Source: Bacilli bacterium
GTDB taxonomy: Bacteria; Bacillota_I; Bacilli_A; RFN20; CAG-826
NCBI GenBank assembly: GCA_024408655.1
Contig: JAKSUV010000005.1
Span: 2,730-66,729 of the forward strand
DNA: 64,000 nucleotides
Direction: 5' to 3'
Within the stretch, counting starts at the first letter, position 1. Each line of letters begins with the position of its first letter. This document shows positions 1 to 64,000 of this stretch, piece after piece. The position numbers were made by a program, and so were the translations under genes. A model generated the notes under the pieces. It was not told the DNA's origin and made no database searches. It saw nothing but the letters and a program-made list of their open reading frames with translations.

Positions 1-478
1 CTTTTCCTAAACCATTTAAGATAACTTTTAAAGGCGTCTTACGCGCTTTATTCGCGTTAAGCGCAATTTTAATCGCGCCTTCCGCGGCAGCGAATGATTC
101 GTGCCCCGCTAAGAAACAGAAACATTTCGTTTCATCGCGCAGTAACATCGCCCCTAAATTACCGTGTCCACGACCAACTTGACGGATCTCGGCGACACTA
201 CCAGGAACGCAGAAGGCTTGTAAACCTTCACCAATAAGTTCCGCGGCTTCCGCGGCGGTCTTGGCTTTTTTCTTTAGCGCAATCGCGCAACCAAGGGTAT
301 AAGCCCACTTTGCGTTTTCAAACGCGATGGGTTGGGTTTCGGTGACAATTTTATAAGGATCAACTTTGTGCTTTAAGCATAAGTTATAAGCGTCTTCTAA
401 GCTTTTAAGGCCATAAGTGGTTAAGCACTTAGTAATGCCAACTTTCCGACGCGAAGAATTTTCGAATACTGCTTGCAT
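1..478 (-). CDS. GGGtGRT-family protein, N-terminal ~159 codons (CDS continues beyond window start)
   Basis: Not in the ORF track because it runs off the edge. Manual translation from ATG 478-476 gives MQAVFENSSRRKVGITKCLTTYGLKSLEDAYNLCLKHKVDPYKIVTETQPIAFENAKWAYTLGCAIALKK..GEGLQAFCVPGSVAEIRQVGRGHGNLGAMLLRDETKCFCFLAGHESFAAAEGAIKIA.., and the frame stays open to position 1. This matches, from memory, the conserved N-half of GGGtGRT proteins. The start lies 3 nt downstream of the preceding NifU-like gene. Confidence 0.7.
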   Translation of the reverse strand, partial: MQAVFENSSRRKVGITKCLTTYGLKSLEDAYNLCLKHKVDPYKIVTETQPIAFENAKWAYTLGCAIALKKKAKTAAEAAELIGEGLQAFCVPGSVAEIRQVGRGHGNLGAMLLRDETKCFCFLAGHESFAAAEGAIKIALNANKARKTPLKVILNGLGK

Positions 479-481
479 AAC

Positions 482-1183
482 TTACTCCTTTCTCGGGTCA
501 ATCGTTTTGACCGCATCTTGATAGCGACCATAGGTTCCAATCGCTTTCTTATAAGCTTCTTTTGGATCAGTACCACCACGAATCATTTTCATCATTTTGC
601 CTAAATTCACAAATTGATAACCAATGATTTCGTGATTTTTATCTAAGCCAAGCTTTAAGACATAGCCATCGGTCATTTCTAGATAACGTGCACCGGTTTT
701 AACACTACCAAACATCGTGCCGATTTGGCTTCGTAACACGCCACCTAAATCTTCGAGGCTACTACCAATTGGTAAACCGTTCTCGCTAAACGCGGTTTGG
801 CTCCGACCATAAACGAGTTGCTTAAAGATTTCGCGCATTGCGACGTTAATCGCATCGCACACTAAATCAGTATTAAGCGCTTCTAAGATGGTTTTACCTT
901 GTAAAATTTCAGCCGCCATTGCTGCCGAATGCGTCATCCCTGAGCAACCAAGTGTTTCCACTAAAGCTTCTTGGATGATACCGTTTTTCACATTGAGCGT
1001 TAATTTGCACGCGCCCTGTTGGGGAGCGCACCAACCAACACCATGGCTTAACGCACTAATTTGGGTGATTTCCTTAACTTTGACCCATTCGCCTTCTTCA
1101 GGAATTGGAGCGGGTCCGTGATCACAGCCTTTCTTCACTGTGCACATTTTCATAACTTCCGGGGTATAGATTAATTTTCCCAT
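482..1183 (-). CDS. NifU/IscU-like Fe-S scaffold-domain protein
   Basis: The core VGWCAPQQGACKLTLNVKNGIIQEALVETLGCSGMTHSAAMAAEILQGKTILEALN aligns with the IscU/NifU N-domain. The gene is tightly coupled to the downstream GGGtGRT gene. Confidence 0.7.
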   Translation of the reverse strand: MGKLIYTPEVMKMCTVKKGCDHGPAPIPEEGEWVKVKEITQISALSHGVGWCAPQQGACKLTLNVKNGIIQEALVETLGCSGMTHSAAMAAEILQGKTILEALNTDLVCDAINVAMREIFKQLVYGRSQTAFSENGLPIGSSLEDLGGVLRSQIGTMFGSVKTGARYLEMTDGYVLKLGLDKNHEIIGYQFVNLGKMMKMIRGGTDPKEAYKKAIGTYGRYQDAVKTIDPRKE

Positions 1184-1260
1184 TTGAAAACTCCTTTTAA
1201 TTAGTTAATATCTTACCACAATTTATTAAATATAATCATTACGATTATCTTTTTTATAAT

Positions 1261-1343
1261 TGGTGGGCCTGACAGGACTTGAACCTGCATGGTCACCCAT
1301 TGGATTCTAAGTCCAACGCGTCTACCAGTTTCGCCACAGGCCC
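1261..1343 (-). tRNA. tRNA-Leu (anticodon UAG)
   Basis: The reverse complement GGGCCTGTGGCGAAACTGGTAGACGCGTTGGACTTAGAATCCAATGGGTGACCATGCAGGTTCAAGTCCTGTCAGGCCCACCA folds as a cloverleaf. It has a 7-bp acceptor stem, anticodon stem TTGGA/TCCAA, loop CTTAGAA, a long variable arm, a TTCAAGT T-loop and an encoded CCA. Confidence 0.9.
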
Positions 1344-1413
1344 GTGAAAGTATTAAAGCATAGAGCAAGGCGTTTCGCAATGCTCGAGGTGTTTTATTGA
1401 GTTAATTAAATCA

Positions 1414-1438
1414 AAGAAAAAAAGACCAATCGGTCTTT
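1414..1438 (-). terminator. Rho-independent terminator directly after tRNA-Ala
   Basis: On the minus strand, AAAGACC-gatt-GGTCTTT is followed by a T-run (plus-strand A-run 1417-1423). Confidence 0.6.
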
Positions 1439-1514
1439 TGGTGGAGCAGACGGGGATCGAACCCGCTACCTCCTGCATGCCATGCAGGCGCTCTCCCAGG
1501 TGAGCTACTGCCCC
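1439..1514 (-). tRNA. tRNA-Ala (anticodon GGC)
   Basis: The reverse complement is GGGGCAGTAGCTCACCTGGGAGAGCGCCTGCATGGCATGCAGGAGGTAGCGGGTTCGATCCCCGTCTGCTCCACCA. It carries the G3:U70 alanine identity pair, anticodon loop ATGGCAT and an encoded CCA. Confidence 0.9.
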
Positions 1515-1570
1515 AAGATAATGTGCTTAATTATTATCGTGATAAGTATATTTAATGTCAATGTTTTGTT

Positions 1571-1648
1571 TGGCGCGCCTAGGACGATTCGAACGTCCGG
1601 CCTTCTTCTTAGGAGGAAGACGCTCTATCCAGACTGAGCTATAGGCGC
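1571..1648 (-). tRNA. tRNA-Arg (anticodon CCU)
   Basis: The reverse complement is GCGCCTATAGCTCAGTCTGGATAGAGCGTCTTCCTCCTAAGAAGAAGGCCGGACGTTCGAATCGTCCTAGGCGCGCCA. It has anticodon stem TCTTC/GAAGA, loop CTCCTAA, T-loop TTCGAAT and an encoded CCA. Confidence 0.9.
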
Positions 1649-1655
1649 ATCTTCT

Positions 1656-2972
1656 TTATTTTAGATATTTCTCGTAAGGAAACCTATCCATACTATCCAT
1701 ATCAACTTTAGGAATTTCTACTATGTCATTACCGTGATAATACCAAGTCTCAAGATGATTAATCGATGGGAAATAAATGAGTTCGGCTGGATCGGCGGGG
1801 ATCGAAAATTCTTCATCCACCACCGAACGAACTAATTCACAGCTTACATCAACTTCAAATTGTAAATGGTTAAACATAAAGGGAACCGCTGGTTTTTTAC
1901 CTGATAAATATTTCATCCGTCGTGCATAACGTTCAACACTAGAAGTGCCATTAAGATTCATATCTAATACATAGTTTTCGCCTTTTTTGCTTATCTTTGT
2001 GTAATAAGTAATATCTTTCCCGTCAATCTTAATCGTTACCTCATCCTCCCCCATTGTTTCTTTTGCGACAATATAAAGGAAGGGATCATATGGATATTTA
2101 TCAGGGCAGTCTTTTGTATAATGCTCTTCATCTGTTATAACTTTCTTTGATTCCTTTAACCATTCCACTTGTTCTTTCGCCGCAACGTTACCCGTATAAG
2201 AATGAACTTCAAATGGTTTCGCTTCATTGTAGAATTCTCGTTTGCCAACCCGCGGAACAAGATCAGGCATATCTTCTGAATAAGAGATTGATTCTTCCAT
2301 GCATTCCACTTTGTGATCTGTTCCGCTTTGATCATTAGCCACTAAAGCGTTGTGCACCTCGACATGAACTTTGCCTTCAATAAACGGAGGAATACTAACA
2401 ATCGTATCCGTATAGCCACGAGCGACCGCTAAATAGTTGCGTGGTTTGATGACTTGCTCTCCATATTTTTCATCATAATTTAAAAACTTATAAACTGCGA
2501 CATTTGCTAAATCATAAATCGGTAACGCTTTATCACCTTCAAACGCTTGTGTAGGATGCTCGCCTTCATCAGTCGCTTCCATATAGCGCGCCATCACGCC
2601 TTCCCACTCTGGATCAGGTGCAGGTGGTATATATGGTTTTACAAAGTAACGACCAGTGATGTAACAAGAGACTGCTGCCATCACACCCACGAGGGCAACA
2701 AGTGAAGCGCTAATAATTGGCCAATGATATTTTTCGTGGTTCCGAATTAAATGCCGTGACCGTTTGAGTTTACCTGGTAATTGATAATAACGTTTGACTT
2801 TGTCAGGACCCACAATCACCCAATAAATTTGGTGATCATCCATTAACCACTTTTCTTCTTCGGTAAACGAAAGAATCTCACCTTTATCGTAATATTTACC
2901 AAAACGTTCAAAATATTCGTTTAAAGTATGACCCTTACGAATATCAAACTTTTTGGCTTTATCTTTTTTCAT
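1656..2972 (-). CDS. Hypothetical single-pass membrane protein (about 90-aa basic cytoplasmic N-domain, one TM, about 320-aa outside domain)
   Basis: Long ORF with TM segment WPIISASLVALVGVMAAVSCYITG. I recognise no family motif. Confidence 0.6.
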   Translation of the reverse strand: MKKDKAKKFDIRKGHTLNEYFERFGKYYDKGEILSFTEEEKWLMDDHQIYWVIVGPDKVKRYYQLPGKLKRSRHLIRNHEKYHWPIISASLVALVGVMAAVSCYITGRYFVKPYIPPAPDPEWEGVMARYMEATDEGEHPTQAFEGDKALPIYDLANVAVYKFLNYDEKYGEQVIKPRNYLAVARGYTDTIVSIPPFIEGKVHVEVHNALVANDQSGTDHKVECMEESISYSEDMPDLVPRVGKREFYNEAKPFEVHSYTGNVAAKEQVEWLKESKKVITDEEHYTKDCPDKYPYDPFLYIVAKETMGEDEVTIKIDGKDITYYTKISKKGENYVLDMNLNGTSSVERYARRMKYLSGKKPAVPFMFNHLQFEVDVSCELVRSVVDEEFSIPADPAELIYFPSINHLETWYYHGNDIVEIPKVDMDSMDRFPYEKYLK

Positions 2973-3076
2973 AATTAAAAGCGAGAGAGTAAAGACAAAA
3001 TCAATACTTTCTTACTCAAATTATAAGATATTTTCATTGTTAATGAAATAGAAACTAATATGATACAATTGTATCT

Positions 3077-3523
3077 ATGAAACGAAGTGAATTAGCTAAA
3101 CAATATTTCTTAAAAGGTTATAACTGCTCTCAATCAGTTGTTTTAGCCTTTAAAGATTTGATTAAACTCGATGAAGCTACCATTACTAAAATCGCTTCAC
3201 CTTTTGGCGGGGGTTTAGGACGGATGAGAGAAACCTGTGGCGCACTTAGTGGTGCGTTAATTGTCCTTGGTTATTTATACGGAAGCGATAACGCGAATGC
3301 GCAAGCAAAAGAAAGACTCTACGTCCATGTTCAAGCCATTGTGAAAGCCTTTAAAGATAAGAACGGCTTTGTGTTATGTCGCGATTTATTACATCTTGAT
3401 CATCAGAGTGATACCCCACGTCCCGCGGAACGAAACGCCCAATATTATCATTCACGGAAGTGCGTTGAAATCGTGAGTAGCGCAGCCGAGATTTTAGAAC
3501 AGTATCTCGCAACCCTTAAATAA
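3077..3523 (+). CDS. C_GCAxxG_C_C family (putative redox-active) protein
   Basis: Contains YNCSQSV..., the TCGALSGA (GCAxxG-type) motif, and C-terminal Cys residues (LCRDLL, RKC). Confidence 0.7.
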   Translation: MKRSELAKQYFLKGYNCSQSVVLAFKDLIKLDEATITKIASPFGGGLGRMRETCGALSGALIVLGYLYGSDNANAQAKERLYVHVQAIVKAFKDKNGFVLCRDLLHLDHQSDTPRPAERNAQYYHSRKCVEIVSSAAEILEQYLATLK

Positions 3524-4124
3524 CTCGTTTCTTCTTTTTGTTACACTTTTTGACGCGATAAAAAATTGACGCCACCGAGCGTTTCGTCGTGCGAAAATGT
3601 TTAGCAATTTCCCCATTTGAATAACCTTTCTCTTTCATGGCTACCATTTTTTGAACCCGCGAATCGTTATGTCCGTGGTAAGAAGAACTTACTTTCTCAC
3701 ACGTATCTTCTAAGCTCATTAATTCTTGTGGTGTCGCGCCTTTATCAGCGAAAGTTAAAGCATCGACATATTTTAATTCATCAACGTCTTTAATCCCGCC
3801 ATCGATTGAGACATAATCGGCAATCGGATCACGCGCAAAATCACGAATCCTTTGAATGGTTAGATTATTAAGAACCTTCCCAAAATAAATCCGAAAAGTT
3901 CCGCGACTTTTGTCAAAAGTCTTAATCGCGATCATTAACGCATCGTATAGCAAGGCGTCCCGCTCCTCGTATAAGGCGTTAAAGTAAGCAGATGTTTTTA
4001 AAGCTTGTTGCACCACCACGTAGCCATAATTCCGGTACCGATTATAAAGCACGAAGAAAATGGCAATCTTCTTTTGTCGGTGGAGCGCAACCAGACGTTC
4101 GTCTGAGTAACGTTCTATATTCAT
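3516..4124 (-). CDS. Sigma-70 family RNA polymerase sigma factor (SigH/ComX-like position)
   Basis: About 200 aa, with a region-2-like N-half and a region-4 HTH-like C-half (GYSNGEIAKHFRTTKRSVASIFYRVKK). It sits downstream of cysS-rlmB, as sigH does in Bacillus. Confidence 0.6.
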   Translation of the reverse strand: MNIERYSDERLVALHRQKKIAIFFVLYNRYRNYGYVVVQQALKTSAYFNALYEERDALLYDALMIAIKTFDKSRGTFRIYFGKVLNNLTIQRIRDFARDPIADYVSIDGGIKDVDELKYVDALTFADKGATPQELMSLEDTCEKVSSSYHGHNDSRVQKMVAMKEKGYSNGEIAKHFRTTKRSVASIFYRVKKCNKKKKRVI

Positions 4125-4140
4125 ATTTCCTCCTAAAAAT

Positions 4141-4863
4141 TTAGGAAGGAATTCGACAACTAATAATATGTGCGAGAATGACGCTCAAGGCGTTACTAGC
4201 GTTTAAGGAATTAACGTGACCAAACATCGGGATTTTAATGAGGAAATCACTATTATTTTTTACTAATTGTGAAATCCCCCTTCCTTCGCTACCAATCACT
4301 AAGACAAGTGGCAAGGCGTAGTCAAGTTTAGTATAACTATCTTTCGCTTCGCCATCGGTGGCAATGATCCAATAGCCAGCTTCTTTTAATTTCGCGATGG
4401 CGTTATTTAAGTTACTCACTTCGGCAACTTTAACATAGTTAATTGCCCCGGTTGAGACTTTCGCCACGGTAGCGTTTAAGGGCACTTGTCCATCTTTTTT
4501 CACCACCACGCCAACCACGTTGAAGGCATCAGCGATTCGTAAGATGGCGCCAAAATTATGTGGATCATTAATGCCGTCTAGCATAATAATAATCGGATTA
4601 CTGATTTGCTTACCATCCGCAATTAAATCACTTAACGAATAATAATTATAGCCTTTTACTTCGGCCACAATTCCTTGGTGATAATCGTTTTTTACTAGAC
4701 TCGTTAACGCTTTATGATCAAGCGTCTTAAGAGTCAGATGCTCTTGCTTAATGAGGTTTAAAAGTGCCACATCACGAAAATTTTTCGCGACATAAATTTT
4801 TTGCGCGGAATGTGATGTAATTGCGGATCGTACGGAATTCCTTCCGTAAATTAATAATGCCAT
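4141..4863 (-). CDS. rlmB: TrmH/SpoU-family 23S rRNA 2'-O-methyltransferase (RlmB-like)
   Basis: SpoU motifs DGINDPHNFGAILRIADAF, VIGSEGRGIS and SLNASNA; synteny with cysS. Confidence 0.85.
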   Translation of the reverse strand: MALLIYGRNSVRSAITSHSAQKIYVAKNFRDVALLNLIKQEHLTLKTLDHKALTSLVKNDYHQGIVAEVKGYNYYSLSDLIADGKQISNPIIIMLDGINDPHNFGAILRIADAFNVVGVVVKKDGQVPLNATVAKVSTGAINYVKVAEVSNLNNAIAKLKEAGYWIIATDGEAKDSYTKLDYALPLVLVIGSEGRGISQLVKNNSDFLIKIPMFGHVNSLNASNALSVILAHIISCRIPS

Positions 4864-4889
4864 AGATTATTCACTAGTGGGGAACTTTT

Positions 4890-6227
4890 TTACAATAAAT
4901 GTTTCCTTAACAATTCTCCTCGTAACTCATCGCTTTTTTGGTAGTTCTTTTCTTTTCGGGCGGTTTGATAGTCCGCTAAAAGTTTTTTATCTTCATCACT
5001 TAACACCGGATAATCAATCGCTAAACCAAGCAGTTTAAACATCGTTTTAATCGCCACAAAGTTTTTAGTTAAAGTAGCTAAATCACTCGTCTTACTGCGT
5101 AAAGCGGAATTCGTATTTTTTAAAGTTTCGTGTAAATAAGTTAACGCGTTACTCACATTTAAATCATCCGCAAGTGCACTTATAAACGGAGTAATATCAC
5201 TTGGATTCGCTTTTAATAAATCCGCACCGGCTTTTTGTAAGGCTAACGCGAGTTGCGAATAAGTCGTAGTGAATTTAGTTAGTTCCGCTTGCGCCATCTT
5301 AATTGTTGCTTCGGTAAATTTTACGGGCGCTCGATAGTGGGACGATAATAACGCTAACCGCACTACGTTACCACCGTATTGCTTAATCGCGTCTTTCGCT
5401 AAAATGACGTTCCCTAATGACTTTGACATTTTATTATCACCAAAGGTGACAAAGCCATTATGTAACCAATAATTCGCTAATTTATTTTTGTGGCTCGCTT
5501 TATGTTGAGCGATTTCGTTGGTGTGATGTGGGAACTTTAAATCAAATCCCCCACCATGAATATCAATGAGTCCGCCCGGAAATAAATCATCAATCATCAC
5601 GCAACATTCGGTATGCCAACCCGGACGTCCTTCACCCCAAGGTGAAGACCACTTCACGCCATCCGTTGTCTTTTTCCAAAGCGCAAAGTCTAACGGTGAT
5701 TTTTTCTTATCATCTTTTTCAACCCGCGCTCCCACTTTTAATTCATCAAGATTAATTTTGGCGAGTTCACCATAATGATCAATGCTATCGACTTTAAAAT
5801 AAACGTCGCCATCAACCACATAGGCATGATTAGTTTCTACTAGCTTATTAATGTAATTAATAATGGGCTTAATATATTCACTCACGCGTGGCGTATAAGT
5901 TGGCGCTAAAGAATGAATATCATCCACCATTTGTTTAATTTCGGCAATGTAGCGATTAGCGATGACCATTTCATCAACATTTTCTTCGATGGCTTTCTTA
6001 ATAATCTTGTCATCAACATCCGTGAAGTTACTGACATAGGTGACTTCATAACCTAAATAAATAAAAAGACGCCGTAACACATCAAACACCACGACGGGCC
6101 GTAAATTACCAATGTGGGGTGAACTATAAGCGGTCGAGCCACACACATACATCGAGACTTTATCTTTTGCGATACTTTTAAAGGTCTCGAGGCGGTTAGT
6201 TAAAGAATTAAATAGTTTAACTTCCAT
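4890..6227 (-). CDS. cysS: Cysteine--tRNA ligase
   Basis: Class I motifs HIGN and KMSKS, plus the GWHTEC zinc site. Confidence 0.95.
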   Translation of the reverse strand: MEVKLFNSLTNRLETFKSIAKDKVSMYVCGSTAYSSPHIGNLRPVVVFDVLRRLFIYLGYEVTYVSNFTDVDDKIIKKAIEENVDEMVIANRYIAEIKQMVDDIHSLAPTYTPRVSEYIKPIINYINKLVETNHAYVVDGDVYFKVDSIDHYGELAKINLDELKVGARVEKDDKKKSPLDFALWKKTTDGVKWSSPWGEGRPGWHTECCVMIDDLFPGGLIDIHGGGFDLKFPHHTNEIAQHKASHKNKLANYWLHNGFVTFGDNKMSKSLGNVILAKDAIKQYGGNVVRLALLSSHYRAPVKFTEATIKMAQAELTKFTTTYSQLALALQKAGADLLKANPSDITPFISALADDLNVSNALTYLHETLKNTNSALRSKTSDLATLTKNFVAIKTMFKLLGLAIDYPVLSDEDKKLLADYQTARKEKNYQKSDELRGELLRKHLL

Positions 6228-6231
6228 ACTT

Positions 6232-6879
6232 CTATTTTAAATGCTTTAAAAGCTCTTTGGGATGTTTTATTTTAAAGATGGCATCATCTTCGCTAAATTT
6301 TCCATATTGGCCATAGCCGTATTTTACAAGCGCACTAGCGATTTTAGCGTTCTTCGCCGCCTTTAAATCAACTTCACTATCGCCAATATATAAACACTCA
6401 TTCCGGTCTAATTGGTTACGACGAATAATCTCATTAATGACATAAGGATCTGGTTTCTTTGGCATCGTGCGGGTTTGGTAAACCGCATCTTTAAAATAAT
6501 TTTCGCCGTATAAACGCGCAATCACACTCGGCCCCACTTCGACTGGTTTATTCGTGGCAATATAAAGCGTATAACCCCGCGCTTTTAATTTATTAAGGGT
6601 TTTTAATAAGCCATGAAAAATCTTCACGTCTTTCCTTTGGTGGGTGATGGCTTGAGTGGGTAGATAATAATCAAGTACAGTATCTAAATCAAGCGGAAGG
6701 CCTTTAAAAGCGCAATTAATTAAATAAGGCGTTCCATAACCAACAAAGTTATAAACATCTTTCTTTTTCCACCGCCACGACTTACGAAAATGTTTAAGCG
6801 CTAAATTCACGGCTTCGGTAATACCTGGCAAGGTATCAACGATAGTTCCGTCAAGGTCAAAAATTAAGTGTTTATACAT
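6232..6879 (-). CDS. HAD-IA hydrolase (phosphoglycolate-phosphatase-like)
   Basis: DLDGTIVDT motif I, ATNK motif II region, and GDSEVD motif IV. Confidence 0.75.
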   Translation of the reverse strand: MYKHLIFDLDGTIVDTLPGITEAVNLALKHFRKSWRWKKKDVYNFVGYGTPYLINCAFKGLPLDLDTVLDYYLPTQAITHQRKDVKIFHGLLKTLNKLKARGYTLYIATNKPVEVGPSVIARLYGENYFKDAVYQTRTMPKKPDPYVINEIIRRNQLDRNECLYIGDSEVDLKAAKNAKIASALVKYGYGQYGKFSEDDAIFKIKHPKELLKHLK

Positions 6880-6912
6880 ACTTTATATTTATAAGGATTT
6901 AATTTTGAAAAA

Positions 6913-7458
6913 TTAAACGGTTAAAATTTCTTTTTCTTTATTAGCTAATAAGCTATCAATGGTTTTACTTGTTTCGTCGACCGCTTTTTGAATCTCGTCT
7001 TGAATGCGTTTCTTTAAATCATCGCTATAGCCTTCATCGTCTTTTAAGAAATCAAAATATTCCCGCCGAATATTACGTAAGGCAACTTTCGCATCTTCAC
7101 TCATCGCTTTCGCTTGCTTGGCGATTTGTTTACGGGTGTCTTCGGTTAAACCAGGAATCACAATCCGGATTTGGTCACCATCCACCGTTGGGTTAAGGTT
7201 TAAGCCCGCACTAGAAATCGCTGCGACAATCGCTTTTAAGTCGTTCTTATCGTAGGGTTTCACTAAGATTTGGCGGGGTTCAGGTGAAGTAATCGCCGCG
7301 ATTTGGTTAATCGGCATCTTATCGCCATAATAATCCGCTTGCACTTTATCGAGCATACTTGGATTAGCGCGCCCGGTTCTAAGGGTCACAAAATTGTCTT
7401 TAAGATTTGCGATGGTTTTATCCATCTTTTCTTTTGCTTGAATGGTTAACTCGTCCAT
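6913..7458 (-). CDS. frr: Ribosome recycling factor
   Basis: Typical RRF sequence (LRTGRANPSMLD.., LTEDTRK) and pyrH-frr synteny. Confidence 0.95.
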   Translation of the reverse strand: MDELTIQAKEKMDKTIANLKDNFVTLRTGRANPSMLDKVQADYYGDKMPINQIAAITSPEPRQILVKPYDKNDLKAIVAAISSAGLNLNPTVDGDQIRIVIPGLTEDTRKQIAKQAKAMSEDAKVALRNIRREYFDFLKDDEGYSDDLKKRIQDEIQKAVDETSKTIDSLLANKEKEILTV

Positions 7459-7462
7459 ATAG

Positions 7463-8182
7463 TTACTCCTTTGTTAATACGGTACCAACATCGATACCTT
7501 TAATCACTTTAACGAAGTTATCTTCCGCCATGCCAAAGACATGGATTTTGATTTTGCTGTTATAAGCAATGAGGGTTGTTAAAGCGGTTAAATCCATCAC
7601 CGCTAATTTTTTATCAACGCACTCTTGGAAAGTTAATTTCTTAATTAATTTAGCGTGTTTATTCTTTCGTGGATCAGCTGTATAAACGCCATCAACCCCG
7701 TTTTTCGCCATAAAGATGGCGTCCGCATTAATCTCGGTTGCCCGTAAAGCAGCTGCGGTATCGGTAGTAAAATAAGGATTACCCGTTCCACCCGCAAAGA
7801 TAACGGTTACACCCGCATTAAGGTGGGCAATCGCTTTTAAGCGGAGATAAGGTTCCGCGACCGATTTAACTTCGACACTACTCATCACCCGGCACTTTAG
7901 ACCAAAACGTTCAATCGTGTTACTAAGTGCAGTCGCGTTAATAATGGTCGCAATCATCCCCATATAGTCACCGGTAGCTTGATCAATTTTCATATTTTTC
8001 GCGAGTTTACCACGCCAAATATTACCAGCGCCAATCACAATACCAACTTGCACTTTATGAGCGTGGAGCTTTTTTACCACGCGGGCAATCTCTTCTAGCT
8101 TCGCTAAATTTAAAATAGCGTGATCTTTCTCGTCAAGTAAGGCTTCGCCTGAGAGTTTAATGAGGATTCGTTTATACTTCAT
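7463..8182 (-). CDS. pyrH: UMP kinase
   Basis: KRILIKLSGEAL.. and GAGNIWRG motifs; synteny. Confidence 0.95.
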   Translation of the reverse strand: MKYKRILIKLSGEALLDEKDHAILNLAKLEEIARVVKKLHAHKVQVGIVIGAGNIWRGKLAKNMKIDQATGDYMGMIATIINATALSNTIERFGLKCRVMSSVEVKSVAEPYLRLKAIAHLNAGVTVIFAGGTGNPYFTTDTAAALRATEINADAIFMAKNGVDGVYTADPRKNKHAKLIKKLTFQECVDKKLAVMDLTALTTLIAYNSKIKIHVFGMAEDNFVKVIKGIDVGTVLTKE

Positions 8183-8204
8183 AATGTCTCCTTTTTATAT
8201 TATA

Positions 8205-8230
8205 AAATAAAAGCACCATTCGGTGCCTTT
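8205..8230 (-). terminator. Hairpin/attenuator between tsf and pyrH
   Basis: On the minus strand, AAAGGCACC-gaat-GGTGCTTTT is followed by ATTTT. Confidence 0.5.
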
Positions 8231-8233
8231 AAT

Positions 8234-9100
8234 TTATTTGGCTTGACTCATGACTTCACTCACAAAGTCATCAACCCGTTTTTCGATGCCTTCACCAACT
8301 TGGTAACGGATGAACTTAATCACCGCCGCACCTTTTTCTTTTAAAACTTGTTCCACTTTCTTAGTGTCATCAAGTAAATAAGCTTGTTCGTGTAAAATCA
8401 CTTCGCTTAAAGTCTTATGGACTTTGCCTTCGATAATCTTATCAATAATGGCTTGGGGTTTGCTCATGAGTTTTTGATCACTCTTGGCGGCCTCTAAAGC
8501 AATTTTCTTTTCGCTCTCTAACACTTCTTTAGGGACACAGTGTGGGCAAATATAAGTTGGGTTATTCGCCGCGATATGCATTGCGAGATTCTCAGCGAGT
8601 TCCTTATCGTCTTTATTAATCACGACAAGCACCGCAATCTTACCACCCATATGAATATAGGTACCAAAACATTCATTCACGTTTTTATTCACAATCTCGT
8701 AACGACGAAGCGAAAGTTTTTCCCCCATTGCGACGGTCGCATCCGCGTAGACACTGGTTAAACCTTGGGTCGCTTCTTCGACATTCGCTGGTTTATTTTT
8801 TAACAAATAATCACGAGTGTCACTTACTAATTTTTTAAACTTCTCGCCTTTAGCGACGAAGTCAGTTTCGCAGTTGACCTCTAGCACCACCGCTTCGTTA
8901 TTATTTGCATTCACATCCGCTAAACCTTCAGCGGCAATCCGGTTCGCCTTTTTGGCGCTTTTCGTGATGCCTTGTTCGCGAAGCCAATCGCACGCTTTAT
9001 CAAGATCACAATTATTCGCTTCGAGCGCTTTCTTGCAATCGTTTAAGCCAGCGTTAGTTCTTTCGCGGAGCTTTTTAATTAATTCAATGGTCGCCGCCAT
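8234..9100 (-). CDS. tsf: Elongation factor Ts
   Basis: UBA-like N-terminus (IKKLRERTNAGLNDCKKALE); synteny with rpsB. Confidence 0.95.
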   Translation of the reverse strand: MAATIELIKKLRERTNAGLNDCKKALEANNCDLDKACDWLREQGITKSAKKANRIAAEGLADVNANNNEAVVLEVNCETDFVAKGEKFKKLVSDTRDYLLKNKPANVEEATQGLTSVYADATVAMGEKLSLRRYEIVNKNVNECFGTYIHMGGKIAVLVVINKDDKELAENLAMHIAANNPTYICPHCVPKEVLESEKKIALEAAKSDQKLMSKPQAIIDKIIEGKVHKTLSEVILHEQAYLLDDTKKVEQVLKEKGAAVIKFIRYQVGEGIEKRVDDFVSEVMSQAK

Positions 9101-9102
9101 GA

Positions 9103-10137
9103 TTACTTGCTCTCCTTTTTCGCTTCTTCTTTCTTTTCTATTGGTGCGGCTTTCTTAGTTTCGCTACTTGCGACAACTTTGTTATCATCAAGCCGATGTT
9201 TAAAGGATTCCTTTAAAAGGTGTTCTTGTCTCATCTTCTCGTAACGTTCTTGTCTTTCTCTCCGAGCGGCCCGAATGAGCGCTAATTTTTCCGCCGCTTC
9301 TTTATCAGCGATTCGAATCGCATCTTTCATGGTGACTTCTTCGCCTTCGTCTTTCGTGTAGGCGACCATGGTCACACCACCTTTAGCTTCAACAATCGCA
9401 TCAGCGATCACACTTAAAATGAGTTTCACGGATTTCGCCGCGTCATCATTCGCCGGGATTGGATAAGTAATACCATCAGGATCAGTATTCGTATCAACGA
9501 TACCAAAAATCTTAATACCTAATTTCTTCGCTTCGCGAACCGCGTTAGCTTCTTCAGTTGGATCCGAGATAAAGATGGCTTGGGGAATCCGACGCATTTC
9601 TTTAATGCCTTCGAGGTTCTTCGAAAGCTTTTCTTTTTCTTTCTTAAATTCCGCTTGTTCTTTTTTACTTAGTTTAGCGATTGTACCATCTTCTTCTTTC
9701 CGCTCTAAATCTTTAAGATAACGAATGCGGTTTTGGATGGTCCGGAAGTTCGTTAAAGTTCCACCTAACCAACGGTTAGTGATATAGAAAGAACCGCTTC
9801 TTAAAGCTTCTTCAACAATATTTTCTTCGATTTGTTCTTTCGTACCAACGAAGAGGACTTTACCACCTTCGCGCACGATGTCACGCATCGCAATATACGC
9901 TTCAATGACTTTTTCGACGGTTTTATTTAAGTCGATAATGTAGATGCCGTTTCTCGCGCCATAGATGTACTTCGACATCTTGGGGTTCCATTTTCTTGTC
10001 GTGTGTCCGTAGTGGCATCCCGCTTCAAGACACTTCTTCATCGTGATAATCGGTAAACTTGTATCGTGTTCCACGACGACAGCTGATTCTTCAGCCGGTT
10101 GTTCGGTGACAACCTTTTCTTCTTTGTTTTCGCTCAT
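9103..10137 (-). CDS. rpsB: 30S ribosomal protein S2 (with acidic N-terminal and K/E-rich C-terminal extensions)
   Basis: S2 core [18 protein letters not shown]; a strong SD (AAGGAGG) precedes ATG 10137. At 344 aa it exceeds the ~250 aa usual for S2. Confidence 0.95.
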
Positions 10138-10256
10138 AAAGAGCCTCCTTATTTGTTAAGCCTCCACCGTTTCGAACAATCACCCTACTACAAAGTAGTA
10201 GACTCGGCACTGAATCCGCGGTGTGTGTATTCTCTATGTTGATAGAGTCGGGTTAT

Positions 10257-10265
10257 ATTATAGCA
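10257..10265 (-). promoter_or_regulatory. Putative extended -10 promoter (TGcTATAAT) for rpsB-tsf
   Basis: The minus strand reads TGCTATAAT about 120 nt upstream of the rpsB ATG. No good -35 element is present. Confidence 0.4.
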
Positions 10266-10274
10266 TGAATGAAA

Positions 10275-11189
10275 TTAGCTGCTCGACTTTTTTGCGCGGG
10301 GATGAGCTTTTAAATAATCTTCTCTTACACTTTCGTCAGTAACATGTGTATAAATACTTGTCGTGTTAATGTTCACGTGTCCTAGTAACTCTTGGATGAG
10401 ACGAAGATCTGCTCCACCTTCTAAAAGGTGTGTGGCAAAACTATGACGAAATACATGTGGGTGTAATGCGAAAGGTAAAGCGCACTTGGCCTCCACTTGC
10501 TTCAAAATATATTCAAGTCCCCGGCGTGTTAACTTATGACCATTCGCGTTTAAGAATAAATGTTTCTCGGTAGCGCCTTGAATATTTTTACTAAGCAAAG
10601 TTGGACGAATGTCTTTAACGTAGGCTATAAGCGCGCGTTGGGCGCTAGGGGAAAAAGGAACCATCCGCTCTTTTCGTTCCTTACCAAAAACCCGCACCAC
10701 TCGGTTACGATAATCTACGCTTGAAATTAATAAATTCACGAGCTCTGAGGCACGAAGGCCACTCGCATAAAGTAATTCTAAGATCGCTTGGTCACGGGGC
10801 GCTAACGCGTCGTTTCGCTTACTGTTTGCTTCAAGTAAAGTCTTTACTTGTTCCTTAAATAAGACCTCGGGTAACTTCTTCTCTTTTTTGGGCGTGGTAA
10901 TCGTGTCGAATGGATTACGGGTAATCTTTTTATTAGTAAATAAATAGGTATAGAAATGACGGAGTGAAGCGACCCGTCGTTGACACGATGAACGCTTAAT
11001 ATTATTCATGAGTTCGGTCGTTAAAAAGTCACGAATCACATCGGTGTTTACTTCTTCAAGTAAAACGCCCTCATGGTTAATGAAGGCGTAAAACTTTTCA
11101 ATGTCGTAGGTATAAGAGGCGATGGTGTCATCGCTATAGTTACGTTGATATTTAAGATAATTTAAAAATTGGCTAAGTTCCTGTGTCAT
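10275..11189 (-). CDS. Tyrosine recombinase XerC/XerD family
   Basis: Catalytic pattern GLRASEL (R), HVFRHSFATHL (HxxR) and LGHVNINTTSIYTHV (H..Y). There is a 4-nt overlap with topA, the same position as Bacillus codV. Confidence 0.85.
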   Translation of the reverse strand: MTQELSQFLNYLKYQRNYSDDTIASYTYDIEKFYAFINHEGVLLEEVNTDVIRDFLTTELMNNIKRSSCQRRVASLRHFYTYLFTNKKITRNPFDTITTPKKEKKLPEVLFKEQVKTLLEANSKRNDALAPRDQAILELLYASGLRASELVNLLISSVDYRNRVVRVFGKERKERMVPFSPSAQRALIAYVKDIRPTLLSKNIQGATEKHLFLNANGHKLTRRGLEYILKQVEAKCALPFALHPHVFRHSFATHLLEGGADLRLIQELLGHVNINTTSIYTHVTDESVREDYLKAHPRAKKSSS

Positions 11190-13297
11190 TCTTTCTTACT
11201 TGGATCATACTCTTCGATATGACGACACTTCGGGAAATTAGTGCAGCCTAAGAAGAAACCTGGTTGTTTTTTTACCTTGTTCCAACCTTTCCGCACGACA
11301 AGATTACCATCTTTACACGCTGGACACTTTTTAATAATTTCGAGTTTCTTGGGTTGTTCTTGTTTACCTTCGATATAGCGACACTTTGGGAAATTAGTGC
11401 AAGCAATAAAGACTTTGCCTTTCTTGTTCGTCCGTTTAATTAATTGCGCGCCACACTTTGGGCACTTCTTATCTAAAAGCTCTTCACTCGCTTTGGGTTC
11501 TTTCTTTTTATAGTCACAATCAGGATAACGGGAACAACCGGTAAAGGAACCATACTTCCCTTTGACGCGTACTAAAGGTGCACCACACTTGGGGCAATTA
11601 CCAAGCGCTTCTTTCATCGCTTCATCAACTTTTTCCATAAAGTCTTTGTAATAATCCTTTAAGGTTTCGGTCCGGCCTGAGGCACCCGCTTGAATCTTAT
11701 CGAGTTTATCTTCCATTTCGCTTGTAAAATGGGCGTCCACAAATTTAGTAAATTTCTTCTCGAGGAACTCCACCGCTTTTTCACCGTTCTTCGTCGGGAC
11801 AATCGCACCTTTTTCTTTCACAACATAAGTACGGTTTTGTAAAGTCGAAATCGTGGATGAATAAGTGGATGGACGACCAATACCTTTGTCTTCCATAAGT
11901 TTAATAATCTTGGCTTCACTATAGTGAGGAGGTGGCGTGGTGCTCTTCTTTTCGCTCACTAAGTCCACCACTTTTAAACTCGCCCCTTCTACTGGTACAA
12001 AGCCTAAGTCTTTATGTTCACCTGGACCCGTTAAGACTTCATAACCAGGATAAATGGTTTTGTTACCACTTACTTTGTAACTTACTTGATCGTTACCAAT
12101 AATCACGTTCGTGGTTTCTTCTTTTTTACTGCTCATTAAGAAGGATAAGGTCCGATTATAAATTAGTTCATAAATCTTAAAGTGCGCATTCGTGAACTTC
12201 TTATTTTGTTTTAAGACGACCCGTAAACTCGCAGGTGTTCGGTGGTTACTGGTTGGACGGATGGCTTCGTGTCCGCTATTAGCGGTATCTTCGCCTTCGT
12301 CTTTTAATTGTTCCATATGGCCAAGATAATCCGCACCAAAACGTTTTTGAATATACTCTTTAGCGCGAGTCACGTAAGTATCACTTAAGTGGGTGGAGAC
12401 AGTTCTAATATAGGTAATTAAACCAGTATGCTCACCGTTTACATTAATACCTTCGTATAAGTCTTGTAAGATGTGGGAAACCTTTGACGCACTTAAACCA
12501 AATCGCGAAATGGCTTCTTGTTGTAAAGTCGAAGTTTTAAATGGTAGTTTTGGATTAATCGTCCGCACGCTTTTTTCAATCCGCAGAATTTTTAATTCTT
12601 GTCCGGTCGCTGCGCTCACCTCATCGACGTCGTGTTGGCTCGCGAGCTTCGTGATTTCCTTATCCTTATATTTATATATAGGCGCTTCAATCGTGTGTTC
12701 GCCATCGTTTAGTTTAGCGACAAGGGTCCAATATTCTTCCGGAACAAATTTCCGAATTTCGCGTTCATGATCAACGATAAGTTTTAAAGTCGCACTTTGG
12801 ACACGACCACCACTCCGTAAGTTATTTTTACGTTGCAAAACGTCACTAAGTTTAAAGCCCACAATCCGGTCTAAAATCCGGCGCGCTTCTTGACTCGCGA
12901 CTAATTTTAAATCAATTTGGCGCGGGTTCTCAATCGCGTGTTGAATGGCTTCTTTAGTAATTTCGTGGAATTCTAAGCGCTTGTTATTCGCGGGTAACTT
13001 TAAGACTTCCGCTAAATGCCAGGCAATCGCTTCACCTTCGCGGTCTGGGTCGGTCGCCAGAATTACTTCGTCGGCTTTCTTCGCGTCCGCTTTTAAATCG
13101 TTCACAATCCGCTTCTTATCGCGCAAGATAATATAGGTAGGAGCAAAGTCGTGCTCACAATCCACGCCTAATCCGCCTTTACCCGATGTGGCTAAATCGC
13201 GGATGTGCCCTTTGGTCGCGACTACCTTATAGTCACTCCCCAGGTACTTCTGGATTGTTTGACACTTATTTGGAGACTCAACAATTACGACTTTCAT
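11186..13297 (-). CDS. topA: DNA topoisomerase I
   Basis: TOPRIM N-terminus MKVVIVESPNK and several C-terminal Zn ribbons (CPKCGA..). I prefer the start at MKVV (13297) over the track's 13306. Confidence 0.95.
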   Translation of the reverse strand: MKVVIVESPNKCQTIQKYLGSDYKVVATKGHIRDLATSGKGGLGVDCEHDFAPTYIILRDKKRIVNDLKADAKKADEVILATDPDREGEAIAWHLAEVLKLPANNKRLEFHEITKEAIQHAIENPRQIDLKLVASQEARRILDRIVGFKLSDVLQRKNNLRSGGRVQSATLKLIVDHEREIRKFVPEEYWTLVAKLNDGEHTIEAPIYKYKDKEITKLASQHDVDEVSAATGQELKILRIEKSVRTINPKLPFKTSTLQQEAISRFGLSASKVSHILQDLYEGINVNGEHTGLITYIRTVSTHLSDTYVTRAKEYIQKRFGADYLGHMEQLKDEGEDTANSGHEAIRPTSNHRTPASLRVVLKQNKKFTNAHFKIYELIYNRTLSFLMSSKKEETTNVIIGNDQVSYKVSGNKTIYPGYEVLTGPGEHKDLGFVPVEGASLKVVDLVSEKKSTTPPPHYSEAKIIKLMEDKGIGRPSTYSSTISTLQNRTYVVKEKGAIVPTKNGEKAVEFLEKKFTKFVDAHFTSEMEDKLDKIQAGASGRTETLKDYYKDFMEKVDEAMKEALGNCPKCGAPLVRVKGKYGSFTGCSRYPDCDYKKKEPKASEELLDKKCPKCGAQLIKRTNKKGKVFIACTNFPKCRYIEGKQEQPKKLEIIKKCPACKDGNLVVRKGWNKVKKQPGFFLGCTNFPKCRHIEEYDPSKKE

Positions 13298-13414
13298 AAT
13301 AATCAATGCACCAAATGCAATGTATCTAAATATAGAGAGTTAATTTCCAACTGTCAACCCTAAAACACCCCAACGCTTTCCTTAAAGAATATATCTTTAA
13401 AATAATTACTTTTT

Positions 13415-14182
13415 TTATTTCATTAAGTACAAAACGTCATCCGCCGTCTCCACTAAGGCCGCTCCGTCTTGAATGAGTTTGTTACAACTACTCGCTTGAT
13501 CGGCTTCATAAGGGACTGCCATCACGTCTTTTCCTTGCTTTAAGGCGTATAAAACGGTGATATTGGTCCCACTATTTTTATACGCTTCGGTGACTAAAAG
13601 CTTATCACTAAAGCCCGCGACAAGCCGATTTCGTAAAGGAAAATAGCTTGGTTCTGGCTTGGTCTCACCTGGATATTCACTAATTAATAAATGATTTTTC
13701 TTAATCGCGGCAAAAAGTTCAGCGTTCTCGCGAGGATAAATCACATCGATCCCACAACCAAGCACCGCGATCGTTTTGCCTTTCGCGTCAATCGTAGCTT
13801 GGTGCGCAACCGCATCAATTCCCCGGGCAAGCCCACTTACGATGATGACGCTTTTAGCGACTTCGCTCACAATGCTCTTGGTCATCCGGCGACCATAAAG
13901 ACTACAATCGCGACTCCCGACGACAGCTAAACGGGGGGTGGCGCTAGTAAGTAATGAGATATCACCATAATAATATAAAACGAATGGTGGCGTTGGAATC
14001 CGCTTTAAACTTTCCGGGTATTCCTTATCAATAATTGTTAAGGTGTGACACTTAATTTGTTTAACCGCTTCCTTCACCGCTTCTTCTTCCACGGTTTCGC
14101 GTTTTGTAATCGCTTGGTAAATCTTATCGTAGTTACCCGCATACTTAAGGCTTAAGTATAATAATAAATTTCGTCCGTCCAT
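13415..14182 (-). CDS. dprA: DNA processing protein DprA (short form)
   Basis: Rossmann-like core AVVGSRDCSLYG..GLARGIDAVAHQ; synteny with topA. Confidence 0.85.
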   Translation of the reverse strand: MDGRNLLLYLSLKYAGNYDKIYQAITKRETVEEEAVKEAVKQIKCHTLTIIDKEYPESLKRIPTPPFVLYYYGDISLLTSATPRLAVVGSRDCSLYGRRMTKSIVSEVAKSVIIVSGLARGIDAVAHQATIDAKGKTIAVLGCGIDVIYPRENAELFAAIKKNHLLISEYPGETKPEPSYFPLRNRLVAGFSDKLLVTEAYKNSGTNITVLYALKQGKDVMAVPYEADQASSCNKLIQDGAALVETADDVLYLMK

Positions 14183-14287
14183 TTTTTCTCCTTTTTTCGG
14201 CTTCTATGGCCGCTAATAATAAATAGAGAAAAAGCGGGGTGATTGACGCGAATTTTTTTCTATATTTATTCTAAATATAAAAATTCA

Positions 14288-14914
14288 CTAACAATTAAAT
14301 AAATCGAGTTGTTCATAGCCAAGATTTTTTACTGGCTTATAAGAAAAACGGTAAATCCCTTTAATCGGTCCATATTGTTTTAAAAGTTTTAGATGTAAAG
14401 GAGTTGGATAACCTTTATGAACTTTAAATTGGTATTGCGGATATTCTTTATCAAGTTTTTCCATGTAAGCGTCACGCGCGGTCTTAGCTAAAATAGAGGC
14501 TGCGGCGACCGCTAAAACTTTCGCGTCCGCTTTAATAAGCGGAATCACGCGACACTTCTCGTGATATAACTCCATCGCATCTGAGATCACTAAATCATAT
14601 TTTACTTTTAATTTATGTAGCGCTTGTTCCATCGCTAATCGCGAAGCTTCTAAGATATTAATCTTGTCAATCGTTATGGCGTCAATAAAGATAATCGCGT
14701 AGGCTAAAGCGTCACGCTTAATGACCTCCGCTAAAGTTTCGCGCGTCTTCGCGCTTAACTTCTTCGAATCATTAATTTCTTCGTTTTGATAGTCACGCGG
14801 AAAGATCACTGCAGCGGCGACTACCGGACCTGCAATTGGTCCCCGTCCGGCTTCATCACATCCCGCAATTAATTTAACTTTTTGATTATAAAAACGCTTT
14901 TCGTAATCTAACAT
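14288..14914 (-). CDS. rnhB: Ribonuclease HII
   Basis: GCDEAGRGPIAGPVV and DSKKLS motifs. Confidence 0.95.
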   Translation of the reverse strand: MLDYEKRFYNQKVKLIAGCDEAGRGPIAGPVVAAAVIFPRDYQNEEINDSKKLSAKTRETLAEVIKRDALAYAIIFIDAITIDKINILEASRLAMEQALHKLKVKYDLVISDAMELYHEKCRVIPLIKADAKVLAVAAASILAKTARDAYMEKLDKEYPQYQFKVHKGYPTPLHLKLLKQYGPIKGIYRFSYKPVKNLGYEQLDLFNC

Positions 14915-14916
14915 AT

Positions 14917-15723
14917 TTAAGCAAAATAGATGCGCCCAATCTTACCATCGCGAATCTCTTTTAAAAAGAGTGAACGCGCCGCTTCATGATGAATGGTCTT
15001 ATCGTTTTTAATGCCGCGTTTATTAGCAATCAGAGCAAACGCCTCGTTACTATCCTTTTTAATCTCGCCATAGCGTTTCTTAAATAATAAAGGGTAGTGT
15101 TTAGCAATATAGCTATAAGCGTAGTCGCTTAATTTAATCACTGGGAGAAGTTCAATCTTCACTGCGCCAATGAGGGCTAAAACATAATTATCTTGGTCGT
15201 AATTACTCGGAAGAATACCAGGTGTATCTAAGAGATAAAAATCGTTATTTACATTCACCCACCGTTGGTTTTTGGTAAGACCTGGTTTATTTTCGACCTT
15301 CGTAATTTTCTTTTTCACTAACGCGTTAATTAGCGAAGACTTACCAATGTTAGGAATTCCCACAATCATCGCTTTCGGTGGTAATGGTTTTATTCCCCGT
15401 TTCATTTGTTTCTCGGCTTTGGCGCGATAAGCGTCGGTAATTTTTTTCGTTAATTGTTTAAGACTATGTGGGTCCTTAATTGACACGAAAATCCCGTTTG
15501 TGGGTAACTTCACCGCGCTTAAATCCGCTAGATCGCTTTTCATATAAACTTTGACACTTGGTTTATCGTGAATAATTTTTTGGAAAAAGGGATTACTCGT
15601 TTGAATGGGCGCTCGAGCATCCACTAACTCAATAACCACATCAACTAGTTTTAAAGCCTCTAACATCTTGTTAGCGGCCTTTTTCATATGGCCCGGATAC
15701 CAATGGATAATGGAAGTAGCCAT
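14917..15723 (-). CDS. rbgA: Ribosome biogenesis GTPase A (YlqF/RbgA)
   Basis: Circularly permuted GTPase with WYPGHM at the N-terminus and GIPNIGKSSLIN; rnhB synteny. Confidence 0.9.
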   Translation of the reverse strand: MATSIIHWYPGHMKKAANKMLEALKLVDVVIELVDARAPIQTSNPFFQKIIHDKPSVKVYMKSDLADLSAVKLPTNGIFVSIKDPHSLKQLTKKITDAYRAKAEKQMKRGIKPLPPKAMIVGIPNIGKSSLINALVKKKITKVENKPGLTKNQRWVNVNNDFYLLDTPGILPSNYDQDNYVLALIGAVKIELLPVIKLSDYAYSYIAKHYPLLFKKRYGEIKKDSNEAFALIANKRGIKNDKTIHHEAARSLFLKEIRDGKIGRIYFA

Positions 15724-15725
15724 AT

Positions 15726-16577
15726 TTACATAAAGCGATAAACTTTATCGGTTCCTTCTTCCACCACTTTAAGGACACCCTTAATCGGTGTTAATAAAGC
15801 GTCGGTGACAATTGTGTAAGGAATATGACACATCGTTTCAAAGCCACTCTTTAGTAAGTCCCAGGCCCGGGAAACCCCACCACCGAAAATAATTTGGTTA
15901 AAATGATCCTCTTGTTGTTTCTTGTTAAGCATTTCCGCTAACTCCATCCCAACAAAGGTAAAGATATTAGCGATTTTTTGATCACCCTTATGAGCGAGGT
16001 CAGCCATCTCCGCCACGTTTTTAATTTGGGGATAGCCAACGTTATGGGCAAATTTAACTAACGCGGTCGCCGAGACATAGTCTTCGTTAATGCTATCGCG
16101 ATATTTGATGTTATAGATTTCGGTATAGGGAAGTTGGCTTTTGTTTACTACGACTCGGCCATGGTCCGCTAGCGTATAACCTAGACCAGTACCAATGGTG
16201 ACACAACACACTAAATCATTATTAAATTCGGGGTGGTCTGATAGAACCCCTAGCATAAAAGAAACCGCATCGTGCACAAAAACGATTTTCGCTTCGGGAT
16301 GAATTTTACCGAGTAACGCTTTTAAATCGACTTGGTAAAGCGAAAGAAGTTTATGTTGCATTTGGCTAATCCCGTTATAGTAGTCAAATGGTCCGGGAAT
16401 TGAAAAACCGATGGCCTCTAGTTTTGGATATTTTTTGATAAATTCCACTAACGCACCAGGCATATCTTCTTTTCCTAATGCATCAACAACCGAAAATTGA
16501 CCAGTTGTAAATTGTTGGTTTTCGTATAAGGCGTATTTTACGTAAGTACCGCCGACATCAAATAATAATTTAGCCAT
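15726..16577 (-). CDS. ROK-family sugar kinase/regulator-like protein
   Basis: DVGGTYVKYAL phosphate-1 motif, with GTGLG and GGGVS regions. Confidence 0.65.
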   Translation of the reverse strand: MAKLLFDVGGTYVKYALYENQQFTTGQFSVVDALGKEDMPGALVEFIKKYPKLEAIGFSIPGPFDYYNGISQMQHKLLSLYQVDLKALLGKIHPEAKIVFVHDAVSFMLGVLSDHPEFNNDLVCCVTIGTGLGYTLADHGRVVVNKSQLPYTEIYNIKYRDSINEDYVSATALVKFAHNVGYPQIKNVAEMADLAHKGDQKIANIFTFVGMELAEMLNKKQQEDHFNQIIFGGGVSRAWDLLKSGFETMCHIPYTIVTDALLTPIKGVLKVVEEGTDKVYRFM

Positions 16578-16596
16578 AAATCCTAATGTTATTATA

Positions 16597-16624
16597 ACAA
16601 AAAAAGAGGCCGCTTGGCCTCTTA
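16597..16624 (-). terminator. Rho-independent terminator after rplS
   Basis: On the minus strand, AAGAGGCC-aagc-GGCCTCTT is followed by T7. Confidence 0.8.
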
Positions 16625-16639
16625 ATTATTGCTATGAAA

Positions 16640-16990
16640 TTAAAGTTCTTCTTTAATTCGAGCACTTTTTCCAGCGCGCTTCCGGAAGTAAGTAATTTTG
16701 TTCCGCCGCACTTTACCTTTTTTCACCACTTCGATTTTGGCCACCACGGGTGAATGAAGTGGGAACGTTCTTTCGACGCCCACGCCACTTGAGATCTTCC
16801 GCACGGTAAAGGTGCTACTTACGCCAGAGCCACGACGTTGCATGACGACGCCTTGGAAAACTTGAATCCGAGATTTATTATTTTCAGTAATCTTCACTGA
16901 AACTTTCACCGTATCACCACTCCGAAAATCAGGAATATTGGACTTAAGTTGCCGATTCGCGATTTCGTTAACGAGACTGGTATTCTTCAT
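16640..16990 (-). CDS. rplS: 50S ribosomal protein L19
   Basis: Typical L19 sequence (FRSGDTVKV.., ERTFPLHSP). Confidence 0.95.
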
Positions 16991-17085
16991 GTTTCTTCCT
17001 CCTTTTAGTCATTCTTTTTCACTTCGTGTTCATACCGAGACTTTGGTAGCGGACCACGCGTTACATGATTAAATCATGCTTAGTT

Positions 17086-17114
17086 ATATTACTCTAGTCA
17101 ACAAGAAAGTTCAA
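17086..17114 (-). promoter_or_regulatory. Putative sigma-A promoter for rplS (TTGAAC-17 nt-TAATAT)
   Basis: The hexamers were read on the minus strand. An ~88-nt structured leader follows. Confidence 0.4.
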
Positions 17115-17183
17115 CAAAACTTTCTAGCATTTACTGTGTTATAAAAGACACATTCTTCCCGAAAAGTTTATTGTCATTATCTA

Positions 17184-20099
17184 TTACTCAAGGGTAATGA
17201 TATCAGCGTAAACTCCCCATTGGGGATCGGTCTTATATTGTTCTAATAACTTAGCCGGAACAAGAATCTTCTCCAGCGGACAACCGGTGAATACTTCACC
17301 ACCTAATAATCTAACCACTTGATTCGCATTGACGCCTCTTAAATCAACAACTTTTAAATTCGTGCACGAAGCGAAAGCGTTATCACCGATAAAAATTAAA
17401 TTCTTATTCATAACCACTCTTTCTAGCGCAGTGCAATTAGTGAAAGTTGCGCGATTAATCGAAGTCAATTGAGTAGGTAAAACAATCTTCTCTAAGAGAG
17501 CGCAATTCATAAAGGCCTCTTCTTCAATAACGAAAACATCGTGAGATAAAGCAAGAGATTTAATACCCGAATTTTGGAACATTGATTTATGTACAACACA
17601 CCCATCACTTGATAAATGGTGCGGAAGCACTACTCGACTTAACCTTGGCATATTTCTAAAGGCACCTGGCACTAAAATTGGTGGTAAATATTCAAACATG
17701 CTTGGCGTATAGGCGAAAGGATAGACAAAGCTAGTAATGTATTGATTACCTGGTGCATATAATGTGCCGCTTTCATCGTTGGTGGCAAAGGAGATATCAC
17801 CGAGCACGCTAAATTTAACGTCAGAGCCTGGAACGTAAATCCGGATACAATAATCGCCTTCGTTAGCGTAAGCATGCTCAAGATCAAGACTATCGGTAGG
17901 CTCAGAAATTTCAATAACATCTTCACGACCATCATCCCAGTTACAATAAATGTTACCCATAAATCCATCAGGAACACGACTATAATCTAAATGAATCTTG
18001 ATCTTTCTTTCTTCTTCTGGTAAACCAGAATCAAAGTGAACCGTCGAGAAGGCCGCTAATTTAGCAAAATTATACTTAGTAGTATCAACTAGTCGATAGA
18101 CGTATTTCGCGTTATCACCCAAATTATTGATATAGGCTTGACGAGCGTCGTATTCAGGACCGCCTTGACCAGAACTTGGGACGAAGAAACTGGTTTCTTC
18201 AATTAAGGAAGAACAATTATCGAACGCCGTTGGATCAATGGTCGGAACCGCAAACGGTTCGCCTTCGCTCTCTGGTCGACCAACCATCACAAAGTTAACG
18301 ACGATTAAATCCGTGCAATCTTTAAAGGCAGAAGCCCCAATCTCTTGAATATCGTGGCCTAATTCTAAATCCGCTAGTGAACTACAACCTTCAAAAGCGG
18401 AATCCCCAATTTTCGTAACATGGCCAAAGTCAATATCCGTTAATGAATCGCAACCTAAGAAGCATTGGGTTGGATATTCAACTAAATTAGGCGCCTCATT
18501 AACAATCGAAGCGAGATTATTACAATTAGCAAACGCCCGCACACCGATTTTATTAACTTTACTAGTAAACTTTACTTCATTAATTAAACCGCAACCACTA
18601 AAGGCTGAATCAGCAATTTCCACATAATCACCAGGAATTAAATCAAAGTCCACATCATCACAACCGTAGAGTAAAGCGGAAAGACCGCCGGCACCTTTAC
18701 TAACAATGTAATTAGCTTGAGCCCCATTAATATCGCGGCTCGTAAAATATGAGTTGTTATCGTGAACGATTAACGAAGTTAAGGCAACGCAACCGTTAAA
18801 GACACCAGTACCGATTTTCGTAATCATTGGCGGCATTTTAAAACTCGATAAGGCGGTACAACCGTTAAAGGCATCAGAGCCAATTTCGGTGGCCTTCCCT
18901 TCCACTTCGGCAAGATTAGGTAATGCGACTTCTTGTAAATGAGTAATACCTTTAAAAGCGTTAGCGTCAATGCCCGGAGTCGATGCGCCGTTAAAGAAAC
19001 TCGTGTAATTATGATATACCACTTGGGTGAAGTAAATGTTATTCGCCGCTAAAGGACCATTTTCATCCGACAAGTTAACTTTACTAATATCGCCATAAAG
19101 CGAGATCGTATAGGTTCCAGGATTAGTGAAGGTGTGAGTTAATAAAGTATCTTCACCGCTATCATCGCCCCAATTCACTTGAACATCGCCATTTGCTTCA
19201 CAGCCTAATTGCACATCGGTCGAGGGATCGTCCGTGGCGTAGGTTAAGATGATGGCGGCATTATCAGTCGCAGAGACTTTAATATCGGTATCACCCGTCA
19301 CCACAAAATGGAGTTCGCTCGCGCTCGCGTCAAAAGTGTAACTTTCACTCGGTTCATCATTAACCATAAATTGATCAACATCAGTCGGTAAAGCATAATA
19401 ACCTTCAATGTCGTTAAGAGCGAACTTAAATACTACCTCACTACTTTCCGGCACTTGTACATCAAAATTTTGGTGGTAGGTCGGTGAATCATTAAAACTT
19501 GTTACGCAACCCACACATTCAATATGAATATTCTTATTCATATGTTTACTACGTTCATAATATTGAGCCATGTAAGTGACATCACTAGTGACCGGCGATA
19601 ATTTACCCCAACCATTGAAGAAATATATTTTATCGTCATCCTCTGGTCTAGTTGGTTCCTGTCCTTCATAAGATGGCGCGGCACCATACGGAACATTTGT
19701 ATCAGTTTCTAACACGGTTCCATCATAATTTACCCAAGTGACCGTAAATGTATCTTGCTCAACAATTTTGTATGAAGCGTAATAAGTAGTATCGCTAAGG
19801 GCTAACGAGATGGCTGGCATCCAACCAGCAAAGTCGTAATGATAACCAGCCGCATCTTGTTTCATCGGATGATCTTCAGGTGCTTGTGGTAATGTTCCGG
19901 CCGGCACCTCGATTGTTCTTTCCGTTGAGCCATCCGCCCAGGCGCCATCGGCCGCATTGAAAGTAATCGTGTATGTTTCATCGTCACTAGAAGGATTAAT
20001 CGGATTATTAAGATGATACGAATAGGATGAAATATCGCTAACACCAAAACTAGTTAAAAAGAACAAAACTCCGAAACTAAATAATTTTTTCTTTTTCAT
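17184..20099 (-). CDS. Large secreted/anchored surface protein (Listeria/Bacteroides-type repeats plus two PKD-like/BspA-type LRR modules)
   Basis: N-terminal signal/anchor with no lipobox Cys. Repeats of the type YTITFNA..GW and FTVTWVNYDGT. LRR_5-like units of the type AFNGCTALSSF, AFSGCGLINEV, AFEGCSSLADL and AFMNCALLEKI. Confidence 0.85.
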   Translation of the reverse strand: MKKKKLFSFGVLFFLTSFGVSDISSYSYHLNNPINPSSDDETYTITFNAADGAWADGSTERTIEVPAGTLPQAPEDHPMKQDAAGYHYDFAGWMPAISLALSDTTYYASYKIVEQDTFTVTWVNYDGTVLETDTNVPYGAAPSYEGQEPTRPEDDDKIYFFNGWGKLSPVTSDVTYMAQYYERSKHMNKNIHIECVGCVTSFNDSPTYHQNFDVQVPESSEVVFKFALNDIEGYYALPTDVDQFMVNDEPSESYTFDASASELHFVVTGDTDIKVSATDNAAIILTYATDDPSTDVQLGCEANGDVQVNWGDDSGEDTLLTHTFTNPGTYTISLYGDISKVNLSDENGPLAANNIYFTQVVYHNYTSFFNGASTPGIDANAFKGITHLQEVALPNLAEVEGKATEIGSDAFNGCTALSSFKMPPMITKIGTGVFNGCVALTSLIVHDNNSYFTSRDINGAQANYIVSKGAGGLSALLYGCDDVDFDLIPGDYVEIADSAFSGCGLINEVKFTSKVNKIGVRAFANCNNLASIVNEAPNLVEYPTQCFLGCDSLTDIDFGHVTKIGDSAFEGCSSLADLELGHDIQEIGASAFKDCTDLIVVNFVMVGRPESEGEPFAVPTIDPTAFDNCSSLIEETSFFVPSSGQGGPEYDARQAYINNLGDNAKYVYRLVDTTKYNFAKLAAFSTVHFDSGLPEEERKIKIHLDYSRVPDGFMGNIYCNWDDGREDVIEISEPTDSLDLEHAYANEGDYCIRIYVPGSDVKFSVLGDISFATNDESGTLYAPGNQYITSFVYPFAYTPSMFEYLPPILVPGAFRNMPRLSRVVLPHHLSSDGCVVHKSMFQNSGIKSLALSHDVFVIEEEAFMNCALLEKIVLPTQLTSINRATFTNCTALERVVMNKNLIFIGDNAFASCTNLKVVDLRGVNANQVVRLLGGEVFTGCPLEKILVPAKLLEQYKTDPQWGVYADIITLE

Positions 20100-23000
20100 A
20101 CCGGAACTCCTCCAACAATTATGCGCACATTACCTTTAGCGTGATCAAGATGGAAGTGACCCGTTAAAGAATTATAAGTATATTGAGAAACATCAAGTAA
20201 GACGCCATCAACATAAACCTCAATTGTGTCAGGTAAGCGATAACCAAAGTCGGCCACGACCGTGAAGTCAATCGCATCGTCAAAGTTAAGAGTGCGGTGG
20301 ACCTTGTATAAGCCGTTAACCGTACAGTTAACGCCTTCGAAGCTCATTGATACATCTTCGTTATAGACCGCGGTGAAGGTTAAATCATGATCAGTGACCG
20401 CCACGATTTCCTTATCCCAACCAATGAATTCGAACTGGTGCCCATCTTTTGAATAGGTTGGCGTGCCGCTATAATATTCAGGAACTGTTCCTGGGAATAA
20501 TTCTTCGCATTGAAGTTCAGTGCCATCAATGTTTAACCAAGTAACTTTGTAGCGGATTTGTTCGCGTTTATATTGTGCATCATAAGTGGCGTCTCCCATA
20601 ACGGTTGTTATTGTCGGTGAGAAGCCAATGAAGGTATAGTGATAGCCATCCTTATCGTATTCTTTAACCGTTTCGGGCGCAGTTAATTCATCACCGTAAT
20701 GTTTATATTCAGTGATGGTGGTTGGTTGTCCCTCTGTGTCGCGAACATTCCAAGTAATGGTATAATCCTTCGGATTAGCTGTAAATTGAGCGATAAAGAC
20801 AGTATTTTCCGTTATTGGTTGAGTAATATCTTTATCCCAACCCGCGAATTCGTATGTCGCATATGCGTCTTCCGGTGGGCATTCTGGAGTTCCTGGATCT
20901 AGCGGCGTATTTAAATACGAGACAGTTTGTTCATTAAATAGTGAACCATCGTAATTTAAGAATTTGACATTGTAGGGGTGTGGAGTCCATTTCGCGTACA
21001 AGGTAATGGGACCAGTGATTGGCGTATTTACAAAGTCAAATGCAGCTCCCGAGAAATCAGGGTTATCGTACCAACCCTCTAAATCGTAACCATACTTATG
21101 AACATCCGTCGGTTCGGTTGCATGCTCCATATACACAATGTCTTGTGGCGGGACATCACATTCTTCGGTATTATCGACAAATGTCACGCGATAAGTATCA
21201 ATTAAATAAATAGCGTAAATGATTATATTATCATCCGGTAAGGTAGCATCTTTACCAACTTCTTGTTCGGGGCTCGGGTCGCCTTCAACATAACTCCAGT
21301 GATTGAAGGAGTAACCAGTCATACCTGGAGTATCGCTAATGATGCTTAAAATATTGGTGCCATATTCAACGTTTTCAATCACCTTTATCTTCTCGCCATC
21401 CTTGAACTCACCGTCCGATGCATTAAGAGTAATGTTATGGTGGTTAATATCAAATTTCGCATATAAGGTGATATTTTCAGTAATCGGGGTGGTATCAAAA
21501 TTAAATGGCGTGCCTGAGAATTCAGGGTTATCGTACCAGCCCTTAAAGGTAAAACCTTCCTTACTTGGGTCGCCTTTCTCTGGTGGTGAGGCCATTTGAT
21601 TATACTCGACCAGTTGCTCATCGTAAAACTCCCCGTCAGCAAGGAAGGTAACTTTATAAGAATCAATCTGCAAGTCAGCAATAAGTGTTACGTCACGGTC
21701 AGGCATTGTGTAATTCGGATCAATCGTCACGGTTTCATCTTTCCAACCGAAGAATGTGTGGCCAATCATTTCCGCTCGATCCGGAACATTTGGCAGTTCT
21801 GCGATTTTGGTACCGTATTCAACATTTGTAAAATACGTTTGAGCATCCGCCGGATACACTTGCGCACCTTCGGGTACTACGAACTCAAGTGTCCAGCTAT
21901 TAATATCCCATTTAGCGTACAAGGTTAAATCACTCTTTATTGGCGTATCAAAATCAAACTTACTTCTAAATTCAGAATCTAAATACCAGCCTTTGAAGGT
22001 AAACCCTTCGCGTTTATCAAGATGAGGCTCATATGCATAATCACCATACGCAATATCTTGCGGACTAACCGTTTGACTACAATTAGTGACAAAATTAACC
22101 GTGAAATACTTAATCGTCCACTGAGCGTAAGCATCAGTTTGACTTAAATCTGTATAATGTTCACTTAAATCTACCGGGAAAAGCCCAACCGGATCTAGCG
22201 AATAATAATCAAAATTGTAACCAACTCGGACTGGTTTTTCTTTGTCATCGCCAAGAATGGTCGACCATGGATCATCGAACCTAATTTCGCGTATAATGAC
22301 AGGATCTCCATGCCAAGCACCGCCGTTGCCGTTGATGTAAATTGGGTAGGAGTTAGGCTCCCAAACCGCATAAACGCTAGCGTCACCAGGCGGCATCTTC
22401 CAATCATCAGGAACCTTTGGCCCGCCACGAGTAGTTGACCAATGTAAAAATTCATAACCTAATCGTCCCGGTGGTTCAGGCTTTTGAATCGCTCTCCATT
22501 CCGTATTATATTCTACATCCTTTTCCGCATAGACTTCAGGCTCGAACCAAGAGCCTTCATAATAGAAGGTTAATGTATAAGTATTAATGGCATAAGTGGC
22601 GGTAATGGTTAAATCATCGGCGGGCATTTTATCTTTATCGGTAACCTCGTGACCATTGACGAACCATTTATCAAAATGATAACCCGTCTTGTAAAGTTCA
22701 ATGCCTTGCCGCTCAATAGCCTCAAGAAGTGGTGTATCAAAATCAACAATTTGTGTCGCCTCACCGCGCACGATTTCCCCATCGCCCGGATCAAAGGTTA
22801 AAGTGTAGTGACAAATATTCCAGTGTGCGTACAAGGTAAAGTCAGATTGTACAGGGGCGTTAAAATCGTATTCAACACCATCTTCGGTATACCAACCATC
22901 AAAGCCATAACCAGTGCGAGTAGGAGGAGCCGGAACCGAGACTGTTCCCTCAAATGGAATGTCTTGTGCATCAACGTCTGACCCGCCCATACTATTAAAG

Positions 23001-24628
23001 GTGACATGATAAATATGTCTATCCCAATAAGCGTAGACGGTTTTGTGTCCTTTAAACATATATGTGTCTTTGATTTGCGTGCTTCCTTCATTAGCCTGGA
23101 GCGTCCAAATATTATTAAAGTCATAGCCAAAACGCTCAGGAGACGCAGTCGGTAATCGTCCACTATCTTTTACATCTTTCCAGGTTTCACCATAGTTAAT
23201 ATCAGCAATAAAGCGAGTAGTTCCATCGAACCATTTACCACCGTTAGCTTCAAACGAAAGCGAATAAATCATCAGAGACGATGACCATTGGGCGGTATAG
23301 ATATCAGTCTCATCACCCACCACTGGATGAATTTCTTGGTTATAACCATCAAAAGCATATGCATATTGTTGGTCATTACGACGAATCGGTTGACCAATAT
23401 CAGGCGGCGTTTCGCCATAAGGAACTGTCACTTCGACTGTCGGAACAAGTTCTTCTTTGCCAGTCTCATCGGTCTTGATCCAACCAGCATTTGGAGTGCT
23501 ACCGACGGTAAAGGTGGCTTTATAGATATTCGCTTCAAAAATTGGGTATAAATCAGTGTCACCCTCGACAAAATCATCAAATGCAACCGGCTTACTACCA
23601 TCTTGTGTATATGACCAATTAAAGAAGTGGAAATGTTCAATAACAATTGATAATGCACTGATGTGGTCGTTATAGAAATCGGTGATATTAGTTAATGCAG
23701 AAATTTTAAATTGTTTTGGCACGGTATCGCCAGTAGCTTCCCAATGCGAGCCTTCGTGTGTAGCATCAATAACATGGAAAGTAACCATATAACGCGCTTT
23801 TACCCATTTCGCGTATAAGGTAATGTTATGATACACTTTCGCTTCTTCGAAATCATATGGTTCATAGCCTTGTGGATCGCGGGTCCAACCGACAAATTCG
23901 TAATATTTTTTCGTCGGTGGAGCGGGTGCGTGAGCATGCTCGCCTCTTTTTACCCATTCGCTATCAACTGTTGAACCATCTTGTGAGTCAAAAGTCACAC
24001 AATAGTACTGAGTTTGCTCCCACCCAGCGTAGACAGTAGTATTTTGATAAACTGGCAAATTAAAATTAAATTCGTTACCTAAATCGCTATCCTTATACCA
24101 GCCTTTAAATTCGTAGAATTCTTTACTCGGTTTTCCTGGATCAAAAGCACAGCCGCCCGCTTTAATTTTTTGATACGGGAAATAAGTATCCCCAGTGTTA
24201 GCGAACACAACATAAACATATTCGGTATCCGCAACGGCGTTAATCACAACATCGCCCGTCATCCGGATTGTGAAATGGCCATTCGTGGAATTATAGGTAT
24301 ACTTACCTCGACCACTTTCACCACCAATTCTTACTTCAAGATCGCCTGGAAGATTATATTCCACACTATCCGGAAGGAAATTATATTCAAGATCTTCGTT
24401 ACGGTCATGGGTTTCATGAATTTTGTGTTCACCGCCAATATTACAACCCTTACAAGTAATATCTAAAGTATAAGTATCGGGAGTCGGTGGCGTTGGCGGG
24501 ACCGGTGGATCATCTGGATCAATCGGTGAAGTCGAACCACAAGCGGTCATGGCAAAAAATGGTAACACCAAGAGAAACTTACTAGCTATTTTTTTAAACT
24601 TGATGAATCTTGGGCTTAGCTCTTCCAT
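20096..24628 (-). CDS. Giant surface lipoprotein made of more than 15 Listeria/Bacteroides (Flg_new-type) repeats
   Basis: Lipobox FAMTAC. Units of the type Y.F.GWY.D......FDF..P....LTLYAKW recur throughout. There is a 4-nt overlap with the downstream gene. Confidence 0.9.
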   Translation of the reverse strand: MEELSPRFIKFKKIASKFLLVLPFFAMTACGSTSPIDPDDPPVPPTPPTPDTYTLDITCKGCNIGGEHKIHETHDRNEDLEYNFLPDSVEYNLPGDLEVRIGGESGRGKYTYNSTNGHFTIRMTGDVVINAVADTEYVYVVFANTGDTYFPYQKIKAGGCAFDPGKPSKEFYEFKGWYKDSDLGNEFNFNLPVYQNTTVYAGWEQTQYYCVTFDSQDGSTVDSEWVKRGEHAHAPAPPTKKYYEFVGWTRDPQGYEPYDFEEAKVYHNITLYAKWVKARYMVTFHVIDATHEGSHWEATGDTVPKQFKISALTNITDFYNDHISALSIVIEHFHFFNWSYTQDGSKPVAFDDFVEGDTDLYPIFEANIYKATFTVGSTPNAGWIKTDETGKEELVPTVEVTVPYGETPPDIGQPIRRNDQQYAYAFDGYNQEIHPVVGDETDIYTAQWSSSLMIYSLSFEANGGKWFDGTTRFIADINYGETWKDVKDSGRLPTASPERFGYDFNNIWTLQANEGSTQIKDTYMFKGHKTVYAYWDRHIYHVTFNSMGGSDVDAQDIPFEGTVSVPAPPTRTGYGFDGWYTEDGVEYDFNAPVQSDFTLYAHWNICHYTLTFDPGDGEIVRGEATQIVDFDTPLLEAIERQGIELYKTGYHFDKWFVNGHEVTDKDKMPADDLTITATYAINTYTLTFYYEGSWFEPEVYAEKDVEYNTEWRAIQKPEPPGRLGYEFLHWSTTRGGPKVPDDWKMPPGDASVYAVWEPNSYPIYINGNGGAWHGDPVIIREIRFDDPWSTILGDDKEKPVRVGYNFDYYSLDPVGLFPVDLSEHYTDLSQTDAYAQWTIKYFTVNFVTNCSQTVSPQDIAYGDYAYEPHLDKREGFTFKGWYLDSEFRSKFDFDTPIKSDLTLYAKWDINSWTLEFVVPEGAQVYPADAQTYFTNVEYGTKIAELPNVPDRAEMIGHTFFGWKDETVTIDPNYTMPDRDVTLIADLQIDSYKVTFLADGEFYDEQLVEYNQMASPPEKGDPSKEGFTFKGWYDNPEFSGTPFNFDTTPITENITLYAKFDINHHNITLNASDGEFKDGEKIKVIENVEYGTNILSIISDTPGMTGYSFNHWSYVEGDPSPEQEVGKDATLPDDNIIIYAIYLIDTYRVTFVDNTEECDVPPQDIVYMEHATEPTDVHKYGYDLEGWYDNPDFSGAAFDFVNTPITGPITLYAKWTPHPYNVKFLNYDGSLFNEQTVSYLNTPLDPGTPECPPEDAYATYEFAGWDKDITQPITENTVFIAQFTANPKDYTITWNVRDTEGQPTTITEYKHYGDELTAPETVKEYDKDGYHYTFIGFSPTITTVMGDATYDAQYKREQIRYKVTWLNIDGTELQCEELFPGTVPEYYSGTPTYSKDGHQFEFIGWDKEIVAVTDHDLTFTAVYNEDVSMSFEGVNCTVNGLYKVHRTLNFDDAIDFTVVADFGYRLPDTIEVYVDGVLLDVSQYTYNSLTGHFHLDHAKGNVRIIVGGVPV

Positions 24629-24631
24629 AAC

Positions 24632-26290
24632 CTAAATGCAAAATGCTGGTGCGCAATAGACCTCCAATTCGGCAACGTTTTTGCTTTCACATAAACCATT
24701 AGGATTTATCACTTCAACGGATGAAGTTGGTAGTATGCTTTCTTCAGTAAAGATAAATTCCGTACTTCTTGTCCAATAATTAATATATTCGGGTTGACCA
24801 TGGTAACTCTTTAAGCGTTTACTACTAGGTGCATCAACATAATAACTATAAGTGTCGCCTTCGTGTTCATAGCATTCATGCGGAGTAGTAAAACCTAATT
24901 CTTTAAGTGACAATGGGAACAATAAATTAGATGAAGGAATATCAGCAGGAACAACCGGTGGATTATTAATATTCGAGGTCGCCGTAATCTTTTTCACCGA
25001 GCGAAGATAACTAGCGAATGGTAAATCAAGCGGTAATAGATAATTTAGATAGGTATAAATATAACTAAAAATATTATCTTCGCGGTCAACCTTGTAATAG
25101 ACCGACATCCGATCATCATCACTAAATGGCAAGGTACGAATTGGTGAAGTAAATTCAAAGGTGGTTCCTAATTTCTGCTCACCAAGAATGCGATCTTGGT
25201 TAAAACCGATAATCCGCGCTTCATAGTCAAAACGGTCACTACCAATGTGGAACATCTTCGTGTCACCAACATTAAAGAATAATGGCGCATAACCCGCACG
25301 TGAGATTTCACTTATTTCACTCCATCTTAGCGTTTCTAAAATATTGGTGCCATGTGGCTTAGCCGTGAAAATAATTGGTCCAGTAATCGCTTCTTTTTGA
25401 ACGGTCAGCACCATTTTGCTATCTTCGCCACGTTCGTAACGAGCAATGGCTGGTAAATTAACTTGCTTCCCATTAATGAGCATAGTGATATCTTCAAGAT
25501 TGGGCGGATTATAACCATATATGGTTGGCGAGAAGGTTGCGATAAATTCACTAGTGCCAATCTCGATATGATCATCGAATGTACAATCAATCATTCTTTC
25601 CATACCTTCAGGTTTAATAAATTCAACCGAGGCTTGGTTATGCGAGACCGCACTTGCATTGATGGTTAAGTAATCAAAAACTTGACTGCCGAAAATAGTA
25701 ACAGTTGCCACGGTGCCAGTTTCTTTTGTTACTTTGTAATAGCCAGGATATAAAGGTATTTTAGAAGAACCAACATAAATTTTTAATAAATCGGGTAATT
25801 TATATTCCAATAGTGGAGCGTCTAATTCCATTTTAAATTGATAATCCATTGCTTTCTGTGCACTAGGTAAACTAGTTTCGCTTGGATCAGTTGCGTAAAA
25901 TTTTAAGCCCTTTGATTGCTCATCAATGATTACTGGATACGATGGAATAACCGCTTCTAGAGCGATATTAACTGTGCCATCAATTAAATTGCCTGGCACA
26001 ACTAACAAACCCGTTTTGGCTTTGTATACACAACTACTTGAAATATCCTTTTTGTTAACAGTCACCGTCGGTGCTTCAAGTGATATTTCATAATTATCCA
26101 CATATTCTGGCTTAACAATTAAGAAAGTAACTAAATCACTACCAGAAGTAACTTTTGTCGTTTGCGAATACATTGTCTCGCTTTGCATGTTAACGTCATA
26201 AATTTTTCGATCCGGGTTTTTTTGACACGCGGCAAAAACAGGTAAAGTGATAAGAAGAGTGATTACTTTAATCGCTTTATTCTGTCTCAT
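24632..26290 (-). CDS. Surface lipoprotein with Ig-like modules and a DUF6273-like C-terminal domain (ends ..YCAPAFCI)
   Basis: Lipobox VFAAC. The C-terminal ~230 aa is paralogous to the C-terminus of the 62257 gene (RIIGFN, LFPLS, YWTRS, APAFCI). Confidence 0.8.
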   Translation of the reverse strand: MRQNKAIKVITLLITLPVFAACQKNPDRKIYDVNMQSETMYSQTTKVTSGSDLVTFLIVKPEYVDNYEISLEAPTVTVNKKDISSSCVYKAKTGLLVVPGNLIDGTVNIALEAVIPSYPVIIDEQSKGLKFYATDPSETSLPSAQKAMDYQFKMELDAPLLEYKLPDLLKIYVGSSKIPLYPGYYKVTKETGTVATVTIFGSQVFDYLTINASAVSHNQASVEFIKPEGMERMIDCTFDDHIEIGTSEFIATFSPTIYGYNPPNLEDITMLINGKQVNLPAIARYERGEDSKMVLTVQKEAITGPIIFTAKPHGTNILETLRWSEISEISRAGYAPLFFNVGDTKMFHIGSDRFDYEARIIGFNQDRILGEQKLGTTFEFTSPIRTLPFSDDDRMSVYYKVDREDNIFSYIYTYLNYLLPLDLPFASYLRSVKKITATSNINNPPVVPADIPSSNLLFPLSLKELGFTTPHECYEHEGDTYSYYVDAPSSKRLKSYHGQPEYINYWTRSTEFIFTEESILPTSSVEVINPNGLCESKNVAELEVYCAPAFCI

Positions 26291-28038
26291 CCATCAATCT
26301 CCTCAATCGCCCAATTATTTGGATTTAAGAAACGAGGATAATCTGCCCACCCAAATTCTTCCTTCAAACCCGGATAGCAATAAATTGTCCCCGCGGTGGC
26401 GGTCCCCATTAACCAATCAATCGCAGTGCTTACATATCCATTAAAAGTCTCTAAATGAATTTCCACTGAATTAAGCACCGAACAATTCTTAAACATGTAG
26501 CGACACGCGGTGAATAAATTATGATCAGTAATTGTTTGATGATATTGTCTTGCCTTAATAATCGGTGCCACGGTTAAAGAAGAGCAACCTTCAAACATGC
26601 TTTCGTAGCAAGCGGGAAATAAATCGTCAGCGGGTAACTCCGATCCAATTCTTTCTAAACTTGTGCAACCCTTAAACATGTTTTTATAGCATGAATCAGA
26701 AATATGAGTTGCAGATAAAGATGGTCCAACTTTTAAGGAAAGACAATTTTCAAACATGCTTTCGTAGCATGAATGGCAAGGCCCAGATGAACCACGAAGC
26801 CAACTGTAATTTAAATGAGGTGGCTCAACTAATTTAAGGCAATTTTTAAACATTTTTTCAAACGATGAATTAGCATTGATTTCGCTATATGGCTCACCTT
26901 CACCAAATGTTAAAGAATCCGCGCTCAATAGTTCTGAACAGCCTTCAAACATACTTGCGAAAGTGTAGTCGCCAGGAGTTATGCCACTAACCGGTTGTTC
27001 TTCCTTCGGAATCACAATATTCGGCACGCCGAGTAATCGATTACAATTAATAAACATGCCATCACACATCCAATCGGGCAGTTCTTCAAAATATAAAAGT
27101 AAATTAGAAGCATCAACAATCGGCGCGCCTTCAAATAAATGATAGAAACCATATTCGCGAACAGCGTTTGTACTAGCGATTGGACCGTTCACATTAAAAT
27201 AACCGCCACTATTGCAAGTAAAGGAAAGATAGTCATTTGGATTTTCCGCAAAACTGACTTCGTTACCTTTCGTCGCGATGACAAAATTTTTTCCCGCTTC
27301 CGGCATAGCAGTTGCTGTCCATCTTGTCATATTCTTGACTTCATCGGTTGGGTTATAAGAAAAATATAGTTCAATATCATCCGCAAGAGAAAAATCGCCA
27401 TGCGTAATCGCTTGAATTTGTGTATCACTAGTTAATGGCTCAAAATACACCCACTTTTCGTTTTGCCATTTAGCGATCAAATGGAGATCTCTCGTGACAA
27501 TTCGTTTAGTAAAATCATAAGGTTGAGGGTTAAGTTTATTTTCGTACCAGCCCATAAATTTAAATCCTTTACGGGTCGGAGGAGTGGCGGGCTCTTCCGC
27601 ACGGAAGCCCGGTTTCACATACTGAGTTTCTATCTCGCCCGTTCCCCCATCAGTATCAAAAGTAACTTCGCAAATAGTTTCCACAGACGCTAACGAAATA
27701 ACATAAGCGTCTTCCATCTTAATGGAGAAGTTAGCGGTTTTGGCATCTTCGCTAAGCTGGTATTGATATTTAGTTGTAGGAACAACTTCTTTTACACTGT
27801 CATAAACCGTGATGGTATCAGGTAGATGATAAAACGCTTGCACAGAGTCATTAATTTTAATCACCCCATTGGCGGTCTCGTTATACTTATAATATTTGCC
27901 TTCAACATCTAATTGACACCACGTATCAGCAGCTAAGGTCAACGAATAATTTCTAGATGGATGTGGATCCTCGCCCCCACCACAAGAAGTTAGAGCAAGC
28001 GGGAAAAGAAGAAAACTAAGAGTCAATGTCCGCTTCAT
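26287..28038 (-). CDS. Surface lipoprotein with one Flg_new-type repeat and ~25-aa Cys-containing LRR-like repeats
   Basis: Lipobox ALTSC. Also FKFMGWYEN..LHLIAKW, and periodic MFEGCSELL / MFKNCLKLV / MFENCLSLK / MFKGCTSLE / MFEGCSSLT / MFKNCSVLN units. Confidence 0.85.
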   Translation of the reverse strand: MKRTLTLSFLLFPLALTSCGGGEDPHPSRNYSLTLAADTWCQLDVEGKYYKYNETANGVIKINDSVQAFYHLPDTITVYDSVKEVVPTTKYQYQLSEDAKTANFSIKMEDAYVISLASVETICEVTFDTDGGTGEIETQYVKPGFRAEEPATPPTRKGFKFMGWYENKLNPQPYDFTKRIVTRDLHLIAKWQNEKWVYFEPLTSDTQIQAITHGDFSLADDIELYFSYNPTDEVKNMTRWTATAMPEAGKNFVIATKGNEVSFAENPNDYLSFTCNSGGYFNVNGPIASTNAVREYGFYHLFEGAPIVDASNLLLYFEELPDWMCDGMFINCNRLLGVPNIVIPKEEQPVSGITPGDYTFASMFEGCSELLSADSLTFGEGEPYSEINANSSFEKMFKNCLKLVEPPHLNYSWLRGSSGPCHSCYESMFENCLSLKVGPSLSATHISDSCYKNMFKGCTSLERIGSELPADDLFPACYESMFEGCSSLTVAPIIKARQYHQTITDHNLFTACRYMFKNCSVLNSVEIHLETFNGYVSTAIDWLMGTATAGTIYCYPGLKEEFGWADYPRFLNPNNWAIEEIDG

Positions 28039-29792
28039 ACATCTGCTCCTTTAACGCGGCTAAGATCAACTTTCCCATCCCACGCTTCTTTAAAATCGTC
28101 TATTCGGCTGTTAGGAACATAAATGGGATAAGTAGCCGAACTGTTACCATCGTTTTCAAAGGTTTTATTAGTGATGGCAGGAATGGCAGGAAGTTGACCA
28201 TTAATCTCTTTATTAAAATTAACGAAGGAAATTGAATCATCATTTTCGTTTAATGAATTAGAGAACACATAATCGCCAAGATCGAGCGTTATATCAAACT
28301 TTGAGAAAAATGGAGCAGGAATATTAATAGTGCCTAAAGTCGGACTATTCGCAAACGCAAAATTACCAATGCTTTGTAAAGTTGAAAAACCATTGTCCGG
28401 GTCTGTCTCAAAATCAACACCATAATATTGATTGTCTACACCACAATTAGCGAAAGCATAGTCACCAATTATATGAGTGCCGTAAGGAAGGGGATGACCC
28501 ACCGGGGATAATAGTCCTATCTTATTACATCCAATAAACGAACATGTCCCAAATTCAATCAATGATGGTTCAGAAAAATTTTGAATATATAAAGTTTCTA
28601 GTTTTTCGCAATTAGCGAATGCATAGTCACCAATGGTTCGATATAAGGAAGAGTTTTCGTGAATATGAATATTTACATGAGTGATATTTTCGGCACCATT
28701 AAAAGCATAATCGGCAATTTGTTTATCGTTAAAACGCCAATGAACGCTGGTTATATATTCGTTTGCTGGGTAAACTGGATTGGTCGACTTATTAAAAAAT
28801 CTGATTTGGCTCTCTTCCCCAATTTTTGGAAAAATTGCAATTTGTTTTTCTTTGTTCTGTTTAACATCACTATAAATATGCGAACTATCATCATTATAAA
28901 TAGAACTCTCTGGTTCTAGAGGGTTATTATTCCAATTGATTAAATATACAGGAGAAATCGCATTAAATCCGGCTTCGATTTCGCCTTCACATTCATCAGG
29001 AAACTTATAATCAATAGTGGTTTTGCTTGTTCCATAATCAAGTGCGTCAATTTCAAGATGAGTATCACCTAAACATGGCATTAAGAATTGACCAGTAAAG
29101 CGATTATAATCATACAAACGATCGCTTACTTTCTTGCCATCAACTTTCACAGTTATATTTTCAGGTAAAGCATAATCAAGCAAATGATCAATTTTTAAAG
29201 ATATTTTTTGGTTGTAATACACATCGTCTATACTACCCTCTGTCTGATTGTTAATTCTACAATTAGTACACGTAAATGATATTGGGCACTTATTCCAGGT
29301 CGATTGATAGTGAGCGTAATAATCGGTATTGCTAGTAATGGGGCCAATCTTTGGTTCCCATCCATCAAATTCGTAAATGGCTTCCCTACCTTCTTTAGAA
29401 GGAATGACGCTACCTGTATATTGAACTGTCGCTCCATAAGGAACATCGGTGATGGTTTGTAGTTTAGTTCCCTCGGCATCCGTATTATAAAAATTAACCG
29501 TAAAAGTGCGGATGTTTGCTTTATAAGAAGCAACATAGACGGTATTTTTAGTTATCGGCACAACATTTGGTGACCAGCCAGTAAAAGTGTATGAATATTT
29601 TTCATCGTCGCGCGATGTTGGCTTTTTCCCATTATAAGTTGGGACGCTTCCTTGAGGAACGCCTTTATCAACTTCTAAAACACTACCATCATCATTAAGC
29701 CACATGACAGTGTATTTCTCTTTACTTTGGCACGCGATTAAAGAGGTTCCAAATAAGAACAATGATAATAAAGTAATTACTTTATTTTTCAT
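28035..29792 (-). CDS. Surface lipoprotein (Flg_new-type repeats plus BspA-type LRRs), first gene of the operon
   Basis: I prefer the start at MKNKVITLLSLFLFGTSLIAC (ATG 29792, lipobox LIAC) over the track's 29906. Also YTFTGWSP and YEFDGWEP repeats, with DYAFANCEKLETL / DYAFANCG / NFAFANSPTL LRR units. Confidence 0.85.
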   Translation of the reverse strand: MKNKVITLLSLFLFGTSLIACQSKEKYTVMWLNDDGSVLEVDKGVPQGSVPTYNGKKPTSRDDEKYSYTFTGWSPNVVPITKNTVYVASYKANIRTFTVNFYNTDAEGTKLQTITDVPYGATVQYTGSVIPSKEGREAIYEFDGWEPKIGPITSNTDYYAHYQSTWNKCPISFTCTNCRINNQTEGSIDDVYYNQKISLKIDHLLDYALPENITVKVDGKKVSDRLYDYNRFTGQFLMPCLGDTHLEIDALDYGTSKTTIDYKFPDECEGEIEAGFNAISPVYLINWNNNPLEPESSIYNDDSSHIYSDVKQNKEKQIAIFPKIGEESQIRFFNKSTNPVYPANEYITSVHWRFNDKQIADYAFNGAENITHVNIHIHENSSLYRTIGDYAFANCEKLETLYIQNFSEPSLIEFGTCSFIGCNKIGLLSPVGHPLPYGTHIIGDYAFANCGVDNQYYGVDFETDPDNGFSTLQSIGNFAFANSPTLGTINIPAPFFSKFDITLDLGDYVFSNSLNENDDSISFVNFNKEINGQLPAIPAITNKTFENDGNSSATYPIYVPNSRIDDFKEAWDGKVDLSRVKGADV

Positions 29793-29947
29793 CTTAGTAA
29801 AATTATAACTTTTTTTATTAGCTTTCCGCAACTTTAACAAAATGTTAATTAGATTAGTTAGTCGCCTCATTTTATTACTACTTAACAAAACAAAACACAA
29901 ACTCATGCCAATTTGGTGTATGCTATTAAACGTAACGAGGTACCTTT

Positions 29948-30721
29948 ATGCCAAACAAAACAAAGAAAAATGTTGCTAAAGAAGCAAAACCAGTAAAAGC
30001 GGAAGCCGCTCCCGTCAAAGAAGTGGCGCCTAAGAAAGGCCCTACTCCAACCAAGATGCGGGCACGTGACTACCGTCATAAGGCGATCGACATTGTTAAA
30101 CCAATGAGCGGCGACTTTGCGGTGACTTATTTAGTCTATTCGGTGATTATCGGTGCCTTTAGTGCAATTGCGGGCGCACTTGCTCTCATTGACCCAATGA
30201 AATTTGATCCAGCGACTCAAACCTTTTCTGGTAGTGGCGTTGGGATGGCGATTAGTTCAGCTTTAATTGCGCTCTTCACGATTCTTACGACCGGCGCCTT
30301 TACTTATAGTTTGATTAATTTATCAAGACAAGCTAGAGCGAAAAAGAAACCAACCGTCGGTGGTATTTTCTATGGTTTCAAAGAAAGATACACCCAATCA
30401 TTAGGGGTCTACGTCATGCAAACCATCTTCACCGCGTTATGGACTTTATTACTCATCATCCCTGGTATCATTAAGTCATTCTCTTATTCAATGGCGCTTT
30501 ACATCGCGTTAGATAATCCAAACAAGACCACGCTTGATTGCATTACCGAAAGCCGCAAACTCATGAACGGAAACAAATGGAAGCTCTTCTGCTTAAGAAT
30601 TAGCTATATCGGCTGGTTTATCCTTATGATTCTTACTTTAGGTATTCTTGGTTTCTGGGTGTTACCAAAGTTTAATCAAGCGCAATACGAATTCTATCTT
30701 CATATTACGCATAAAGACTAA
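29948..30721 (+). CDS. DUF975-like integral membrane protein with a Lys/Pro-rich N-terminal tail
   Basis: Multi-TM protein. The C-terminal pattern ISYIGWFILMILTLGILGFWVLPKFNQAQYEFY resembles DUF975. GAGG lies upstream of the ATG. Confidence 0.6.
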   Translation: MPNKTKKNVAKEAKPVKAEAAPVKEVAPKKGPTPTKMRARDYRHKAIDIVKPMSGDFAVTYLVYSVIIGAFSAIAGALALIDPMKFDPATQTFSGSGVGMAISSALIALFTILTTGAFTYSLINLSRQARAKKKPTVGGIFYGFKERYTQSLGVYVMQTIFTALWTLLLIIPGIIKSFSYSMALYIALDNPNKTTLDCITESRKLMNGNKWKLFCLRISYIGWFILMILTLGILGFWVLPKFNQAQYEFYLHITHKD

Positions 30722-30737
30722 TTGAGGTATTAACAAA

Positions 30738-30766
30738 AGAAATCCCACGCTCGTGGGATTTTTCTT
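30738..30766. terminator. Bidirectional terminator hairpin between convergent genes
   Basis: AATCCCAC-gctc-GTGGGATT is flanked by an A-run and a T-run. Confidence 0.75.
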
Positions 30767-30783
30767 TATATAAAATAATTAAT

Positions 30784-32028
30784 TTATTTAACCCAATTGC
30801 CGTTACGGAAAATGGGAATCTCTTTACCATCGTAGGTTGTCGCGGTGATGTTTAAATCGGGCGTACCAATCATAAAGTCACAATGAACGCCCGATTGATT
30901 AAGCCCTAAATGATGTAAATGACGCTTTGAATATCTTTCCCCGTGATCAATATTCGCGGCAAAGCCAAAACCAAGCGCTAAATGACAAGAAGAGTTCTCA
31001 TCATAAAGGGTGTTATAAAACACCATCTTCGTTTGACTAATTGGCGAAGTATAAGGAACTAACGCTACTTCCCCTAAATGGTGAGAGCCCTCGTCATAAT
31101 CTAAAATCTTGCGGAGCGTCTCTTCGTTCTTTTTCGCGTGCATTTCGACCACCCGGCCATTTTTAAAGCGGAAGTAGAAATCCTCAATAAGCGTGTTATC
31201 TTCCACTAATGGACGCGCCGAATATACGATTCCGTCCGCCTTATGATAATCTGGCGCGACAAATACTTCTTCGGTAGGGAAATTAGGATTAAAAGGCTCG
31301 CCATCAACGGAGTGATAACCACCAACAAAACGCGAACATTTCATTAAACCGATGGTGAGATCAGTGCCAAGTTTATTCGTATAATGTAAGGATTTAATAT
31401 GTAAAGAATTTAACCATTCCGCCCGATCACGGAGTTCACGGTTATGTTTTTCCCAATTTTTAATTGCCTTATCTTTTTCAACATAACAACACTTAAAAAT
31501 TACTTCCCAAAGTTTATTAATCGCGGCTTCATCACTCAATTTGGGGAAAAGTTTCTTTGCCCAAGAGCCATTGGGAATACAACATCCCGTCCAATGAGTA
31601 TTTAAAGAGGTTTGGTAATAATACTTTGCAATCGCGGCACGACGGGCTAAGCCAATTTCGGTTACTTTTTTACTATCAACTCCATCCATCGTATCGTAAT
31701 ATTGTTCGTAGCAAGTAATTAAAGGTATCCGGTTAGTGGCCGAAAATTTCCAATTTTGGATTTGGTGCGGATAAACTTTCTTTAATTCTTTTTTATCGCC
31801 ATAAATATAGTTAATCCGATCAATGTAAGGATCGGAATAGAGGGGAAACACCCGTTTCACGGATGGTGAATTTTTATAAATTTCTTCCACGAGAATCCGG
31901 GAAAATTCTAAATCATCAGTCGGAACCGTTACTTCCACGTAACGTTGAGTGGTTAAGTGTAAACCTAATTTGACGAGCATTCGCGCATATTCGCGTTTTA
32001 AAATTAATAGTTCATTTTTCGTTAGCAT
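30784..32028 (-). CDS. M29 (AmpS/PepS-type) aminopeptidase, paralog 1
   Basis: About 414 aa. Conserved blocks LHYTNKLGTDLTIG, HLGEVALVP, LYDENSSCHLALG and DFMIGTPDLNI. Confidence 0.9.
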   Translation of the reverse strand: MLTKNELLILKREYARMLVKLGLHLTTQRYVEVTVPTDDLEFSRILVEEIYKNSPSVKRVFPLYSDPYIDRINYIYGDKKELKKVYPHQIQNWKFSATNRIPLITCYEQYYDTMDGVDSKKVTEIGLARRAAIAKYYYQTSLNTHWTGCCIPNGSWAKKLFPKLSDEAAINKLWEVIFKCCYVEKDKAIKNWEKHNRELRDRAEWLNSLHIKSLHYTNKLGTDLTIGLMKCSRFVGGYHSVDGEPFNPNFPTEEVFVAPDYHKADGIVYSARPLVEDNTLIEDFYFRFKNGRVVEMHAKKNEETLRKILDYDEGSHHLGEVALVPYTSPISQTKMVFYNTLYDENSSCHLALGFGFAANIDHGERYSKRHLHHLGLNQSGVHCDFMIGTPDLNITATTYDGKEIPIFRNGNWVK

Positions 32029-32048
32029 GTTGTCTATTTTAGCACTTC

Positions 32049-32720
32049 TTAATTATCTTTGTGCGACAAAAATTTGGTTAAGAGATAAAAAAGGTAAGTG
32101 CCGATGACATTTCCAAAAAGAATTAAGAGGAGATTTAGCACACTACCAATGTTCCAAATCGCGGCAAAAGCGATATAAAAAACGTTCGTAAATAAATTTT
32201 CAAAACCCAGGATAATATATAGACCAACAGTTAACACCGGCGCCAGCGCCCTTAGCACTGGATGAACATTGCTCCGATAAATACGCGTCGCACAGGCAAT
32301 CATTAAGCCACAGATAAAACCGGAAATTAATGTCATATACCACTCTTTTCCAGCAATCTCACCCACATGCGTAATACGCGCTTCCACCATCTTAATCGCG
32401 GTGCTAATATAATCAATATTATGATTAGTGACGACGCGTAATAAATAAGCAAAACCAATAATGCTCGCCACGTTTAAACATAAACAAATGACAATGTTTA
32501 ATAAACAAAGACCTTTCTTTTTGCTCGTGAATACTTCTGTTAAATGACGGTTATATAAATCAAGACCTAAATAAGAAATTAAGAGTAACGCTAAACCTTG
32601 GAGAAAGGCGCCCGCAATATAAGCGTCGAGGCTTTTCATTACCACAAGTTCAAAACCCGCGAGGGCCATAATAAAACCGGCAACGATAGAAGAAACGACA
32701 TAGCGAAGTGTTTTTTTCAT
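32049..32720 (-). CDS. Formate/nitrite transporter (FNT)-like channel protein
   Basis: Six predicted TMs. LGLDLYN and NIVICLCLN resemble the two FNT signature regions. Confidence 0.5.
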   Translation of the reverse strand: MKKTLRYVVSSIVAGFIMALAGFELVVMKSLDAYIAGAFLQGLALLLISYLGLDLYNRHLTEVFTSKKKGLCLLNIVICLCLNVASIIGFAYLLRVVTNHNIDYISTAIKMVEARITHVGEIAGKEWYMTLISGFICGLMIACATRIYRSNVHPVLRALAPVLTVGLYIILGFENLFTNVFYIAFAAIWNIGSVLNLLLILFGNVIGTYLFYLLTKFLSHKDN

Positions 32721-32722
32721 AA

Positions 32723-33970
32723 TTACATTTTAGCCCAATCCCCGTTTTGGAAAATCGGAACTTGTTTCCCATCGTGCGTTGTCGCGGTGATATTTAAATC
32801 AGGTGTACCAATCATAAAATCAATGTGCGTGCTCGAAAAATTTAAACCCGCTCGTTTTAATTGCCGGTGATTCATCTTATCGTGGCCACGATAAGTGTAA
32901 GAATAACATTCACCAAAGGCAAAGTGACAAGAAGCGTTCTCATCAAAAAGGGTATTATAGAATAAAATTCCGGTTTGGCTAATGGGTGAATGAAACGGCA
33001 CTAACGCCGCTTCACCAAGATAGCGAGCGTTCGGATCAGTTTTAATTAAAGTCTTTAATAGCGCCTCGTTCTTTTTCGCGGTCGCTTTCACAATTTTTCC
33101 ATGACGGAAATGAAGGCAGATGCCCTCAATCATCTGACCGTTTTCGCATAATGGTTTACTTGCGTAAACAACGCCTTCCGTCTTGAGACGGTGTGGGGAA
33201 ACAAATGCTTCTTCGGATGGAATATTCGAATAATAAATACGATGCGTATAGCGGTCATAATCAGCGGTCGCCGCAAAACGATAACGCTCCGTCATCCCAA
33301 TGGTTAAATCAGTACCAAGTTTATTCGTGTAATGTAATGACTTAATATTAAGTGAATTAAGCCACTTGGCGCGAGCTGCAAGGTGACGACATTTTTCATC
33401 CCATATTTTATATGGATCAGTTAACGTCACCCCCGAGACTTTAAAAATTGTTTCCCATAATGCCATTTCCGCTTTTTCAGGAGTGAGTTTAGGAAATACG
33501 CGCTTCGCCCACGCTTTGCTTGGAACACACGCAATTGTGTAGGGGGCGTAATAAAAATTACTGGCGCGACGAAGCTTATTCACATAGTGACGCGAAATTT
33601 GGTTGGGCCGCGAAATCTTTTTCGCATCAACGCCATTTAAATAATAAGGGTCCTCGCTCTCTAATCGGATGGAGGAGAAATTATGTTTAATCGCGTATTT
33701 CTTTTCTTCTTTCCAATATGGTAACAGTTTTTTTAATTCACCCAATTCGGTCCGTTCATAAATCATCCGCTCCACTTCCGCAGAAGTTAATTTAACAATC
33801 ACGTGCTTAGCGCCGGCTTTATAACATTCTTCGGTTAAGATGTTAACAAACTCGGGTTGATCGATGCTAGCATCAATTTTAATAATTCGCCCTTTTGGCA
33901 AATTGAGTCCGCGATAAACAATCAATTTCGCGTAATTATGTAATAACTTTAAAAATCTCTCATTATTCAT
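32723..33970 (-). CDS. M29 aminopeptidase, paralog 2
   Basis: Same conserved blocks as paralog 1. The preferred start MNNERF at 33970 gives an ATGA overlap with the upstream stop. Confidence 0.9.
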   Translation of the reverse strand: MNNERFLKLLHNYAKLIVYRGLNLPKGRIIKIDASIDQPEFVNILTEECYKAGAKHVIVKLTSAEVERMIYERTELGELKKLLPYWKEEKKYAIKHNFSSIRLESEDPYYLNGVDAKKISRPNQISRHYVNKLRRASNFYYAPYTIACVPSKAWAKRVFPKLTPEKAEMALWETIFKVSGVTLTDPYKIWDEKCRHLAARAKWLNSLNIKSLHYTNKLGTDLTIGMTERYRFAATADYDRYTHRIYYSNIPSEEAFVSPHRLKTEGVVYASKPLCENGQMIEGICLHFRHGKIVKATAKKNEALLKTLIKTDPNARYLGEAALVPFHSPISQTGILFYNTLFDENASCHFAFGECYSYTYRGHDKMNHRQLKRAGLNFSSTHIDFMIGTPDLNITATTHDGKQVPIFQNGDWAKM

Positions 33971-35220
33971 ATTTTCTTTGCCCAATTCCCGTTTTTAAAT
34001 ATTTGTATTTTGCGGTTATCACGAGTCGTTGCGACAATGTTTAAATCATCGGTTCCAATCATAAAATCCGTATGAGTGCTCGCCCGGTTAATCCCGTGTT
34101 TAATCCGTTGTTCATCACTCCAATGGCGCGCCCGTTTTTCGTAAGTCGAAAGTAAAGAATAGCCAAAAGCAAAATGGCACGCGGCGTTCTCATCAAAAAT
34201 TGTTTGGTAATAAATCATTTTCGTGTTACTAACAGGGGAATCGTATGGCACTAAAGCGAGTTCCCCTAAATAATGAGCGCCCTCATCGGTACTAATCATT
34301 TTCTTTAAAAAAGCTTCGCCCTTTTTCGCACTCACTTCGACAATTCGTCCTTTATGGAAGCGAATCTTGATGCCATCCATCATATGGCCATTGCGGCATA
34401 ACGGTTTACTCGCATATACTACCCCTTCAGTCACTAAGCGATTGGGTGAGGTATAAGTTTCCACTGCCGGCATGTTGGAATTAAATGGTGATTTCGTTTC
34501 ATCCGCGTGAGCCCCACCGCAAAAATGCGCATGAGGATTCACACCCACAATTAAATCGGTGCCAAGTTTATTCGTGTAATGTAAGGTTTTAATATGTAAA
34601 GAATCAAGCCACTTGGCGCGGGCTTTAATTTCTTTATTAAATTTCCGCCAATTCTCCACTGGGTCGCCTTTTAGGCAACGGCAGCACTCTAAAGTCTTTT
34701 CCCACATTTTATTCATCGCGACTTCGTCAGTGTCGTTCGGGAATAAACGCTTGGCCCAATCATGACCTGGTAAAGCCGCTAAACACCAAGGTGTTTCGAC
34801 CATATCCATCTTCACGCGGTAAGGACGAGCAATCTTCGCCACGGCTAACCGACGTTTCATGACCTTATCCGCATCAACACCATCCATCCACGCGGGGTCC
34901 CAAGATTCAAGGGTCACCTTCGCGGTATTTTGTTTTGCATCATATTTAATCCGCGATACTTCATACGGATAAACTTTCATTAATTCATCAGCGTCGGTAT
35001 ATTGATAAATCGTTTTTAATAATGGACGATATGTCCAATGCACGTCAACGCGTTTTGCCCCCCGATCATAAAGCTCTTCCATGAGCATTAAAACAAAATC
35101 CGGTTGATCAATATCCGCGTTAATTTGGCACACCCGGTTCTTAACGTTATTAAGCCCGCACACCGCAATTAAATGGGCGTACTTCCGCTTATATTCCTCA
35201 AGCTTTTTGGGGCTAATCAT
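33967..35220 (-). CDS. M29 aminopeptidase, paralog 3
   Basis: Same conserved blocks as paralog 1. The preferred start MISPKKLEEYK at 35220 gives an ATGA overlap with the ThyX-like stop. Confidence 0.9.
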   Translation of the reverse strand: MISPKKLEEYKRKYAHLIAVCGLNNVKNRVCQINADIDQPDFVLMLMEELYDRGAKRVDVHWTYRPLLKTIYQYTDADELMKVYPYEVSRIKYDAKQNTAKVTLESWDPAWMDGVDADKVMKRRLAVAKIARPYRVKMDMVETPWCLAALPGHDWAKRLFPNDTDEVAMNKMWEKTLECCRCLKGDPVENWRKFNKEIKARAKWLDSLHIKTLHYTNKLGTDLIVGVNPHAHFCGGAHADETKSPFNSNMPAVETYTSPNRLVTEGVVYASKPLCRNGHMMDGIKIRFHKGRIVEVSAKKGEAFLKKMISTDEGAHYLGELALVPYDSPVSNTKMIYYQTIFDENAACHFAFGYSLLSTYEKRARHWSDEQRIKHGINRASTHTDFMIGTDDLNIVATTRDNRKIQIFKNGNWAKKI

Positions 35221-35810
35221 AATTTGTCGACTCCCGTTAACTCGATAAAGTGTGGTAAACTTTCGCACCACTCACAAAACACATGCCACTCACTTAATTT
35301 ATGATTCCGCCGTTGAAGATACATCGTTTTTAATTGTTGGTAGTTCGTGGTCATCGTCGCTCCAAGACAAAATCCACAAGGTAAAGAAGCCACTAATTCC
35401 CGCCACTTTTCGTTCCGCTTTGGATCATTTAAATCTAATTTTAAAACCGCATCGGCTTTTTCTTGAGCAATCGCAATCACTCGAGGATCAGTGGTTTTGA
35501 CACATTGATCCGCCACTTTAAACTTTAGTAAGCAGTGCATCGTCGATTGACTACTCACAAAATCAAACCAATGATAACGTTGGGCTTGTTTCCACCAATA
35601 TAAGGGAGCGTAAACATCTAAATGCACTAAAATGCCTTTTAAATAATTATCGTGGCCTTGACCATTCCGCGCTCCACCAAGTTTAGCGGCACGGGTAAAA
35701 TCTTTTTCATCGCAAGTACCACTATCAATTTCGGTTCGCATTGGGTTACCACTCGCCTTAACGGCGCGCTCTAAACCATAGACAAAGCTATTTTCAATTT
35801 TGAATTCCAT
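35217..35810 (-). CDS. Divergent ThyX-fold protein (canonical RHR..S.RY motif altered)
   Basis: HDNYLKGILVHLDVYAPLYWWKQAQRYHWFDFVSSQSTMH aligns by eye with ThyX [39 protein letters not shown]. A later LP....T.N...L......R block is also ThyX-like. The gene overlaps folD by 17 nt. Confidence 0.55.
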   Translation of the reverse strand: MEFKIENSFVYGLERAVKASGNPMRTEIDSGTCDEKDFTRAAKLGGARNGQGHDNYLKGILVHLDVYAPLYWWKQAQRYHWFDFVSSQSTMHCLLKFKVADQCVKTTDPRVIAIAQEKADAVLKLDLNDPKRNEKWRELVASLPCGFCLGATMTTNYQQLKTMYLQRRNHKLSEWHVFCEWCESLPHFIELTGVDKL

Positions 35811-36591
35811 GATATGCCTCCATTAAATTGACTAATAATGATAAACGGGTCAATAGACCAACTCCACCCGGCACGGGTGTTTGTAATTTAACCGCTAAAT
35901 TTGGTTCCGCATCGCCATGTAAACCAGTCTCATCACGGTTAATACCAACATCAACAACAACCGCTGAGGATTTTAATTTAAACGAACGATTTAAGAAATG
36001 TTTATGTCCAACCGCCACCACAATGATATCAGCATGCGATAAGAATAAATCCATATCTTCACGCGTGGTTTTGCTATGCATTTGGGTTACCGTCGCGTTC
36101 TCCGCTAACAGAAGTTGTTGCATTGGTTTACCCACAATATTACTTCGACCGATGACAACGGCGCTCTTACCTTGGAAGACGACGCCTTCGGCCTTAAGAT
36201 AATCAATAATTCCCTTGGGGGTGCACGGTTTAAAGTGCGTCAAAGGATGAAATCCATCGACGTCTTTAACTGGGTTCACCGCTAGCTTAATATGACTTTC
36301 GTTAATTTGCTTTGGTAAGGGCATTTGGACAATTAAGCCATGGACATGGGGATCATGGTTATATTTTTCAATTAATTTAATTAAGTCCGTTTCGGAGATA
36401 CTCGGTGCTTGTTTATCAAGTACGACGTTCGCCCCGACTTCCGCCCCATCTTTTAATTTCCCACGAACATAAGCGTCACTTGCTGGATCAGCATTAACTT
36501 GAATAATAATTAGCGTTGGCTTAACGTTTAAAGAAGCAATTTCTTTTTTAAGTTGTTCTTTTCTTAGTTGCACATATTCCTTGATGTTCAT
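35794..36591 (-). CDS. folD: Bifunctional methylene-THF dehydrogenase/methenyl-THF cyclohydrolase
   Basis: Typical FolD sequence (DPASDAYVRGK, GLIVQMPLP, VIGRSNIVGKP, PGGVG). Confidence 0.95.
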   Translation of the reverse strand: MNIKEYVQLRKEQLKKEIASLNVKPTLIIIQVNADPASDAYVRGKLKDGAEVGANVVLDKQAPSISETDLIKLIEKYNHDPHVHGLIVQMPLPKQINESHIKLAVNPVKDVDGFHPLTHFKPCTPKGIIDYLKAEGVVFQGKSAVVIGRSNIVGKPMQQLLLAENATVTQMHSKTTREDMDLFLSHADIIVVAVGHKHFLNRSFKLKSSAVVVDVGINRDETGLHGDAEPNLAVKLQTPVPGGVGLLTRLSLLVNLMEAYHGIQN

Positions 36592-36616
36592 AGTGAGTAT
36601 ATGATAACAAAATTAC

Positions 36617-36645
36617 ATAAAAAAAACTATCTAAATAGATAGTTT
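36617..36645 (-). terminator. Hairpin plus T-run after secG
   Basis: On the minus strand, AAACTATCTA-tt-TAGATAGTTT is followed by T-rich sequence. Confidence 0.55.
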
Positions 36646-36658
36646 AATTAAGTTATTT

Positions 36659-36952
36659 TTATAAACAAGCTAAATAATTAATGACGGCGACGATTTGCTC
36701 AGGATCAGGATCAGGCTTTTCGGGTTTTGGTTGAGCGGCAATAAACACCGCTAAGAAAAAGAAGACAATCGCAAAACCAAACGTTAACCAGGTAATTACG
36801 CGTTCACTACCACGTTCTTTGGTTTTAGCAAAAACGTTTAAGCCACCACCAGTAATCGCACCAGAAGCACCTTCCGATTTACCACCTTGGAGTAAGCTTA
36901 AAACAATGATAATAAGGGCGATGATAAGAAAAACGTAATCAAACCACTTCAT
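36659..36952 (-). CDS. secG: Preprotein translocase subunit SecG
   Basis: Two TMs and the LLQGGKSEGASGAITGG motif typical of SecG. Confidence 0.85.
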   Translation of the reverse strand: MKWFDYVFLIIALIIIVLSLLQGGKSEGASGAITGGGLNVFAKTKERGSERVITWLTFGFAIVFFFLAVFIAAQPKPEKPDPDPEQIVAVINYLACL

Positions 36953-37067
36953 ATCTTTCTTGCCTTAATATCTTCGCATAATTATTTAATTATGCAAGTT
37001 ATAGTTTTTTTGCATTTAAAAATTGCCATTTCATATAAATTATTATATAATTTATATGTAGTTGAAT

Positions 37068-37751
37068 ATGATCTATATAACTGGCGATACACATGGAAAC
37101 ATTGATTTCGGTAAACTTGAGAAGTTAAGGGAAAGGAAATTAACTTACAAGGATATCTTAATTATCCTTGGCGATTGTGGCATTTGTTGGTCGTCATCCG
37201 ATTTAACCAAAAAATTAGAATTATATCGTTCTTTACACTGCACAATAATTTTCCTTGATGGGAATCACGAAAATTTTGATATGTTGGAATCTTTGCCGAT
37301 TGTCGAATGTTATGGCGCGTTAATGCATAAAGTAGATCAACATATTTATCACGTGATACGCGGTGAAATTATGGAAATTAATAAAATTAAATTTCTTTGT
37401 ATTGGCGGAGCGCATTCAATTGATATTATGTGGCGAGTTCCCGGAATCTCGTGGTGGCCAAGAGAAAATATTGATATACGCGATATCAATAACGCAAAAA
37501 AGAATCTAAGAAAATTCAATAACGAAGTTGACTTTGTTTTAACGCACTGCGTGGATTCTCCAACTGTAACTAAAATCTTAAAATTCGAAAGCGACAGTTC
37601 AACTGATCAACTTAAATTTATTGATAAAATTGTTAAATATAAATACTGGCTATTTGGTCATTATCATTTTGATTTTTGGCTAAATAAAAAGAAGCTTTGT
37701 CTGTATCAAGAAATTTGTAAAATAAAAAACGGGAAAATAATAAAAATATAA
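37068..37751 (+). CDS. Calcineurin-like metallophosphoesterase
   Basis: GDTHG, LGDCG, GNHEN and GHYH motifs. The ATG at 37068 is preferred to the TTG at 37062. The gene is AT-rich. Confidence 0.8.
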   Translation: MIYITGDTHGNIDFGKLEKLRERKLTYKDILIILGDCGICWSSSDLTKKLELYRSLHCTIIFLDGNHENFDMLESLPIVECYGALMHKVDQHIYHVIRGEIMEINKIKFLCIGGAHSIDIMWRVPGISWWPRENIDIRDINNAKKNLRKFNNEVDFVLTHCVDSPTVTKILKFESDSSTDQLKFIDKIVKYKYWLFGHYHFDFWLNKKKLCLYQEICKIKNGKIIKI

Positions 37752-37765
37752 ATTGAGCTAATTTA

Positions 37766-37774
37766 TGCTACAAT
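37766..37774 (+). promoter_or_regulatory. Extended -10 promoter element (TGcTACAAT) for the antitoxin-toxin transcript
   Basis: Read directly from the sequence; it lies about 25 nt upstream of the first repeat. Confidence 0.45.
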
Positions 37775-37799
37775 AATGTTGCAATCGAAAGGTTGCACA

Positions 37800-37889
37800 T
37801 TGCCGTTAGTCGAGATACGGCTAATAAAAGCTCGATGAAAAATCTTGCCGTTAGTCGAGATACGGGGTACAAAAGCTCGACTTAACAAT
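37800..37889 (+). ncRNA. Putative type III antitoxin RNA: two tandem 45-nt repeats
   Basis: The units are 37800-37844 and 37845-37889. They share TTGCCGTTAGTCGAGATACGG and AAAAGCTCGA. Both can form GCCGU/ACGG plus UCGAG/CUCGA pseudoknot pairings. Confidence 0.7.
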
Positions 37890-37891
37890 TT

Positions 37892-37916
37892 CGTTCTCGC
37901 CATGAGAACGTTTTTT
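37892..37916 (+). terminator. Rho-independent terminator between the repeats and the toxin gene
   Basis: CGTTCTC-gccat-GAGAACG followed by T6, located 15 nt before ATG 37931. Confidence 0.8.
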
Positions 37917-37930
37917 GTTAATATATAATT

Positions 37931-38350
37931 ATGCAAGAAGGAAAATTCTATTTTATTAAAGACATTTATTTTAAAAAATTCAATGATCCTTTCTTAATGC
38001 ATAATCATGAAAAAGTTGATGGCAAAAAACATAATCGTCCATGTTTTTTTGCCGTTAAAGACAAAGTTAATAAATCAATATTTTGGATGGTTCCTTTATC
38101 CACTAAGATTAATAAGTACCAGAAAATTTATGACTATAATATCAAAAAAAGAGGTTTTTGCGATTTGGTTTTGATTGCTCCGTTCTTCAAGCATTCTAAA
38201 AGCGCGTTTTTATTTCAAAACATTTTTCCAGTTACTGAAAAATATATATCGAATAAATATGTCGATGTTAATAATAAAGACATTGAACTAAGAAAGGATG
38301 TCGCAAAAAAAAGTTTTTTCTTTAGCGCGTCGCGCGCTTGTAAAGCATAG
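37931..38350 (+). CDS. ToxN/AbiQ/CptN-like type III toxin (endoribonuclease); C-terminus displaced by a frameshift in an A8 run
   Basis: N-terminus FYFIKDIYFKKFNDPFL.., plus NRPCFF, IFWMVPLSTKINKY and FPVTEKYI. The +1 frame from 38313 continues for 37 more codons to TGA 38424-38426. Confidence 0.65.
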   Translation: MQEGKFYFIKDIYFKKFNDPFLMHNHEKVDGKKHNRPCFFAVKDKVNKSIFWMVPLSTKINKYQKIYDYNIKKRGFCDLVLIAPFFKHSKSAFLFQNIFPVTEKYISNKYVDVNNKDIELRKDVAKKSFFFSASRACKA

Positions 38351-38454
38351 CAAAGGTTTTAAGAATATTTATCCTAACATCGATAAAATTAAAAAAGAGT
38401 TGGAAAACGAGTTAAAAAACGCCTGATGCCTTATTAGCCAATATTGCAAGGTTT

Positions 38455-38955
38455 TTAACTATTTTCATTATCCGCCCGTAATTCAAGCAGAATATCGCGG
38501 AGTTCGGCGGCGCGTTCAAAGTCACATTCTTTAGCAGCTTGCCGCATTTGTTTTTCAATTTCCTTAAGTTGTGCATTCATTTCGCTTTGACTCTTCTTAC
38601 CTTTCTTCTTTAATAAGGATTTTAAATCAGCACCTTGGTTCGAAATTGGTGGACGGATGTCTTTAATAATCGTCTCCGGAATAATCCCATTTTCTTTGTT
38701 ATAAGTATCTTGAATCTTACGGCGACGATTAGTTTCTTTAATCGCTTCTTTCATTGATTCAGTCATTGTATCGGCGTACATAATCACTTGACCGTTTTTA
38801 TTCCGCGCGGTCCGTCCAATAATTTGGATTAAGGAACGTGTACTCCGTAAGAAGCCTTCTTTATCGGCATCAAGAATACAAATTAAAGACACTTCGGGAA
38901 TATCAAGCCCTTCCCGTAAAAGATTAATACCCACTAAGACATCGTATTTACCTTA
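38455..38955 (-). pseudogene. Orphan duplicate of the 3'-terminal ~500 nt of uvrB
   Basis: Collinear with 40801-41300. It encodes only the last ~160 residues of UvrB (..[16 protein letters not shown].. to the stop) and lacks the upstream ~500 codons. Confidence 0.9.
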
Positions 38956-40729
38956 TATAGACGAACTTGCCTTCAAAACAAGTGGTGGCTACTTCAATAT
39001 CTTTAATAATTTTTGGATCACAATCAAAGGGACTATAATCGGAAAAAAGGAAATCAGCGTATTTCCCAACTTCAATACTGCCTCTTTCGTTTTCATAACC
39101 CGCCATCCACGCACCGTTAATCGTGAGCATGTTAATCGCATCTTGAACACTTAAGTTAATTTCGCGCCGCGGAGTTTGGTGTGGTAAATTAGCGTCGTAT
39201 CCTAAGATAATTGATGCCATATAATCAAAAACATCAATCGGCCCGCTCGCACAAGGACGGTCGGTCGAAATAGCCACCTGAATGCCATCGTGCATCAACA
39301 GATCACCTGGATATAATTTCTTGGCCCGTTCTTCACCAATAATCGTGTTATAAAGATCAAAACTATCGGCCCTCGGAGTTAACCAACCAGCGTTAAGGGC
39401 TGTACCAATTCCGTTATCCTTAATTAAAGCGTATTCACTATCATCAACTAAAATACAATGTCCAAGACTATTGCGGAATTTTTTACCATTCACCTTGTTC
39501 GAATTAACAAATGACTGCACCGCTTCGGCACACGAAGCATCCCCTAAAGTATGAGTATGAACAAGTAAACCTCTTTTATTAGCTTCGCTGACGATTTTGT
39601 TCATGTCATCATCGTCCCAAATTTTTTCACCACAGCCTTCATAAACAGCGGTATAAGGTTCTTTAAGAAAACCAGTGCCGGTTTCTAATACACCATCAGC
39701 GAACAATTTAATAAATTTCGGATCAACACGAGTACTCTTATACTTATTTCTAATATTTACAACTCTATCAAGTATTGTATCTAGTGATTCCGCTTTATAT
39801 TCAATAGTAGGATTATTGTATGAAGCGGTATAAAAACAAGTAAGATTATTTGCTTTATCAACCGTAGACAAGGCATCATAAATTTCTTCCGTGCCATCGA
39901 AATTTGTCCAGGCATCATAGTGACCTGTATAACCCATCTTATTTAAATAAGAAGAAGTTTTTTTGACTACGTTTTGATAACCAACCTTATCTAAAATTGG
40001 ATAGCCAAATCCTTTGCGTAAAACATACGTAACCGCTTCGTTAATTAATATGCCAGTCGCGTTCCCATTATTATCACGAACGATTCCCGTAACTGGGTCA
40101 GAAGCACCTGATTCTAAATTTATTCCAGCTGTAGTTAGTGTTTTTGTATTAACCCACGCTTCATGTAAACTTGATTCGGCAATATAAATAGGCACATTTT
40201 CATATGATCCGCTGCCGATACCATCCAAAACTTGTCTAGTGTAATATTCACCGCCTAATTCACTCAGCACCCTACAAGCTTGATCATATCCGTATCCAAA
40301 TATACGAGCATCGCTAGGAATAGGTTGCACCGGGTAATTCAGTTTCGCATAGTTTTCGATAATAGTAAGGATGCTATCTCGTGATTTAGGCTCTCCACTT
40401 TCATCATATGGCTCAATATAGCAACTATCCATAAACGCTTGTTCAAGCAAAAAGTGAGCATGGGCTTCAATACCCGAAGGCATAACAAAATTAGCAGAAT
40501 AGACCGAAGTCTTATTTCCAATATATTTATTAGCGCCTTCCACATCACCGACATAGACAAACTTACCATCTTTAACGGCGAAAGCGCGAACGAATTCGTT
40601 ATTTTTGTTAGCGGTATAAATTTGGTTACCGTAAACGACCATATCAGCGGCTTGAGTATTATTACCACAACTAGTGACTCCAAGAGTCATAATCATAGAA
40701 ACAAATAGTATCGATAATTTATTTTTCAT
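38948..40729 (-). CDS. Lipoprotein amidohydrolase (Amidohydro_3/YtcJ-like metal-dependent hydrolase)
   Basis: Lipobox LGVTSC; GIEAHAHF metal motif; HTHTLGD; a C-terminal FEGKFVY tail typical of the family. Confidence 0.8.
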
Positions 40730-40735
40730 ATTTTT

Positions 40736-40764
40736 AATATATCTTTACTAAGTAGATTTTTCAA
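40736..40764 (-). promoter_or_regulatory. Putative promoter TTGAAA-17 nt-TATATT only 6 nt upstream of the amidohydrolase ATG (possibly a leaderless mRNA)
   Basis: The hexamers were read on the minus strand. There is no SD between the -10 element and the ATG. Confidence 0.4.
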
Positions 40765-40800
40765 GGGTAGAAAAAATAATTAAAGTACCTAAAATAGCGC

Positions 40801-41300
40801 TTATTCGTTTTCGTTATCCGCGCGTAATTCAAGTAAGATATCGCGAAGTTCGGCGGCGCGTTCAAAGTCATATTCTTTGGCCGCTTGACGCATTTGTTTT
40901 TCAATTTCCTTAAGTTGTGCGTTCATTTCACTCCGACTCTTCTTACCTTTCTTCTTTAATAAGGATTTTAAATCAGCGCCTTGGTTCGAAATTGGTGGAC
41001 GAATATCTTTAATAATCGTCTCCGGAATAATCCCGTTTTCTTTGTTATAAGTATCTTGAATCTTACGGCGACGATTAGTTTCTTTAATCGCTTCTTTCAT
41101 TGATTCAGTCATTGTATCGGCGTACATAATCACTTGACCGTTTTTATTCCGCGCGGTCCGTCCAATAATTTGGATTAAGGAACGTGTACTCCGTAAGAAG
41201 CCTTCTTTATCGGCATCAAGAATACAAATTAAAGACACTTCGGGAATATCAAGCCCTTCCCGTAAAAGATTAATACCCACTAAGACATCATATTTACCTT
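40801..41300 (-). repeat. Direct-repeat partner of 38455-38955 (3' end of the intact uvrB)
   Basis: Base-by-base comparison gives 22 mismatches in the stop-proximal ~235 nt and 1 in the remaining ~265 nt. Confidence 0.9.
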
Positions 41301-42783
41301 TACGTAATTGATAAATGATTTCACTCCGCTCCAGGGTTTTGGTTTCGTTATGTAAATAAGTCACTTTAAAACCCCGGTCTTTTAAATAGGCCGTTAAATC
41401 TTCCGCCATCTTAATAGTGAGAGTCACTAGCATTACACGTTCATGGTTTTTAATTCGCTTTTTAACTTCGTTAATAATATCATCAACTTGGCCAAGGGTT
41501 CGCCGCACTTCAACTTTTGGATCAAGGAGTCCAGTCGGACGAATAATTTGTTCAACGACTTTGTTATCCGCCCGATTTAATTCATAGTCACCTGGCGTAG
41601 CGGAAGTACAAATGGTTAACGGCATCACCTGTTCAAATTCCGTGAAATTAAGGGGTCGATTATCAAGAGCACTTGGTAAACGGAAACCGTATTCCACTAA
41701 CACTTCCTTCCGGATCCGGTCACCATTATACATACCTCTAACTTGCGGAATGCTTACATGGCTTTCATCAATCACTAACATGAAGTCTTTTGGGAAATAA
41801 TCAATTAAATTAAACGGCCGTTCGCCTGGTTTTCTTCCATCAATATGGCGCGCGTAGTTTTCAATCCCTTTACACATCCCAAATTCAAGCATGCTTTCAA
41901 TATCTTGACGGGTCCGCATATCAAGCCGCTCGGCCTCAAGTAACTTCCCTTGTTTTTTAAAATAAGCGAGCCGTTCTTTTAATTCTTGTTTAATGCTTTC
42001 GGTCGCATGCGCAATCTTTGCACGCGTGGAAGCGTGGTCATAAGCGGGAAAGATTGGGTAAGTTTTAAAACTCTCTTTAATTTCGCCAGTAATCGGATCC
42101 ACTGCTTCAATTTTTTCAATCTCATCGCCAAAGCAATCAATCCGAATAAAAAAGTCACGGGTATGAACCGGCATAATTTCGATAATATCACCCCGGTTAC
42201 GGAAGGTGCCGGGCGCTAATTCTAAATTATTGCGCGTATATTGTGCGTCCACTAATTTGGTGTAGAAACTTTTGTGGTCAAGTGTTTCACCAACGCGAAT
42301 TTCAAACACGAGTCGCCGATATTCATCAGGATCAGTTAAACCATAAATGCTTGCGACTGAAGCCACAATAATCGTGTCGCGTCTTTCTAAAATCGAGTTA
42401 ATCGCGCTTGTTCTAAGCATTTCGATTTCGTCATTCATCACCGCGTTTTTATCAATATAGGTATCGGTGCTCGGTAAATAGGCTTCGGGTTGATAAAAAT
42501 CGAAGTTAGAAACGAAATATTCAACGCGGTTATTGGGGAAAAGCTCTTTAAATTCACCATAAAGTTGACCCGCTAAAGTTTTGTTATGGACTAAAACTAG
42601 TGTCGGCCGTTGCACTTGTTCAATGACATTCGCGATCGTAAAAGTTTTGCCCGTTCCGGTTGCGCCAAGCAAAACTTGGACGGGTTTCTTTTTTTTAATG
42701 CCTGCCACTAGTGAAGCAATCGCTTCCGGTTGATCACCCGTTGGCTTATAATGCGAAACAATTTTAAAACGTTGATTATTCAT
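40801..42783 (-). CDS. uvrB: Excinuclease ABC subunit B
   Basis: [19 protein letters not shown] and DESH motifs, plus the C-terminal UVR domain [10 protein letters not shown] prefer the start MNNQRFKIV (42783) over the track's 42879. Confidence 0.95.
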
Positions 42784-43753
42784 CCTTGTTTTTCTTTTGT
42801 TTTTTAATTTTAATCGGTACAAAGCCTTCGCCAAAAACATGGGTAGCGCTCGTAATCGTGATAAAGGCATCTTTATCAATTTTCGCGATTTCTTCTTTCA
42901 CTTCGGGTAAATTCCGTTTATCAACGACAAACCGGACTAAGCGATATTTCTTTTTCGTGTAACCGCCTTCAACATCGATGATCGTTGAGGTGCGACCAAG
43001 AATATTAACAATGTATTTATTAATATCTTGGTAACGCACGGAAATAATATCAATGACACAAGCGTTGTTACTTCGGACATAAAGAATATCAATGACAATC
43101 GCGCTTAATAAGGCGGATAAGACACCAATAAAGGCCGGCATCACGTGCTTAGGAATCGCAAAAGCGCTCACAAAAATAATTAATCCATCGAAGACAAATG
43201 AAGTGATAGAGACTTTGATGTGTAAATATTTATAGCAAATAAAACAAAGGACATCTAGACCGCCGGTTGAGCCTTCGCCAATGAAGGTGATAGCGACGCC
43301 TAAACCAACGAACAAACCACCGAAAATACCCGCCAACAACAAAACTAAATCAGGGTCGTTAGCCACAATAGTGATATCAAAATATTCGATGATGGAATCA
43401 AACATTCCGGTATGAATAATTAAACTTAAAAAGGCGGGAAAAGTGAAAGTCGCAATTAATGTATTGAAGGTAAATTTCTTACCAATAAAAATAAACGATA
43501 CAACAAATAAAATAATATTAATCGACCACACCACGATATCAACAACGTTAAACCCGACAACGCCTTCTAAGTAATGGTTAATGATGATACCAATGCCGCT
43601 CACGCCGCCTGCCACTACTTGCGCTGGTTCTAAGAATACTGCCGTGCCAAAGGCTAAAACAAAGCTACCAAGCACACAAAGTAAAATATGTTTAATGTCC
43701 TTCTTATGTTTAATTAAGAAGTTAATTAGTTTGTTATCTTTACTTAATGCCAT
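42776..43753 (-). CDS. YitT-family membrane protein (DUF2179 C-domain)
   Basis: Multi-TM N-part ([10 protein letters not shown]) and a soluble C-terminal domain; typical YitT layout. Confidence 0.75.
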
Positions 43754-44856
43754 GACGTTTAGCCTCCTTTTCTAAATACGCATAGATAAAATCATCGAGG
43801 TCGCCATCCATGACGGCATTTACGTCCACGTTCTCGCATTCGGTCCGGTTATCTTTAACTAAAGTATAAGGACAAAAAACGTAAGAACGGATTTGGCTCC
43901 CCCACTCAATATTATTCTTCACTCCGACGATGGCGTCCAACTCTTTTTGCTTTTTTTCGACTTCGCGTTGATAAAGAATTCCCTTTAACATCCGCATACA
44001 GGTTTCCTTATTCATCAGTTGACTCCGTTCGACTTGGCTACTTACAACGATGCCAGTCGGTAAGTGAGTAATACGGACTGCACTACTAACTTTATTAACG
44101 TTTTGTCCACCCGCGCCCCCACTACGATAGGTATCAATGCGTAAATCTTTATCATTAATTTCCACATTAATGTCATCGTCAAATTCGGGAATCACGTTGA
44201 CGCTAGCAAATGAAGTATGACGACGCGAATTCGCGTCAAAGGGCGAAATACGAACTAAACGATGCACGCCTTTTTCGCTCCGCATTAAACCATAAGCGTG
44301 AGGACCACTAATTTTAATCGTAGCGCTTTTTAATCCCGCTTCTTCGCCATACTGAAAATCAATAATCTGGACTTTAAAATGATGTTTCTCCGCGTAGCGG
44401 GTGTACATCCGATAAAGCATATTCGCCCAGTCCATCGCTTCGGTTCCGCCAGCACCAGGATGAATATCCATAATCGCATTTAAATGATCAAAGGGGCCAG
44501 TAAATAAAACTTTAATCCGGAGACTCGCAACTTGTTCATTTAAATCACGATATAAATCATTCGCAAAGGTAAGCATTTCTTGATCAGTATCGCTAAGATT
44601 ATTTAATAAATCTTTTAAATCCTGATGTGCTTTTTTTATCGCGGTAAAAGATTCAAGAATCTCTTTGTTATCATTTAACTCATTAACAATTTTAACCGCC
44701 TTCTTTTGCTCATCCCAAAAGTTCGGCTCATTCATTAACGCTTCGTTTTGTTTAATAACGGCTTGAATTTTGGCGAGGTCAAAGCGAGCCACCGAGTTGA
44801 TCAGTGAGTTCACTTAAGTGCGCGAAGTCGTTTCGTAATTCAACCAACTCTTTCAT
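43740..44856 (-). CDS. prfB: Peptide chain release factor 2 (programmed +1 frameshift)
   Basis: Frame 0 runs from ATG 44856 (MKELVELRNDFAHLSELTDQLGGSL) to in-frame TGA 44781-44779, within the CTT TGA C motif. The +1 frame continues DLAKIQAV...SPF...GGQ(N)VNKV. Confidence 0.95.
44778..44784 (-). other. prfB +1 frameshift site CUU UGA C
   Basis: Read directly from the sequence. A GGTGG SD-like element lies 6 nt upstream of CTT. Confidence 0.9.
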
Positions 44857-44924
44857 CTTTATTCCTTTTTATTCTCAACTTCATTCTATATTTTACTGAT
44901 TTTTATTTTCGAGAGCGAAAATTA

Positions 44925-45392
44925 TTATTTTTTGCCTTTACCGTGTCTAGGACCAATGATTCTTTTTAATCGCTCTTGATGAACGTAATCAGTGGTTTCT
45001 TGCGAAGGGATGCGAAAAGAAAAAACGGTTTTGCCAAAATTGCTAACCGAAAAATCGCCACTAGTAATAATATCCATCCCGATCAAAACATCAAACCCTT
45101 GACTTTTAATTTTCGATTCACAAACGATAACATCTTTTTTTATCACTCGGTTCGGTAGAACAATGTCGACTAAATATCGATTAACAATTGAGGAACCGTT
45201 TGGCGTCTGCATAATTGCCTGACTCGTGGGGATTAGCTTTAAATTACTTACCAATGTATTAGAAATACAAGTGCAGGACGCACCGGTGTCCCATAACGCA
45301 TAGCAAGACAAAGATTTACCATTGCTAATTATGGATATTTGATTAATGAGTTTATTAACTATAAAGGGATATTTGGTGGTAAAACTCGCCAT
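44925..45392 (-). CDS. Retropepsin-like (clan AA) aspartic protease
   Basis: Active-site WDTGASCTCIS and the LIGMDII motif; 155 aa; AT-rich. Confidence 0.75.
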   Translation of the reverse strand: MASFTTKYPFIVNKLINQISIISNGKSLSCYALWDTGASCTCISNTLVSNLKLIPTSQAIMQTPNGSSIVNRYLVDIVLPNRVIKKDVIVCESKIKSQGFDVLIGMDIITSGDFSVSNFGKTVFSFRIPSQETTDYVHQERLKRIIGPRHGKGKK

Positions 45393-45395
45393 CGT

Positions 45396-45626
45396 TTAAA
45401 AGCACATTGACGAAATATAATTGGTGTAACAAGATTTATCACGACCGGTTTGTTGAATAATAAAAGTGCCAATTTTTTCGGTTTTTTGTGTTTCCTTGAC
45501 ACCTTCGACGTAAGAACTATATACGCCAATAACTTTCGCATTCTTAATCGCTAAAAAACAGGAGCCATATTTATTGAAAAGTTTTTTATAATTTTTCACA
45601 AACCAAGTAAAATCTTTGCTAATCAT
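45396..45626 (-). CDS. Small DUF5678-like protein
   Basis: 76 aa. The pattern W..NY..L..KYG.CFLAIKN.KVIGVY resembles DUF5678. It has a GAAGGAG SD, and its stop lies 3 nt before the protease ATG. Confidence 0.55.
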   Translation of the reverse strand: MISKDFTWFVKNYKKLFNKYGSCFLAIKNAKVIGVYSSYVEGVKETQKTEKIGTFIIQQTGRDKSCYTNYISSMCF

Positions 45627-45698
45627 ATTTCTCTCCTTCGGTTATATTTTATATCAGTAAATCAGAAAAGTGGGAACAAATCACGGAAAATAATTTAA

Positions 45699-48140
45699 TT
45701 ATTTAGTATCGTCTTTATGGTCTTTAGCTTTTGCATCAATCGCGGCTTGCCGTCTCTTTTCGTATTCGGCTTTATCTCTAGCAATTTCTTCCGGGGTCTT
45801 AATATGAATAATTACGTTCAGTAATTTATGCGCAATATCAAGGGAAACGGTCTCTAACATTTCACGGAACATTTGGTAGCCTTCGTTCACGTAGTCCTGT
45901 AGGGGGTTAGTGTTCGCATAGCCACGAAGGTGAACCGATTCACGGAAACTCGCCATCGCGTCAATGTGTTTTGTCCAACCTTGGTCAAGCGTTTGAAGCG
46001 TAATCTGTCTTTCCACTTGCGAGGCAATTTCTTCGCCCCATTCTTTCCGACGTTTTAAATAACGGTCATATAAGACATCACTTAAATCAGGTCCAGCTTC
46101 TTCCATTGGCGCCTCTTCAAAGGCTTGCACTTTAATCGCGTTTTCGGGTAAGAAACGGGGCTCAAGTTCTTTCTTTAATAATTCTGCACTAATCAGTTTT
46201 TCGTGACTATTCGCTGGTACAGATTTTTTCGCAATCGCCATCCCGGCGGTTTTAAAGAATTCACTAATAATATCGGCGATATCTTTACTAAATAAAATCC
46301 GGTCACGTTTTTTATAAATGATTTCCCGTTGTTTAGCTAACACATCATCATAATCAAGTAAGTTCTTCCGAATATCAAAGTTCTTACCTTCGATTTGTTT
46401 TTGGGCACTGGTAATTACGTTCATTACCATTGCTGACTCGAGTGCTTCCGTCCCAAGACTTTCAAAATATTTCACCATTCGTTCATTGGCGAACCGACGC
46501 ATTAAATCATCGTCAAGCGAAACATAGAAACGGGAGAAACCTGGGTCACCTTGCCGACCACTCCGGCCTCGTAACTGGTTATCAATCCGGCGCGCTTCGT
46601 GACGTTCGGTACCAAAGACACATAAGCCACCTAATTCCACAACGCCAGGGCCTAATTTAATATCGGTACCACGACCAGCCATGTTCGTGGCGACCGTGAT
46701 TTGACCTTTTTCACCGGCGTGCGAAATAATCTCCGCTTCACGAGCGTGGTTCTTCGCGTTTAAGACTTCGTATTTTAAACCTTTAGTATCAAGGAGCTTC
46801 GCAATCTCTTCACTACTTTCCACTGACGTTGTACCAATTAAGATTGGCTGACCTTTTTCGTGACGTTCATAGACTTCTTTAAGTAACGCTTGAAGCTTGG
46901 GCCCTTTGTGCGCGTAGACATAATCAATCGCGTCTTCCCGAATCACGGGTTTATTAGTGGGAATACAAGTGACCCGCATGTTATAAATCTTTTGGAATTC
47001 TTCTTCCTCAGTTTTCGCGGTACCAGTCATACCCGCCATCTTTTTATAAAGCCGGAAGAAGTTTTGATAGGTGATCGTGGCTAAGGTAATGGTCTCAGTT
47101 TTAATATCAACATTTTCTTTCGCTTGAATCGCTTGGTGAAGACCATCGCTATATTCACGACCCTTTAAAATCCGACCCGTAAATTGATCGATTAATTGAA
47201 TTTGGCGGTCACTATCCACCATGTATTCAACGTCACGCATCATGATGTAATTCGCTTTTAATGCTTGGTGAATCCGGTGGACTAAATCAGCGTATTCGGG
47301 ATCATAGAGATTCCGAATCCCAAACATCCGTTCCGCTTTTTTACTACCTTCATCGGTTAAACTACAAGTCTTATCTTTGATATCAATGGTGAAATCTTTT
47401 TCTTTCCGTAAAGTTTTGACAAACCGGTCCGCGACCGTATATTGACTAGGTGTCGCTTTTTGTCCACCGCTAATAATTAACGGCGTGCGGCTTTCATCAA
47501 CTAAGATTGAGTCCGCTTCATCGACAATCGCAAAATGTAAACCACGAAGCACGCGTTGTTTCACGTTTTGCACCATGTTATCACGGAGATAGTCAAAACC
47601 TAATTCACTGTTAGTGGTATAGGTAATATCACATAAATACGCTTCTTGTTTTTCGCTCGGTGATTTTTCGCGTAGGTTCACGCCAACAGTTAAACCAAGG
47701 AAACGATAAATTTGTCCCATCCAGTCTGCGTCACGACTCGCGAGATATTCGTTCACGGTGACAACGTGGGTGCCTTTTCCTTCAAGTGCATTTAAATAGA
47801 CCGCCATCGTCGCGGTTAAAGTTTTGCCTTCACCAGTCCGCATCTCGGCGACATCGCCATCATGAAGCACTAAGGCGCCCATGACTTGGACTTTAAACGG
47901 GAATTGACCAAGGGTCCGTTTCGCTGCTTCGCGAGCAACCGCAAAGGCTTCGTATTTAATATCTTCAAGCGTTTTGCCGTTTTTTAAAGCCGCCCGAAAA
48001 GCGTCTGTCTTCGCGCGTAACGCCTCATCGGAGAGTTTTGCCATCGTTTCTTCGTAGGCTAAAACTTTCATCGCTTGGCGTTCATAACGCTTCTGGACAT
48101 GATGGTCGATTCGAAATATTTTTTCGATGATATTTGCCAT
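45699..48140 (-). CDS. secA: Preprotein translocase ATPase SecA (no C-terminal Zn-finger tail)
   Basis: MRTGEGKTL Walker A, the DEAD-like VDEADSILVDE motif, and TNMAGRGTDI. Confidence 0.95.
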   Translation of the reverse strand: MANIIEKIFRIDHHVQKRYERQAMKVLAYEETMAKLSDEALRAKTDAFRAALKNGKTLEDIKYEAFAVAREAAKRTLGQFPFKVQVMGALVLHDGDVAEMRTGEGKTLTATMAVYLNALEGKGTHVVTVNEYLASRDADWMGQIYRFLGLTVGVNLREKSPSEKQEAYLCDITYTTNSELGFDYLRDNMVQNVKQRVLRGLHFAIVDEADSILVDESRTPLIISGGQKATPSQYTVADRFVKTLRKEKDFTIDIKDKTCSLTDEGSKKAERMFGIRNLYDPEYADLVHRIHQALKANYIMMRDVEYMVDSDRQIQLIDQFTGRILKGREYSDGLHQAIQAKENVDIKTETITLATITYQNFFRLYKKMAGMTGTAKTEEEEFQKIYNMRVTCIPTNKPVIREDAIDYVYAHKGPKLQALLKEVYERHEKGQPILIGTTSVESSEEIAKLLDTKGLKYEVLNAKNHAREAEIISHAGEKGQITVATNMAGRGTDIKLGPGVVELGGLCVFGTERHEARRIDNQLRGRSGRQGDPGFSRFYVSLDDDLMRRFANERMVKYFESLGTEALESAMVMNVITSAQKQIEGKNFDIRKNLLDYDDVLAKQREIIYKKRDRILFSKDIADIISEFFKTAGMAIAKKSVPANSHEKLISAELLKKELEPRFLPENAIKVQAFEEAPMEEAGPDLSDVLYDRYLKRRKEWGEEIASQVERQITLQTLDQGWTKHIDAMASFRESVHLRGYANTNPLQDYVNEGYQMFREMLETVSLDIAHKLLNVIIHIKTPEEIARDKAEYEKRRQAAIDAKAKDHKDDTK

Positions 48141-48269
48141 AAATTGTGCCTTACAATTCTATATTATTTGTAATTTTATTACAACAAAAGTTTCGTTAAA
48201 ACCGAAAAGAATTTTTTCTTAATAACTACAAAAACTAAACACTGACTAGAAAAAAATATAAAATTTCCT

Positions 48270-48298
48270 TTGAAATCTCGTTAAATTCTTGTTATGGT
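48270..48298 (+). promoter_or_regulatory. Putative promoter TTGAAA-17 nt-TATGGT for the small basic ORF
   Basis: Hexamers and spacing were read directly from the sequence. Confidence 0.45.
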
Positions 48299-48325
48299 GT
48301 TTATGTACATAAAAGGAGAAATTTT

Positions 48326-48460
48326 ATGGCAAAGAAAAAAGTTGCAAAGAAAAAAGCGGTGAAAAAGGTCGCCAAAAAGGCTGCCAAGAAACCAGCGAAA
48401 AAAGCAGCTAAAAAGTGCAGCGGCAAGAAATGCCATTGCAAGAAAAAGGCCAGACGCTAA
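48326..48460 (+). CDS. 44-aa highly basic Lys/Ala-rich protein with a C-terminal C-x4-C-H-C cluster
   Basis: Below the ORF-track size cut-off. AAGGAG lies 7 nt upstream of the ATG. Product: MAKKKVAKKKAVKKVAKKAAKKPAKKAAKKCSGKKCHCKKKARR. Confidence 0.5.
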   Translation: MAKKKVAKKKAVKKVAKKAAKKPAKKAAKKCSGKKCHCKKKARR

Positions 48461-48461
48461 T

Positions 48462-49076
48462 TTACTTAGCTTCGACCTTAGCGACAACCAAGAACCTAAT
48501 CCGTCTTGGTTGTCCTTTTTTTATTAACGCTAAACACGCTTTTAAAGTTGAACCACTTGTCGAAATGTCATCGACGAATAAGACTTTCTTATGATAGATT
48601 TTCTCAATATCTTCCACCATTAATTTCTCCCCCACTTGTTCCCGTTCCGCTCTATTTAAATCGGATTGTTTAAAGGCAATCCGTTTTTTAATTAGATTAA
48701 GAATTGGTAGACCTAGTGATTTAAATATTTCTTCGACATGATTAAATTCACGCGTCTGGTCGGCTTCAATGCTACTGGGCGCTCTAACTATGATGTAGCC
48801 CCGGAAGCGATTCTTTAAATCATGACGATAATAAGTTAAGAAAATATTGGCGAGTTCAATATCGCCACATCCTTTAAGCGTATAAATCTTTTCCTTGATT
48901 GCTTCGTTATAAGGAAATAGATACATCCCTTTTACCCCATCAACTTTCGCGGTAATAATTTTGGGCGCTAATGTTTTTAAACAGCGGTCACATAAACAAA
49001 GCGAAGGATCAAGCAATGCGTGTAATGAATTAATTTTTATTGGTGCAAAGCACGCTTTACAAAAACGAGTTGTCAT
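48462..49076 (-). CDS. comFC: ComF family protein (ComFC, PRTase-like)
   Basis: N-terminal CxxC..CxxC and a C-terminal PRT motif VLFVDDISTSGST; 20-nt overlap with comFA. Confidence 0.85.
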   Translation of the reverse strand: MTTRFCKACFAPIKINSLHALLDPSLCLCDRCLKTLAPKIITAKVDGVKGMYLFPYNEAIKEKIYTLKGCGDIELANIFLTYYRHDLKNRFRGYIIVRAPSSIEADQTREFNHVEEIFKSLGLPILNLIKKRIAFKQSDLNRAEREQVGEKLMVEDIEKIYHKKVLFVDDISTSGSTLKACLALIKKGQPRRIRFLVVAKVEAK

Positions 49077-50223
49077 ATTGAATCGCTTTAATCGCCTCCG
49101 TCATAGCACTTGTCTTTTTATTGGCTAAGAAAATAACTTCTCCAGTCGGAGCGTCAATTTTTCGCCCGACGCGTCCCGCAATTTGGATAAGGACACCTTT
49201 TTGATACATGTTGTGATCGGCGTGATAAATAATCACTTGGACATCTTTAATCGTGACACCCCGCTCTAAGACGGAAGTGGTTAATAAATAATTAAATTCA
49301 TGATTTTTAAAGCGATGAATTATATCCACCCGCCGCTGACAATGCGAATGCACATGCGCCCCATGACGCAAGAATAAATGTAATAAATGATACACCTCTT
49401 CGCATTCATCAATCGTTGGCGCAAAGATCATCACTTGTTTATGGTCGCGGGTATAGCGTTTAATCATTTTGATTAAATAAAAGATTTTAAAATAACCAAC
49501 CCGAATCTTCACTAGTGGGACTGGTAGAGGATGTTGATGATAACGAGTATGTAAAGCTAAGATTGGTAAATTACGACTTTTAAAATAATTTACTACTTCA
49601 TCAGGCGGAGTAGCGCTCATCATGACAAATGAACCTTTCACCGCTTGATGAAATAAATTAATGAGTAGAGTGCTATCTTTAAACGGGAAAGCATCAATTT
49701 CGTCTAGAATTAATAAATCAAAATATTGACGGTACCGATATAATTGATGCGTGGTTAACAAAATAATATCACCCGTTAAACTTTCGGTATGACCACCATA
49801 CACCGCTACGACACTCCGGTCAGGAAACGCGCCTTTAAACCGCGGATATAAATCAATCACGACTTCACGACGTGGCACCGCAAACCCCACATGTTTTCCA
49901 GCGCTTAAACTAGCACTTATCACCTGATACACGAGCTCAGTCTTACCACTCCCACAAACCGCATGAATAAGGGTTGACTTATTCACTTCATAGTTGTGCA
50001 AAATTTGATCCGCAATCACTTTCTGCGCCGGTGATAATGGGTAGGTAAGGCTAGCTTCGGTGTGTCGATCTTCTATGGCATAATCGCCCACCTCCTTGCC
50101 TTGGAAAGTGACGCATAAGCGACAATAAACGTGGCCATTTCGGTAACCAAAATAGCGTGCATCTTTATTCCCACAACGCGGGCAAATAAATTTTGTTTCG
50201 TTTATCATCAGTAAATGCGTCAT
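49057..50223 (-). CDS. comFA: ComFA-like DEAD-box helicase (DNA uptake)
   Basis: N-terminal Zn ribbon CPRCG..CRLC, GSGKTE Walker A, a DEID box, and the GRVGR motif. Confidence 0.85.
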   Translation of the reverse strand: MTHLLMINETKFICPRCGNKDARYFGYRNGHVYCRLCVTFQGKEVGDYAIEDRHTEASLTYPLSPAQKVIADQILHNYEVNKSTLIHAVCGSGKTELVYQVISASLSAGKHVGFAVPRREVVIDLYPRFKGAFPDRSVVAVYGGHTESLTGDIILLTTHQLYRYRQYFDLLILDEIDAFPFKDSTLLINLFHQAVKGSFVMMSATPPDEVVNYFKSRNLPILALHTRYHQHPLPVPLVKIRVGYFKIFYLIKMIKRYTRDHKQVMIFAPTIDECEEVYHLLHLFLRHGAHVHSHCQRRVDIIHRFKNHEFNYLLTTSVLERGVTIKDVQVIIYHADHNMYQKGVLIQIAGRVGRKIDAPTGEVIFLANKKTSAMTEAIKAIQYDNSFL

Positions 50224-50300
50224 CTCCTTCTAGTTATATATACGAGATAAACGCAAGAAAAAACGCGAATATTTTTTTATATTTATTTATAAATATATTT

Positions 50301-51662
50301 TTAGTGAATAATTTTCTTCACTTGATTAATAAACTTCGCCTTAGACGCGTCATTATTAATTAGGTAAGTGGCGTGACGAATATAAGCTTTAAAAGTCGCG
50401 GCCGCGTTAATTTGTAATTGGGTAGAAGCTTTCGCTCCACGCGCTTTAATAAGGCGCGTATTTTGTTCACTTAAAATAAGTAAAGTTTCATCAACTAAAT
50501 CAGTAAAGTCAGCCTGAAATAATAAAGGTATTTCAACAGCGATATTTCCTTGGTGAGTAGTTAGATACATGCGTAAGTCTTCTTTCACTAAGGGATGCAA
50601 CAAATGATTTAAAGCGCGAAGTTTCGCTGGTGATTTACTCACTAGTAAACGAATCTGATCTTTATTATTTGTTTTAAATAAACGGTTGAGCTTTTCTTTT
50701 ACTTCTACCTTTTGGTATAAACGCTTAACAACTTCATCCGCCGAATAAGTGAGATAACCATTATCTTTAAACACATTTAAAGCGGTTGATTTACCAACAC
50801 TAATAGGACCAGTAATCCCAATCACATAATGATCACTCTTCCGTTTTTGGCAGTGCGGACAATAGGTCGTACCACGCCCACCAACTTTAATTTTCGCTAA
50901 CGGGTTACCGCAATTAACACATGGCTTTCCTTTTCGCCCGTACGCTTTTAGATATTTTTGGAAACCACCCGTGTGACCTTTTTCCCAGTAGAAAGTGCTG
51001 ACCGTTGTGCCATTATGTTTAATGGCTAAATGAAGAATTGTGTTCGCACATTTTAAAATCCGTTTAACATCATCTTTGCTTAATAGATAAGCTTTGCTTA
51101 ACGGCGAGATTTTAGCTTGAAAAAGAGTTTCGTCAACATAAATATTGCCTAGCCCTGAAACAATACTTTGGTCTAATAAGGTCTCTTTAATATTGCGCTT
51201 AGAAGCGTGAATCATTTTATAAACCTGATTGACATTAAGTTTTGGGTCAATTGCCTCGACCCCCACTTTCGCTAATGGCAAAACGTTTTGGTAATTCTTT
51301 TTATCACGCAAAGTAAGAAAACCGAAACAACGTGAATCGTCAAAGTTAAGAATACTGCCGTCTTTAAAGGTGAAAATAATTCGCGCGTATTTCGTTTTAT
51401 CTTTAATAGTTTTCGCAGGAATAAATTTACCTTCCATCCGTAAATGCGCAATCATGACATTAGGGCCCGATAAATCAAAAATTAAAAACTTCCCCCGCCG
51501 CTTAATCGCGTTAATGGTCTTGTTTTTAACGCCCGCAATAAAGGTCTTTTCGTTACCTTCAATGATGTTTTTATGGTAAACAATCACATCCTTAAAGGTC
51601 CGCCCTTTAATACTGTGATTTAAGGCGCGAACAACGGTTTCAACTTCAGGAAGTTCTGGCAT
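50301..51662 (-). CDS. mutM: Fused formamidopyrimidine-DNA glycosylase / dephospho-CoA kinase
   Basis: The start MPELPEVE (ATG 51662) is required for the catalytic Pro2. The Fpg Zn finger CVNCG..CPHCQK is followed directly by the CoaE P-loop IGITGPISVGKST. Confidence 0.85.
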   Translation of the reverse strand: MPELPEVETVVRALNHSIKGRTFKDVIVYHKNIIEGNEKTFIAGVKNKTINAIKRRGKFLIFDLSGPNVMIAHLRMEGKFIPAKTIKDKTKYARIIFTFKDGSILNFDDSRCFGFLTLRDKKNYQNVLPLAKVGVEAIDPKLNVNQVYKMIHASKRNIKETLLDQSIVSGLGNIYVDETLFQAKISPLSKAYLLSKDDVKRILKCANTILHLAIKHNGTTVSTFYWEKGHTGGFQKYLKAYGRKGKPCVNCGNPLAKIKVGGRGTTYCPHCQKRKSDHYVIGITGPISVGKSTALNVFKDNGYLTYSADEVVKRLYQKVEVKEKLNRLFKTNNKDQIRLLVSKSPAKLRALNHLLHPLVKEDLRMYLTTHQGNIAVEIPLLFQADFTDLVDETLLILSEQNTRLIKARGAKASTQLQINAAATFKAYIRHATYLINNDASKAKFINQVKKIIH

Positions 51663-51664
51663 AA

Positions 51665-54253
51665 CTATTTCGCCTCGTACCACGTATCACCAACGCCCAT
51701 TGCGACTTTTAACTTAATGGGGAAATCAAGATTCTCCATAATCGTTTGAACATCGTGAATCAAAGCGTCTTGTTCGCTTTTTACGACTTTAAAAATTAAT
51801 TCGTCATGAATTTGTAACACGAGTCGCGACTGATAATGTTTTTCTTTTAACATCGCTGCTACTTTAATCATCGCGAGTTTAATAATATCCGCGGCGGTGC
51901 CTTGAATTGGTGCATTCATAGCGGCGCGCTTGGCGAATTCGCGAACTTGATAATTTTGGTCGTGGATCTCTCTTAGATAGCGGCGACGTTTAAAATAAGT
52001 TTCGACATAATTATTTTTCACCGCGTTAAGGACAACGTTTTCTAAAAAAGTTCTTACTTCGGGATACGCTGAATAGAAATTATTAATAATTTCCCGGGCC
52101 TCTAAACGATTAATGCCTAAATCTTCCGCTAGACCAAATTCACTAATGCCATAGACAATTCCAAAGTTTACCGCTTTGGCTTTACGACGTTCAACACCAT
52201 TTGGTTCACGGTCTAAATGGAAAACTTTCTTTGCCGTTTCCGTATGAATATCACGGTCATGTTCAAAAATATCTTTTAAACCGGAGGAACTAGCTAAGGC
52301 CGCTAAAATCCGTAATTCAATTTGGGAATAATCAAAAGAAAGAATAGCGAATTCATGATTAGGATAATGGAAAGCTTTCCGGATTAATCGCCCTTCTTCA
52401 TCGCGAACCGAAATGTTTTGGAGGTTTGGCTCGCTACTAGATAAGCGACCAGTTGTCGTAAGTGCTTGGTTAAACATCGCGTGAATCTTCCCATCTTCAT
52501 GAAGATGCGTTTTTAATGCATCGACATAGGTTGAAATAAGTTTAGCGTATTTCCGGTGTTCTAAAATTTTCGCTACCACAGGATGTTCATTCTTTAAGCT
52601 CTCAAGCACCTCCACACTCGTTGAATTATTATGCGGAGCGGGTAAGGCTAAACGATTAAACAAGACATCCGCGACTTGTTTTGGCGAAGCAATATTAAAT
52701 TCAAAACCAACACTCGCGTAAATCTCTTGGGTAATCTTCGCGAGTTTCTCTTTAAAGGTATTACCAATTTGGTCCAGTTCATGAACATCTAATGGGAAGC
52801 CTTCAATCTCCATCTCCGCTAAAACATCCGCTAATGGTAACTCTAATTCATTAAATAATTTTAACGCGCTCACTTTGTTTAATTCATCAAGCACGCGGTG
52901 ATTTAAAGCGAGTACTTGGTAAGCACATTTAGCGACAAAGTCATCATCGTTATTTTCGCCTAATAAATTCGGTTCCGCTTTTTGACCAACATCAACATTA
53001 AAATAATTCATCACGCTGACGACATCGTTTTTAAGTGAACTATCTAATAAATATGCCGCTAATAATAAATCAAAAACTAAGCCATTAATCTTAAGATTAA
53101 TTTTATTAAGCGCCACTTTAATCGCTTTATAATCGTAAACATATTTTTTAATATCCGAACTTTCTAATAGCGTAGTAAGATTTTTCGCACCCGCTAATTT
53201 ATTAGCGTAAATGATATAAGTTTTTTCTTTAGTCGCAATCCCAAGACTTTTAATTGTTGCTTGATGATAATTGTCACCATCAAGATTAAGATAAATACCA
53301 ATATCTTTATCTATGATAACTGGTAAATCATCCACCACGACAAAATCAACTTTCACCGCGTTACTTTGTTTGAGTTTATTCGGTAAACGATTAAGGATCG
53401 ATTTTAGTTCATACTTTTGGCAGAACTCGTTAATAAGATTAAACGAATAACCGTGATAAACTAATTCATCAAGGGAAAGCGGAACATCAACATCAGTTTT
53501 AATAGTCGCTAAGAATTTTGACTTCGCGCCTTGCGCTTGATAAGTCTTTAAATTCTCGCCTAATTTACCACCGATTTTATCAGCGTTCGCGATAATGTTT
53601 TCAAAGCTTTGGTATTGACCTAAGAGTTTAGTGGCGGTCTTTTCGCCAACCCCAGGAATCCCTGGTAAATTATCGCTTGTATCACCGCGTAAACCTTTAA
53701 AATCAATCAATTGATTCGCGGTGAAACCAAACAAAGAAACAATGTTATTTTGGTTAACCGAAACAATATCACTCATCCCTTTTTTAAGAATCTCGATATG
53801 AATGTTTTGATCAACTAGTTGTAAGAAATCGCGGTCACTAGTATAAATGGCAACATCATAGTTAGCAGCGGAAGCTTTCTTCGCCATCGAGCCACAAATG
53901 TCATCACCTTCAAACCCTTTTTGTTCGAAACGTTTGATGCTTAACGCATCAAGAAGTTCACGCACAATTGGCATTTGTTGTTTAAGCTCTTCGGGACACG
54001 GAGCGCGGTTCGCTTTATAATCGGCGTATTGTTCCCGCCGAAAACATGGACCACCAGCATCAAAACCAACAAATAAAGATTCATCGCCTTTAAAGTTAGC
54101 GATGATTTTATTAATCATATTCGCGAAAGCAAAAATCGCGTTCGTTGGAATACCGGTTTTGGTTCGCATAATCGTATCAACACCACCATAGGCAGTCGCA
54201 TAATACGCCCGGAAGAGTAAGGAATAGCCATCAATAATAATTAATTTCTTCAT
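51665..54253 (-). CDS. polA: DNA polymerase I
   Basis: 5'-nuclease N-domain and polymerase motifs (DYSQIELR, QIHDEL). Confidence 0.95.
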   Translation of the reverse strand: MKKLIIIDGYSLLFRAYYATAYGGVDTIMRTKTGIPTNAIFAFANMINKIIANFKGDESLFVGFDAGGPCFRREQYADYKANRAPCPEELKQQMPIVRELLDALSIKRFEQKGFEGDDICGSMAKKASAANYDVAIYTSDRDFLQLVDQNIHIEILKKGMSDIVSVNQNNIVSLFGFTANQLIDFKGLRGDTSDNLPGIPGVGEKTATKLLGQYQSFENIIANADKIGGKLGENLKTYQAQGAKSKFLATIKTDVDVPLSLDELVYHGYSFNLINEFCQKYELKSILNRLPNKLKQSNAVKVDFVVVDDLPVIIDKDIGIYLNLDGDNYHQATIKSLGIATKEKTYIIYANKLAGAKNLTTLLESSDIKKYVYDYKAIKVALNKINLKINGLVFDLLLAAYLLDSSLKNDVVSVMNYFNVDVGQKAEPNLLGENNDDDFVAKCAYQVLALNHRVLDELNKVSALKLFNELELPLADVLAEMEIEGFPLDVHELDQIGNTFKEKLAKITQEIYASVGFEFNIASPKQVADVLFNRLALPAPHNNSTSVEVLESLKNEHPVVAKILEHRKYAKLISTYVDALKTHLHEDGKIHAMFNQALTTTGRLSSSEPNLQNISVRDEEGRLIRKAFHYPNHEFAILSFDYSQIELRILAALASSSGLKDIFEHDRDIHTETAKKVFHLDREPNGVERRKAKAVNFGIVYGISEFGLAEDLGINRLEAREIINNFYSAYPEVRTFLENVVLNAVKNNYVETYFKRRRYLREIHDQNYQVREFAKRAAMNAPIQGTAADIIKLAMIKVAAMLKEKHYQSRLVLQIHDELIFKVVKSEQDALIHDVQTIMENLDFPIKLKVAMGVGDTWYEAK

Positions 54254-57237
54254 AAGATCTCTAAATCGCTCGCGATGAGTTCCTCCCGGACTCGATCAAT
54301 GCGGCCCGTGACAATAACTATTTTAGCACTAGAAAGTTCTTCTAAGAACTTCCCGTATAAATCGCTAAACACCGTGACCGAGATTTCACTAAGGTTATCG
54401 CTAATACTCATAAAGCACATACTCTTATGGTCTTTTTTAGTTTTAATCCGGCGAATCGATTTAATCATTCCCGCTACTTTCACATTCGTTTGGTTTTTAA
54501 TTTCGCTTACTAAGATGGCCCCCGCTTTTTTAATTGCTTCTTGATAGAAATCAAGGGGTGATTTTGATAAGGTGACGCCTAGACTTTCAAATTCTTTATC
54601 AAGATTATAAACTTCATCTTCCACCACTATTTTAATCCTGGGTGCCGGTAATAAAGAATCGTCTAAAGATAATTGATTTTGGCTATTAACTTTAAGCCGG
54701 GCATATTCCATCACTTTATCTAAAGCCGCGCGAAGAGAAGAACGACCTACCTTAAAGTTATCAAACGCACCGGCGTCAATTAATTTCATAATCGTTGTGG
54801 CGCTCACTTTGTTTGCTACCGCCCGCACCACAAAATCAATAAAGTCACGGTATAAACCATGCTCTTCGCGTTCTTTAATAATGCTCATCACCGCTTGAGA
54901 AAGAATCCCGCGGATACTAATTAATGGCATCACTAGTTTCTTATCAACCGCCTGATAGTGGTCACTGGCTAAATTAATATCGGGCAAAGCAATCATAAGT
55001 CCACGTGTCCGCATCTCACGAATTACTTCGTTAAAATTATGTCCATTATCCAGTACTGCCGCATAGAAGGCAGCGGGATAATGATATTTTAAATAAGCCA
55101 TTTGGTTCGCGAGTTTAGCGTAGGCGTAAGCGTGACTCCGGTTAAAGCCGTAATTAGCGAAACGATAAATTAAATTAAACACTTCTTCGCTTTCTTTTGG
55201 ACTGCTCCCGTTTTTAATTGACCGCTCAATAAAAGAGAATTTTAAACTAGCTAAGATGCTTTCGTCTTTCTTACTAATGGCCCGGCGGAAGGAATCGGCT
55301 TCACTAAAGGAGAAACCCGCCATCGCTCGTACAATCTCCATGATTTGTTCTTGGTAAACGATAATGCCATAAGTGGGCTTTAAAATATCAACAATCTTAT
55401 TTGATGGATAAATGATTTTTTCTTTACCTTCCTTTCGTGCAATAAAACTAGGAATAAATTTCATTGGTCCAGGACGATAAAGTGCGATTAAACTCACGAC
55501 ATCTTCAAACACCCGCGGACGAAACTCTTTAATGGTACGAATCATCCCTTTACTTTCGAGTTGAAATAAACCAATTGTCTCCGCAGTGGCGATTAAACTA
55601 ACTGCCTTCGTGTCATCGTAAGGTAAAGTTTGGTAAGTTAATTTTGGATCATTCACACTTTCAATGACATTACGAACAATCGTGAGGTTTCTTAAACCAA
55701 GCACATCCATCTTTAAATAACCTAAAGCCTCGAGATCATCTTTCTCAAACTGCGATAAATAATTACCCATTCCATCGATATAAACCGGGATTGACTCATC
55801 AAGCGGTTCATCGTTAATAATGACACCCGCCGCGTGCATCCCGGCTTGTCGGGGGAAGCCTTCGATCTTACTCGCCATTGTGACGATAAATAAATAATAT
55901 GGATCACTATCAACTACCCGTTTAAATGCGGGTGAATAACGATAGGCATTATGTAAATCGTTATAACCACCTGTCGCCTTACAAAGAAGTTCAATATAGG
56001 AATCTTTAATTTGGTAAACGCGCCCGATATCGCGTAAGGCTTGTTTAGCCATAATGGTTTGACTTGTGATGATATTACCCACGCGGTTCTTACCGTATTT
56101 ATTTCGTAAATATGTCGCAACTTCTTCGCGCCTAGTATCTTCAAAGTCAACGTCAATATCTGGCATACTTAAGCGGCCCGGATTTAAGAAGCGTTCAAAT
56201 AATAGATGGGCTTTAATCGGGTCAATGGTAATAATATCAAGTGCATAAGCCACTAGTGATCCACCCGCACTACCACGTCCGGGACCAACATAAATCTCGT
56301 GGTCTTTAGCGAACTTTACATAATCCATCACGATTAAAAAATAATCGCTATAACCCATTTTCTTAATGACATCGAGTTCGTAGTCTAAACGCTTTTGGTA
56401 GACTTCATTAATCTCCACTTTTTCTGCTAATAATCGATAAGCCGTTTCTTTTAATAATTCATCGCTATGATCACTATAATGGATTAAAGTTCCCCGCTTT
56501 TTAATTAAATTAAAATCGACGGCTTTGGCAAGTGTTTCAGTAAGGGCAATCTCGCTTGGTTCATATAACGCGTTAATTTCTTCATCCGAATAAAAATAAT
56601 GCACCCCATCCATTGCTTTAACGCTTTCATCTAGATGTGAGTCTTCTTGGATTGCTTTCACTAAGCGATAAACAATTTCGTCACTCTTTTTTAAATAACG
56701 GATATAAGGGAAAGCTAATAGACGATAATTACGTTTAAGGGCGAATGAACGAAGTTTATTACTCGCTTTTTTATCAAGGTCATTATAAATTTCTAGACCA
56801 ATATAAAAGTCTTCAATCGCATCATCAAACGCTTTTAGATAATAAGCAAATTGGATTTCACCCCGATTTTCGAGTTTCCCATATAAACTAGATTCAATTG
56901 AAGAAATAACTACCGCTAAACCTTTTGTGTGACCAGTTAAGGTTTTTAAGGTTAAAGTTTCCGTGTTATAAAGTTTACTTAGATAAAGTAGATTCTTATA
57001 ACCTTCTTCGTTTTTGACGATAAAGGTTAAAAGATTATCATCAATCTTTAAATCAAGACCAAGAATCGGTTTAATCTTTTTTGCTGCACATTCACGAAAG
57101 AAAGAGACACTAGCGACTAATGAATTAAAGTCAGTTAACGCCGCATAATTTTCACTATTTTTTACTAGTTGTTTAATAGTTAAAGCACTACCTAAATAGG
57201 TATAGACTGAATTAACATGTAAACGAACAAAAGCCAT
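54250..57237 (-). CDS. dnaE: DNA polymerase III alpha subunit (DnaE type)
   Basis: PHP-like N-terminus, the polymerase core PDIDVDF, and C-terminal HhH and OB regions. There is an ATGA overlap with polA. Confidence 0.9.
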   Translation of the reverse strand: MAFVRLHVNSVYTYLGSALTIKQLVKNSENYAALTDFNSLVASVSFFRECAAKKIKPILGLDLKIDDNLLTFIVKNEEGYKNLLYLSKLYNTETLTLKTLTGHTKGLAVVISSIESSLYGKLENRGEIQFAYYLKAFDDAIEDFYIGLEIYNDLDKKASNKLRSFALKRNYRLLAFPYIRYLKKSDEIVYRLVKAIQEDSHLDESVKAMDGVHYFYSDEEINALYEPSEIALTETLAKAVDFNLIKKRGTLIHYSDHSDELLKETAYRLLAEKVEINEVYQKRLDYELDVIKKMGYSDYFLIVMDYVKFAKDHEIYVGPGRGSAGGSLVAYALDIITIDPIKAHLLFERFLNPGRLSMPDIDVDFEDTRREEVATYLRNKYGKNRVGNIITSQTIMAKQALRDIGRVYQIKDSYIELLCKATGGYNDLHNAYRYSPAFKRVVDSDPYYLFIVTMASKIEGFPRQAGMHAAGVIINDEPLDESIPVYIDGMGNYLSQFEKDDLEALGYLKMDVLGLRNLTIVRNVIESVNDPKLTYQTLPYDDTKAVSLIATAETIGLFQLESKGMIRTIKEFRPRVFEDVVSLIALYRPGPMKFIPSFIARKEGKEKIIYPSNKIVDILKPTYGIIVYQEQIMEIVRAMAGFSFSEADSFRRAISKKDESILASLKFSFIERSIKNGSSPKESEEVFNLIYRFANYGFNRSHAYAYAKLANQMAYLKYHYPAAFYAAVLDNGHNFNEVIREMRTRGLMIALPDINLASDHYQAVDKKLVMPLISIRGILSQAVMSIIKEREEHGLYRDFIDFVVRAVANKVSATTIMKLIDAGAFDNFKVGRSSLRAALDKVMEYARLKVNSQNQLSLDDSLLPAPRIKIVVEDEVYNLDKEFESLGVTLSKSPLDFYQEAIKKAGAILVSEIKNQTNVKVAGMIKSIRRIKTKKDHKSMCFMSISDNLSEISVTVFSDLYGKFLEELSSAKIVIVTGRIDRVREELIASDLEIL

Positions 57238-57274
57238 GGGAATAAATTATACTATAAATATCATATAATAGGTT

Positions 57275-57294
57275 GTGTACTTTATAAAGTACAC
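57275..57294. promoter_or_regulatory. Perfect 20-bp palindrome GTGTACTTTATAAAGTACAC upstream of dnaE
   Basis: Read directly from the sequence. It abuts the -35 position of a putative TATAAT promoter (57246-57251). Confidence 0.35.
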
Positions 57295-57322
57295 CCATGA
57301 CTATAGAACTAGTATAAAGGAA

Positions 57323-58330
57323 TTAACCACGTGGATTCTTTTGCCAATCGCGCCGAATCCGACCGACCATGGAGTGAATGCGAATTGAACCACCGTGAAG
57401 TTTTACTTGGCCATTCGCGTATTCAATCGCTTCTTTTTGGGTATTAAACACTTTAATCGCGCGCTTCGCTCCTTCACTTTTCACCTTCCACGTCTTAAGG
57501 CGACGGTCATGATAAGAAATGTGATAGACGTTAGTGTAGTTTTCTTGATCAACGCCTAAGGCGTCAATTTCATCCCGCCGGGTTTTGACCACTTTCTTGC
57601 CACTTTGATAGTTATAACCAATCACGATTAAAGACATCAAGCGGTTGACGCACCAAGCGACGAAACAAATCACGTAAGTCATTAGTAAGACAATGCCCGC
57701 AATTCCTAAGTTTTGTAGATAATTAGTGCCATCGTGGATTGGATCATCGGTGCCCGGTAAGATTCTAAAGAAGGGATATGGCGCAAAATCATGAGCAGCC
57801 TTCGCTCCCTGTGTATAGAAAATAATGACCACGCCGAGCACAATAGCGGCAGCGTAAGTTACCGTCACAAGTAGTGGCACAAAGGTTTGGCGAAATTTCG
57901 CTTTGGAAGCAATCGCAAAGAAGAAGAAAAGAATTAGTGATAATAGTGGGCAAAGGAAATGTTGAAAGAGTGAACCACTTTGTACATCAAATAAGGCATC
58001 AAATTGCGTCATCGCGGGACGTAAGATAAACGCGACCACCAGTAACGTTAAAATATTCATTACTGCGCTGATATAACCAAGTGTAAATAACCAATGCGGC
58101 GTAGCGTTTTGCTTCTTTTTCATACCAATGATATTTGGAACAATGCTCATGAGAGCCACTACACCAGTGATGATAGCGGTTAATTCGGTATAAAACCGCA
58201 ATAATTCAACCGGCGAAGTGCCTCCACTCATTGCGGAAGTAATAACAAAATATAAGCCGATGGCTTCACCTATCACTAGCAAAATGTTAATCACTAGTTG
58301 AATGATGTTTAAATTCTTTAATCGCCGCAT
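57323..58330 (-). CDS. Multi-pass membrane protein with a C-terminal DUF2188-like domain
   Basis: About 7 TMs, followed by YHISYHDRRLKTWKVKSEGAKRAIKVFNTQKEAIEYANGQVKLHGGSIRIHSMVGRIR, which is DUF2188-like. Confidence 0.6.
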   Translation of the reverse strand: MRRLKNLNIIQLVINILLVIGEAIGLYFVITSAMSGGTSPVELLRFYTELTAIITGVVALMSIVPNIIGMKKKQNATPHWLFTLGYISAVMNILTLLVVAFILRPAMTQFDALFDVQSGSLFQHFLCPLLSLILFFFFAIASKAKFRQTFVPLLVTVTYAAAIVLGVVIIFYTQGAKAAHDFAPYPFFRILPGTDDPIHDGTNYLQNLGIAGIVLLMTYVICFVAWCVNRLMSLIVIGYNYQSGKKVVKTRRDEIDALGVDQENYTNVYHISYHDRRLKTWKVKSEGAKRAIKVFNTQKEAIEYANGQVKLHGGSIRIHSMVGRIRRDWQKNPRG

Positions 58331-58347
58331 AAAATTTTCTCCTTAAA

Positions 58348-61164
58348 TTATTTTATATGCTTTTTCACCACTAAGATATTCTTGTTATCTTTAAATTGAT
58401 AATGGATTGAGTGCATGGACTTCTTCACTAACAATAAGCCAATCGCGGGAATATTCTCTTCCGTGAGCGCTAAGCCAGGGCGCGCTTGATTAATGCTTTC
58501 GGCAAAATTAGTTTCTTTACCATTATCTTCAATCGTAATCGTACAAACATCACTCTTAATTTCAAAGCCAACAACGACTTTGCCGTTATCAAAATGGTAA
58601 GTTCTTAAAACGACATTAGATAAAATTTCGTCGAGACCAATATCAATTTGCGCGATATGTTTCTTCTCCACGTGCGCCATCACTAACGCCTTATTAACAA
58701 AGTTAATGACATCCTTAATTTCGTCTAAGCGCGGATTAATCACAACCTTTTGTTCAGCAAAAGTGGCGCTAGGCTTATAGCGAACGGCAAGCATCGTAAT
58801 ATCATCGGCTTGACTCACATCCGCTTGGAAGAGATCGACATCTTGCTTCACGGTATCAAGTAATCCTTTGGCGCTATGATATTGAGCGTTATTAAGGAGA
58901 TTTACTAATCGGTCTTCGCCATAGAGTTTCACTTGTTTACTCGTCGCCTCCGTGACGCCATCGGTGTATAAGAAGATCTCATCACCTGGTTTTAATGTAA
59001 TCGAATTAAGTTTATAAGGAATATCTTCCATACCCGCTAAGACTAGACCCGCTGGCATCTTTAGATAGCTAAACACACCATTCTGTTTAATTAACGGTGG
59101 ATTATGACCCGCGTTACAGAATTCAAGGACACCTGTATCAAGATGTAAGATACCAAACCAACCAGTCACAAACATCATTGCCTCATTGTTCGCACATAGT
59201 TCGTTATTAACGCGCGTAATCGCTTCACTTAACGTGTAATCTTGGTTCGTGATATAGGATTTAATAATCGTCTTGGAACGCATCATAAACATCGCCGCTG
59301 GAATTCCTTTACCCGAGACGTCACAGATCGAAATAACTAACCGGTTTTCATCAAGTGGATAGAAGTCATAGAAGTCACCACCGACTTCTTTAGCAGTGGC
59401 CATTAAGGCATATAAATCATAATTATCTTTCACTGGGAAGACGTTAGTTAATGCGCCGTGTTGAATTTCTCTAGCGAATCTTAATTCATCATCAATCCGC
59501 CGGTTCGCTTGATCAATATAATGTTTTAAAGTATCAACCGTGCTATTAATATCATCGGATAAGGACGCGAATTCTTCACTCGAACGAACGTTCACTTTCA
59601 CACCTAAATTACCACCGGTAATCTTTTGTAAAGAACCGTTCACTTTATGAATATTAGAGACAACCGCATTTTTAATGAAGGTATAAATAACCGTATAAAT
59701 TGCGATAAAGATTAATAGTTCAATATAAATCGCAATCCGTAACGAAAGACCCATGCTTGTTTGGGCTTCAAGGAGTGGCAAAATCGAAATAACATCAAAT
59801 TCCTGTGTAACAGTTGTGTTATCCCCTCCGGTCACTTGTGCTTGGATAATTAATACCATCATTGGGTGTAATAAATGATCGCCCTCCGCATCGCGCAAAT
59901 ATGTTTTAAACATCGGTGTCATTTTGTGATTATCAAATTGATCAGGTATCTCATCCCCTAACGAAATATGAATAGTGTCGGTAAATTTTTCTTCAATAGA
60001 TGGATCGTTAATCGCAAAGTTGTTTTCTCCCTTCGCATCAGAAAAGTAAAAAATAATCGGTTCTTTTGGATCTGGCAAATATGCGGCTAACTCGGCACAT
60101 GTACTATAAATTCCGCCAGTTATTACATTAAAAGGCGACTGATTATCTGCGTCTATTATCGGATCAGTATAATTACTCGTTATTCCTATGATCGCTAAAT
60201 AGCCATCGTTAAGAATGCGTCGCGTATAAGCAAGTGGTGCTAATTCGTTTATTGGCGGTTCATCAGGATCATCTGTTTTGTGAGCAATATCCCAACCCCC
60301 AACTGATCCCCATTGTGAAGTTTCAAGTTCATAAGTTAAGTCACGCGCCGCGTTCACAAGTGTTGTATGGGTTTCAACCGAAGCTTGCGTTGAACAAGCA
60401 AAGTAAGTTAATAATGAAGCGCCAATAATCGCCATCATGAATGAGCCAAGCATCCAGCGACGAACTTTCGCGGTAATCGTGTGGTCATGGAAATTATAAC
60501 CAATACGCTCTTTTTCAATAATCGAAATAATTAACAAAGTTAAAACGATAGAACCGGTAACAGCAATCGCACATGGAATATCACAAACCCGAATCACCGC
60601 GTAAGCAAAAGTCACGTTACGGGTAAGCACGCCACACACAAAGAAAATAATCATGTGGATGGTCTCGGTCATAATACCAAGGATAATGCCATAGCCCCAT
60701 TTTGGTTTCTTATTGCTAAATAAGAAGCGACGTAAGATAGCAGCCACGAGGCCTGAGATTAGTAAAGTAATACATTCAGGAATCGCTAAATAATCAGTGG
60801 CAATCCGTAAAGAATATAAACCACGGAATAGGCTAGATAAAGCGCCCGTGATTAAACCAGCGGGCCAACCAAAAGCGATACCCGCAATCATAGGACCCGC
60901 GGAAGCAGCGCCAAAAGATCCCGCGATTTGGACGGTCTCACGCCCGACAACGTTACTATCTAAGCCACTATATTCAACCCCACAACAACACATTAAAATG
61001 GTCACGCCGGTAAAGGCAAGACCAATTATGATTTGTTTAAGCCAATAATTAAGTTTATTCCAGGCCGGTAGTTTTTTATCAAGGAGATGTAAAACAACCG
61101 CCAATGCAGTCGGCGATAAGGCGGTTGCAATAAGGACAAAAATTGGACCGACCCCGATACCCAT
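58348..61164 (-). CDS. Membrane sensor fused to a HAMP-like linker, SpoIIE/PP2C phosphatase and RsbW-like HATPase domain
   Basis: Polytopic N-domain, an ~230-aa outside loop, and a further TM. PP2C motifs GGDFYDF, DVSGKG and DGVTE. The C-terminal ~140 aa is anti-sigma-kinase-like. Confidence 0.8.
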   Translation of the reverse strand: MGIGVGPIFVLIATALSPTALAVVLHLLDKKLPAWNKLNYWLKQIIIGLAFTGVTILMCCCGVEYSGLDSNVVGRETVQIAGSFGAASAGPMIAGIAFGWPAGLITGALSSLFRGLYSLRIATDYLAIPECITLLISGLVAAILRRFLFSNKKPKWGYGIILGIMTETIHMIIFFVCGVLTRNVTFAYAVIRVCDIPCAIAVTGSIVLTLLIISIIEKERIGYNFHDHTITAKVRRWMLGSFMMAIIGASLLTYFACSTQASVETHTTLVNAARDLTYELETSQWGSVGGWDIAHKTDDPDEPPINELAPLAYTRRILNDGYLAIIGITSNYTDPIIDADNQSPFNVITGGIYSTCAELAAYLPDPKEPIIFYFSDAKGENNFAINDPSIEEKFTDTIHISLGDEIPDQFDNHKMTPMFKTYLRDAEGDHLLHPMMVLIIQAQVTGGDNTTVTQEFDVISILPLLEAQTSMGLSLRIAIYIELLIFIAIYTVIYTFIKNAVVSNIHKVNGSLQKITGGNLGVKVNVRSSEEFASLSDDINSTVDTLKHYIDQANRRIDDELRFAREIQHGALTNVFPVKDNYDLYALMATAKEVGGDFYDFYPLDENRLVISICDVSGKGIPAAMFMMRSKTIIKSYITNQDYTLSEAITRVNNELCANNEAMMFVTGWFGILHLDTGVLEFCNAGHNPPLIKQNGVFSYLKMPAGLVLAGMEDIPYKLNSITLKPGDEIFLYTDGVTEATSKQVKLYGEDRLVNLLNNAQYHSAKGLLDTVKQDVDLFQADVSQADDITMLAVRYKPSATFAEQKVVINPRLDEIKDVINFVNKALVMAHVEKKHIAQIDIGLDEILSNVVLRTYHFDNGKVVVGFEIKSDVCTITIEDNGKETNFAESINQARPGLALTEENIPAIGLLLVKKSMHSIHYQFKDNKNILVVKKHIK

Positions 61165-61181
61165 TGTGGGATGTCTAGAGC

Positions 61182-61481
61182 TTATTCAATGGTTAAAATA
61201 GAAGTAAAGCCAGTGATATTGAAGACTTCACGGACAACTTCATTAATGTTCGTAATCTTCATGCTACCACCACGGGCGTTCATGGTCTTTTGGGCGGTTA
61301 ATAATACCCGAAGACCCGCGCTTGAAACATATTCTAGTTTCGAAAAATCTAAAACAAGGTTTTGGCACGTTGGCACAATCTTGTTTAATTCCATTTCGAG
61401 TTCTGGTGCCGTGCCAGTCTCTAAACGGCCTTCGACCATAACAACAGTCGCATTGTCTTTTTTAGTTTGAGTTACCTTCAT
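61182..61481 (-). CDS. STAS-domain anti-sigma-factor antagonist (SpoIIAA/RsbV-like)
   Basis: LVLDFSKLEYVSSAGLRVLL with the conserved phosphorylatable Ser; 99 aa. Confidence 0.85.
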   Translation of the reverse strand: MKVTQTKKDNATVVMVEGRLETGTAPELEMELNKIVPTCQNLVLDFSKLEYVSSAGLRVLLTAQKTMNARGGSMKITNINEVVREVFNITGFTSILTIE

Positions 61482-61569
61482 AAGTTCTCCTTAAACCGTA
61501 GTTATAAAATAACTACAAATCTCTTTGTAAGGATATTGTATAACAATATTATATTCCAGGCAAGGTAGT

Positions 61570-62031
61570 TTATTTTAATGTGTTATATCTAACGCCTTGA
61601 GAAACAAGAAAGCCAAAGGAAATTAAGATTGGCATTGCAGTGGACATAATATTAACTGTTTCAGGTCCTAAAATCTTTTCGTTAAGGAAAAGAACAATAA
61701 TTTGGGCAATGTTCGCTAATAAAATAAGCGGGACTGAAAAGAAAAGGAAAGCTTTGGTCGCCCGGGTTGAATTAATTAAACCAACCTTTTTGATCTCGCT
61801 TACATTCGCTAAGATAACGATTGCGGCGAAGAGCCATAACAAACAATTAACAAAGTTAATAATCGAAAGAATTTGTAAAGATAAAGCGAGTTGCTCTTGG
61901 ATATTAATAAGATTAGATTTTAAGGATGAGGCTAATAAGGCAAACGAAGAAATAGTCATACTAATGAGACTAGAGATATTAAAAACCCGAAAAATCCGTT
62001 TAAAATGAATTTGTTCGTAACTTAATTTCAT
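61570..62031 (-). CDS. Hypothetical 4-TM membrane protein
   Basis: Called from hydrophobicity pattern only. Confidence 0.5.
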   Translation of the reverse strand: MKLSYEQIHFKRIFRVFNISSLISMTISSFALLASSLKSNLINIQEQLALSLQILSIINFVNCLLWLFAAIVILANVSEIKKVGLINSTRATKAFLFFSVPLILLANIAQIIVLFLNEKILGPETVNIMSTAMPILISFGFLVSQGVRYNTLK

Positions 62032-62108
62032 GTTTATGTTTTCTCCTAGAAATGACAGTCGTTATGTTTTATTTTATTGTTTTTATTATACATTATTTAT
62101 TTCTACAA

Positions 62109-62133
62109 ATAAAAATCCCGCTATTGCGGGAAA
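62109..62133 (-). terminator. Rho-independent terminator downstream of the 62257 gene
   Basis: On the minus strand, TCCCGC-aata-GCGGGA is followed by TTTTTATTT. Confidence 0.6.
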
Positions 62134-62256
62134 GAATATATAAACTGGTGCCGACTAACGGAAAGGCACTACATTTATAAAAAACTGTAATTTTTGATAA
62201 TAATCTTAAATAATCTATAATTTTCTCAAATTATTAATAATAAACTTGCCTATTAA

Positions 62257-64000
62257 TTAAATACAGAAAGCCGGGGCGAAGCCGTATTCATTAAACACAT
62301 CACGAATTTTAAATTCCCCGTTTTCATTTACAAAGTGTGATTGCACATAAGCACCTACACCTGTATAAGTGTACGGGGAACGGGTCCAATACACACAGGC
62401 TCCACTACCGGAAGATGCAGCTGTTTTTACTCTTTTTGATTGTGCGTTCTCCATATAATATTCGTAAGTTGTACCTTCATCCCTAGCATATTCAATGGAA
62501 TCTTTATTCATTTCATGGCAAGAAAGCGGGAATATTTTAGTGTATAAGTGATTAGGTTTCCATTCATTACCCGTGGAAACCGGTTTATCAACCTCTTTCA
62601 TAACCGACTGCAATTCACTAGGGAATGCGCCGCCTATTATGGAATTTAACAAATTATTTAGTACCGAGCCGGGGAAATTAGTATTATAGTCCTCGTCCCA
62701 ACAAGTTTTAAGAACACTACCGTCACTATTAGTCATCACATTCGCAAATTCAATCGTTAGTCCAGCCTTGCCGGGAGCTTTCGTTAAATCATCGTGATTA
62801 AAGCCAATGATTCGTAAAGTATGGGCAAGATTATTAACTTGAATCACTTTAGTTTCACCAATCTCAAACCAATCATCGATGTATTCTCCCGGTAGCGAAG
62901 CTAGTTCGTCTAACTGCCCCCATGAAGCGTTAGCAAATACGCTATACTGTGGATCAAAAGCATGAATGAAAACTGATTTAATATTATTTTTATTATCATG
63001 AAGGACGAACATTTTATGAACTTCGTCATATACGATACTCGGGAATTCGTCTACCGAGTACCAAGTTTCAACACCGTCAGTAGTTACGGCCTTAACAGCG
63101 ACATTTTTACCTGTAACACGTTTTGCCGCTTCGTCATCAAAAAGTTTTATTGTTTTGGTAATCTCTGGATCTAAAGGGTCAAAAAATCCACACAAGTAAT
63201 CACTTTGATTTTCTTCGAAAGTAACCCCATAACCACTAAGGGCATAAAAGTATCCATTAACAGGGATTGCCGCAGCATCAATCTTCAAATCACCTTTTAC
63301 GTATTTACCAAAAACCGTAACCGTGCCTTTTAGATGATATGTATCTTCAGCAGCAAATTCAATTTTATATGCATTAGTAGGTAATCTACTATAAGTTTGT
63401 CCTTCTTTAACGCCGATATTAATTTGTTCACATTGATCAGGCGCATAGTAGTAGTAGGTATCATTTGTGGGTGACGGGTTAATTGCTTCAAGAGTAAAAA
63501 CAAAGTCTTCACCACGCTTAGGCGAGGTAATCTCACTACTATAAGTCAGATGAACTTCAGGTGTAATAGCAGTAGTGTCAACGCTATATTCCGGTTGATA
63601 ACCTTCTGCAGAAATTTTAATTAAGCCATCGCCGATGTCAGCGTCCATAGGTAATCTAATACTTGCTTTATCTGGCGAAATAACCTCATATGATTTTATT
63701 TCAATTTCTGATCCAGACGAATTAGTCACAGTAAAACTGTTTATATCTATTGGGAATAAATATTTATCATTTTTTAAATTAAAATTAATTGCAATATTTT
63801 TGGTAGTAGGATAATATTCGATGCTATCGAAGTCTAGCGATTCGCTTGTTAATTGAACATCGTGCTGGTAGACGGCATATGCAGTAGTTGGATCGTTTTT
63901 GCGAAGCGTATAGGTAGGCGGTAAAACAAAACTTCCAAGGGCAGGATTTTCGGTAAAAGACCAACCTTTAAAAGCGAAATTTTCCTTACTAGCGTATTGC
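62257..64000 (-). CDS. Surface protein, 5'-partial (Flg_new-type repeat, Ig-like modules, DUF6273-like C-domain ending ..FAPAFCI)
   Basis: The track starts at GTG 63729, but I translated the same frame upstream and it stays open to position 64000 (..FAFKGWSFTENPALGSFVLPPTYTLRKNDPTTAYAVYQHDVQL..). Confidence 0.85.
   Translation of the reverse strand, partial: QYASKENFAFKGWSFTENPALGSFVLPPTYTLRKNDPTTAYAVYQHDVQLTSESLDFDSIEYYPTTKNIAINFNLKNDKYLFPIDINSFTVTNSSGSEIEIKSYEVISPDKASIRLPMDADIGDGLIKISAEGYQPEYSVDTTAITPEVHLTYSSEITSPKRGEDFVFTLEAINPSPTNDTYYYYAPDQCEQINIGVKEGQTYSRLPTNAYKIEFAAEDTYHLKGTVTVFGKYVKGDLKIDAAAIPVNGYFYALSGYGVTFEENQSDYLCGFFDPLDPEITKTIKLFDDEAAKRVTGKNVAVKAVTTDGVETWYSVDEFPSIVYDEVHKMFVLHDNKNNIKSVFIHAFDPQYSVFANASWGQLDELASLPGEYIDDWFEIGETKVIQVNNLAHTLRIIGFNHDDLTKAPGKAGLTIEFANVMTNSDGSVLKTCWDEDYNTNFPGSVLNNLLNSIIGGAFPSELQSVMKEVDKPVSTGNEWKPNHLYTKIFPLSCHEMNKDSIEYARDEGTTYEYYMENAQSKRVKTAASSGSGACVYWTRSPYTYTGVGAYVQSHFVNENGEFKIRDVFNEYGFAPAFCI

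Follow-up and report, generated by a model that had tools for sequence, protein, structure and literature searches.

The 64-kb stretch of DNA analysed here (the window) contains a small open reading frame (ORF) preceded by a highly structured region. An earlier note, made from the sequence, described this arrangement as promoter, tandem 45-nt repeats, terminator and small endoribonuclease gene, and read it as an unannotated type III toxin-antitoxin (TA) locus, in which an RNA antitoxin is paired with an RNase toxin. This raises the questions whether the locus is indeed a type III TA system, to which family it belongs, and whether its toxin can still be made. The region, positions 37766-38426 on the + strand, opens with an extended -10 box, which is followed by a 5' leader hairpin, two 45-nt repeats, a terminator and the small ORF. 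Judged by homology, it is a locus of the CptIN family of type III systems, a family that is already known. Every testable defining feature of CptIN was found at the locus except an intact toxin frame; the loss of the frame lowers the claim that this is a functional CptIN system, not the claim of its origin in the CptIN family.

The small ORF encodes a CptN homolog

As it stands, the cptN gene (37931-38350, + strand) is an ORF of 139 aa, consisting of 127 native and 12 out-of-frame residues. Dropping one A from a run of eight (A8) yields a repaired ORF that encodes a protein of 164 aa. The repaired protein had one match among the NCBIfam models, the equivalog NF047359 (CptIN family toxin), with 156.8 bits across profile positions 1-150 (cutoff 90), and TenpN was not matched; the unrepaired 139-aa ORF reached 141.2 bits across profile positions 1-119 of 150. 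A sequence search of the PDB likewise gave a single match, 4RMO_A, the CptN protein of Eubacterium rectale (E 6.9e-25), with query residues 4-159 aligned to chain residues 4-154. Searches of Pfam-A with the repaired toxin returned nothing significant (a sub-threshold 15.9 bits, cutoff 27; no ToxN at E<=1) and PADLOC no match, and PHROG 33519, a family of unknown function, was matched at 8e-18.

The repaired protein of 164 aa was modeled with AlphaFold2 (pLDDT 91.8), and the model was compared to the PDB with Foldseek. The best match was again 4RMO_A (E 5e-14, TM 0.83/0.88, 32% identity), followed by AbiQ (4GLK; TM 0.62, 17% identity) and then by MazF/Kid/CcdB proteins. In the model, the repaired toxin is predicted to have a Kid/MazF-like fold, with a twisted antiparallel beta-sheet and four flanking helices. 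The active site of E. rectale CptN contains Ser51-Ser52-Arg53, Ser85, Tyr104 and Asp81 (PMC4627078). Mapping through the 4RMO alignment placed Ser57-Thr58-Lys59 of the window protein at Ser51-Ser52-Arg53, Ser91 at Ser85 and Tyr110 at Tyr104, while Asp81 is not conserved, its place being taken by Lys87. Almost no variation was seen at Ser57 and Tyr110 when 23 homologs were aligned.

The earlier note had called the ORF product ToxN/CptN-like. The profile and structure comparisons that it had proposed show homology to CptN (NF047359, 4RMO), and the ToxN half of the description has to be given up, since the Pfam ToxN/AbiQ family is not matched and AbiQ appears only as a distant neighbor in fold. 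On these comparisons the system is CptIN specifically, and ToxIN, AbiQ and TenpIN can be set aside.

Promoter, leader hairpin and terminator flank the antitoxin array

An extended -10 element, TGcTACAAT, is located at 37766-37774 (+ strand), where the earlier note had placed it, and is a putative promoter with a predicted transcription start at ~37780-37782. It is a match to the consensus only: a good -35 box is missing, and a consensus promoter scan did not call the element. The box is kept in two related loci, as TGcTATAAT in L002 and in identical form (TGcTACAAT) in L084, the corresponding locus of a sister genome. A hairpin that the earlier note did not list, UGCAAUC-GAAA-GGUUGCA at 37780-37797 (+ strand), begins at the start site predicted from the -10 box and has 7 bp and a GNRA tetraloop. 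This leader hairpin has a folding energy of -8.3 kcal/mol (z -3.9) and would stand at the 5' end of the cptI RNA; most homologous loci likewise have such a hairpin ahead of their first repeat.

Between the antitoxin array and the toxin gene lies an intrinsic terminator, formed by a GC-rich hairpin (37892-37910, + strand) and a run of six T's (37911-37916). The hairpin has a folding energy of -8.9 kcal/mol (z -4.2), with 7 bp in the RNA fold and 8 pairs counted by the terminator scan, and it is the sole terminator-like site within 37000-39000. The 7-bp hairpin with T6 described earlier just before the ATG (37892-37916) was thereby confirmed, and the spacing to the ATG at 37931 was counted as 14 nt. 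In L002 the terminator stem is kept and the loop differs, and in L084 the terminator is identical. No Shine-Dalgarno sequence precedes the ATG at 37931, and the same is true of the intact alleles. A separate cptN promoter, ATGAGA-16-TATAAT (37902-37929), was considered and rejected: it coincides in part with the terminator, lacks conservation in L002 and would place the transcription start within the ORF.

Two 45-nt repeats form the putative antitoxin

The two head-to-tail units of 45 nt proposed in the earlier note were found at 37800-37844 (cptI repeat 1) and 37845-37889 (cptI repeat 2), both on the + strand, and are identified as direct repeats, by profile matches and by covariation. The units share their first 21 nt and the AAAAGCTCGA core without a mismatch; over a 36-nt core the identity is 89% at a spacing of 45 nt, and the whole units agree at 35 of 45 positions. 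They are the sole adjacent direct repeat (period 30-70, at least 70% identity) in the 64-kb window, with 0-0.05 in shuffled windows. TRF at a minimum score of 30 did not report the cptI repeat, as the score of two copies that differ at ten positions is too low. The array stops 41 nt short of the ATG; its unit of 45 nt and its 2.0 copies fall within the range published for the CptIN family, in which repeats of 40-48 nt occur in 1.9-3.4 copies (PMC3401426).

Each unit contains the two helices of a candidate H-type pseudoknot. In repeat 1, helix S1 would pair 37802-37806 with 37817-37821 and helix S2 37809-37814 with 37831-37836, with the A-rich loop L2 at 37822-37830; in repeat 2, S1 would pair 37848-37851 with 37862-37865 (4 bp) and S2 37853-37859 with 37876-37882 (7 bp).

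The units meet at an A-rich junction, UGAAAAAUC (37836-37844, + strand; A-run 37838-37842), which is a predicted CptN processing site. In E. rectale, CptI is cut at GA^AAG and a cyclic phosphate is left on A45 (PMC4627078). The earlier note had considered the junction a plausible processing site, and this idea gains support from the alignment of repeat units described below (A2), in which UGAAAAAUC aligns with the nearly invariant AAAU that opens the units of other loci. The pattern of processing is uncertain, because unit 1 adjoins the leader hairpin without the usual 5' junction motif and the 3' tail of repeat 2, CUUAACAAU, is degenerate relative to the junction motif. As far as can be read from the sequence, the antitoxin half looks fully functional in this genome.

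The repeats are conserved upstream of other cptN genes

Homologs of the toxin were sought in 185,579 representative genomes, one per GTDB species, and of the 171 relatives among the candidates inspected the best 80 were taken. Because the closest relative among the representative-genome matches is only 45% identical, the window toxin is placed in a divergent subclade. Tandem repeats with a period of 44-52 and at least 65% identity were present within 400 nt of upstream DNA in 65 of 78 homolog loci, compared with 0/78 after shuffling and 0/71 in real DNA taken 1.2-1.6 kb upstream. A nhmmer profile built on sequence only, with no structure term, was seeded with seven units from six other loci. 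In its first iteration it matched unit 1 of the window (E 2.7e-5); once iterated, it recovered both units and matched nothing else in the 64-kb window. Two units were found in 57 of 67 homologous loci, and a terminator-like hairpin with T-run lies between the last unit and the ATG in 54 of the 67. The earlier note had staked its reading beforehand on homologs being preceded by repeats and a terminator, which the counts for repeats (65/78) and terminators (54/67) show them to be; together with CptN homology and covariation, these repeats support the type III layout that it had proposed. CptN relatives were found on only 7 plasmids, and none were found in the INPHARED phage collection.

The closest intact alleles, P0001 (161 aa, 83% identity; loci L001/L002) and P0026 (164 aa; locus L083), came from Logan assemblies. 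Between the window and L002, the repeats agree at 89 of 90 nt; in comparison, the 3' end of the metallophosphoesterase gene upstream of the locus is 81.5% identical, cptN coding DNA 75-80%, and flanking coding DNA overall 75-82%. Repeats so much more conserved than their coding flanks are the signature expected of selection on the RNA sequence itself.

Covariation supports an H-type pseudoknot

As the earlier note had stated, GCCGU/ACGGC and UCGAG/CUCGA are complementary in both units. Since ViennaRNA cannot predict pseudoknots, comparative analysis was used instead. A total of 107 distinct units from 66 loci were aligned with MAFFT without regard to structure (alignment A2), and the two helices proposed in the note were then imposed on the alignment, S1 pairing columns 11-15 with 27-31 and S2 columns 17-23 with 46-52. 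Standard pairs occupied 84.1% of the cells (S1 89.5%, S2 80.1%), compared with 28-37% when the 3' partners were slid by 1-3 columns. Changes on both sides were seen in 11 of 12 pairs, and double changes in 205 cells vs 73 ± 12 in shuffles. The covariation score was 0.424, slid partners reached at most 0.141, and 0 of 500 shuffles attained the observed value. The window itself contributes to this variation: its S1, GCCGU/ACGGC, differs from the consensus GUCGC/GCGAC by two pairs that are changed on both sides.

The covariation test that the earlier note had called for is thus strongly positive, and the two helices of an H-type pseudoknot in the repeat RNA are strongly supported. In the family of the window, the order is S1 5', 2-3 nt, S2 5', 2 nt, S1 3', a 9-10-nt A-rich loop, S2 3' and an A-rich tail. 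The support is of a comparative kind, because thermodynamic folding of a single 45-nt unit is non-significant and no better than that of shuffles (z -0.5 to -1.2).

The locus lies on a small low-GC islet

In this MAG of an uncultured member of the Bacilli, the locus occupies a small islet of low GC: GC content is 0.29-0.32 in the stretch that contains it vs ~0.40-0.44 in the flanks. Both the locus and, upstream of it, the metallophosphoesterase gene (Pfam Metallophos) are on the + strand, and their neighbors are nearly all on the - strand. The metallophosphoesterase was considered as a conserved partner of cptIN and rejected, the linkage being seen only in the window, L002 (tblastn) and L084 (gene table) and not found in 80 distant loci.

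Locus L084 belongs to the sister MAG GCA_024408565.1, whose islet is 99-100% identical to that of the window. Over ~36800-38450 the two stretches are 97.5-100% identical and in the flanks 88-95%; because of this difference, an islet of ~1.6 kb is suggested to have been shared recently.

The toxin gene is probably disrupted, and independently so, in two sister genomes

The frameshift implied by the earlier note is real and lies in the A8 homopolymer at 38305-38312 (+ strand), where A7 restores the frame. In the +1 frame, the ORF at 37931-38350 continues in the reading frame 38298-38426. The 3' part of cptN in this frame (38313-38426, + strand; stop 38424-38426) encodes the two C-terminal helices, residues 128-164, and tblastn recovered residues 126-164 in this part at 100%. 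-1 ribosomal frameshifting on the A-run was rejected as a rescue of the full-length product, since the ribosome would then meet a TAG; for the frame to be restored, a +1 shift or slippage at the RNA level would be needed.

The frameshift costs the protein helices 122-140 and 150-163 predicted in the AlphaFold2 model. In 4RMO, the counterpart of this stretch provides helix H3, which is electropositive, and the Val129/Met132/Phe139 pocket of interface 1, the larger RNA interface. The shortened product keeps the beta core and the mapped catalytic residues Ser57-Thr58-Lys59, Ser91 and Tyr110, and residual activity of the 139-aa product is possible. The toxin is nevertheless most likely inactive, because the C-terminal helices that the frameshift removes include the main RNA-binding interface helix. 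With a toxin that is most likely truly broken, the locus may have ceased to work as a TA pair.

At the position of the tract, the intact alleles P0001 and P0026 read DVEREVFSLARR (also given as GAAAGAGAA) and have no homopolymer; the A-tract is specific to the lineage of the window. In the sister locus L084, the tract is A6 instead of A8. The L084 cptN has in addition suffered an in-frame deletion of 318 nt between two copies of the 9-nt sequence AAAGACATT, which are located at 37958-37966 and 38276-38284 in the window. Its promoter and leader hairpin are, like the terminator, identical to those of the window, and its repeats agree at 89 of 90 positions, with one loop position different. No gene is called in the whole L084 locus. 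From this comparison, the lesions of the toxin gene in the window and in L084 appear to be independent.

Alternative explanations

We consider it likely, and the best explanation of the data, that the locus is a decaying CptIN-family TA module which has kept its antitoxin array and in which the toxin is a pseudogene and most likely disarmed. An entirely different origin would be that the locus is not a TA system and that the repeats either serve as a cis-regulatory leader or attenuator or were duplicated by chance, in front of an unrelated small gene. A search of 37000-39000 against Rfam at E<=10 gave no match for the repeats, which fits such an origin, as do the non-significant folding energies of single units and a protein that matches neither Pfam nor PADLOC. 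This explanation has next to no credibility in view of the strong matches of the toxin to the curated CptIN model and 4RMO, the sequence homology of the repeats to those upstream of other cptN genes, which the repeat profile recovers, the covariation behind the family-wide pseudoknot, and the stronger conservation of the repeats compared with the adjoining genes; together these effectively refute it. The Rfam result also bears on the description of the locus as unannotated, which holds for the RNA; for the protein it fails in part, since the shortened 139-aa ORF is present in NCBI nr.

Two further explanations concern the state of the toxin. If A8 were an assembly or sequencing error for a real A7 gene, the module would be fully active and an intact 164-aa CptN would be held in check by CptI. 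The repair of one base extends the match to the full CptIN model (1-150) and 4RMO, P0026 shows that an intact allele of the same length, 164 aa, exists, and the antitoxin array is intact and highly conserved, along with promoter and terminator. Length errors classically arise in homopolymers, and an artefact of sequencing, or else a hypermutable tract, could also account for the A8 vs A6 difference between two assemblies. We nonetheless regard this as unlikely: the window has 15 other long homopolymer runs that lie unbroken within intact long ORFs, and such ORFs make up 91% of it, which argues against pervasive homopolymer errors, and the L084 toxin is destroyed by an unambiguous 318-nt deletion, so that toxin loss in this lineage is real at least once. 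The tract might instead be a switch, with slippage turning the toxin OFF (A6, A8) and ON (A7), or a site of transcriptional slippage from which a little full-length CptN would be made. Two islets of 99-100% identity that differ by two bases exactly in the tract would suit this idea, as would the confinement of the tract to one lineage, intact alleles reading GAAAGAGAA there. We rate it as quite improbable, since the two observations available are both OFF, no ON allele with an A7 tract was found, and the deletion in L084 is irreversible, which decay explains better than switching.

Comparison with known systems and proposed mechanism

The closest known systems are CptIN of E. rectale (PDB 4RMO; Rao et al., 2015; PMC4627078) and, more widely, the cptIN family as delimited in the work of Blower et al. 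(2012; PMC3401426). The window toxin shares ~32% identity with 4RMO over its full length, scores above the NCBIfam equivalog cutoff and has the same fold with an aligned Ser-Ser/Thr-Arg/Lys triad, Ser and Tyr. Both systems have two repeats of a 45-nt unit, a terminator before the toxin gene and the H-type topology S1 5', short L1, S2 5', S1 3', A-rich L2, S2 3' and A-rich junction, and both are chromosomal in a Firmicutes-type host. In contrast, the repeat sequence of the window is unrelated in detail, with an L1 of 2-3 nt (1 nt in E. rectale), an S2 of 5-7 bp (4-5 bp) and an L2 of 9-10 nt (8 nt). The window further differs in Lys87 for Asp81, in its frameshifted toxin ORF and in a first unit that adjoins the leader hairpin and lacks the usual junction motif.

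Shortened cptN loci with full sets of repeats have been reported from Bryantella formatexigens, Lachnospiraceae 9_1_43BFAA, Methanococcus vannielii and Pyramidobacter piscolens (Blower et al., 2012; PMC3401426). The locus of the window resembles them in having a short toxin ORF behind a full repeat array and terminator; unlike them, it has a lesion that is traceable to the insertion of one base in a homopolymer and that can be set beside a second, independent lesion in a sister genome and intact alleles. ToxIN of Pectobacterium atrosepticum and Bacillus thuringiensis, AbiQ/antiQ of Lactococcus and TenpIN of Photorhabdus share the order of promoter, tandem repeats, terminator and endoribonuclease, a toxin that processes its own pseudoknot antitoxin, and a Kid/MazF-like fold. 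At the sequence level, however, neither the ToxN/AbiQ Pfam family nor TenpN matches the window toxin. The repeats are of 36 nt in ToxI and 39-57 nt in TenpI, as compared with 45 nt here, and the ToxIN complex is a 3:3 triangle, whereas the CptIN complex is a 2:2 ring.

The mechanism has been established for CptIN of E. rectale, and we infer its steps for this locus from the CptIN/ToxIN literature (PMC4627078, PMC3401426). A constitutive promoter, here presumably the -10 box, would give a transcript with a 5' hairpin and the two 45-nt repeats. Most transcripts would end at the terminator, providing an excess of antitoxin RNA, and read-through would yield the cptN mRNA. CptN, an endoribonuclease with Kid/MazF fold, would cut the repeat precursor at the A-rich junctions, and each processed 45-nt H-type pseudoknot would join two CptN monomers into a ring of protein and RNA that is closed and inactive. 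Once the labile RNA was no longer supplied, free CptN would cleave cellular RNAs and growth would stop. In the decaying module proposed here, the insertion that turned A7 into A8 would cut CptN off after residue 127, leaving a toxin pseudogene next to an antitoxin array that is kept.

Implications for the CptIN family

The RNA component of a type III TA locus escapes pipelines that consider only proteins, and no Rfam family matches the repeats described here. A by-product of the analysis is a family-wide consensus of the CptI pseudoknot, backed by covariation across the 107 distinct units from 66 loci, together with a recurrent 5' leader hairpin; either the consensus or the hairpin could seed a covariance model for automatic detection. 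The understanding of how type III systems work is unchanged by these findings. A further idea, which we hold to be a rather long shot, is that the A-tract acts as a slippage switch or a source of a trickle of toxin while the RNA antitoxin is made constitutively or, more broadly, that the conserved cptI array is kept as an orphan antitoxin. If a slippage switch were true, the toxin of a type III TA/abortive-infection system would be phase-variable or made in a trickle.

Asymmetric decay is expected of TA modules, since loss of the toxin is safe and loss of the antitoxin is not. The locus adds a new member, divergent and probably disarmed, to a known family, and with two apparently independent toxin lesions in near-identical islets whose antitoxin array is 99% conserved, it would be a natural example of such asymmetric TA decay.

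Genomic setting of the cptIN locus

The cptIN locus lies in a low-GC islet of the window (approximately 36800-38450), whose GC content is 0.29-0.32 compared to 0.40-0.44 in the flanks. The islet contains a metallophosphoesterase gene together with cptIN, both encoded on the strand opposite to nearly all other genes. The window was compared with locus L084 of the sister MAG GCA_024408565.1 (contig JAKSUW010000003.1), showing that the islet is 97.5-100% identical between them, whereas the flanks are only 88-95% identical. Thus, a recent exchange or sweep of this segment of about 1.6 kb is suggested. The cptI array of L084 is near-identical to that of the window, with a difference at one repeat position, and its cptN gene is reduced to a remnant of 24 codons carrying two lesions: a 318-nt deletion between AAAGACATT repeats and an A6 run. 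No gene has been called in the region of L084 that contains the array and the remnant (8685-9067).

The 3' end of uvrB is present twice in the window. Full-length uvrB is located at 40801-42879 (minus strand), and a C-terminal copy of 159 amino acids at 38455-38934 (minus strand) shows 98% protein identity to its residues 534-691. The two copies are 94% identical in DNA sequence over 300 nt and are spaced 2346 nt apart. Between them, a gene for an amidohydrolase-like protein of 593 amino acids is encoded on the same strand (38948-40729, minus). The sister MAG locus L084 has a single uvrB, and the amidohydrolase gene is absent from it. This arrangement looks like an insertion of the amidohydrolase-like gene at the uvrB 3' end, accompanied by target duplication.

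Distribution of CptN homologs

Most CptN members are found in Clostridia; well outside this class are loci from archaea and Verrucomicrobia. Methanogenic archaea of the genera Methanimicrococcus and Methanolapillus encode CptN homologs (L016, L041 and L063), and recognisable CptI-type repeats were present in both archaeal loci scanned for them (L016 and L041). A Verrucomicrobia MAG (L007) likewise encodes a CptN homolog with CptI-type repeats.

A survey from 2012 reported cptIN on chromosomes only (Blower et al., PMC3401426). We found CptN relatives with 33-41% identity on seven plasmids (NZ_CP048628.1, NZ_CP075965.1, NZ_CP075963.1, AP012045.1, NZ_CP017963.1, NC_019558.1 and NZ_CP084160.1), all annotated as "hypothetical protein", from Megamonas, Clostridium perfringens, Oscillibacter, Virgibacillus, Planococcus and Fusobacterium. 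A search of the phage collection INPHARED yielded no CptN relatives; nevertheless, PHROG 33519 matches the toxin.

A hairpin precedes the first cptI repeat in most loci

Most loci with CptN homologs contain a short hairpin directly 5' of the first repeat, often with a GNRA tetraloop. In the window this leader hairpin is located at 37780-37797, and where the distant loci L003-L082 have a counterpart, it occupies the equivalent position immediately 5' of repeat 1. Folding of the 32 nt preceding unit 1 gave a mean energy of -5.4 kcal/mol compared to -2.1 kcal/mol for shuffled sequences (66 loci). In the clade of the window, the junction motif after the leader hairpin is missing. The hairpin is predicted to be positioned at the 5' end of the cptI transcript, where it may have a stabilising effect on this end or, lying before the site at which cleavage first occurs, may imitate helix S2.
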